Assembly: GCA_023140385.1 (NCBI GenBank) | Contig: JAGLLT010000026.1 | Location: 1 to 33,930, forward strand | Reading direction: 5' to 3' | DNA from: Candidatus Omnitrophota bacterium | GTDB taxonomy: Bacteria > Omnitrophota > Gorgyraeia > JAGLLT01 | DNA: 33,930 bases | Shown: positions 1-33,930 of the stretch, one piece after another | Layout: each line of letters opens with the position of its first letter | Numbering within the stretch: position 1 is the first letter of the stretch | Translations under genes and position numbers: made by a program | The notes under the pieces: model-generated | What the model was told of the DNA's origin: nothing | Seen by the model: only the letters and a program-made list of their open reading frames with translations | The model's database searches: none

Positions 1-49
1 CGCAATATGAGTTACAATGCACCAATAGAGCTCATATCTCCCTAAAATC

Positions 50-78
50 TTGACAGAACATAAGCAATATGATATACT
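50..78 (+). promoter_or_regulatory. sigma70-type promoter for the fadL-like operon
   Basis: TTGACA (50-55), 17-bp spacer, TATACT (73-78), with extended -10 TG at 70-71. Confidence 0.85.
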
Positions 79-100
79 TATCGCCAAAAGGATAAGTGAA

Positions 101-157
101 ATGACGCATTTCGATAAAGACAGCTATTACGTAAAGTATCTGAAAATCTTCTCTTAA
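101..157 (+). CDS. putative 18-aa leader peptide MTHFDKDSYYVKYLKIFS (not in ORF track)
   Basis: ATG at 101 preceded by SD-like AAGGA (88-92); TAA at 155-157 directly abuts the terminator stem. Confidence 0.5.
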   Translation: MTHFDKDSYYVKYLKIFS

Positions 158-185
158 ACCTCCGCTTTAAAGCGGGGGTTTTTTT
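157..185 (+). terminator. intrinsic terminator in the 5' leader (attenuator-like)
   Basis: stem AACCTCCGCT / AGCGGGGGTT (one G-U pair), loop TTAA, followed by a T-run to 185; lies between the promoter and the first gene. Confidence 0.85.
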
Positions 186-240
186 ATGGAAGCAAAAAGA
201 CGTTAATTTAAACTTCGGGACTCATTAAAGGGGCAGGCAG

Positions 241-1563
241 ATGAAAAAAGTTCTTTTTTTAGTTATAGGGGTGATTATTTTGTTTTTGTGTAGTTCTGTT
301 TCAGTAGAAGCGGGCGCTTATAAGGCCGCTGGTATTGGAGCCAAGTCTCTTTCAAGAGGAGGAGGCATTGGGGCGGTAGATGACTACACGGCAATCTTTT
401 GGAATCCCGCCGGCTTAACTCAAGTCGAAGAGAGCCACTTTACCATAGAGCCGCATTATCTTCACCTGAAGCAGGTTGACGGCAACTCGGTGAAGAACTA
501 CGATATTGCTAATTACAGCAATATGCAGGGGGACAGCTTTCTACGGATATACAATACACCGGGTACGGCTGTAGAGCCGGCTCAATTTGATAAAACAAGT
601 GCCATATATAGCAGTATAAGCCCCACTACGAGCTTCGGAGGGTCTTTTGAAATCAAGGGTTTTGATTTTGGCTTAGGCATATATACTCCCGCGGCGCTTA
701 GCACCGACTGGGAATGCTCGACGCGGGATTTAGTTAATAATGCCCTCATAGAAGCCGATTTCTTTTCCGGAATAAAAATGACCGCCTACAACATTTCTGT
801 AGCTAAGGAGATAAATTCTTATTTATCAATAGGAGCCGGCGTAAATTACCTGACAGGTGAAATGGAGGTAGAGGCTGAAAAGAGATATAGCTCTCAAGCG
901 GCGCCCGCGCTGGATTACCGGTTTGACTATAAGGAAGAAGCGGAAGGCGATGGAGTTGAGGGGGTGTTTGGGGTATTATTCAAGCCCCTTTCTAATTTAA
1001 AGATCGGCGGTGTATATCGAAGCGGCGCGGAGATGACCTTAAAAGGAGACTCATATTATAAGCACACCGCTTTAGGGATAGATGAAAGTAGTGATTATAC
1101 CCAGGATTATGATTTTCCTAATAGCTATGGAATAGGTTTGGCTTATGAGCCGGTTTCGGAACTGACCTTGCTGCTTGAGTGGGAGCGGACAGGCTGGGAT
1201 AGAGTAAAGAGAGATATAAATTACGACCTTGTTGGTGGAGCCGCGCTGATAGATGTAGACATAGATTGGGAGTGGAAGGATTCTAATCAGGTGCGTTTGG
1301 GGGCGGAGTACCGGGTTTCTCCTGAATTATCCGCGCGGGGCAGTATAGCCTGGGATGAGTCTCCTTTATCGGATGAAACGGTGAGTATAACCAATGTAGT
1401 TGATATAGATAAAATATACCTGTATTTAGGGTTAGGCTATCAGAGAAATAACTTTCAGTTTAACGCGGGGTATGCCTACGGCTTTGGCGACGATACTATT
1501 GACGGGGTTGATTATGAAATAATACTACATAACGTGATGTTGGGGGGCAGCTATTTCTTTTAA
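241..1563 (+). CDS. FadL/OmpP1/TodX-family outer-membrane transporter for hydrophobic compounds
   Basis: signal peptide; N-terminal GAKSLSRGG...AIFWNPAGL (NPA hatch motif); amphipathic beta-strands; C-terminal Phe. Confidence 0.85.
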   Translation: MKKVLFLVIGVIILFLCSSVSVEAGAYKAAGIGAKSLSRGGGIGAVDDYTAIFWNPAGLTQVEESHFTIEPHYLHLKQVDGNSVKNYDIANYSNMQGDSFLRIYNTPGTAVEPAQFDKTSAIYSSISPTTSFGGSFEIKGFDFGLGIYTPAALSTDWECSTRDLVNNALIEADFFSGIKMTAYNISVAKEINSYLSIGAGVNYLTGEMEVEAEKRYSSQAAPALDYRFDYKEEAEGDGVEGVFGVLFKPLSNLKIGGVYRSGAEMTLKGDSYYKHTALGIDESSDYTQDYDFPNSYGIGLAYEPVSELTLLLEWERTGWDRVKRDINYDLVGGAALIDVDIDWEWKDSNQVRLGAEYRVSPELSARGSIAWDESPLSDETVSITNVVDIDKIYLYLGLGYQRNNFQFNAGYAYGFGDDTIDGVDYEIILHNVMLGGSYFF

Positions 1564-1580
1564 AAGCGGAGGTGACAGCA

Positions 1581-3143
1581 ATGGATGACGAAAGGAAATA
1601 TGGAAGCGGCAGCTTGGAGAAAAGAAGGTTTACGCGCATAGTTAAGACTGTTCCGGTTGAGTTTAAATCCTGTCAGGCAGTGTCAGGGGGAGCGACTGCC
1701 AGAGATGTGAGTGAGGGTGGTTTGTGTATAGAGGCAGAACAGATAGAGCAGGAATCATTGCGGGAGTTACTATCTAAAAAGGCAGAAGTAAGCATAAAGA
1801 TAGATTTGCCGTCTGAATTTGGCGCGGTTGAGGTTGCGGCTCAAATTGCCTGGATAAAAGATAAAGAGGCTTCTGAGGGTAAGTTGTGTTTTGGGGTGAG
1901 ATTTACCGGGATACCCGAAGAATATCAGGGCAAAATTAAATTATATATTGAGCGTCAATCAAAGATAACGAAGTTGGATTTTGTTCCTAGAAAAAAGGAT
2001 AAAAATTTTGATCCTGAATTTGTTGCCCATAGGCGCCAGTGGCTAAGCGAAAAGACAAATACCAGATTTTTTCACACCGGTTATTTTTCTACTCCCAGTG
2101 AGGACATGAAAGGGAATATAGAGAACTTAATTGGTGTGACACAGATTCCTATTGGTGTTGCAGGACCGTTAAAAATAAACGGTCAATATGCCAAAGGAAC
2201 CTTTTATATTCCCCTTGCTACCACCGAAGGTACGCTAGTAGAAACATATCAACGGGGAATGCTTGTAATTACTAAAGCAGGTGGCGCAAATGTGATTGTT
2301 ACTAAGGATGTAATTAATGTTTCACCGGTCTTTATTTTGGAAGATATCTCTAAAATTAAGGGTTTCATTCTTTGGGTTGAAGAAAATTTTGAAAAGATCA
2401 AAGAAAAAGCAGAAAAAACGACAAGATATGGCAAGTTATTAAAAATTACACCTTTGTTCCTAGGAAAAAGAGTTATACTGAACTTTTGCTATACTACGGG
2501 GGACGCCATGGGGCTAAATATGATTAATATAGCCACGGATCGAGCCTGTGAATATATTAGGGAAAATGTAAAAACAGAAGGATTTTATCTGCGTTCTAAT
2601 TTTTCTTCTGATAAGAAAGCCTCGGTTTATAATTTAATTACAGGTTATGGAAAAGAAGTTTTAGTAGAGGTGACGCTTTCTAAAAAAATAGTTAATAGGT
2701 ATTTAAATTCTACACCAGAAGAAATTTACAATTTTTGGTATGTAGGTTTTCTTGGAAGTTATCAGGCAGGAATGATTGGTCTGAATGCTCATTTTGCTAA
2801 TGGTTTGGCTGCTATTTTTATTGCTTGTGGTCAAGATGTAGCTCAGATAATAAATGCTAATGTTGGAATTGTTATGTGTGAGATTACAAAAAATGGCGAT
2901 TTATGTATAAGTGCAAAGTTTCCAAATCTTGTGATTGGTACAGTAGGAGGGGGCACTTCTTTAAAAACTCAACGTGAATGTTTAGAGTCTATAGGATGCT
3001 ATGGTTCAGATAAAGCAAAAAAATTTGCTGAGATTGTAGCGGCTTCCATTTTAGCTGGAGAGATTTCAATTTGTGCAGCTTTAGCAAGCGGGGTATTTAT
3101 TAAGGCGCACGAAACCAAAAGAAATATTGCCCACACAGAGTAG
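1581..3143 (+). CDS. PilZ domain fused to class I HMG-CoA reductase-like domain
   Basis: PilZ motifs RRFTR and DVSEGG; HMGR motifs ENLIG, PLATTEG, TGDAMGLNM, SDKK, GQDVA, GTVGGGT and C-terminal His (KAHE). ATG 1581 preferred over GTG 1572 because GGAGGT lies at 1568-1573. Confidence 0.85.
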   Translation: MDDERKYGSGSLEKRRFTRIVKTVPVEFKSCQAVSGGATARDVSEGGLCIEAEQIEQESLRELLSKKAEVSIKIDLPSEFGAVEVAAQIAWIKDKEASEGKLCFGVRFTGIPEEYQGKIKLYIERQSKITKLDFVPRKKDKNFDPEFVAHRRQWLSEKTNTRFFHTGYFSTPSEDMKGNIENLIGVTQIPIGVAGPLKINGQYAKGTFYIPLATTEGTLVETYQRGMLVITKAGGANVIVTKDVINVSPVFILEDISKIKGFILWVEENFEKIKEKAEKTTRYGKLLKITPLFLGKRVILNFCYTTGDAMGLNMINIATDRACEYIRENVKTEGFYLRSNFSSDKKASVYNLITGYGKEVLVEVTLSKKIVNRYLNSTPEEIYNFWYVGFLGSYQAGMIGLNAHFANGLAAIFIACGQDVAQIINANVGIVMCEITKNGDLCISAKFPNLVIGTVGGGTSLKTQRECLESIGCYGSDKAKKFAEIVAASILAGEISICAALASGVFIKAHETKRNIAHTE

Positions 3144-3166
3144 CAAGAATTAAAAAAAGAGGATAA

Positions 3167-5281
3167 ATGCTTACCTATTTTGTAGCATTATGTTTTATAA
3201 CAGCCTTTTTTAGTTTATTTGCCGGTTCTTTTGTCTATTTAAAAAATAGAAAAGGAGCCCTCAATAGTGCTTTTGCTCTTTTGTGCCTAAGTGCATTTAT
3301 TTGGAGTGGAGGCTTAGGATTTGAGGTAATTTCTTCAAGTCAAAAGATAGGATTTTTCTGGTCAAGATTTCTCCATATGGGAGTAATTTTCATTACTCCT
3401 ACCTATTTACATGTTGTTGTTATTTTAGTGGGGCTTTATGAAAAAAAGAAGAGAATACTCAGCGGGGCATATGTCATTGCCTTTATTCTTTTTTTCTGCA
3501 ACTTTACCAACCTACTTGTTGAGGGCGTAAGTCCTAAATTATACTTTAATTATTATACCGATCCTGGTATGTTATACCCTTTACTGCTTTTGCTCTTTTT
3601 TTCATGTATGGGTTATGGTTTTTATCTGTTGGCCGCGGGATGCAGGAGGTTTTCTGGATTTAGACGCAATCAAATTAAATATTTTTTAATCGCAACACTT
3701 ATGGGGTATGTTGGTGGTACTCCTACCTATCTCCCCGTATCTAATATTTTTATTCACCCTTTTTATATGTGTTTGCTGCCAGTCTACTACTGCGTTCTTG
3801 CGTACTCTATTGTTAAATACCGCTTAATGGATATTAATATTATGTTTACCAAGGGGATTGTTTACATACTTTTGTTATTGTTGTCATCAGCAACATACCT
3901 TGGCCTTGCGTTTAGTGTTGATAAAATATTCTCACAGTATTCGGGGTACAATTCAAGCATGTCACACCTTCTCATTTTTTTGTTATTGATAGCCGGAATT
4001 ATACACGTGACTCCGCAGTTAAAAATTAAAACGGAAAAGGCGGTAGAAAAGGTATTGTTTAAGAATAAATATTTGTATCGTATTGCCTTGCAAAAATTTG
4101 GCAATAGGATTACTTATGACCTTTCTCAGGAAAAGCTTTTAAGTAACACGGTTAGTTTTATATCCAAGGTTATGCAGATACCCTATGTTTCAATTATGGT
4201 GAAAAATGAAATTTATGGCCATTATACTTACGGAGCTTCGGTTGGTTTTGACGATGATGAAATCAAAGGCTTAGAGTTTGCTGAAGACAGCGAATTAGTT
4301 AACTGGCTGTCTGACAATAAAGCGGTTCTGATTAAAGATGAGATGGAGAAAATACTTCCTTTAGAAAAAACACACCTTCTTGGTGAAGATATGGATAGGG
4401 TGAAGGCTTGTTTATGCATACCCTTATATGCCTCGGTTGACGTTATCGGTTTTCTGTGTCTATCTGAACGCGCGGCCAATGAAATATACTCACACATAGA
4501 TATAGGCTTGCTTCAGAGTATAGCCGGTCAAATTTCTCTGGTTATCGCCTATAAGCGCTTAGAGGATCACATGCTTCAGACGGAGAAGTTGGCTTCTTTA
4601 GGCACTTTGGCGGCCGGCCTTGCCCATGAGATAAAAAATCCTCTTTCAAGTATTCAAATTTTTGCTCAACTCTTTCCGCAGAAATACAACGATGAGGAAT
4701 TCAGAAATAAATTTAACAGGGTTGTAGTCCGAGATGTGCTCAGGATATCCAAGTTGATAGATAACGTATTGTCCCTTACTAAATCTAAGCCGGCTGAAGT
4801 TGTTCCTCATGACATCAATGATATAGTTGATGATACCTTGTCGCTGCTAAATAGCGAACTCTTAAAGAACAAAGTCAAGGTTATTAAGTCTTATGGTAAA
4901 CTGCCTCTTGTAAACTGTAACAATGAAGAGCTGAAGCAGGTCTTCCTGAATATTATTATAAACGCTATGCATGCTATGCCCGATGGAGGCACATTAAAAA
5001 TTACTTCTACTTTGGGCCCCCTTGCCACTTCGCGAAGTATAGAAAAAAGGCGTATTTTCGCGAGAATAAAAATTGAGGATAGCGGCTGTGGAATAGAAGA
5101 GAAGGTATTAAATAAACTATTTGACCCGTTTTTTACTACCAGGGCAGAGGGGACCGGTTTGGGCCTGGCGCTGGCTCATCGTATTATCAAGCAGCATCGT
5201 GGTTTTATTGGAGTAGAGTCTAAATTGGGGGAGGGCACGGTATTTTGGATAGACCTTCCGGTTGTCCGAGGTGAAACTTAA
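3167..5281 (+). CDS. sensor histidine kinase with multi-TM (HisKA_7TM-like) N-terminus, GAF-like domain and HisKA/HATPase core
   Basis: hydrophobic N-terminal ~280 aa; GAF-like CIPL...IGFLCL segment; H-box LAHEIKNPL; N-box QVFLNIIINA; DSGCGI; FDPFFTT; GTGLGL. Confidence 0.92.
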   Translation: MLTYFVALCFITAFFSLFAGSFVYLKNRKGALNSAFALLCLSAFIWSGGLGFEVISSSQKIGFFWSRFLHMGVIFITPTYLHVVVILVGLYEKKKRILSGAYVIAFILFFCNFTNLLVEGVSPKLYFNYYTDPGMLYPLLLLLFFSCMGYGFYLLAAGCRRFSGFRRNQIKYFLIATLMGYVGGTPTYLPVSNIFIHPFYMCLLPVYYCVLAYSIVKYRLMDINIMFTKGIVYILLLLLSSATYLGLAFSVDKIFSQYSGYNSSMSHLLIFLLLIAGIIHVTPQLKIKTEKAVEKVLFKNKYLYRIALQKFGNRITYDLSQEKLLSNTVSFISKVMQIPYVSIMVKNEIYGHYTYGASVGFDDDEIKGLEFAEDSELVNWLSDNKAVLIKDEMEKILPLEKTHLLGEDMDRVKACLCIPLYASVDVIGFLCLSERAANEIYSHIDIGLLQSIAGQISLVIAYKRLEDHMLQTEKLASLGTLAAGLAHEIKNPLSSIQIFAQLFPQKYNDEEFRNKFNRVVVRDVLRISKLIDNVLSLTKSKPAEVVPHDINDIVDDTLSLLNSELLKNKVKVIKSYGKLPLVNCNNEELKQVFLNIIINAMHAMPDGGTLKITSTLGPLATSRSIEKRRIFARIKIEDSGCGIEEKVLNKLFDPFFTTRAEGTGLGLALAHRIIKQHRGFIGVESKLGEGTVFWIDLPVVRGET

Positions 5282-5297
5282 GGCGAGAGGGAATATT

Positions 5298-6275
5298 ATG
5301 AACGAACGCATATTGGTAGTTGATGATGAACTTGGAATCAGAGAGTCATTGCAAATGATGTTGAGTGATGAGTATGAAGTCTCTATGGCTGACAGCGGCG
5401 ATGAGTGTCTTAAGGTACTTAAAAAAGACCGCGCGTTTTCTCTATTAATACTGGATGTAAGAATGCCGGGCTTAAGCGGGATAGAGGTTTTAAAGAGGGT
5501 AAAAAAGATGAGCCCTTCTTTGTCGGTGATTATTTTGACGGCAGTAGATACGCATGAGGCGGTGGTTGAGGCTTTAAAGTTTGGGGCAGAGGACTTTATT
5601 GCCAAACCGGTTGATATATATCATATGCGGGAAGTCATAAAAAAAGCTTTATCCAAGCCCAAAGAGGATAAAGCGCGAGTAAAAAAAAAGCCGATTTCAG
5701 TAGATGAGGTTTTGAATGAAAACTTCATGGAAGCCATTCAGGTTTTAACTGAGATAATTGAGGCTAAAGACCCCTACCTTAAAAGACATTCTAAGTGGAC
5801 TACCGAGTATGCTATAGCCATTGCCAGCAAGTTAGGGCTTTCTGAGGAACAAATGGATGTAATAAGGCAAACCTGTTTGCTTCACGATATCGGCAAGGTA
5901 GGGATTAGTGATGTTATTCTGCAGAAAAAAACAAAGCTTGCCCCTGAGCAGTGGGAGGCGCTGAAGAAGCATCCTGTAATTGGCGAAAAAATACTCAAAA
6001 ATTTTAGGCTTTTGCGCATTGAACAAAAAATGGTTCGCCATCATCATGAGCGGTATGATGGAAGTGGCTATCCGGATGGTTTAAGGGCAGAAGAAATTCC
6101 TCTCTACGCCCGTATCTTATCAGTCGCGGATGCTTTTGAATCTATGACCGCCGGCCGTGTATACAAAAAACCCCTTTCCAGCAAAGATGCCATAGAAGAG
6201 ATTAAAGCGGGAAGCGGTACGCAATTTGACCCCAAAATAGTGAATGTTTTTGTTGCCTTAGTTACAAAGAAGTAG
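5298..6275 (+). CDS. response regulator with HD-GYP c-di-GMP phosphodiesterase domain (RpfG-like)
   Basis: REC: ILVVDDE, LDVRMPGLSG, KP; HD-GYP: LHDIGK and HHHERYDGSGYPDGL. Start moved to ATG 5298 (GAGGG at 5287-5291). Confidence 0.92.
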   Translation: MNERILVVDDELGIRESLQMMLSDEYEVSMADSGDECLKVLKKDRAFSLLILDVRMPGLSGIEVLKRVKKMSPSLSVIILTAVDTHEAVVEALKFGAEDFIAKPVDIYHMREVIKKALSKPKEDKARVKKKPISVDEVLNENFMEAIQVLTEIIEAKDPYLKRHSKWTTEYAIAIASKLGLSEEQMDVIRQTCLLHDIGKVGISDVILQKKTKLAPEQWEALKKHPVIGEKILKNFRLLRIEQKMVRHHHERYDGSGYPDGLRAEEIPLYARILSVADAFESMTAGRVYKKPLSSKDAIEEIKAGSGTQFDPKIVNVFVALVTKK

Positions 6276-6334
6276 TAAAATCTAATACTGTAAAGTCCGC
6301 GGAAAATACATACCTGAGAAAGAGCGCTTAATTT

Positions 6335-7060
6335 ATGATTATTGCTAAAAACATAACCAAATATTTCGGAGAGCTTCAGGCCTTAAAGAATGTCTCATTT
6401 GAAATTAATAAAGGGGAAATTATTGGTTTTTTGGGGCAGAATGGCGCCGGCAAGACTACGCTTATGCGCATTTTGACTTCCTATCTTCCCGCCGCGTCCG
6501 GCCAGGTTTTCATTGACGGGCAGGAGGTGTCTAAGAACTCTTTGACTGTTCGCAAAAAAATAGGATATTTACCTGAAACGCCGCCGCTTTATTCTGATAT
6601 GACGGTAAGAGATTACCTTAAATTTGCCGCGCGGCTAAAAGACGTCCCGGCTAAACGGCAGTGTATTCAGATAGATAAAGCTTTAGGGGAGTGTAACCTC
6701 AAAGATGTCCGGCATAAAATCATCGGCACTCTTTCTAAAGGATATAAGCAAAGGGTGGGCATTGCTCAGGCTATAATTAATAATCCCGAAATTTTAATAT
6801 TGGATGAACCGACAATAGGCCTGGATCCGACCCAAATTATACAAGTGCGCGCTCTTATCAAAAATTTGGAGTATGAAAGAACCGTTATATTAAGCACGCA
6901 TATCCTCTCAGAGATTCAACAGATTGCTCATAGAGTTTTAATTATTAAGGCCGGCGAAGTTATTGTCGATAAAACCTTAAAAGATCTCCTAAAGGAATTC
7001 AATGCGGACCTTGAGGGTATATTTTTAAAACTGCATTTGGCTAAGGAGAACCAGGGGTAA
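6335..7060 (+). CDS. ABC transporter ATP-binding protein (GldA-like)
   Basis: Walker A GQNGAGKTT, signature LSKGYKQR, Walker B ILILDEP, H-loop STH. Confidence 0.92.
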   Translation: MIIAKNITKYFGELQALKNVSFEINKGEIIGFLGQNGAGKTTLMRILTSYLPAASGQVFIDGQEVSKNSLTVRKKIGYLPETPPLYSDMTVRDYLKFAARLKDVPAKRQCIQIDKALGECNLKDVRHKIIGTLSKGYKQRVGIAQAIINNPEILILDEPTIGLDPTQIIQVRALIKNLEYERTVILSTHILSEIQQIAHRVLIIKAGEVIVDKTLKDLLKEFNADLEGIFLKLHLAKENQG

Positions 7061-7770
7061 TGAAGAAGATTTTTGCTATTGCCAAAAAAGAACTAAAAGC
7101 CTATTTCAAATCTCCTATCGCCTATATTGTTTTAATCGTTACTATTTGCGTTTTTAATATATTTTTTTTCCTGATTATTGACGGGGACAGGGAAGCTGAT
7201 TTACGCGATGTATTTAAAGTTATGGAATTTTTGTTTATCTTCATTGTGCCGCTTCTGACTATGAAAATATTCGCGGAAGAAAAACTTTCCGGGACTATGG
7301 AATTCCTTATGACCACTCCTACGACAAATACAGCAATCGTTGTTGGTAAATATTTAGGCAGTTTAATGTTTTTCACTATAATTATCTGGATAACATCAAG
7401 TTATTATTTTATTATCGAATTTTTCGGCCAGCCCGACCGCCTGACTATATTAGCCGGATATTTGGGTATTTGGCTGGAGGGCGCCTTATTTATTGCTATC
7501 GGCATATTAATCTCTTCCTGGACAAAGAATCAGATTGTTGCCGCCATTACTTCTTACGCGGTCTTGTTTTTATTGTATTTTTCGATAAGTTTCATTAAAT
7601 ATTTCAACAGCTGGGCGGAAGCCGTGGTCCGATATATTGCTGTCTGGAGTCACACCGGGAATCTTGCCGCGGGCATTATTACTACGGCGGATTTGGTGTA
7701 TTATATAAGCGGCATTTTTGTTTGTATTGTATTCACAAGACTTAGTATTGAGAATCGATTATGGCGTTAA
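7060..7770 (+). CDS. ABC-2 type permease (GldF-like)
   Basis: KKELKAYFKSPIAY and PLLTMKIFAEEK..GTMEFLMT motifs; about 6 TM segments; TAATG overlap with the ATPase gene. Confidence 0.88.
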   Translation: MKKIFAIAKKELKAYFKSPIAYIVLIVTICVFNIFFFLIIDGDREADLRDVFKVMEFLFIFIVPLLTMKIFAEEKLSGTMEFLMTTPTTNTAIVVGKYLGSLMFFTIIIWITSSYYFIIEFFGQPDRLTILAGYLGIWLEGALFIAIGILISSWTKNQIVAAITSYAVLFLLYFSISFIKYFNSWAEAVVRYIAVWSHTGNLAAGIITTADLVYYISGIFVCIVFTRLSIENRLWR

Positions 7771-9386
7771 ATAGAAAACTCATAAATCCATCCTGGTTAT
7801 TCGGAATAGGAGCTGTTTGTCTTTTGTGCGGACTGGGGGCCGCGTATATAGAAAATCATTTCAGCAAATTGACTATTTTTATTTCTTTAGCCGGGTTGGT
7901 TAGTATTTTGATTTGTTTTTTTGAGTTAAAAAAGTTTACTCGTGGATCAAAGAGGGCCTTTCAATGGCAAAGATACGGCTTTATCGTGCTTGCGGCCGCG
8001 TCTCTTCTGACCTTTTTGGCGGGAGTTAATTATTTGGCCTATCACTATAATACGCGCTGGGATATAACAAAAGCCAAGCAGCACACCTTGACTCGAAGCA
8101 CTACATCAATTATAAAAGATATCAAACAGGAAGTTAAGGTAATAGCCTTTCATGTAGGGATACCGCCAAAGTACCTGGATGATTTATTTAAAGAGTATGA
8201 GAGACAGTCTAAAGGAAAAATCAAAACCGAAATCATTGATCCTATCGTGCGGATTGGCTATGCCGCCCAATTCGGCAGTGTGATAAGCGGAGAAGAAAGA
8301 AAAGTTATAATTATATCGGGGAGTGAGCGCAGGGACATTGATTTTACAGAGCAGCTGTTATCTGAGGAGCAATTAACTAATGCCATTATGCGGGTGGCGA
8401 GGGATAAGCGCGTTGTTTACTTTTTAACCGGCCATGGTGAATACGACGTTTTTAGCGAGGACGATAATGGTTTAAGCCTTTTAAGGGAAATACTAAGCGC
8501 TAATAATATAGAAACAAAAACAGTAATGTTGGGCATTAAAAATGAAATTCCGGATGACTGTAATATCCTTATCGTTGCCGGCCCTCGAAATCCTCTGACA
8601 GAAGAAGAGGATGAGATTATCAAAGGTTATTTAAAGAAAGGCGGAGATGCCCTTTTTTTAATAGAAAATACTCCTCTTACCTCACCTGATAAACCGCTTA
8701 CAGATGAGGAAAAACGCAAAAATCCTTCCTTGAATAACATTCTGGAATATTGGGGAGTAAGGATAGCTGATGATATTGTTGTAGACTTGTCCAATCATAT
8801 AGGTAAGGATGTAGGATGTCCGGCTACCCGTAATTATCCGCCGCACAAGACTATTGTCAAAAATTTGGACTATACCTTTTATATCCGTCCCCGCTCAATT
8901 TCGGTTTTAGATGATCGGCGTGAATCAGTTAGAGTGGCCCCTTTAGTTTTAACCGCTTCAAAAGAAAGCAGTTGGGGTGAGACCAATAGGACTCTGCATG
9001 TCCAATTTGATGAGGGGGTGGACAGGCCGGGCCCTGTTCCCATTGCGGTTGTTATCTGGGAACCAAGAGGGGAGGGTAAAGTTTCTGATGTCCCTGTGCC
9101 CTTGGAGGCACAGGCGGATACGGATACACGCATCATTGTTTTTACTGACGCGGACTTTTTATCCAACGCTTTTCTAGATAAATACAGTAATGCCGAGATG
9201 GGGCTAAATGCTATCAGTTGGCTTTCGGATTTGGATTACAGGATTTCTATCGACCGTAAGACAATTAAAATCGGTCAGCTTGATTTGACAAGCAAGCAAA
9301 AACGCATAGTAGCTGTTACCCTTTTTGCCATGCCCCTCCTTATCGCCGCCAGCGGCATAATAACCTGGCTCAAGCGGAAGAGTTGA
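7761..9386 (+). CDS. GldG-family ABC transporter auxiliary protein
   Basis: RWDITKAKQHTL, VYFLTGHGE, LIVAGP, DADFLSN motifs; N- and C-terminal TM segments. Confidence 0.85.
   Translation: MALNRKLINPSWLFGIGAVCLLCGLGAAYIENHFSKLTIFISLAGLVSILICFFELKKFTRGSKRAFQWQRYGFIVLAAASLLTFLAGVNYLAYHYNTRWDITKAKQHTLTRSTTSIIKDIKQEVKVIAFHVGIPPKYLDDLFKEYERQSKGKIKTEIIDPIVRIGYAAQFGSVISGEERKVIIISGSERRDIDFTEQLLSEEQLTNAIMRVARDKRVVYFLTGHGEYDVFSEDDNGLSLLREILSANNIETKTVMLGIKNEIPDDCNILIVAGPRNPLTEEEDEIIKGYLKKGGDALFLIENTPLTSPDKPLTDEEKRKNPSLNNILEYWGVRIADDIVVDLSNHIGKDVGCPATRNYPPHKTIVKNLDYTFYIRPRSISVLDDRRESVRVAPLVLTASKESSWGETNRTLHVQFDEGVDRPGPVPIAVVIWEPRGEGKVSDVPVPLEAQADTDTRIIVFTDADFLSNAFLDKYSNAEMGLNAISWLSDLDYRISIDRKTIKIGQLDLTSKQKRIVAVTLFAMPLLIAASGIITWLKRKS
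9093..9126. repeat. in-frame palindromic insertion in the GldG-like gene
   Basis: CCTGTGCC-cttgga-GGCACAGG perfect 8-bp stem followed by CGGATA x2. Confidence 0.55.
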
Positions 9387-9417
9387 AGCATCAACATTTC
9401 AAATTTGCTATAACCTC

Positions 9418-9446
9418 TTGACGTGAAGTTGTTTTTATAGTAATCT
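9418..9446 (+). promoter_or_regulatory. sigma70-type promoter upstream of the TauE gene
   Basis: TTGACG (9418-9423), 17 bp, TAATCT (9441-9446). Confidence 0.55.
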
Positions 9447-9476
9447 AATGTTTGATAAGAGTGGGGGGAGGTTGTT

Positions 9477-9836
9477 TTGGGTAGTTATCTTTTTGTTGTG
9501 GTGGGGTTGGTAGCTGGGATATTGAGCGGGCTTTTGGGTATTGGGGGCGGGATTGTTATGGTGCCCGCGTTGATTTACTTTTTTGGGTTTAGCCAGCATG
9601 GAGCCCAGGGGACTACTCTTGCCGCGATGATACTTCCTATAGGATTGCTCGCCGCTTTAAAGTATTATTCTCACGGACACGTTAGTATAGCTGTGGCTAT
9701 GTTTATTGCTATGGGGTTTTTTGTGGGCGGTTTTATAGGCGCTAGTTTTGTGGAGCGCGTTCCCGATGTTATGCTGAAAAGAATATTCGGGTTGTTTATG
9801 TTGGCTGTTTCTGTAAAGATGATTTTTGGGAAATGA
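9477..9836 (+). CDS. TauE/SafE (TSUP) family membrane protein, single-repeat form
   Basis: GLLGIGGGIVMVPAL and AQGTTL motifs; about 4 TM segments; TTG start after GGAGG. Confidence 0.85.
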   Translation: MGSYLFVVVGLVAGILSGLLGIGGGIVMVPALIYFFGFSQHGAQGTTLAAMILPIGLLAALKYYSHGHVSIAVAMFIAMGFFVGGFIGASFVERVPDVMLKRIFGLFMLAVSVKMIFGK

Positions 9837-9839
9837 GAT

Positions 9840-9906
9840 ATCCCCCCTTGTTTTCTTGGAAAACACGCAGGGGGGATCAATTCGTCCCGCCGCTGCGGGA
9901 CTCATT
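9840..9906. repeat. intergenic double-hairpin REP-like element
   Basis: ATCCCCCC/GGGGGGAT with inner TGTTTTC/GAAAACA, then AATTCG, GTCCCGC/GCGGGAC hairpin, CTCATT. Confidence 0.7.
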
Positions 9907-9918
9907 GAGGAGAAAAGA

Positions 9919-10332
9919 ATGATTTTTAAGGGGATGCTTAGGAAGAAGGGGGTTTATTTTTTTATGTTTGGGGCGGCTTTGGTTTTGGGGTGTTTGCCGG
10001 TGAATGCTTTTGCTATGCCGGTTGATTCTGTATCCGGCGGGGCGGGTTTGTCCGCGGCTCACCGGAGCGATTTGGAGACGATTACTAAATTTCTTGAGGA
10101 AGAGGCGGTGGTTGAGAAGCTGGCGAAGTTGGGATTGTCGGCGAATGAGATTGAAAGTAGGCTTGATACTATGGATGAGTATCAGGTTCACAAACTGGCG
10201 GGGAAGATTGATTCTGTCCAGAAGGCGGGTAGTGGGACGGGGCTGGTTATTGGGCTTTTAATATGTCTTCTTATTTTTATTGGATTTTTATATGTTACAG
10301 ACCGCAGTGTTAAGATAGAAAAAAACAGTTAA
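9919..10332 (+). CDS. PA2779-like exported/membrane protein
   Basis: signal peptide ending AFA; LAKLGLSANEIESRLDTM...KAG followed by a C-terminal TM helix; adjacent to a C39 peptidase gene. Start moved to ATG 9919 (GAGGAG at 9907-9912). Confidence 0.7.
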   Translation: MIFKGMLRKKGVYFFMFGAALVLGCLPVNAFAMPVDSVSGGAGLSAAHRSDLETITKFLEEEAVVEKLAKLGLSANEIESRLDTMDEYQVHKLAGKIDSVQKAGSGTGLVIGLLICLLIFIGFLYVTDRSVKIEKNS

Positions 10333-10339
10333 GAAAATT

Positions 10340-11407
10340 GTGAAGCCTGCTTTTCGAGTTTATTTCAGCGCGCTGTTATGTATGATTGTTTTGTGCGGCT
10401 GTACCGCTTATAATTTCGCGATTATTAAAGGTGATTTAGATAGCGATAAAGATGAAGGCCATTATATTGATGGCCTTCTTTTTTTTGAGCAGAAGAAGAA
10501 TTGGTGCGGCCCGGCGGCGCTGGCCGGCGTCCTGCGTTTTTGGAAAAATGAAGTATCGCAGGATGAAGTAGCCCATTCGATATATCTTAGCGGCATAAAA
10601 GGAACCCTTACCTTTGATTTGGAGAATTTTGCTTTTGAAAGAGGATACTTTGCCCAAAGCCGCGAAGCTGACCTGTATGAATTGGGCGATAGAATCAGAG
10701 AGGGCATTCCGGTTATCGTAATGCAGCGGATCCTGCCTTTGATTAAGAAGTATCATTATCTGGTTGTTTTTGGTTATGATGACAGCAAGGAAGTTGTCCT
10801 TGTTTATTCGGGAAAGGAAGAGCCGGAGCTTATATCTTATTCCGCCTTTAGCAGAAAGTGGCGGGGCGCCGGTAACTGGATGCTGGTAGTCTGCCCGCCG
10901 GAAAAGGTTGGCTGGGAGGTTGACGCCTATCACTTGAACAGGTTAGGCCTTTTGTATGAGAAAAGCGGGGAGCCGGATAAGGCCAGGGCTTATTATCAAA
11001 AGGCGGGCGATGAAGAAAAGGACAACCCCGCTTATCCCTTTAATCTGGCTAACACCTACCTTCTTGAGAATAATTATCAAAGGGCTATATCTTTTTATGA
11101 GGCGGCGCTCGTCAGGGATGATAAATATGCCGACGCTTATAATAACCTGGCTTACTGTTTGTCTGAAAGCGGAGGCGATTTGGATAAGGCCGAAGAGTAT
11201 GCTCTTCGCGCTTTAGAGCTTAATCCGAAAAACAGGCCGTATTATCTGGATACGCTGGGAAGTGTTTATCTGAAAAAAGGGAAGGCTGAAGAAGCGGTAT
11301 CCTGCTTTAAGGAAGCCCTGTCCTTTAAAGAAACACTTAGCAAAAAGGCCCTCAGGCAAATAGAGGAACGCTTGGACGCGGGAGAGAGTCTAATAAAGGG
11401 CCACTGA
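10340..11407 (+). CDS. C39-like cysteine peptidase lipoprotein with C-terminal TPR repeats (PA2778-like)
   Basis: lipobox LCGC; Q...WCGPAAL nucleophile; HYLVVFGYD catalytic His; TPR repeats (AYNNLAY, YLDTLGSVY). Confidence 0.8.
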   Translation: MKPAFRVYFSALLCMIVLCGCTAYNFAIIKGDLDSDKDEGHYIDGLLFFEQKKNWCGPAALAGVLRFWKNEVSQDEVAHSIYLSGIKGTLTFDLENFAFERGYFAQSREADLYELGDRIREGIPVIVMQRILPLIKKYHYLVVFGYDDSKEVVLVYSGKEEPELISYSAFSRKWRGAGNWMLVVCPPEKVGWEVDAYHLNRLGLLYEKSGEPDKARAYYQKAGDEEKDNPAYPFNLANTYLLENNYQRAISFYEAALVRDDKYADAYNNLAYCLSESGGDLDKAEEYALRALELNPKNRPYYLDTLGSVYLKKGKAEEAVSCFKEALSFKETLSKKALRQIEERLDAGESLIKGH

Positions 11408-11413
11408 ATATGA

Positions 11414-11442
11414 TTGACGCGTTTATTTTTATTTGTTAAGAT
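11414..11442 (+). promoter_or_regulatory. sigma70-type promoter of the pur operon
   Basis: TTGACG (11414-11419), 17 bp, TGt-TAAGAT (11437-11442). Confidence 0.7.
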
Positions 11443-11484
11443 GTAGTTGTTTTTAAATGAAGTCCAAGTATACGAGGTAAGCCA

Positions 11485-12780
11485 ATGATAAAAAGATATT
11501 CGCGAAAGATAATGCGGGATGTTTGGAGCGAGGATAACAAGCTTCAGAAGATGCTCGAGGTGGAACTGGCGGTCTGCGAGGTTCTGTCAGAAAAGAAGAT
11601 CATACCTAAAAAAGATTTCCTTACCATAAAGAAAAAAGCTAAATTTAACGCTGTAAAGATTAAAGAACTGGAGAAGATTACCAGGCATGATGTGGCGGCC
11701 TTTGTGAATAATGTCTCGTCTTATGTGGGCGCGGCGGGTAAGTATATCCACTGGGGGCTTACTTCTACCGATGTAGTTGATTCGGGACAGGCCGTACAGC
11801 TTAGAGAAACTGTAGATATACTGATAAATGATTTAAAAGGCCTTATGAGGGTTTTGAAGAAAAAGGCCGTAAAGTATAAAAATACGATTTGTGTCGGAAG
11901 AACGCACGGCATACATGCCGAACCGACAACCTTTGGCCTTAAGATGGCTCTTTATTATGAGGAGGCTAAGCGTAACCTTAAACGCCTCAACGACGCCAGA
12001 GATATTATTAATGTGGGCAAGATATCCGGCTCTGTTGGAACCTTTTCACACTTAGGCCCCGAGGTGCAGGATAAGGCCTTGAAAAAGCTGGGTTTGAAGG
12101 CCGCGGCTATTTCGACCCAGGTTTTACAAAGAGACAGGCACGCTCAATACATTTCAACACTGGCCATAGTTGGCGCTTCATTAGAGAAGATAGCCCTTGA
12201 GGTACGTAATCTGCAGAGGACTGATGTTTTGGAGGCGGAGGAGTATTTTTCAAAAGGCCAGAAGGGTTCTTCTTCTATGCCGCATAAAAGAAATCCTGTG
12301 CGAAGTGAAAGGGTCTGCGGGTTGGCCAGGGTATTGAGAGGTTATGTGGGTGTAGCACTTGATAATGTTGCCCTATGGCACGAAAGAGATATAAGCCACT
12401 CATCGGCTGAAAGGATTATTCTACCTGATGCCGCTATGCTGCTTGACTATTTACTCTCTGAGATGACTTATATCGTGGACAACTTAATTGTTTATCCCGA
12501 TAAGATGATATTCAACCTTGAGAAAGTACAGGGGCTGATATTTTCTCAAAGGCTGATGCTCTATCTTATCCAGGAAAAAGGCCTTACCAGAAAGACAGCT
12601 TACGACCTGATACAAAAATCAGCTCTATACGCCTGGGAAAAGAAGGTACCCTTTAAGGATGTCCTATTGAAAGATAAAAAGTTTTTATCCTACGTCGGAC
12701 CTAAGGAGATAGATAAGTTTTTTGATTATAAGTACTACTTAAGGTATGTTGATAAGATATATAAAAGAGTGGGAATTTAA
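11485..12780 (+). CDS. purB: adenylosuccinate lyase
   Basis: TRHDV, GRTHGIHAEPTT, GSSSMPHKRNP, WHERDISHSS. Confidence 0.97.
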   Translation: MIKRYSRKIMRDVWSEDNKLQKMLEVELAVCEVLSEKKIIPKKDFLTIKKKAKFNAVKIKELEKITRHDVAAFVNNVSSYVGAAGKYIHWGLTSTDVVDSGQAVQLRETVDILINDLKGLMRVLKKKAVKYKNTICVGRTHGIHAEPTTFGLKMALYYEEAKRNLKRLNDARDIINVGKISGSVGTFSHLGPEVQDKALKKLGLKAAAISTQVLQRDRHAQYISTLAIVGASLEKIALEVRNLQRTDVLEAEEYFSKGQKGSSSMPHKRNPVRSERVCGLARVLRGYVGVALDNVALWHERDISHSSAERIILPDAAMLLDYLLSEMTYIVDNLIVYPDKMIFNLEKVQGLIFSQRLMLYLIQEKGLTRKTAYDLIQKSALYAWEKKVPFKDVLLKDKKFLSYVGPKEIDKFFDYKYYLRYVDKIYKRVGI

Positions 12781-12798
12781 AGGATAGAAGGTACATAT

Positions 12799-15687
12799 AT
12801 GTTTTGGAGAGTTGAGGTAGAGAATAAATTGGGTGTTTTTGACGCGGCGGGTGACGCGGCTAAAAAGGATATTAAAGACCTGAGGATTGAGGGGGTAAAA
12901 GAGGTCAGGGTAAAGCAGGTCTATGTCCTTTACGGAGATCTAAAAGAAAGCGATGTAAAGAGCATCGTGGATAATATCCTGGTTGACAAGATTATTCAGG
13001 AGTATAAGTATTATAATCAATCGGATATCGAAAAAGGTGTTATTGAAGGCGGAGTAAAGGTGGTTGAGGTTGCCCAAAATGCGGGGGTTATGGATCCCTG
13101 GGAGGCCAGTATAAAAAAGGCTGTAGCTGATTTGGGCATTGAGCGGCTTGAAGATGTAAAGACCGCCAAGCAGTATCTTATTAAAGGCGACATAGACACA
13201 AAGCAGGCCAGGCATATTGCCGAGAAGGCCTTTTTTAACAAGCTTATTCAGCATATCCGCGTAAATAAAGAAATCTACTCAAAAGAACCCTATCTTAAAA
13301 AAGAGTTGCCCAAATATAAGTTCAGCCTTATCGAAATCAATCTCCTTGATGCTGATAATGAGAAGCTAATGGAGATTTCTAAAAGCGGCCAGTTATTTTT
13401 GAATCTGGTTGAGATGCGGGAAATCCAGAAATATTTCAGAAACTTAGGCAGAAAACCCACTGACTGTGAGCTTGAGACTATAGCCCAAACCTGGTCTGAG
13501 CACTGCTCTCATAAGACGTTTAAAGGGTTAATTGAATATGAGGGTAAGGTTATTGACGACCTGCTTAAGTCCACCGTTATGCGGGCGACTGCTGTTTTGA
13601 ATAAGGATTGGTGCGTTTCTGTTTTTAAGGACAATTCGGGGATAATTGAATTTGATGATGAGTGCAATGTCTGTTTTAAGGTTGAGACGCATAATCATCC
13701 GTCCGCTTTAGAGCCCTATGGAGGCGCTTCAACCGGTATTGGAGGGGTGATAAGAGACCCCCTAGGTACCGGCCTGGGAGCCAGGCCCATAGCTAATACG
13801 GATGTTTTTTGTTTTGGCCCGCCGGATTATCCTTTTGAAAAGCTTCCCAAGGGTACGCTTCATCCAAAAAGAGTTATGAAAAGAGTTGTTTCCGGTGTTA
13901 GAGACTACGGTAATAGAATGGGCATACCCACGGTAAACGGGGCCGTCTATTTTAATGAGGGTTATGTCGGAAATCCGCTTGTCTATTGCGGCAACATCGG
14001 TATTATGCCCAGGGATAAATGTTTTGATAAAGTAGATACCGGAGACCTTGTGGTTGTTGTGGGCGGTAAGACGGGAAGAGACGGCATTCATGGCGCCACC
14101 TTCTCGTCCGGCGAGCTGACTCATGAGTCGGAGGAGGTTTCAAGCTCCGCTGTTCAAATCGGAAATGCCATAACCGAAAAGAAGATGGCCGATGTTATTA
14201 TAAAGGCCCGCGATAAAAATTTATATAAAGCTATCACAGACTGCGGCGCCGGAGGGTTATCGTCAGCTATAGGGGAGACAGGTGAGGAAACAGGCGCCAG
14301 AATTGACCTCGAAAAGGTTCCCCTGAAGTATCATGGGCTTAATTATTCGGAGATATGGATATCCGAGTCTCAGGAAAGGATGGTGCTGGCGGTTGACAGG
14401 AGTAAGGCGGACGCGCTCTTAAACCTTTTTGCTTCAGAGGACGTTGAAGCCGTTGTTATCGGAGAATATACCGATACTAAGAAGTTAGAGCTTTTCTACG
14501 ACGGTAATAAGGTCTGCGAGCTGGATATGCAGTTTTTGCACAAAGGGCTTCCGAGAGTTAAAAATAAGGCTGTCTGGAGAAGGCCTGACGCGAAAGAGCC
14601 TTCATTAAAAGAAAAAGATGATTATACGGATACTCTGCGAAAGATATTGTCGACCTATGATGTATGCAGTAAAGAGTGGATTATCAGGCAGTATGACCAT
14701 GAAGTTCAGGGGCAGACTGTCTTGAAGCCTTTAGGCGGGAAGGATAACGACTCGCCCAATGACGCCGCCTGCATAAAACCGCGCTATGATTCTAAAAGAG
14801 GACTGCTTATTTCCTGCGGGATAAACCCCTACTTCGGTATGATTGACCCCTACTGGATGGCGGTTAATGTTATTGATGAGGCCTTGAGGCAGATAGTTGC
14901 CTCCGGTGGTAATTTGGAGAGGGTTGCTATACTGGATAATTTCTGCTGGGGTTCTCCCGAAAAGGAGGAGCAGATGGGTTCGTTGGTCAGAGCGTCAATT
15001 GGTTGTTATGACGCGGCCGTGGGCTATGGGACTCCTTTTATCTCGGGGAAGGATAGTTTAAATAATGAGTACAATGAACATGGTAAAACAGTATCTATCC
15101 CGGGGACACTTCTGATATCGGCTATGGGTGTAATGGAGGATAGTACTAAAACTATATCGGCTGACTTTAAAGAAGCGGGCAGTCTTATTTATGTGGTTGG
15201 ATTGACTAAGGATGAACTTGGAGCTTCCGCGCTCTACAGGTTAAAAGGCCAAATGGGGGCCAATGTCCCTACGGGCAGTATAAAAGATAATAAAAAACTG
15301 ATGGACGCTCTTTCCGGGGCCGCGGCAAAAGGCCTTGTTAGAAGCTGTCATGACTGTTCCGAGGGCGGCCTGGCAGTTTGCCTGGCTGAGATGGCCTTCG
15401 CGGGAGGTTTGGGAGCGGACGTTAACCTGAAAGATGTAGTAATTAATATGGAAAAGCCGCTTGACTATAAAATACTCTTTTCAGAGTCAATGTCTCGATT
15501 TATAGTAGAAGTTTTACCGGATAAAAAAGATGATTTTGAGAAGGTTTTAAAAGATATGCCGTTTAACCGAATAGGTGAGGTTAAGGATGATAAGCAAGTG
15601 AAGGTTAAAGGTTTAAGCGGTAAAACGATTATTAAAGCTGATATAAATGAGCTCAAAGAAAGTTGGCAGAAACCTTTAAGGTGGTAA
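12799..15687 (+). CDS. purL: FGAM synthase subunit PurL with N-terminal tandem PurS-like domains
   Basis: WSEHCSHK, KVETHNHP, GRDGIHGATF, DCGAGG, SESQERM, SGKDSL; no glutaminase domain. Confidence 0.95.
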   Translation: MFWRVEVENKLGVFDAAGDAAKKDIKDLRIEGVKEVRVKQVYVLYGDLKESDVKSIVDNILVDKIIQEYKYYNQSDIEKGVIEGGVKVVEVAQNAGVMDPWEASIKKAVADLGIERLEDVKTAKQYLIKGDIDTKQARHIAEKAFFNKLIQHIRVNKEIYSKEPYLKKELPKYKFSLIEINLLDADNEKLMEISKSGQLFLNLVEMREIQKYFRNLGRKPTDCELETIAQTWSEHCSHKTFKGLIEYEGKVIDDLLKSTVMRATAVLNKDWCVSVFKDNSGIIEFDDECNVCFKVETHNHPSALEPYGGASTGIGGVIRDPLGTGLGARPIANTDVFCFGPPDYPFEKLPKGTLHPKRVMKRVVSGVRDYGNRMGIPTVNGAVYFNEGYVGNPLVYCGNIGIMPRDKCFDKVDTGDLVVVVGGKTGRDGIHGATFSSGELTHESEEVSSSAVQIGNAITEKKMADVIIKARDKNLYKAITDCGAGGLSSAIGETGEETGARIDLEKVPLKYHGLNYSEIWISESQERMVLAVDRSKADALLNLFASEDVEAVVIGEYTDTKKLELFYDGNKVCELDMQFLHKGLPRVKNKAVWRRPDAKEPSLKEKDDYTDTLRKILSTYDVCSKEWIIRQYDHEVQGQTVLKPLGGKDNDSPNDAACIKPRYDSKRGLLISCGINPYFGMIDPYWMAVNVIDEALRQIVASGGNLERVAILDNFCWGSPEKEEQMGSLVRASIGCYDAAVGYGTPFISGKDSLNNEYNEHGKTVSIPGTLLISAMGVMEDSTKTISADFKEAGSLIYVVGLTKDELGASALYRLKGQMGANVPTGSIKDNKKLMDALSGAAAKGLVRSCHDCSEGGLAVCLAEMAFAGGLGADVNLKDVVINMEKPLDYKILFSESMSRFIVEVLPDKKDDFEKVLKDMPFNRIGEVKDDKQVKVKGLSGKTIIKADINELKESWQKPLRW

Positions 15688-15690
15688 ATA

Positions 15691-16545
15691 ATGGTTAAAG
15701 TAATAGTGCTTCGCGCGGCGGGGACAAACTGTGATAGAGAGACAGCTGATGCTTTTAGAAGGCAGTCGGCGGAGGTGGATGTAGTCCACATAAATGAGCT
15801 GAAGTCGAAGAAGAAGAAACTATCTTCTTATCATATTCTGGCTATACCCGGCGGTTTTACATATGGTGATGATATAGCCTCGGGCAGAATTCTTGGCAAT
15901 GAGCTAAAGTTTAACTTAAAAGACGACCTTTTGAAGTTTGTTAATGAGGGCAAGCTTATCATCGGTATCTGTAACGGTTTTCAGGTGTTGGTAAAATCAG
16001 GACTGCTGCCTGACGCGGAAACCTTTTCTCAAACTACTACCCTGAGCCTTAATGATAGTAATAAATTTGAAGATAGGTGGGTGCATTTGAAGAAACCAGA
16101 AGCCACCTGCCTACCGGCAGGCAGGGAAACCAGAAACCAGAAATCAGAATGCTCCTCCTGCGTCAAGACTACGGAGGGCAAAGCGCAGGGCGCAGGTAAA
16201 TGTGTGTGGACGGAGGGTATTGACAGTATCTATTTACCTATAGCTCATGCTGAGGGTAAGTTTATAGCTGATAAAGAGGTTCTAAAAGAGTTAAAAAATA
16301 ATAACCAGATTGTTTTTCAGTATGACCCCTACAACCCCAACGGTTCTTTAGAAAATATTGCCGGTATTTGCGATAAGACCGGCAGGATATTCGGCTTGAT
16401 GCCGCATCCGGAAAGATTCTTAACTCCCAATCATCATCCGTCCGGCACCAGAGCAAAAGGGGATAAAACAATAAACGGAAATATTATATTTAAAAACGCG
16501 GTTTCATATGTTAAATGTAAATTGCTTAAAAGCGGAGTATCTTAA
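15691..16545 (+). CDS. purQ: FGAM synthase glutaminase subunit PurQ, with a ~30-aa repeat-derived insertion
   Basis: GTNCD, PGGFTYGD, GICNGFQ, AHAEG, NPNGS, MPHPER. Confidence 0.95.
   Translation: MVKVIVLRAAGTNCDRETADAFRRQSAEVDVVHINELKSKKKKLSSYHILAIPGGFTYGDDIASGRILGNELKFNLKDDLLKFVNEGKLIIGICNGFQVLVKSGLLPDAETFSQTTTLSLNDSNKFEDRWVHLKKPEATCLPAGRETRNQKSECSSCVKTTEGKAQGAGKCVWTEGIDSIYLPIAHAEGKFIADKEVLKELKNNNQIVFQYDPYNPNGSLENIAGICDKTGRIFGLMPHPERFLTPNHHPSGTRAKGDKTINGNIIFKNAVSYVKCKLLKSGVS
16091..16196. repeat. in-frame composite insertion of two palindromes and heptamer tandem repeats
   Basis: AGAAACC-like heptamers flank CCTGCCTACCGGCAGGCAGG (16106-16125); then hairpin CCTCC-tgc-GTC-aa-GAC-tac-GGAGG; then GCGCAGG x2 (16183-16196). 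Confidence 0.8.
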
Positions 16546-17540
16546 TGGGTGTTACCTATAAAAAGGCCGGTGTGGATATAAAAAAGGCGGATAAGTTTAT
16601 CGCCTCAATTAAAAAGATAGCCAAAACAAAAAACAGGGCTGTGATTGGCGCTATTGGAGGTTTTTCCGGCTTTTATAAACTTGACGCGAAAAAAATGAAA
16701 GAGCCGGTGTTGGCCGCCAGTTGTGACGGAGTAGGCACTAAGCTGAAAGTCGCCTTTTATATTGATGAACATAAGACGGCGGGCATTGATTTGGTGGCTA
16801 TGAATGTAAATGACCTGGTGGCTTCGGGCGCCAGGCCGTTATTTTTTTTAGATTACATATCTTCTTCTTCGCTCAACTTGAAGTGCTTAAAGGGTATCAT
16901 GGAAGGAATCGCTAAAGGGTGCCAAGACGCGGATTGCCTGATACTTGGCGGCGAGACGGCTCAAATGCCCGGTTTTTATAAAGGTGATGAATATGATGTT
17001 GCCGGTTTTTGCGTCGGTATAGTTGATAGAAAAGATATAATTGACGGAAGCGGGATAAAAGAGTCCGACGTTGTAATAGGCCTTAAATCAAGCGGTATTC
17101 ATTCAAATGGTTACTCCTTGGTAAGAAAACTTTTTTCATTAAAATACATAAAAGAGCGCAAAAATCTCTTTTATAAGCCCACTAAGATTTATGTAAAACC
17201 TGTGTTAAAGCTTAAGGAAAAAATAAAGATTAAGGGAATTGCCCATATTACCGGCGGCGGGTTTTACGATAATATAATAAGAATACTCCCTAATAAAATA
17301 AGGTGTGAAATTAAGAAAGGAAGCTGGCCGGTGTCTGAAGTATTTAAGCTGATAGAGAAAAAGGCCAAGGCCTCCGACAAGGAGATGTACCGTACTTTTA
17401 ATATGGGGATAGGTATGGTGGTAATCGTAAGCAAAAAGGATGCAGAGAGAGCGCTTGGTATCTTGAAGAAGCAGAGGATTGACGCCTATATTATAGGAAA
17501 TTGTAAAAAGGCCCCTAAGAGGTCTGTAACCTTGAGTTAA
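16545..17540 (+). CDS. purM: AIR synthetase (phosphoribosylformylglycinamidine cyclo-ligase)
   Basis: YKKAGVD, DGVGTKL, GGETAQMP, SSGIHSNG, HITGGG, TFNMGIG. Confidence 0.96.
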   Translation: MGVTYKKAGVDIKKADKFIASIKKIAKTKNRAVIGAIGGFSGFYKLDAKKMKEPVLAASCDGVGTKLKVAFYIDEHKTAGIDLVAMNVNDLVASGARPLFFLDYISSSSLNLKCLKGIMEGIAKGCQDADCLILGGETAQMPGFYKGDEYDVAGFCVGIVDRKDIIDGSGIKESDVVIGLKSSGIHSNGYSLVRKLFSLKYIKERKNLFYKPTKIYVKPVLKLKEKIKIKGIAHITGGGFYDNIIRILPNKIRCEIKKGSWPVSEVFKLIEKKAKASDKEMYRTFNMGIGMVVIVSKKDAERALGILKKQRIDAYIIGNCKKAPKRSVTLS

Positions 17541-17560
17541 TATTTATTGGAAAGGTTGGA

Positions 17561-18841
17561 ATGAAGATACTTGTTGTTGGGTCGGGCGGGAGAGAGCACG
17601 CGATTATTAAGAAGATATCGGAGAGTCCGCGCGTAAAAGAAATTTACGCGGCTCCCGGAAACGGCGGTATTGCGGATATAGCTACGCTTGTTGATATAAA
17701 GGCTGATGAGATAGAAAAGCTTGCTTGCTTCGTTTATGAAAGGGGTATCGACCTTACAATTGTAGGGCCTGAAGCGCCTCTGGCGGAAGGAATTACTGAA
17801 GCCTTTGAGGAAAGGCACCTTAGGATATTCGGCCCATCCAAAGAGGCCTCGCGCCTTGAGGCCAGTAAAATATTTACCAAAGAAATCTGCAAAAAATATA
17901 ATATCCCGACGGCCGGCTTTGAGGTTTTTGATGAGCCTCAAAAAGCTATGGATTATATTGAGAGGGCGGAGAAGCCGCAGGTTGTGAAGGCTGACGGCCT
18001 GGCCGGCGGCAAGGGCGTTGTCGTTGCCGGAGACAAGGTGGAAGCTAAAGAGGCTGTGCGGGCAATGATGATTGAAAAACAGTTTGGCGATGCCGGCTTG
18101 AAAGTTATGATTGAAGAGCGCCTCTATGGCGAGGAGGCGTCTATTTTGGTTTTGAGTGATGGTGAAAACATTTATCCTCTGGCTTCCAGCCAGGACCACA
18201 AGCAGATATACGACGAGGATAGAGGGCCGAATACAGGCGGCATGGGCGCTTATTCGCCGGCGCCGATAATAACAGACACTATGTATCAGCGGATTATTGC
18301 CGAAATTATAACGCCTACGGTTTTTGCTATGAAGGAAGAAGGCTGTCCTTATAAAGGGGTGCTGTACGCGGGCGTGATGATTACAGAAGAAGGGCCTATG
18401 CTTTTAGAGTATAACGTACGTTTTGGCGATCCGGAGACGCAGGCGGTATTACCGAGGATGAAGTCGGATTTGATTGAGGCCATAGAGGCTGTAATTGACG
18501 GCAGGTTAAATGAGCTTAAGGTTGAGTGGGATGAGAGAAGCTGTGTCTGTGTTGTGCTGGCTTCAGGCGGATACCCGGCAGGTTATGAAAAGGGAAAGAC
18601 GATATCGGGCCTGGATAAGGTAAAGAAGCTAAAGGATATAGCGGTTTATCACGCGGGTACTAAAAAGGAAGACGGTAAAGTTTATACCAGCGGCGGAAGG
18701 GTGCTGGGGGTGACGGCCCTGGATAAGGATATAACCGGCGCGATTGACAAGGTTTATAAGGCTATTAAGTTAATATCTTTTGATAAAATGTACTACAGAA
18801 CCGACATCGGACAAAAGGCGGTAAAAAGAGTAAAGAGTTGA
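17561..18841 (+). CDS. purD: phosphoribosylamine-glycine ligase
   Basis: GSGGREHA, KADGLAGGKGV, GPNTGGMGAYSP, EYNVRFGDPE, YYRTDIG. Confidence 0.97.
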   Translation: MKILVVGSGGREHAIIKKISESPRVKEIYAAPGNGGIADIATLVDIKADEIEKLACFVYERGIDLTIVGPEAPLAEGITEAFEERHLRIFGPSKEASRLEASKIFTKEICKKYNIPTAGFEVFDEPQKAMDYIERAEKPQVVKADGLAGGKGVVVAGDKVEAKEAVRAMMIEKQFGDAGLKVMIEERLYGEEASILVLSDGENIYPLASSQDHKQIYDEDRGPNTGGMGAYSPAPIITDTMYQRIIAEIITPTVFAMKEEGCPYKGVLYAGVMITEEGPMLLEYNVRFGDPETQAVLPRMKSDLIEAIEAVIDGRLNELKVEWDERSCVCVVLASGGYPAGYEKGKTISGLDKVKKLKDIAVYHAGTKKEDGKVYTSGGRVLGVTALDKDITGAIDKVYKAIKLISFDKMYYRTDIGQKAVKRVKS

Positions 18842-18848
18842 TAAATTG

Positions 18849-19007
18849 CAGGGAAAAACAACATTTTTCCACTAAGACACGATTTTCCCCTGCGGGTCGC
18901 AAAAAGTTACCTAAAAATTGCCTCCCGGCCTTAACGGGCTCGCCGATTTTTTAAACGGTACCTTTTTGCTAAAATCGTGAGGCGTTGCAAAATATTATTT
19001 TACCCTG
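18849..19007. repeat. long nested imperfect inverted repeat (MITE/REP-like or structured RNA)
   Basis: CAGGG/CCCTG outer arms, CACGATTTT/AAAATCGTG (18878-18886 / 18971-18979), GCAAAAAG/CTTTTTGC (18899-18906 / 18962-18969), further inner stems. Confidence 0.65.
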
Positions 19008-19052
19008 ATGTGGGCGGTAAGGGGGGTAAAGGAATAAAAAGAGGTCAGGAAA

Positions 19053-19391
19053 ATGGAAAATAGTACAAATGATCTTTTAAAGCATTCCGGGTTTGGAATC
19101 AGCTCCTTCGTAATATCTTTGGTGATAGGAGTAGGAGAGATTTTCGTTATAGGGATAGCGGCCTTTCTTGGGGCGCAGGGGCAGATGAGTGAAGAGAATA
19201 CTGCTATGATGGTTGTGGGCCTGGCGATAATGGCAGGGCTTATGATTAATTTGGCCGGCGTGGGCCTGGCGATTGCCGGCATCTGCCAGAAGAACAAAAA
19301 GAAGATGTTTTCCATCCTGGGGCTTATCTTTAACGGAGTTCTCATTTTAGGCATTGTAGGGCTGATAATTATTGGGATGATGGTTTCTTGA
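19053..19391 (+). CDS. small three-TM hypothetical membrane protein
   Basis: AGGA SD; KHSGFGISSF start motif; three hydrophobic segments. Confidence 0.7.
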   Translation: MENSTNDLLKHSGFGISSFVISLVIGVGEIFVIGIAAFLGAQGQMSEENTAMMVVGLAIMAGLMINLAGVGLAIAGICQKNKKKMFSILGLIFNGVLILGIVGLIIIGMMVS

Positions 19392-19420
19392 AGGACTAAT
19401 TTCAAATTTTGGAGAGGTTT

Positions 19421-19903
19421 ATGAAAAAAGTTGATGTGGCGGTGATAATGGGGAGTAAGTCTGACCTGGGTGTTGCCCGGGAGGCGGAAAAGATACTTAA
19501 AGAGTTTAAGGTGAAGTGTGAGATGAAGGTTTTATCTGCCCACCGGACGCCTAAGGCGACGGCCAAATATGTTGAAGGCGCGGAGGATAAGGGCATAAAG
19601 GTTATAATTGCCCTGGCCGGCAAAGCGGCCCATTTGGCGGGAGTGATCGCGGCCCATACGGTGATTCCGGTAATAGGTGTGCCTATGGATACCAGGGATT
19701 TAAAGGGGATAGACTCTTTATTTTCTACGGTTCAGATGCCCGCGGGCATACCGGTCGCCTGTATGGCTATTGGTACAACCGGCGCTAAAAATGCCGCCCT
19801 TTATGCTATCGGAATATTGGCGCTTAGCGATAAAATGCTGGGTAAAAGGCTCCTGGGATACCGGAAAGAACAGACCCGCTCTATCCTGAAGACCAAAATA
19901 TAG
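19421..19903 (+). CDS. purE: N5-CAIR mutase (class I-like PurE)
   Basis: IMGSKSD, SAHRTP, AAHLAG, PVIGVP, QMPAGIPVA; start moved to ATG 19421 after GGAGAGG. Confidence 0.95.
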   Translation: MKKVDVAVIMGSKSDLGVAREAEKILKEFKVKCEMKVLSAHRTPKATAKYVEGAEDKGIKVIIALAGKAAHLAGVIAAHTVIPVIGVPMDTRDLKGIDSLFSTVQMPAGIPVACMAIGTTGAKNAALYAIGILALSDKMLGKRLLGYRKEQTRSILKTKI

Positions 19904-19912
19904 GTTATTTTC

Positions 19913-19941
19913 TTGACGATATTGGCGGAAGTTGTTATACT
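19913..19941 (+). promoter_or_regulatory. sigma70-type promoter of mscS-otsA-otsB
   Basis: TTGACG (19913-19918), 17 bp, TGt-TATACT (19936-19941). Confidence 0.8.
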
Positions 19942-19976
19942 AAAAGCTGTTGCCGGAAGCTATTGTATGGGGGTGA

Positions 19977-21032
19977 GTGATGGAAGTATTAAAAGAAATT
20001 TTTGAAAACCCTGTCTTTAAATCTATTCTTCCTCTTCTTGTTATAGCCGTATCTTTTTTAGTGGGAATTCTTTTAAGGAACGTGGTTTGCAGGCATCTTT
20101 TACGCTGGGCTAAAAAAACCAGGATTAAATGGGATGACGTCCTTGTAGAGAACTTAAGGCGCTGGCTTCCTATTTGGACCTTGATTTTGGGCGTTTACCT
20201 GGCGCTTGATATGTGGGGGATATCTGTTAGTCAGGCTTCACTTAGCGGTAAGGCTTTAGCCGCCGCCGCCGTATTAACGGTGACTGTGGCGGCCGCTAAT
20301 ATATTTTCCGCGGCTCTTAGCATGATGGCCGATAAAGGTGAGGGCGCCCTTGCCGTCAGCAGTCTCACCAGAAATATAACTAGGGTAGTTGTTTTTGTTA
20401 TTGGCGGCCTGATTATTCTGCGTTCTTTGGGTATTTCCATAACTCCTATATTGGGTACGTTGGGTGTCGGAGGGTTGGCTGTTGCCTTAGCCTTGCAGGA
20501 TACGCTGGCCAATGTATTCAGCGGTATCTATATGACCCTTGCCAGGCATGTAAGAATCGGCGACTTTGTAAAGCTGGAGAGCGGCGAAGAAGGATACGTA
20601 TTTGACATCGGCTGGCGGGCGACAAAGGTCAGGATGCTTCCTAATAACGTGGTTATTATTCCCAACTCTAAGTTATCCCAATCGGTTATAACCAATTATT
20701 ATATGCCGGTGCAGGAGATGTCCGTTCTGGTACAGGTTGGTGTGCATTATGATAGTGATTTAAAGCACGTAGAGAAGGTTACCATTGAGGTGGGCGAGGA
20801 AGTTTTAAAAGAGGTTCAGGGGGGAGTGGCCGGCTTTAAGCCTTTTATCAGATACCACACCTTTAATGATTTTAGCATTGACTTCAGCGTCATTTTGCGG
20901 GCAAAGGAATTTGTTGACAACTATATGATAAAGCATGAATTTATTAAGAGGCTTCATGAAAGATACAATAAAGAAGGAATTGTTATACCATTTCCCATTA
21001 GAGATGTTTATATGAAGGAAAATAAAAGTTAG
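19977..21032 (+). CDS. mscS: MscS-family mechanosensitive channel
   Basis: GVGGLAVALALQDTLANVFSG, IGDFV, IGWRAT, IIPNS, IPFP; start is GTG 19977 or ATG 19980. Confidence 0.92.
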   Translation: MMEVLKEIFENPVFKSILPLLVIAVSFLVGILLRNVVCRHLLRWAKKTRIKWDDVLVENLRRWLPIWTLILGVYLALDMWGISVSQASLSGKALAAAAVLTVTVAAANIFSAALSMMADKGEGALAVSSLTRNITRVVVFVIGGLIILRSLGISITPILGTLGVGGLAVALALQDTLANVFSGIYMTLARHVRIGDFVKLESGEEGYVFDIGWRATKVRMLPNNVVIIPNSKLSQSVITNYYMPVQEMSVLVQVGVHYDSDLKHVEKVTIEVGEEVLKEVQGGVAGFKPFIRYHTFNDFSIDFSVILRAKEFVDNYMIKHEFIKRLHERYNKEGIVIPFPIRDVYMKENKS

Positions 21033-22511
21033 ATGTACACAAAAGAAGAATTGAAAAAAACAATCGTTAATGAGCTGGGCGAGTATAATTTAATCGTCCT
21101 TTCAAACCGTGAACCCTATATTCATACTATGAAAGAGGGCAGGATTAAAGTTCAGCGTCCATCCGGCGGAGCGGTTACCGCCCTTGATCCGGTTATGAAG
21201 GCCTGCGGCGGTACCTGGATAGCCCATGGAAGCGGCAGTGGGGACAGAAAGGTGGTTGATAAAAATAATAAGATTATGGTTCCCGAAGGTGACCCAAAGT
21301 ATACCTTAAAAAGGTTGTGGCTGAGCAAGGAAGAGGAAAAGGGTTATTACTACGGCTTTTCCAACGAGACGCTATGGCCTTTGTCCCATATAGTTTACCA
21401 ACGCCCGGTTTTTAGGGAAGAAGACTGGCAGATGTATCAAAAGGTTAATAAGAAGTTTGCCGACGCGGTTATTGAAGAGATTGGAAGAAGGAATAATAAA
21501 AAGACATTGGTCTGGATACAGGACTTTCAGCTTGCCCTGACAGCTAAGTACATTAAGGAAGCAAATCCCAATATAATTTGCGCCTACTTCTGGCATATTC
21601 CCTGGCCTAATCCTGAGGCCTTTAGAATCTGCCCCTTTAAAAAAGAGATAATTGAAGGAATTCTGGCCAACGATATGGTGGGGTTTCATATCAGATACCA
21701 TGCCGATAATTTTATAGAGACGGTTGAGAGGGAAGTTGAGGCTAAAACGGACAGAGAAAGAAACTCGCTGATAAAAGAGGGCCATGAAACCCTGGTGAGG
21801 GCCTTTCCCATCAGCGTTGACTTTGAGGAAATTTCAAGGCAGGTTGCTTTAGAGGCCAGTCTGAAAAGAGCTAAGAAGCTAAAAAAAGACCTTTCACTGG
21901 AGGGCAAGATTGTCTTTTTGGGCTGTGACAGGATTGATTATACCAAGGGTATTCCGGAGCGGCTTATAGCCTTTGATAAGTTTTTGGACAAGTATCCGCG
22001 GTATAAAGAAAAGATTGTTTTTGTTCAAATAGGGGCTGTCAGCCGCGTGCTTATTAAGGCCTACGAGGATATAAACAGCGAGATAAACAGGCTGGTGGGA
22101 GAGATAAACTGGAAGCACTCTACCAGCGACTGGACGCCTTTGATTTTCTCAAAGGAGTTTGTACCTTATAATGACATACTTACCTTCTATAGCCTGGCCG
22201 ATGTTATCGTGATTAGCTCTTTGCATGACGGTATGAATCTGGTAGCAAAAGAGTATATTGCTTCAAAGAATGATTATAACGGCGCCATTATTTTAAGTCA
22301 GTTTACCGGCTCCGCCCGGGAACTGCAGGAGGCGTTTTTTATCAATCCTTTTAATACTGATGAATTTGTTGATACAATTAAGCAGGTCATTGATATGCCT
22401 CAAAAAGAAAAAGAGAAACGGATGAAAATCTTAAGGGATATTGTGTCCGATAATAACATTTATAAATGGGCGGCGACGGTTATACAGGAGCTGTCCAAAT
22501 TCTATCTCTAA
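21033..22511 (+). CDS. otsA: trehalose-6-phosphate synthase (GT20)
   Basis: SNREP, WHIPWP, DRIDYTKGI, DGMNLVAKEY. Confidence 0.92.
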   Translation: MYTKEELKKTIVNELGEYNLIVLSNREPYIHTMKEGRIKVQRPSGGAVTALDPVMKACGGTWIAHGSGSGDRKVVDKNNKIMVPEGDPKYTLKRLWLSKEEEKGYYYGFSNETLWPLSHIVYQRPVFREEDWQMYQKVNKKFADAVIEEIGRRNNKKTLVWIQDFQLALTAKYIKEANPNIICAYFWHIPWPNPEAFRICPFKKEIIEGILANDMVGFHIRYHADNFIETVEREVEAKTDRERNSLIKEGHETLVRAFPISVDFEEISRQVALEASLKRAKKLKKDLSLEGKIVFLGCDRIDYTKGIPERLIAFDKFLDKYPRYKEKIVFVQIGAVSRVLIKAYEDINSEINRLVGEINWKHSTSDWTPLIFSKEFVPYNDILTFYSLADVIVISSLHDGMNLVAKEYIASKNDYNGAIILSQFTGSARELQEAFFINPFNTDEFVDTIKQVIDMPQKEKEKRMKILRDIVSDNNIYKWAATVIQELSKFYL

Positions 22512-22521
22512 ATCCGCTGTT

Positions 22522-23325
22522 ATGAAAGATATGAAGAAGCATTGGCAATCCGTTTGGTTAAAAATCAAAAAAGCTAAAAACCTATTGGTGCTTTCGGACT
22601 TTGATGGGACCCTAAGTAGGATTGTTAAGCATCCCGGCTTGGCCAGGGCGGATGGCAAGGCCGTCTCTTCAATAGCTTTATTAAGCGGGCTTAAAGGAGT
22701 AACTACCGGCATTATCAGCGGCCGGCCGCTAAAAGATGTGAAACGCCTCGTAAAGATTAAAGGCATCTTTTACGTTGGTAATCACGGCTTTGAATTGGAG
22801 TATATTGATAAAAAAGGCGGGATTAAACTGTTTATTCACCCGGAAATAAAAAAGACTTTACCGCTTATAAAAAAAATAGCCGACCGGCTGAGAAGAGATC
22901 TTAGAGGTATTAAGGGAGTTTTGGTAGAAAATAAAGTTTATTCTTTAAGCCTCCATTACAGGATGACCGCCAATGAGGACGTTAAAACTCTTAAGAAGAA
23001 GTTTTGGGCCGCGGTCAAAGAGTACAGGGATGAGGAAAGAATAAAGGTGACCAGGGGCAAGATGGTTTTTGAGGTAAGGCCGCCTGCCGCCTGGAATAAA
23101 GGAAGCGCTGTTTTAAAGATAAAGCGGATAATTGAGAAGGATGATTTGTTGACTATTTATCTGGGTGATGATAAAACCGATGAAGATGTCTTTAAGATTC
23201 TGGAAAAAAAAGATATCGGTGTTCTTATCGGAAGACGAAAAAAGTCTAACGCCGCCTACAGGATAAAAGATGTCAGGGGAGTAGCTGAATTTTTAAGTAA
23301 TGTCTATCAATTAAGAGTTAATTAA
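22522..23325 (+). CDS. otsB: trehalose-6-phosphate phosphatase (HAD)
   Basis: DFDGTL, SGR, GNHG, HYR, WNKG, GDDKTDEDVF; start moved to ATG 22522 (22531 is also possible). Confidence 0.9.
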   Translation: MKDMKKHWQSVWLKIKKAKNLLVLSDFDGTLSRIVKHPGLARADGKAVSSIALLSGLKGVTTGIISGRPLKDVKRLVKIKGIFYVGNHGFELEYIDKKGGIKLFIHPEIKKTLPLIKKIADRLRRDLRGIKGVLVENKVYSLSLHYRMTANEDVKTLKKKFWAAVKEYRDEERIKVTRGKMVFEVRPPAAWNKGSAVLKIKRIIEKDDLLTIYLGDDKTDEDVFKILEKKDIGVLIGRRKKSNAAYRIKDVRGVAEFLSNVYQLRVN

Positions 23326-23345
23326 CCCGTTTATAGGAAAGCAAT

Positions 23346-24425
23346 ATGCCAAAAACAGAAATTATAAAGATTGATCCGGCTAATATTGAGATGGAAAAGA
23401 TTAAAAGAGCGGCCGCTATTTTAAAAGAAGGCGGACTGGCGGCTTTTCCTACAGATACGGTCTACGGCCTGGGCGCTGACTGCTCTAATGAAAAGGCGGT
23501 TAAGAGAGTTTATGAGATAAAGAAAAGGCCTTTAAGTAAACCCCTGCCTGTGCTGATTGATAAACCGGAGAGGCTGGAGGCTTTTGGGATTGAGATTAGA
23601 GAAGGTGTAAAAGCCTTGATGGATAAGTTTTGGCCGGGGCCGTTAACCTTGATTTTAAAGGGAAGGGACGGAAAAAAAACCGGTTTCAGGATTCCCGCCA
23701 ATGAGATAGCCAGGAAACTGCTTGAAGAGTGCCGGATGCCTTTATGCGCGCCGAGCGCTAACTTTTCCGGCAATCCGGCCTCTAATAATTCATCCGGCGT
23801 TATCATTTCTTTTGACGGATTAATTGAGGTTATAATTGATGCCTCTTTCGCGGGCGGCGGGGTTGAGTCAACGGTTTTAGACGCGACATCCGCTCCATAC
23901 GTACTTTTGAGAGAGGGCGCCATTGCCTTAGCGGAGCTTAATAAAGAACTAAGGGCCGGGGCGGAGATTGTCAAGGCCAAGAACGTTCTTTTTATCTGCA
24001 CAGGCAATAGCTGCAGGAGCGTTATGGCTAAGGGCCTGTTTGAGAAAGAGGCGGCGAAGCACTCTTATATAACCGTTTCTTCGGCGGGGACCGCGGCTAT
24101 TAGCGGCTATTCTCCGACAAAAGAAACTATTGAGGTTATGCTGGGGGAAGCAATAGACGTCTCGGGTGAAAAAAGCCAGCATATTTCCGCCGCTTTGGTG
24201 AGTAAGGCCGATCTGATTTTAACTATGCAGGCAAGGCACAAAGAGTATATTATCGACGCCTATCCTGATGCCAAAAGTAAAGTTTATCTTCTGAAGGAAT
24301 ACCGCGATGGCTTGGACAAAGCAGGCCTGGAAGTCAGAGACCCCATCGGCCAGTCCATAGAGGTGTATAAAGAGGTTTTAGAGGAAATTAAGACGGAGAT
24401 TGTAAGGATAAAGGAGTTTATTTAA
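23346..24425 (+). CDS. tsaC: threonylcarbamoyl-AMP synthase (TsaC/Sua5) fused to a LMW protein phosphatase (YwlE-like)
   Basis: FPTDTVYGL, KKRP, PSANFSG, STVLD; then CTGNSCRS P-loop, SAGT, ADLILTM, DPIG. Confidence 0.9.
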   Translation: MPKTEIIKIDPANIEMEKIKRAAAILKEGGLAAFPTDTVYGLGADCSNEKAVKRVYEIKKRPLSKPLPVLIDKPERLEAFGIEIREGVKALMDKFWPGPLTLILKGRDGKKTGFRIPANEIARKLLEECRMPLCAPSANFSGNPASNNSSGVIISFDGLIEVIIDASFAGGGVESTVLDATSAPYVLLREGAIALAELNKELRAGAEIVKAKNVLFICTGNSCRSVMAKGLFEKEAAKHSYITVSSAGTAAISGYSPTKETIEVMLGEAIDVSGEKSQHISAALVSKADLILTMQARHKEYIIDAYPDAKSKVYLLKEYRDGLDKAGLEVRDPIGQSIEVYKEVLEEIKTEIVRIKEFI

Positions 24426-24441
24426 TGAAAAAGGCAAGAAG

Positions 24442-25770
24442 ATGAAAAAGAAAATTATTGCAATTATAGTAATAGTCATTCTTATTGTAATCGGCGGCAT
24501 AATTCATCTAACTTTAGATATGCTTCCGATTGATGATTCTGATCTTGCTTTGGTTTATGAATCTATCCCTGATGAACAAAACGCCTTTTATTATTTTGAG
24601 AAAGCAAGCCAGGCAATGTATTTTCCGGAAGATAACAAGGATAGAATAGGTAAAATATTAGAAGAAGGTATAAAAGATAAGGATGTGGAATTTGTAGAGA
24701 ATATCCTTGATAAAAATAAAGAGACCTTTAAATATTTTGAAAAAGGTTTAAATGTAGATAAACTGCAGATACCCGAGATGACTGAGGGATTAGATGAATT
24801 AATTCCTTATCTTTTTGATTGGCAGCAGATAGCGCTACTTAATCAGTTAAAATCAATGTACTTTTGTAAGATAGATAAGCAGGATGAGGCTTTTGAAGCA
24901 GCTTTGGAGAATGTAAGATTTGGTTATATGATAAATAATTCAAAGGGCGGCTTGGTTCATTTTATGATAGGTGATGTCATAAGGGGAATCGGTAGTGGGG
25001 ATATTAATCAATTGGTTTCAAAAACCAAGTTGTCAGAGCATAAAGCTAAAGAATATATTAGTACCTTAAAAAGATATGAAGATGCAAGAGATGGACTGAT
25101 TCAAACTTATTTGTGTGAATATAACTATTTAATGCTTCATGGAATTGATTTAATGGAAAAGGGCATTGATAAAAACCTGAAAGGAGAAATTAAGAAAAAA
25201 ATACCTCTGCCCGGCTTAGAGAAGCAATTGGATAAAATGGAGACGACTCGTTTCATCCAACCTTTGTTTATTAGATATATGTTTCATCCCGAAAGAACAA
25301 AAAGTAAAATGGCTAATCATATAAGAGATATAATTACTGGGGTGTCTGAAAAAAACTATAAGGACATAGATTTTACTGCAATTGATAAATTTATGTATGA
25401 TCTGGAAAGAAATGCTGATTCGTCCACATGCATAAGAGTTATTAAAAGAAACGTCATAGGAAGGATTCTTGTGGATCTACTGATGCCAGGGATCACTCAT
25501 GTTATTGGTGTAGAATATAAAATAGAAGCAAGAATAAGACTTACCGAAATTCAAATCGCCTTAAAGGCGCATAAAGATAATCACGGCCAGTTACCAAATA
25601 GCTTGGATGAACTTGTGCCTGCTTATTTTGACCGGGTTCCAACAGATCCGTATGACGGCCAGCCTATTCGATATTCAAAAAAGGATAAGATTATATATTG
25701 TGTGGGTGAAAACCTGGAAGATGATGGTGTAGATGAATCAGAAGAGAATCTGTTAGGTATTAAATTTTAG
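24442..25770 (+). CDS. AT-rich hypothetical membrane-anchored protein
   Basis: single N-terminal TM/signal segment; helical body; C-terminal LPNSLDELVP...DPYDGQPIRY...YCVGENLEDDG resembling a pseudopilin (GspG-like) C-terminus. Confidence 0.7.
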   Translation: MKKKIIAIIVIVILIVIGGIIHLTLDMLPIDDSDLALVYESIPDEQNAFYYFEKASQAMYFPEDNKDRIGKILEEGIKDKDVEFVENILDKNKETFKYFEKGLNVDKLQIPEMTEGLDELIPYLFDWQQIALLNQLKSMYFCKIDKQDEAFEAALENVRFGYMINNSKGGLVHFMIGDVIRGIGSGDINQLVSKTKLSEHKAKEYISTLKRYEDARDGLIQTYLCEYNYLMLHGIDLMEKGIDKNLKGEIKKKIPLPGLEKQLDKMETTRFIQPLFIRYMFHPERTKSKMANHIRDIITGVSEKNYKDIDFTAIDKFMYDLERNADSSTCIRVIKRNVIGRILVDLLMPGITHVIGVEYKIEARIRLTEIQIALKAHKDNHGQLPNSLDELVPAYFDRVPTDPYDGQPIRYSKKDKIIYCVGENLEDDGVDESEENLLGIKF

Positions 25771-25783
25771 TAAGGGAGATAAG

Positions 25784-26236
25784 ATGAGAATAGCCATAGG
25801 GGCGGATCATGGGGGCTATGAGTTGAAAGAGGCTGTTAAGGTCTATTTAGAGGGTAAGATGTATAAGGTTAGAGACTACGGGACAGATTCAAAGGAGAGC
25901 GTAGACTATCCCGATTTCGGATTGAAGGTGGCCGAGGCCGTGGCTAAAGGAGAGGCGGAGACCGGTATTTTAATTTGCACTACCGGTATAGGGCAGTCGA
26001 TAACTGCCAACAAGGTGCCTGGAATAAGGGCCGCGTTGTGCTTAAATAAAGACCAGGCTGAATTTTCACGCCTTCATAATAACGCAAATGTTATTGTCTT
26101 TGGGGCCAGATATACGGATGAGGATAAGGTGAAAGGAATGATTGACGTATATTTGACAACCGGCTTTGACGGCGGGCGGCACCAGAAACGATTAGATAAA
26201 ATCACAGAAATAGAAAAGAAATATGGGATAAAATAG
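25784..26236 (+). CDS. rpiB: ribose-5-phosphate isomerase B
   Basis: GADHGG, VDYPD, CTTGIG, ANKVPGIRA, HNNAN, GGRHQKR. Confidence 0.95.
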   Translation: MRIAIGADHGGYELKEAVKVYLEGKMYKVRDYGTDSKESVDYPDFGLKVAEAVAKGEAETGILICTTGIGQSITANKVPGIRAALCLNKDQAEFSRLHNNANVIVFGARYTDEDKVKGMIDVYLTTGFDGGRHQKRLDKITEIEKKYGIK

Positions 26237-26237
26237 C

Positions 26238-26360
26238 TCCGTCTCGAAAGATATCGCAAAATTCTCCTTGATAATTTTGCGACTCTCGACGGAATTAATT
26301 CGGGGCATATCAGTTATGTTCATCCCGAACCTTCGGGATTCCATAACTGATGCCCTCATT
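26238..26360. repeat. intergenic double-hairpin REP-like element
   Basis: TCCGTC/GACGGA with TCGCAAAATT/AATTTTGCGA; AATTCG; GGGC, ATCAGTTATG/CATAACTGAT and ATCCCGAA/TTCGGGAT stems; CTCATT. Confidence 0.75.
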
Positions 26361-26374
26361 AAAAGGAATAAAAA

Positions 26375-27637
26375 ATGAATACATTGAAAAGGGATGATCC
26401 GGAGCTTTTTGCGGCTTTACTGAAGGAGACTAAGAGACAGCATGATAATTTGGAGTTTATTGCCAGTGAAAATTTTGTCTCTGAAAATGTTTTATTCGCG
26501 CAGGGGTCAACTCTGACCAATAAATATGCCGAGGGGTATCCGGCAAAGCGCTGGTATAACGGTTGTGAGTTTGTGGATATAGCCGAGAAGCTGGCCATTG
26601 AGAGGGCGAGGGCACTGTTTGGGGCGGAGCATATAAATGTTCAGCCGCATTCAGGCTCACAGGCTAATATGGCGGTTTACTTTTCTGTTCTTAAGCCCGG
26701 GGATACGATTATGGCGTTGGATTTGGCCTGCGGGGGGCATCTTACTCACGGACATAAACTGAACTTTTCGGGCAAATTTTTTAATATAGTACCTTATGGA
26801 GTGGACAAAAAAACAGAACAGTTAGATTATAGCGAACTTGAGGATTTAGCCGAAAAAAGTAAGCCCAAGATGATTGTTGCCGGTGCCAGCGCTTATCCCA
26901 GAAGTATAGACTTTGAAAAGTTTAGCCAAATAGCTAAAAAGGTCGGGGCTTATCTGGCGGTTGATATGGCGCACATAGCGGGTTTGGTGGCCGCCGGACT
27001 TCATCCCGACCCGGTGTGCTGTTCTGATTTTGTGACCACCACTACTCATAAAACATTGCGCGGCCCCAGAGGGGGTATGATTTTGTGCAGGAATGAGTAT
27101 GCCAAAAAAATAGATGTGCAGATCTTTCCCGGTATCCAAGGGGGGCCTTTGATGCACGTTATCGCGGCTAAGGCCGTTGCTTTTGGCGAGGCGTTGAAAC
27201 CGGAGTTTAAAGAGTATCAGAAGCAGATTATTGAAAATGCCAGGGCGCTTTCAGAGGAGCTGATTAACAGGGGTTTCAGGATAGTGTCCGGAGGGACGGA
27301 TAATCACCTCCTTTTAATTGATGTCTCAAGTGTAGGGTTAACGGGAAAGGCCGCCGCCAATATACTTGATGAGGCGAGGATTACGGTAAATAAAAATATG
27401 ATTCCTTATGATAAGGAGTCACCTATGGTAACCAGCGGTATACGCATGGGTACCTCGGCGGTAACTACCAGGGGTATGAAGGAACCGGAGATGATTAAAA
27501 TCGCGGGGTTAATTGATATACTTCTTAAAAGCCCTGATGATACTTCTAAGATTGATACGGCCGTAAAAGAGATAAAAGAGTTGACTAACGCGTTTCCTCT
27601 TTATAAAGAGAGAATCAGAGATATGGAGGCTTGCTGA
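26375..27637 (+). CDS. glyA: serine hydroxymethyltransferase
   Basis: [41 protein letters not shown]. Confidence 0.98.
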
Positions 27638-27641
27638 AGGG

Positions 27642-28109
27642 GTGAAAAAGAAGATTGAAAGGCCGGGGTGGGACGAGTATTTTTTAAAGATTACGAAAGT
27701 GGTTTCATCGCGCTCTACCTGTCTTAGAAGGAAGGTGGGAGCGGTTATCGTTAAGGATAAGAGAATACTGTCCAGTGGGTATAACGGAGCGCCTACCGGT
27801 TTGAAGCACTGCGGCGATTTAGGCGGCTGTTTAAGAGAGAAGATGAAAATTCCCTCGGGCCAGCGGCACGAACTATGCCGGGGATTGCACGCCGAGCAGA
27901 ACGCGATAATTCAGGCGGCGGTTCACGGGGCAAATATCAAGGATTCTGTTTTATACTGTACCACACATCCTTGTACAATCTGCGCGAAAATGATTATTAA
28001 CGCCGGCATAAAAAAGATAATTATCTCCGCTTTTTATCCCGACAAAGAGTCAAAAAAGCTGTTGAAAGAAGCCGGTGTAAAGGTAAGCGCGGTGAAAGAA
28101 AACGGCTGA
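27642..28109 (+). CDS. dCMP deaminase (ComEB family)
   Basis: [28 protein letters not shown] zinc motif. Confidence 0.93.
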
Positions 28110-28140
28110 AACGCGCCGAAAATATTCTTTATTTTGCGGC

Positions 28141-28168
28141 TTGACAATATCTAAATATGGTGTATACT
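28141..28168 (+). promoter_or_regulatory. sigma70-type promoter of nrdR-nrdD
   Basis: TTGACA (28141-28146), 16 bp, TATACT (28163-28168). Confidence 0.8.
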
Positions 28169-28196
28169 CGTAGTACTAACATACAATATAGTGTGT
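28148..28196. promoter_or_regulatory. tandem NrdR boxes
   Basis: tatCtAaATaTgGtgt (28148-28163) and acatacaATaTaGtgt / ataCaAtATagtGtgt (28179-28196) match the consensus acaCwAtATaTwGtgt, starting 31-33 bp apart. Confidence 0.8.
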
Positions 28197-28233
28197 TTTC
28201 CTACCAAAACAGGGATTAAAAAGAACTGATAAA

Positions 28234-28698
28234 ATGAAGTGTCCTTATTGCGGCCATCAGGAAGATAAAGTAATTGATTCAAGGTCCTCCCATGAAGGTG
28301 ATTCCATAAGAAGAAGAAGAGAGTGTCTCAAGTGCCAGCGAAGGTATACAACCTATGAGCATATAGAAGGTGTATCTTTAATGGTGGTCAAGAAAGACGG
28401 CCGCCGGGAGTCTTTTGACAGGAAAAAACTACTTTCAGGTATAGTTAAGTCGTGCCAAAAAAGGCCGGTTAGTGTAGAAAAGCTTGAGGATTTAGTGGAT
28501 GACATAGAAAGGACACTGCAGAGAAGTTATGAGAAGGAAGTTTTGTGTAACGATATAGGCGAGCTGGTAATGAAGCGTCTGGGCGAGTTGGATCAGGTGG
28601 CTTATGTAAGATTTGCTTCCGTTTATAGAGAGTTTAAAGATGTAAATCAGTTCATGAAGGAATTAAAACAGATATTAGCCAAGGAGAGGAGCGCGTAG
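28234..28698 (+). CDS. nrdR: transcriptional repressor NrdR
   Basis: MKCPYC...RRRRECLKC zinc ribbon; ATP-cone [19 protein letters not shown]. Confidence 0.97.
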
Positions 28699-31131
28699 AT
28701 GGGTCCGGAAACTGCCGCCGTAAAGGAGAATGAGGTGCAAGGAAACGAAACAAAATATTTTAGCCATGTTAAAAAAAGAGACGGCCGTATTCTGACTTTT
28801 GATAAAAACAGGATAGAAAATGCTATTTTTAAGGCGGCTAAAGCGGTTGGCGGTGAAGACAGGCTTCTCGCGGAAGAGCTATCGAATGTAGTAACTCTTT
28901 TCTTAAGGAAAAAATACACTGGGGAAGTTCCTTCTATTGAAGAGATTCAGGATGTGGTGGAAAAGGTTTTAATAGAGACGGGCCATGCCAAAACCGCTAA
29001 GGCGTACATCCTCTTTAGGAAAAAAAGGACAGAGCTTAGAAACAAATTGCAGGTAAGAAAAAGAGTGAAGGAGAGAACCGACTCAACAGATTTATCTCTT
29101 TTGGTTACTCCTCTGGCAAAGGACAAGCTTTTAGAATGGGATAAAAAAAGGATAGCTATGGCTCTTCAGAAAGAGGCCCTGATAGAGGAAGAGCTGGCCT
29201 GGGATGTGGCCTCCAGCGTCGAAGAAAGAATATTCAAATCCGGCATAAGCCGGATATCGACTACCTTGATAAGAGAGCTGGTTGATAATGAGCTTTTTGA
29301 AAGAGGCTTGAGTAAAAAGTTAAACCAGCAGGCGGTAATAGGTATGCCTTCCTATGATATTGAGCAGTTAATTTATTCAAAAAGCTCCGAAAACAGCAAT
29401 ATAACCGCCAATAATCCGGAAGCAATAAATTTAGCCATTGCCGAGACTACTTTAAAGCAATATCTACTTCAAAACATATTTTCCGCCGATGTGGCGACAG
29501 GCCACCTGACGGGGATGATTCATATTCATGATTTGGGCTATCCAAGAGTTTACTGCAGTTCGCACTCTTTAGAGTATATCAAGAAGTACGGCCTTGAACT
29601 GGGTAATCTTGATACGTCAAGCGCGCCGGCTTCTCATGCCAGGACATTGACAGGACACTTAAATACTTTTCTGGCCTCTATGCAGGCTTATTATGCCGGA
29701 GCCTTAGGGATAGGATATGTGAATATTTTTTACGCGCCGTACATGGAAGGGATGAGCTTTAAAGAGATGAGACAGGAGGCGCAGTATCTTATATTTTCAG
29801 GCAGTCAAAATGCTTTCTCGCGCGGGGGACAGAGCCTGTTCATAGACTTTAACATCCATACGGGCATTCCATCCTATCTTAAAAATATACCGGCCATAGG
29901 CCCGGGAGGAAAGTACACCGGAAGAACTTATGAAGAATATGGAGAGACCGCCAGAGAGTTTGCCAGAGCTATGCTGAGTGTCTGGCAGGAAGGCGACAAG
30001 GACGGGCACCCTTTTGCTTTTCCCAAGTGCGACTTCCATATTAACAAGGAGACTTTTAGTGATCCTAAGCAGAAGGAGCTTATGGAATATGCCGCCCAAG
30101 TAGCCAGCGAGAATGGGTCACCCTATTTTATCTTTGATCGTGATGAGGTAACCCTATCGGCCTGCTGCCGCCTGAGAACCCAGATAAAGGATAACTATAT
30201 GATAGAGCATCCTGAATCAATGCGTTTTTGCGGCTTTCAAAATATAACAGTAAATCTTCCTCAGGCGGGATACAGGGCGGGCAAGGGTAATGTAGACGGC
30301 GTATTTAAAGAAATAGATAAGGCGCTGGATTTGGTTATTAAAGCGCATATCCAGAAACGTGATTTCATTGCCAGACTTATGAGCGAACCCGGTATGCCGA
30401 TGTGGGAAATGGGTAAAGTTGCCAAAGACGGCAGGCCGTATATAGATTTGAGCAAGGCTACCTATATTATCGGACTCATCGGACTTAATGAATGCGTTCA
30501 GGCGTTGACCGGTAAAGAACTTCACGAAGATGACGAGGTTTATAAGATAGGGCTTAAAATAATTTCTCATATGTTCCTCAGGGCCAAGGAGGAAGAGAAG
30601 AGGTTGGGGTTGAAATTTTCTCTTGAAGAGTCTCCGGCGGAGTCGGCGGCCAGAAGACTGGCTAAGGTAGACCTAAGAAATTATCCGGAGGCGCATATAG
30701 TAGTAAAGGGCGAAATCGAAAAAGATGAATGTTACTATACTAACTCCATTCACTTCAGAGCGGATGCTGATATAGATATGATTACCCGCATTCAGAAGCA
30801 GAGCAGGTTTCATACGATGATTGAATCAGGCGCCATAATACATGCCTTTGTCGGTGAAAATAGGCCGTCAAAAGATGCTATTGTGAAACTGGTAGAGAGA
30901 ACATTTAAAAGTACGCAGGCGGCTCAACTTACCATTTCGCCGGAGTTCACTATCTGCAAAGATTGTAGTAAGGTTTCTATCGGTTTACTTGAGAATTGCC
31001 GGTACTGCAATTCCAACAACGTCTATGGTATTACAAGAATTGTCGGGTATTATTCGAGAGTGGATAATTGGAATAAGTCCAAGATTGGGGAATTAAAGGA
31101 CAGGCATAGGGGTAATTACGCGGTTAAGTGA
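28699..31131 (+). CDS. nrdD: anaerobic (class III) ribonucleoside-triphosphate reductase
   Basis: ATP-cone(s); IHIHD; SACCRL finger loop; ESPAES; YYTNS; CKDC..CRYC zinc site; RIVGYY glycyl-radical motif. Confidence 0.95.
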   Translation: MGPETAAVKENEVQGNETKYFSHVKKRDGRILTFDKNRIENAIFKAAKAVGGEDRLLAEELSNVVTLFLRKKYTGEVPSIEEIQDVVEKVLIETGHAKTAKAYILFRKKRTELRNKLQVRKRVKERTDSTDLSLLVTPLAKDKLLEWDKKRIAMALQKEALIEEELAWDVASSVEERIFKSGISRISTTLIRELVDNELFERGLSKKLNQQAVIGMPSYDIEQLIYSKSSENSNITANNPEAINLAIAETTLKQYLLQNIFSADVATGHLTGMIHIHDLGYPRVYCSSHSLEYIKKYGLELGNLDTSSAPASHARTLTGHLNTFLASMQAYYAGALGIGYVNIFYAPYMEGMSFKEMRQEAQYLIFSGSQNAFSRGGQSLFIDFNIHTGIPSYLKNIPAIGPGGKYTGRTYEEYGETAREFARAMLSVWQEGDKDGHPFAFPKCDFHINKETFSDPKQKELMEYAAQVASENGSPYFIFDRDEVTLSACCRLRTQIKDNYMIEHPESMRFCGFQNITVNLPQAGYRAGKGNVDGVFKEIDKALDLVIKAHIQKRDFIARLMSEPGMPMWEMGKVAKDGRPYIDLSKATYIIGLIGLNECVQALTGKELHEDDEVYKIGLKIISHMFLRAKEEEKRLGLKFSLEESPAESAARRLAKVDLRNYPEAHIVVKGEIEKDECYYTNSIHFRADADIDMITRIQKQSRFHTMIESGAIIHAFVGENRPSKDAIVKLVERTFKSTQAAQLTISPEFTICKDCSKVSIGLLENCRYCNSNNVYGITRIVGYYSRVDNWNKSKIGELKDRHRGNYAVK

Positions 31132-31146
31132 GGGAGGAAAGATTGA

Positions 31147-31413
31147 ATGCATATTAAGATATTTGGTAAAGAGGGGTGTGCTAAGTGCAAGACGACGAAA
31201 AGTAAGGTGGAATTTTTTATTGATAAGTGGAACCTCAAGGAAAAACTCAAAATTTCCTTCCTCAATATGGACTCAGTTGAAGGCCTCGCAGAGGCAGCAA
31301 TGCACGATGTTTTAGATATTCCTGTCACCATCCTTGAAAAAGAGGGCAGTGTTTTAGCCAGGTGGGACGGCGAAGTGCCAAAGTCCGATGAGTTTAAATC
31401 CTACGTTCTGTAA
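31147..31413 (+). CDS. small thioredoxin/glutaredoxin (NrdH-like) CxxC protein
   Basis: FGKEGCAKCK and IPVTIL (cis-Pro) motifs; 15 nt after nrdD with GGAGG SD. Confidence 0.8.
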   Translation: MHIKIFGKEGCAKCKTTKSKVEFFIDKWNLKEKLKISFLNMDSVEGLAEAAMHDVLDIPVTILEKEGSVLARWDGEVPKSDEFKSYVL

Positions 31414-31509
31414 AAAAAGCGCGCTCCTTTTTTACACCTAACCCATAAAATATTTCACATTTCAAGGGTTGTTCTACTACAAGTTTTGTTGAATGTTGAG
31501 ACCTGACCC

Positions 31510-33132
31510 CTATAGGTTGCTTTGGATGTTGGCTTGTTTCAGTAGGTCTTCGAACCATATTTGGTAGACTTCCATTTTTTTGGCCTGGAGGGCTTTTTCC
31601 TGAAACTCTTCTTTATCTTTTTGATACTGCTCTTCGTCTATGGGTTTTAGTTCCTGGGGGGTGAGTATGCAGTATCCTTTGGCTACCCGGATAATACTTG
31701 ATATATCGGCTATTTTAAGGTTGAAGGCGCTTTGAATAAAGCCGGGTGACTTGCCTATGCCCTTGATGTAGTCGTTCCTGCTGAAAAAGTCAGTTTCTTC
31801 AATATTGAGAGAAAGAGCCGCGGCGGCTTCTTTAAAACCCTTGCCCGCTTTGACGGCTTCCCCGATTTTTTTCCGGTACTCTTTCGCGCTTTCTTCGGCC
31901 AGGAGGAGAGCTTGTTTGTTTATATAAGCCTTTTTAGCGTCTTCTTTGATCTCATCGTAGGATGGAATATATGAGTCCTTTTTTTCCTTAAGCTTGATGA
32001 GGCAATAGCCGGCCGGCAGTTCAACCAGATTGCTTATCTCTTCCTTTTTCAGTTCTAAGGCTGTAGTCAGGAATTGATAGTTCCAGCCGATTTCCGGGAT
32101 TGACTCAGTGCCGGAGAAGAAGCCCGTTTCCTTTATTTCAACAGAGTGTTTTTGAGCCGCTTCTTTAAAGCCGGCGCCCCCTATGATATCCTGCTCTATT
32201 TCATCGGCTATATCCAGCGCTAAGTCCTTAGCTTTTTTATGAAGGAGGGTGTTTTTTATCTCGGCCTCCACTTCCTTTAAAGGCTTGTAGGTTACTTCGC
32301 TGCCATTTTCATTATTTTCTGCGTCCTCGGTATTTTCATCGCCGGGCTTTATCTTAAAAGATTCTTTATTGCTTTGGTAATAGCTTTCTATTTCAACCTC
32401 GCTGATCTCAGCGTCTCCCTGAGTGTGCTGGGTGGTGACCGCTATGTATTCGACATTTACCCCGGGTTGGGTTTTAAAGAGCTCTTTGTTTTTTTGATAA
32501 AAGCCCTCTATTTTTTCTTCATCTGCCGTAACAGCATCTATAAATATTGCCGGCTCTATCAGGACGTAACCCGCCTTTACTTTTTCGTTTTCGTTTTTAT
32601 ACTGATTTAAAAGTTCTTCGCCGCTGAGAGTTATGCCGGCGCTGATAACCTGTACAAGTTTGCCTATTTGCAGGCCTTGGCGCGTCTCTTCTTCAAAGGC
32701 TCTGGGCGTGGTGTTAAATGACCTTTCGAGGACGATCTTGTACCACTCTTCGTTTACTTTGCCGTTTTCGCCAAACAGCAGGATAATTCTTTCGACTACC
32801 TCTTTATCAGCTACCCGGATTTTTCTTTTTTTGGCTTCCCTTAAAAGAAGAAGCCTTTGCCAGGCTTGTTCTTCCAGATTTAACATATCAATGACTTTGG
32901 GCAGGTCTTTGCCGTAGAGGAGGGCGGCCTGGTGCTGGCAGGCACGGTAACTTTTAACAAAATCATCAAAGGCTACCTTTTTGCCGAAGAGCGTGCCGGC
33001 ATATTTTGGCTGTGAACTGTTTCTTGGCGGGCCGCTGCTAATGCCAAAAAAGACAAAAGTGACAATAATTATAATACATATTGCCCAGAGTATTACCTTC
33101 ATATTTTTTTGTTTTCGTAAAACCTTAAGCAT
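31510..33132 (-). CDS. SurA N-terminal domain / PpiD-like periplasmic chaperone
   Basis: MLKVLRK start, TM anchor, LLLREAKKRKIRVADKEV, and parvulin-like repeats (ETGFFS...IPEIG, ETDFFSRNDYIKGIG). Confidence 0.8.
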   Translation of the reverse strand: MLKVLRKQKNMKVILWAICIIIIVTFVFFGISSGPPRNSSQPKYAGTLFGKKVAFDDFVKSYRACQHQAALLYGKDLPKVIDMLNLEEQAWQRLLLLREAKKRKIRVADKEVVERIILLFGENGKVNEEWYKIVLERSFNTTPRAFEEETRQGLQIGKLVQVISAGITLSGEELLNQYKNENEKVKAGYVLIEPAIFIDAVTADEEKIEGFYQKNKELFKTQPGVNVEYIAVTTQHTQGDAEISEVEIESYYQSNKESFKIKPGDENTEDAENNENGSEVTYKPLKEVEAEIKNTLLHKKAKDLALDIADEIEQDIIGGAGFKEAAQKHSVEIKETGFFSGTESIPEIGWNYQFLTTALELKKEEISNLVELPAGYCLIKLKEKKDSYIPSYDEIKEDAKKAYINKQALLLAEESAKEYRKKIGEAVKAGKGFKEAAAALSLNIEETDFFSRNDYIKGIGKSPGFIQSAFNLKIADISSIIRVAKGYCILTPQELKPIDEEQYQKDKEEFQEKALQAKKMEVYQIWFEDLLKQANIQSNL

Positions 33133-33160
33133 TGTAATAACCTCCTTGATTTAAAAAAAC

Positions 33161-33188
33161 ATTATAGCACACAGCCGGCCTTTGACAA
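33161..33188 (-). promoter_or_regulatory. sigma70-type promoter of the SurA/PpiD-like gene
   Basis: minus strand reads TTGTCA, 16 bp, TGc-TATAAT; GGAGG SD at 33141-33145. Confidence 0.6.
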
Positions 33189-33494
33189 GAAAAAAGTTGC
33201 CTAATAGGCGAAATAGAATAGATGGACATATTTCTTGACAAAAAATAACGTTTTGATGGCAGCTAAACTTTAGGTAGCCGCTTTTAATTTTTAAATGGCC
33301 TTAAGAAAAGATATCTTGAAAAATTTTAGTTTGTAGTGTAATATATAATTTTAATACTATAGTACTGTCATATATAAAGGCATTTAATATAAGCTCTCAC
33401 TTAGTAGCTATATAGGAGGCGAAGAACCTTCAACCGGTTCAAATTCAATCCTTTACATTAAAGCAAACATGAAATTTCTATAATAGATAATACT

Positions 33495-33930
33495 ATGAAA
33501 GCAGACAACCTTATCATAAGAAGGATATCCGCCTTACTGATACTGACAGGATTGACATTGAACGCCGGCTACGCGCTTGCTCTTCCTGAAGGTGAAGAGG
33601 TAGTTTCAGGAAGCGCCGAATTCTCCCGCCCGGATGATAATACCGTAAATATTACCACCTCGGATAAGGCAATTATCAATTATGAAACCTTTAACATCGC
33701 CCAGCCGGAAACAGTACGCTTCATCCAGCCCTCTTCTTCTTCATCTGCCTTAAATAGAGTTGTCGGCATAAATCCTTCAGAGATCTTCGGCAGTATTCAA
33801 TCTAACGGAAAGATCTTTTTGGTTAATCCCAACGGCATATTCTTCGGCCCCTCCTCGCGCGTGGATACCGGCTCTTTTTTAGCCTCCACCCTGGACATCA
33901 AAAACGAGGATTTTCAAAATAATAAACTAA
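33495..33930 (+). CDS. filamentous haemagglutinin-family (TPS domain) exoprotein, 5' part only; runs off the window and is absent from the ORF track
   Basis: MKADNLIIRRISALLILTGLTLNAGYALA-LPEGEEVVSG...AIINYETFNI...ALNRVVG...GSIQSNGKIFLVNPNGIFFG; no stop before the window end. Confidence 0.9.
   Translation, partial: MKADNLIIRRISALLILTGLTLNAGYALALPEGEEVVSGSAEFSRPDDNTVNITTSDKAIINYETFNIAQPETVRFIQPSSSSSALNRVVGINPSEIFGSIQSNGKIFLVNPNGIFFGPSSRVDTGSFLASTLDIKNEDFQNNKL

Follow-up and report, generated by a model that had tools for sequence, protein, structure and literature searches.

Genes for HMG-CoA reductase (HMGR)-fold enzymes paired with genes for 7TM sensors recur in several phyla (Omnitrophota, Nitrospirota, and Elusimicrobia), an association previously undescribed as far as a literature search goes: no description was found of the operon, the pairing, or the enzyme family. 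HMGRs of the same clade as the one encoded in the stretch of DNA analyzed here (referred to as the window, 33,930 nucleotides) lie next to a 7TM sensor gene in 23 further loci (17 + 6). The whole operon of the window has roughly an even chance of being a signal-gated thioester reductase module.

The operon and its four products

Positions 241 to 6275 of the window hold four forward-strand genes that, based on ORFs and Pfam matches, encode a FadL barrel, a PilZ-HMGR enzyme, a HisKA_7TM-GAF kinase, and a REC-HD-GYP regulator (Table 1). According to the ORF coordinates, the intergenic spacing is 8 (or 17, with the reductase starting at ATG 1581), 23, and 16 bp, in agreement with the gaps of under 25 bp given in the preliminary description of the locus, whose four domain calls are all correct by Pfam. 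Direct reading of the sequence found the signaling and catalytic motifs all intact. The single promoter postulated in that description stands only in part: there is just one strong sigma-70-like site upstream, but an intrinsic terminator intervenes before the FadL start, so transcription of the operon from this promoter would need read-through. No family was found at the gathering score in an Rfam search of the leader region, and the fold of positions 84 to 245 is unremarkable (z -0.78). The ABC genes begin 59 bp past the regulator, on the same strand and with no terminator in between; they are possibly cotranscribed with the operon without being a conserved part of the module. In the neighborhood comparison, an ABC ATPase homolog adjoined HMGR only in two other loci, L111 and L154.

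Table 1. Features of the window around the four-gene operon
Feature	Position	Strand	Evidence
Sigma-70-like promoter, TTGACA-17-TATACT with TG extension	50..78	+	11/12 consensus match only, best in 1-10000
18-codon ORF behind AAGGA (88-92), possible leader peptide or small gene	101..157	+	
Intrinsic terminator, 11-bp stem with 6 G-C pairs, T-run	156..187	+	Terminator scan; also in MFE fold
FadL/TodX-family outer membrane barrel, N-terminal signal peptide	241..1563	+	Pfam Toluene_X, E 3.8e-25
PilZ + class I HMGR-fold reductase	1572..3143	+	PilZ, E 7.2e-13; HMG-CoA_red, E 7.6e-114, 381 bits
PilZ motifs R18xxxR22 and D45xSxxG50	1623-1721	+	
Catalytic E219	2220-2231	+	
Catalytic K348	2604-2618	+	
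Catalytic D422	2826-2837	+	
Catalytic H513	3102-3113	+	
HisKA_7TM-GAF-HisKA-HATPase_c histidine kinase	3167..5281	+	E 1.3e-17, 1.4e-7, 3.6e-11, and 3.9e-21, respectively
Kinase H-box HEIKNP	4625-4642	+	
REC + HD-GYP response regulator	5298..6275	+	Response_reg, E 2.8e-27; HD_5, E 2.7e-35
REC motif LILD (D53)	5445-5456	+	
HD motif HDIGK	5883-5897	+	
GYP motif HHERYDGSGYP	6042-6074	+	
ABC ATPase, ABC-2 permease, and GldG-like auxiliary protein	6335..9386	+	ORFs and Pfam

The barrel protein scores 88.7 bits over profile positions 3 to 386 of the 421 in Toluene_X, has a hydrophobic N-terminal leader visible in the translation, and is the sole FadL homolog found in the host genome when used as the query.

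The PilZ-HMGR protein, likely starting at ATG 1581 behind GGAGG, contains the RxxxR and (D/N)xSxxG motifs of PilZ-type c-di-GMP receptors, with the final Gly50 invariant across 23 PilZ-HMGRs, and the HMGR motifs TTEG, SSDKK, NAHFAN, CGQD, and KAHE. Its catalytic residues are all kept; we take them to be the counterparts of E559, K691, D767, and H866 of human HMGR. The PDB match in phmmer is 6hr7 (E 1.2e-100), and Foldseek searches with the AF2 model (pLDDT 80.4) gave class I HMGRs as the top matches (probability 1.00, TM ~0.72 on target). This protein, the only HMGR in the host genome, shares the fold, family, and catalytic E, K, D, and H with class I HMGRs of the archaeal/eukaryotic type (solved structures 6hr7 and 1dqa) but differs from them in having an N-terminal PilZ domain, a paired 7TM sensor gene, and a genome without the mevalonate pathway.

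Residues S684, K735, and others presumably contact HMG in the human enzyme, with K735 binding the HMG carboxylate; on that assumption, most HMG-contact positions are kept in the window enzyme, which leaves HMG-CoA a possible substrate. In contrast to the human enzyme, the alignment places an Arg (R341) in the substrate loop at the S684 position and a nonbasic residue (V391) at the K735 position. The S684-aligned residue is Arg in 126 of the 149 clade members, Phe in 45 of the 46 ketosynthase-linked enzymes, and Glu or Ser in the enzymes of Bacteroidota and archaea. A Lys or Arg in the K735 stretch is found in 9 of 137 clade members versus 7 of 16 enzymes from Bacteroidota and archaea, being so poorly conserved even there that it is undiagnostic. 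The catalytic Glu is replaced by Gln in 9 of the 137 clade members and the His is absent in 11, while the HMGR of the Nitrospirota locus L048, which matches the window most closely in gene order, has Ile at the D690 position and Phe at the H866 position; some clade members may, judging from these residues, catalyze a different reaction.

The kinase combines the N-terminal 7TM region, HisKA and HATPase domains, and H-box of HisKA_7TM sensor kinases (PF16927) with DxGxG and GxGxG motifs, and is the sole 7TM-type kinase found in the host genome with its own sequence as the query. The HisKA_7TM domain is so common in the phylum (~789 matches, in 299 of 401 genomes) that we regard the sensor as a generic one, whose ligand the adjoining enzyme does not reveal. 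The regulator, with a likely start at ATG 5298 behind GAGAGGG (or, alternatively, TTG 5262), has a VVDD motif and, as in RpfG-type proteins, the REC acceptor Asp and the HD and GYP motifs. The host genome encodes a c-di-GMP network, with seven PilZ, seven GGDEF, and six HD-GYP genes, in line with c-di-GMP control of the enzyme; given the GGDEF and HD-GYP numbers, however, the PilZ domain of the window may read a global rather than a local c-di-GMP pool.

Pairing of the reductase with the 7TM sensor

Counting the window, the 7TM sensor is encoded on the same strand as HMGR in all 24 loci and within 70 bp of it or overlapping it in 22; in the 23 further loci, it lies downstream of HMGR, at a distance of less than 70 bp in 21. 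Outside the clade, none of 136 more distantly related loci with HMGR showed the adjacency, so that, given its presence in 23 other loci, the HMGR-7TM core is more than chance. In a sample of 401 genomes of the phylum, 19 had an HMGR match: 14 with an adjacent 7TM gene, 3 from another clade without one, and 2 in which adjacency could not be judged.

The preliminary description allowed that the gene order might not be conserved in any other genome, but it is. Locus L048 repeats the order of the window (FadL, PilZ-HMGR, 7TM kinase, and, further downstream, REC-HD-GYP), and L028 from Elusimicrobia encodes FadL, an HMGR with a weak PilZ match, and a 7TM kinase, which places FadL directly 5' of HMGR in three phyla. 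A survey of orphan HMGR neighborhoods, suggested in the same description, bore out the adjacent 7TM sensor in 24 loci but not the other two partners, since FadL is present in only 3 and HD-GYP in only 4 of these (window counted), although many of the contigs are short, which makes the absence of a partner weak evidence. FadL is an accessory, not a core, component of the module.

The 120 best homologs of the window enzyme include 23 with an N-terminal PilZ domain, 13 with REC, 5 with 4HBT, and 79 plain ones; thus, 36 of these close homologs (~30%) carry PilZ or REC, and both forms are scattered across the tree. In L093, L094, L095, L097, L100, and L105, a REC-HMGR gene is directly followed by that for a 7TM(-GAF) kinase, and cassettes of these two genes are common.

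Gene contexts and the predicted reaction

The window HMGR is an orphan and no part of a mevalonate pathway, because the MEP pathway protein IspH is present, whereas no HMG-CoA synthase or mevalonate kinase scored above the cutoff in the genomes searched. In the genomes with HMGR-7TM pairs that were searched for these markers (92 to 98% complete, five to six per marker), IspH scored above the cutoff in six of six, mevalonate kinase in none of six, and archaeal HMG-CoA synthase in none of five; a search for HMG_CoA_synt_C was negative in all six. Mevalonate pathway genes were also not found among the 138 scanned neighbor ORFs of the HMGR loci. The host is a small anaerobic bacterium in which the mevalonate pathway is not used.

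The neighbors of related HMGRs are of a different kind. Ketosynthase and/or acyl carrier protein (ACP) genes are found inside six of the 7TM-linked loci; in L122, a 4HBT thioesterase is fused to HMGR, and in L096, a REC-HMGR gene is followed by a REC-4HBT gene. A wax-ester synthase (WS/DGAT) gene abuts HMGR in L018 and L114, both of the same clade as the window, and 29 long proteins join HMGR with an AMP-binding domain, 11 of which have a PP-binding domain in their annotation as well. In 46 of the 136 distant loci, HMGR is immediately preceded by ketosynthase genes, usually a tandem pair that itself follows an ACP gene. The operon of the window has no ACP or ketosynthase gene, and the sole FabF of the host genome is encoded on another contig. 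These ketosynthase/ACP, thioesterase, wax-ester synthase, and ACP-HMGR-adenylation contexts suggest that the HMGR-fold enzyme is an acyl-thioester-to-alcohol reductase rather than an enzyme of mevalonate synthesis, and they favor the thioester reductase activity assigned to it in the preliminary description.

Such an enzyme would most likely reduce an acyl (possibly 3-hydroxyacyl) thioester of CoA or ACP to the primary alcohol at the expense of two NAD(P)H, and the alcohol could be expected to feed envelope or storage lipids, not mevalonate for isoprenoids. Fatty acyl-CoA/ACP reductases and carboxylic acid reductases bring together adenylation, carrier, and reductase domains, the last being of the SDR type. 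The proposed conversion of a thioester to an alcohol and the relatives that lie beside a wax-ester synthase or include AMP-binding and PP-binding domains resemble these systems. However, the folds are unrelated, Pfam giving HMG-CoA_red and no SDR or NAD_binding_4 match, so the likeness would be purely functional.

Proposed regulation of the enzyme and alternative readings

In the favored model, c-di-GMP binding to the N-terminal PilZ domain, predicted from its motifs, would set the activity of the reductase. The 7TM-GAF kinase would sense a membrane or lipid cue, which could be what the enzyme makes or some hydrophobic molecule let in by FadL, and phosphorylate the REC-HD-GYP regulator; the ensuing c-di-GMP hydrolysis would allow the kinase to tune the enzyme. 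We infer this wiring from the gene order and from the relatives with the same type of kinase beside REC-HMGR, whose direct phospho-link would be replaced in the window by a second messenger. FadL would provide an optional outer membrane route for a hydrophobic substrate, product, or cue. Because of the PilZ or REC domains on 36 of the 120 homologs and the cassettes of REC-HMGR and 7TM kinase, the enzyme is read as the regulated output of the neighboring kinase and appears to lie downstream of it, instead of occupying the position of a signal synthase proposed in the preliminary description. Cellulose synthase BcsA, a membrane glycosyltransferase, is a PilZ-gated enzyme, and the fusion of a catalytic domain to PilZ, with both the RxxxR and the DxSxxG motif, suggests c-di-GMP allostery in the window enzyme as well. 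Unlike in BcsA, the catalytic partner would be soluble and reduce a thioester with NAD(P)H, and the PilZ domain is N-terminal and swaps with REC in relatives.

A broader reading, put forward tentatively and as a possibility more than an expectation, is that HMGR-fold enzymes that have left mevalonate metabolism make up a widespread, hitherto undescribed family of 7TM-coupled, signal-gated acyl-thioester reductases, which together with their sensors form a membrane-lipid homeostat. Coupling to the sensor would proceed either through a fused REC domain by direct phosphorylation or through a fused PilZ domain and an HD-GYP protein by c-di-GMP. If true, c-di-GMP would directly control the synthesis of fatty alcohol, diol, or ether-lipid precursors in Omnitrophota, Nitrospirota, and Elusimicrobia, and bacteria would possess a membrane-lipid homeostat echoing the sterol-sensing control of eukaryotic HMGR. 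In the latter, a fused sterol-sensing domain drives degradation of the enzyme. By analogy only, a membrane-embedded sensor would govern an HMGR-fold enzyme in both cases; however, the sensor of the window is a separate histidine kinase, proposed to act via phosphorylation or c-di-GMP.

The Rpf/DSF system of Xanthomonas consists of the crotonase-type synthase RpfF, the hybrid sensor RpfC with fused REC and HPt domains, and the REC-HD-GYP regulator RpfG. The preliminary description envisaged a similar loop, in which the product of the HMGR-fold enzyme would cross the outer membrane via FadL and be sensed by the 7TM kinase, with HD-GYP changing c-di-GMP and PilZ exerting feedback on the synthase; in a DSF-like autoinducer loop of this kind, the product would be diffusible and the shift in the global c-di-GMP level would control other behaviors. 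The two systems indeed have in common a membrane kinase and an RpfG-like regulator beside an enzyme of lipid-like chemistry, with c-di-GMP hydrolysis as the (here predicted) output. The position of FadL directly 5' of HMGR in the window, L028, and L048 is consistent with the loop, and so is the constant adjacency of enzyme and sensor, as is often seen in synthase/receptor pairs. Nevertheless, this loop is unlikely and less favored than the regulated-enzyme model. In many loci with REC-HMGR and 7TM pairs, the enzyme is the sole visible output of the kinase, which fits enzyme control better than cell-to-cell signaling. FadL is absent from 21 and HD-GYP from 20 of the 24 loci (many of them on short contigs), Pfam found neither a crotonase-type RpfF synthase nor an RpfC-type hybrid kinase in positions 241 to 9386, where the enzyme has the HMGR fold and the kinase the 7TM-GAF-HisKA-HATPase architecture, and the phylum uses HisKA_7TM as a generic sensor. 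Moreover, the enzyme carries a predicted c-di-GMP receptor (REC in relatives) and so appears to be the target of the pathway, not its source. Product-sensing feedback fits the regulated-reductase model too.

It is also doubtful that the window encodes a true HMG-CoA/mevalonate enzyme, controlled by c-di-GMP and working outside isoprenoid synthesis, that either produces mevalonate, for use as a signal or metabolite, or oxidizes scavenged mevalonate to HMG-CoA. The class I HMGR sequence and fold argue for such an activity, as does the retention of the catalytic residues (E, K, D, and H) along with most of the positions that contact HMG, and a 2026 review (PMC13001223) mentions lone HmgR genes in MEP bacteria as unexplained. 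However, neither a source of HMG-CoA nor a sink for mevalonate was found above the cutoff in the genomes searched, genes for ACP, ketosynthase, thioesterase, and wax-ester synthase recur as neighbors in place of mevalonate pathway genes, and the S684-aligned position of the substrate loop varies by clade. A chance or merely transcriptional neighborhood of four functionally unlinked genes, for which the abundance of 7TM kinases and the differing accessory genes might speak, is hardly credible given the same adjacency and strand in 24 loci of at least three phyla, against none of 136 outside the clade, and the receiver domains fused to the enzyme itself.

Besides L048, further neighborhoods contain c-di-GMP-related parts: L118 encodes a PilZ-ketosynthase fusion, L154 has fusions of the 7TM-GAF-HD-GYP type, and L057 contributes a GAF-HD-GYP protein.

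Organization of the window operon

The ORF calls, Pfam domains, and conserved motifs all confirmed the four-gene operon of the preliminary description, which consists of a FadL barrel, an enzyme combining PilZ and HMG-CoA reductase (HMGR) domains, a 7TM-GAF histidine kinase, and a REC-HD-GYP response regulator. These genes are located on contig C19 of a 57-contig genome (1.50 Mb, 92.7% complete). Judging from ribosome-binding sites, the enzyme and the regulator likely start from the ATG codons at positions 1581 and 5298, and with these starts the intergenic gaps are 17, 23, and 16 bp. The enzyme retains the intact PilZ motifs R18xxxR22 and D45xSxxG50 as well as the HMGR motifs TTEG, DAMGLN, SSDKK, NAHFAN, CGQD, GTVGGGT, and KAHE. 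The H-box (HEIKNP) and the G1 and G2 boxes of the kinase are also intact, as are the acceptor-Asp context LILD and the HDIGK and HHERYDGSGYP motifs of the regulator. Within this genome, whose c-di-GMP network comprises 7 GGDEF, 7 PilZ, and 6 HD-GYP genes, the FadL and 7TM kinase genes of the operon are the only copies found with these queries.

Features of the operon and its flanks (window positions)
Feature	Position	Strand	Remarks
Strong promoter-like site	50-78		The sole strong one
18-codon ORF	101-157		Preceded by an AAGGA ribosome-binding site
Strong terminator	156-187		Upstream of FadL (start, 241)
FadL/Toluene_X	241-1563	+	Pfam E = 3.8e-25
PilZ + HMG-CoA_red	1572-3143	+	Pfam PilZ, 7.2e-13; HMG-CoA_red, 7.6e-114
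HisKA_7TM, GAF, HisKA, HATPase_c	3167-5281	+	Pfam HisKA_7TM, 1.3e-17
Response_reg + HD_5	5262-6275	+	Pfam Response_reg, 2.8e-27; HD_5, 2.7e-35
ABC ATPase, ABC-2 permease, GldG-like protein	6335-9386		59 bp past the regulator, no terminator between

The four genes had been described as lying behind one promoter. A strong promoter-like site is indeed present upstream, but a short ORF and a terminator stand between it and the FadL gene, and the region 50-187 could hold a small gene or act as an attenuator with a leader peptide. A search of positions 1-10000 against Rfam gave nothing at the gathering score and two subthreshold matches that correspond to the terminator hairpin. This hairpin is also the only structured part of the region; the fold of the segment 84-245 is not unusual (z = -0.78). 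A check for expression data turned up six DNA runs of cold-seep metagenomes, belonging to two studies, and no RNA run.

The ABC transporter genes downstream of the regulator were considered as a potential part of the system and rejected, as they are not conserved among the related loci. The remaining genes of the window are of the housekeeping kind (purine synthesis, trehalose synthesis, SHMT, NrdR/NrdD, SurA). A 119-residue ORF (9477-9836), whose match to the TauE/SafE sulfite exporter profile is confined to the profile's C-terminal half (128-237), may be truncated or have a miscalled start. A 442-residue ORF (24442-25770) between the Sua5-LMWPc and RpiB genes has no Pfam match, and a protein with the TPS (two-partner secretion) domain begins at the window end (33495-33929).

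Recurrence of the HMGR-7TM gene pair

Scans of genome and metagenome contigs with tblastn gave, among the matches listed, mostly distant HMGRs, and the matches never reached the PilZ part, so that the PilZ forms in loci L048 and L055 were recognized only afterwards, by Pfam. ORFs were called in 170 HMGR-bearing loci from the matches listed (168 distinct ones, with L184 and L187 duplicating L040 and L057) and searched with the window proteins and, separately, the N-terminal 300 residues of the kinase. At least 17 of these 168 distinct loci carry a 7TM sensor gene downstream of the HMGR gene on the same strand, within 70 bp of it in 15 of the 17; the other two, L154 and L193, have ketosynthase and ACP genes in between. 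Seven further loci, from a second family of the same phylum, were scanned separately. Five of them (L093, L094, L095, L097, and L100) encode REC-HMGR fusions with a 7TM(-GAF) kinase directly downstream, either after a 17-bp gap (L093) or overlapping the HMGR stop codon (the other four); in L098, a 7TM gene follows a plain HMGR; and L096, which is too short to show more, encodes REC-HMGR and then REC-4HBT. In total, the pair is found in at least 24 loci including the window, with the sensor within 70 bp in 22 of the 24. According to the record labels, L003, L048, and L055 come from Nitrospiria or Nitrospirota, L028 from Elusimicrobia, L057 from Omnitrophota, and L040 from "Planctomycetia."

The preliminary description allowed that the gene order might be found in no other genome; it is in fact conserved elsewhere. 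Among the matches listed, the two loci most similar to the window are L048, which repeats its order (FadL, PilZ-HMGR, 7TM hybrid kinase, REC-kinase, REC-sigma54 activator, and REC-HD-GYP), and L028, which resembles it (FadL, HMGR with a weak PilZ match [E = 7.9e-4, below the cutoff], 7TM gene, and GAF-kinase). The loci analyzed bear out the pairing of HMGR with 7TM sensors; FadL and HD-GYP are accessory.

A FastTree (LG) phylogeny was built from 285 HMGR domains, without HMGR ORFs of <330 residues, and its root was placed on two archaeal sequences. All 7TM-linked enzymes in the tree (15 loci and the window) group together in a 149-tip clade (support, 0.889), as do all 119 close database homologs. 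None of the 136 loci outside this clade, among the matches listed, has a 7TM neighbor. The HMGR gene is interrupted by TGA stops in L192 (G359, 9326-10507) and split into two ORFs in L193 (G023, 6392-7608), with the adjoining 7TM gene open in each; these interruptions may represent decay or assembly errors.

Receiver domains and the direction of signaling

The best 120 homologs of the enzyme include 23 with PilZ (the window's own cluster counted), 13 with REC, 5 with the 4HBT thioesterase domain, and 79 plain forms. Where present, REC and PilZ take the same place at the N terminus of the enzyme, and the two forms are scattered across the tree. Response-regulator outputs are typically recognized by such a layout, in which a receiver is fused to an enzyme with a kinase gene alongside. 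On this comparative sequence evidence, the enzyme is predicted to act downstream of the 7TM kinase, rather than upstream of it as the signal synthase envisaged earlier. The window and L048 have PilZ where others have REC, along with a REC-HD-GYP gene, which suggests that the same control of the enzyme would be exerted there via c-di-GMP.

The HisKA_7TM domain was detected in 299 of the 401 genomes of the phylum sample (∼789 matches overall), with at least 7 matches in some genomes of ∼2 Mb, and in only 3 of 14 control genomes. Such sensors are therefore generic in the phylum, which counts against a private circuit. The enzyme is patchy, being found in 19 of the 401 genomes and in neither of the two same-family or the two same-order genomes. 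Presence of the enzyme implies that of the sensor, but the reverse does not hold.

Several other proteins from these loci combine related domains. PilZ is fused to a FabF-like ketosynthase in L118 (53-1759), HisKA_7TM-GAF is fused straight to HD-GYP in two tandem genes of L154 (4015-8199), L057 encodes GAF-HD-GYP, and REC is fused to the 4HBT thioesterase in L096 (2959-3885). Orthologous proteins (61% identity) from L040 (6996-7982) and L193 (5449-6366), encoded directly upstream of a plain HMGR, consist of REC and an ∼190-residue domain; this C-terminal half has no Pfam match, and the similarity to the L096 protein does not extend beyond REC.

Predicted chemistry of the enzyme

The window enzyme, by sequence and predicted fold a class I HMGR, is the sole HMGR of its genome. 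IspH of the MEP pathway scored above the cutoff, and searches of this genome for HMG_CoA_synt_C and mevalonate kinase found neither. The archaeal HMG-CoA synthase model gave only weak matches (42 and 21 bits versus a cutoff of 353), both within a single open frame close to fabF on contig C34, which is taken here to encode a FabH-type ketosynthase. Among five relatives with the same kind of locus, all have IspH, none has HMG_CoA_synt_C, and none has mevalonate kinase above the cutoff; the archaeal synthase was above the cutoff in none of five genomes, the window's own included. Because the searched genomes are 92 to 98% complete, a real absence of these mevalonate-pathway markers is likely rather than proven. 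No mevalonate-pathway genes were recognized by Pfam among 138 neighbor ORFs from 21 loci. Lone HmgR genes in MEP bacteria are flagged as needing study in a 2026 review (PMC13001223).

The neighborhoods point to acyl chains. Six 7TM-linked loci (L118, L186, L192, L154, L193, and L106) contain ketosynthase and/or ACP genes, ordered as ketosynthase, ACP, HMGR, and 7TM in L186. A thioesterase is fused to HMGR in L122 and in five database proteins. A wax-ester synthase/DGAT gene abuts HMGR in two Solirubrobacterales metagenome-assembled genomes (L018, 9824-12532; L114, 9959-12518), which belong to a subclade without a 7TM neighbor, and an acyltransferase/DAGAT gene lies 670 bp from HMGR in L013. 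Beyond the clade, among the matches listed, 46 of 136 loci have a ketosynthase gene whose end lies no more than 150 bp upstream of HMGR, in most cases preceded in turn by another ketosynthase gene and one for ACP; three fully annotated loci show ACP, two ketosynthases, HMGR, and an FAD oxidoreductase, in that order. Long fusion proteins (P0125-P0154 and P0149-P0171), for which the annotation does not give the domain order, join HMGR with AMP-binding (29 proteins of ∼940 to 1140 residues, 11 of them also annotated with PP-binding) or with an APH/EcKinase-type phosphotransferase (another 17, in gammaproteobacteria). The AMP-binding proteins recall carboxylic-acid reductases but would use an HMGR-fold reductase. 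Together, the ketosynthase/ACP, thioesterase, wax-ester synthase, and AMP-binding contexts argue that reduction of acyl thioesters, bound to a carrier or to CoA, to alcohols may be a widespread use of the HMGR fold.

The residue evidence is weaker than these contexts. The catalytic residues are intact in the window enzyme and mostly conserved in the clade minus its Solirubrobacterales subclade (K and D in 137/137, E in 128/137, and H in 126/137). The position aligned with human Ser684, presumably in the substrate loop, is Arg in 126 of 149 clade members, Phe in 45 of 46 ketosynthase-linked enzymes, and Glu or Ser in Bacteroidota and archaea, which looks like a context-specific signature. Val391 replaces human Lys735, presumably the lysine that binds the HMG carboxylate. 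This loss is not diagnostic of a new substrate, since in the alignment 9 of 16 Bacteroidota and archaeal enzymes show no Lys/Arg there either.

The reading favored here, which could equally well prove right or wrong, is that of an HMGR-fold acyl-thioester reductase whose activity would be gated by its PilZ domain and adjusted by the 7TM-GAF kinase by way of REC-HD-GYP and c-di-GMP. FadL would be optional, carrying a hydrophobic compound (cue, substrate, or product) across the outer membrane. Counted against this reading are the lack of ACP or ketosynthase genes in the window operon, the altered catalytic-type residues in L048 and some other members, and the terminator upstream of the operon. 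The autoinducer loop of the preliminary description, in which the kinase senses the lipid product of the enzyme, appears unlikely: product-sensing feedback would fit both it and the favored reading, but nothing supports export or cell-to-cell signaling, and two of its parts, FadL and HD-GYP, are accessory. A true HMG-CoA/mevalonate role outside isoprenoid synthesis, which the largely canonical active site keeps in play, is comparably doubtful. Chance adjacency of the genes is very unlikely.

Two-component systems, c-di-GMP effectors, and HMGR are known in kind; the combination of these parts and the implied role of the enzyme appear to be new. Searches of the literature outside subscription journals found nothing on PilZ-HMGR or REC-HMGR, on the pairing of HMGR with HisKA_7TM, or on HMGR in ACP and ketosynthase clusters; in the same searches, HisKA_7TM turned up in just two census or review papers. 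The window and its at least 23 relatives make the question of lone HMGRs concrete and testable, offering a c-di-GMP or phospho-receiver integral to the enzyme, a membrane sensor devoted to it, and acyl-carrier neighbors. If the acyl-thioester reductase reading is correct, one of the most thoroughly studied enzyme folds would gain a new role in catalysis, response regulators and PilZ proteins would gain a new class of output, and c-di-GMP signaling would be tied directly to lipid chemistry in uncultured and poorly known phyla. A large unexplored use of the fold in biosynthesis is suggested by the clusters in which HMGR accompanies ACP and two ketosynthases, by the AMP-/PP-binding fusions, and by the wax-ester synthase neighbors. 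HMGR likewise lies beside wax-ester synthase/DGAT in L145 and L152, both outside the clade. In L006, L113, and L136 (7303-12872), the cluster comprises ACP, a ketosynthase, a second (CLF-like) ketosynthase, the HMGR homolog, and an FAD amine-oxidase/CrtI-like oxidoreductase, and clusters of the ACP-ketosynthase-HMGR type span Acidobacteriota, Thermoanaerobaculia, and other lineages.
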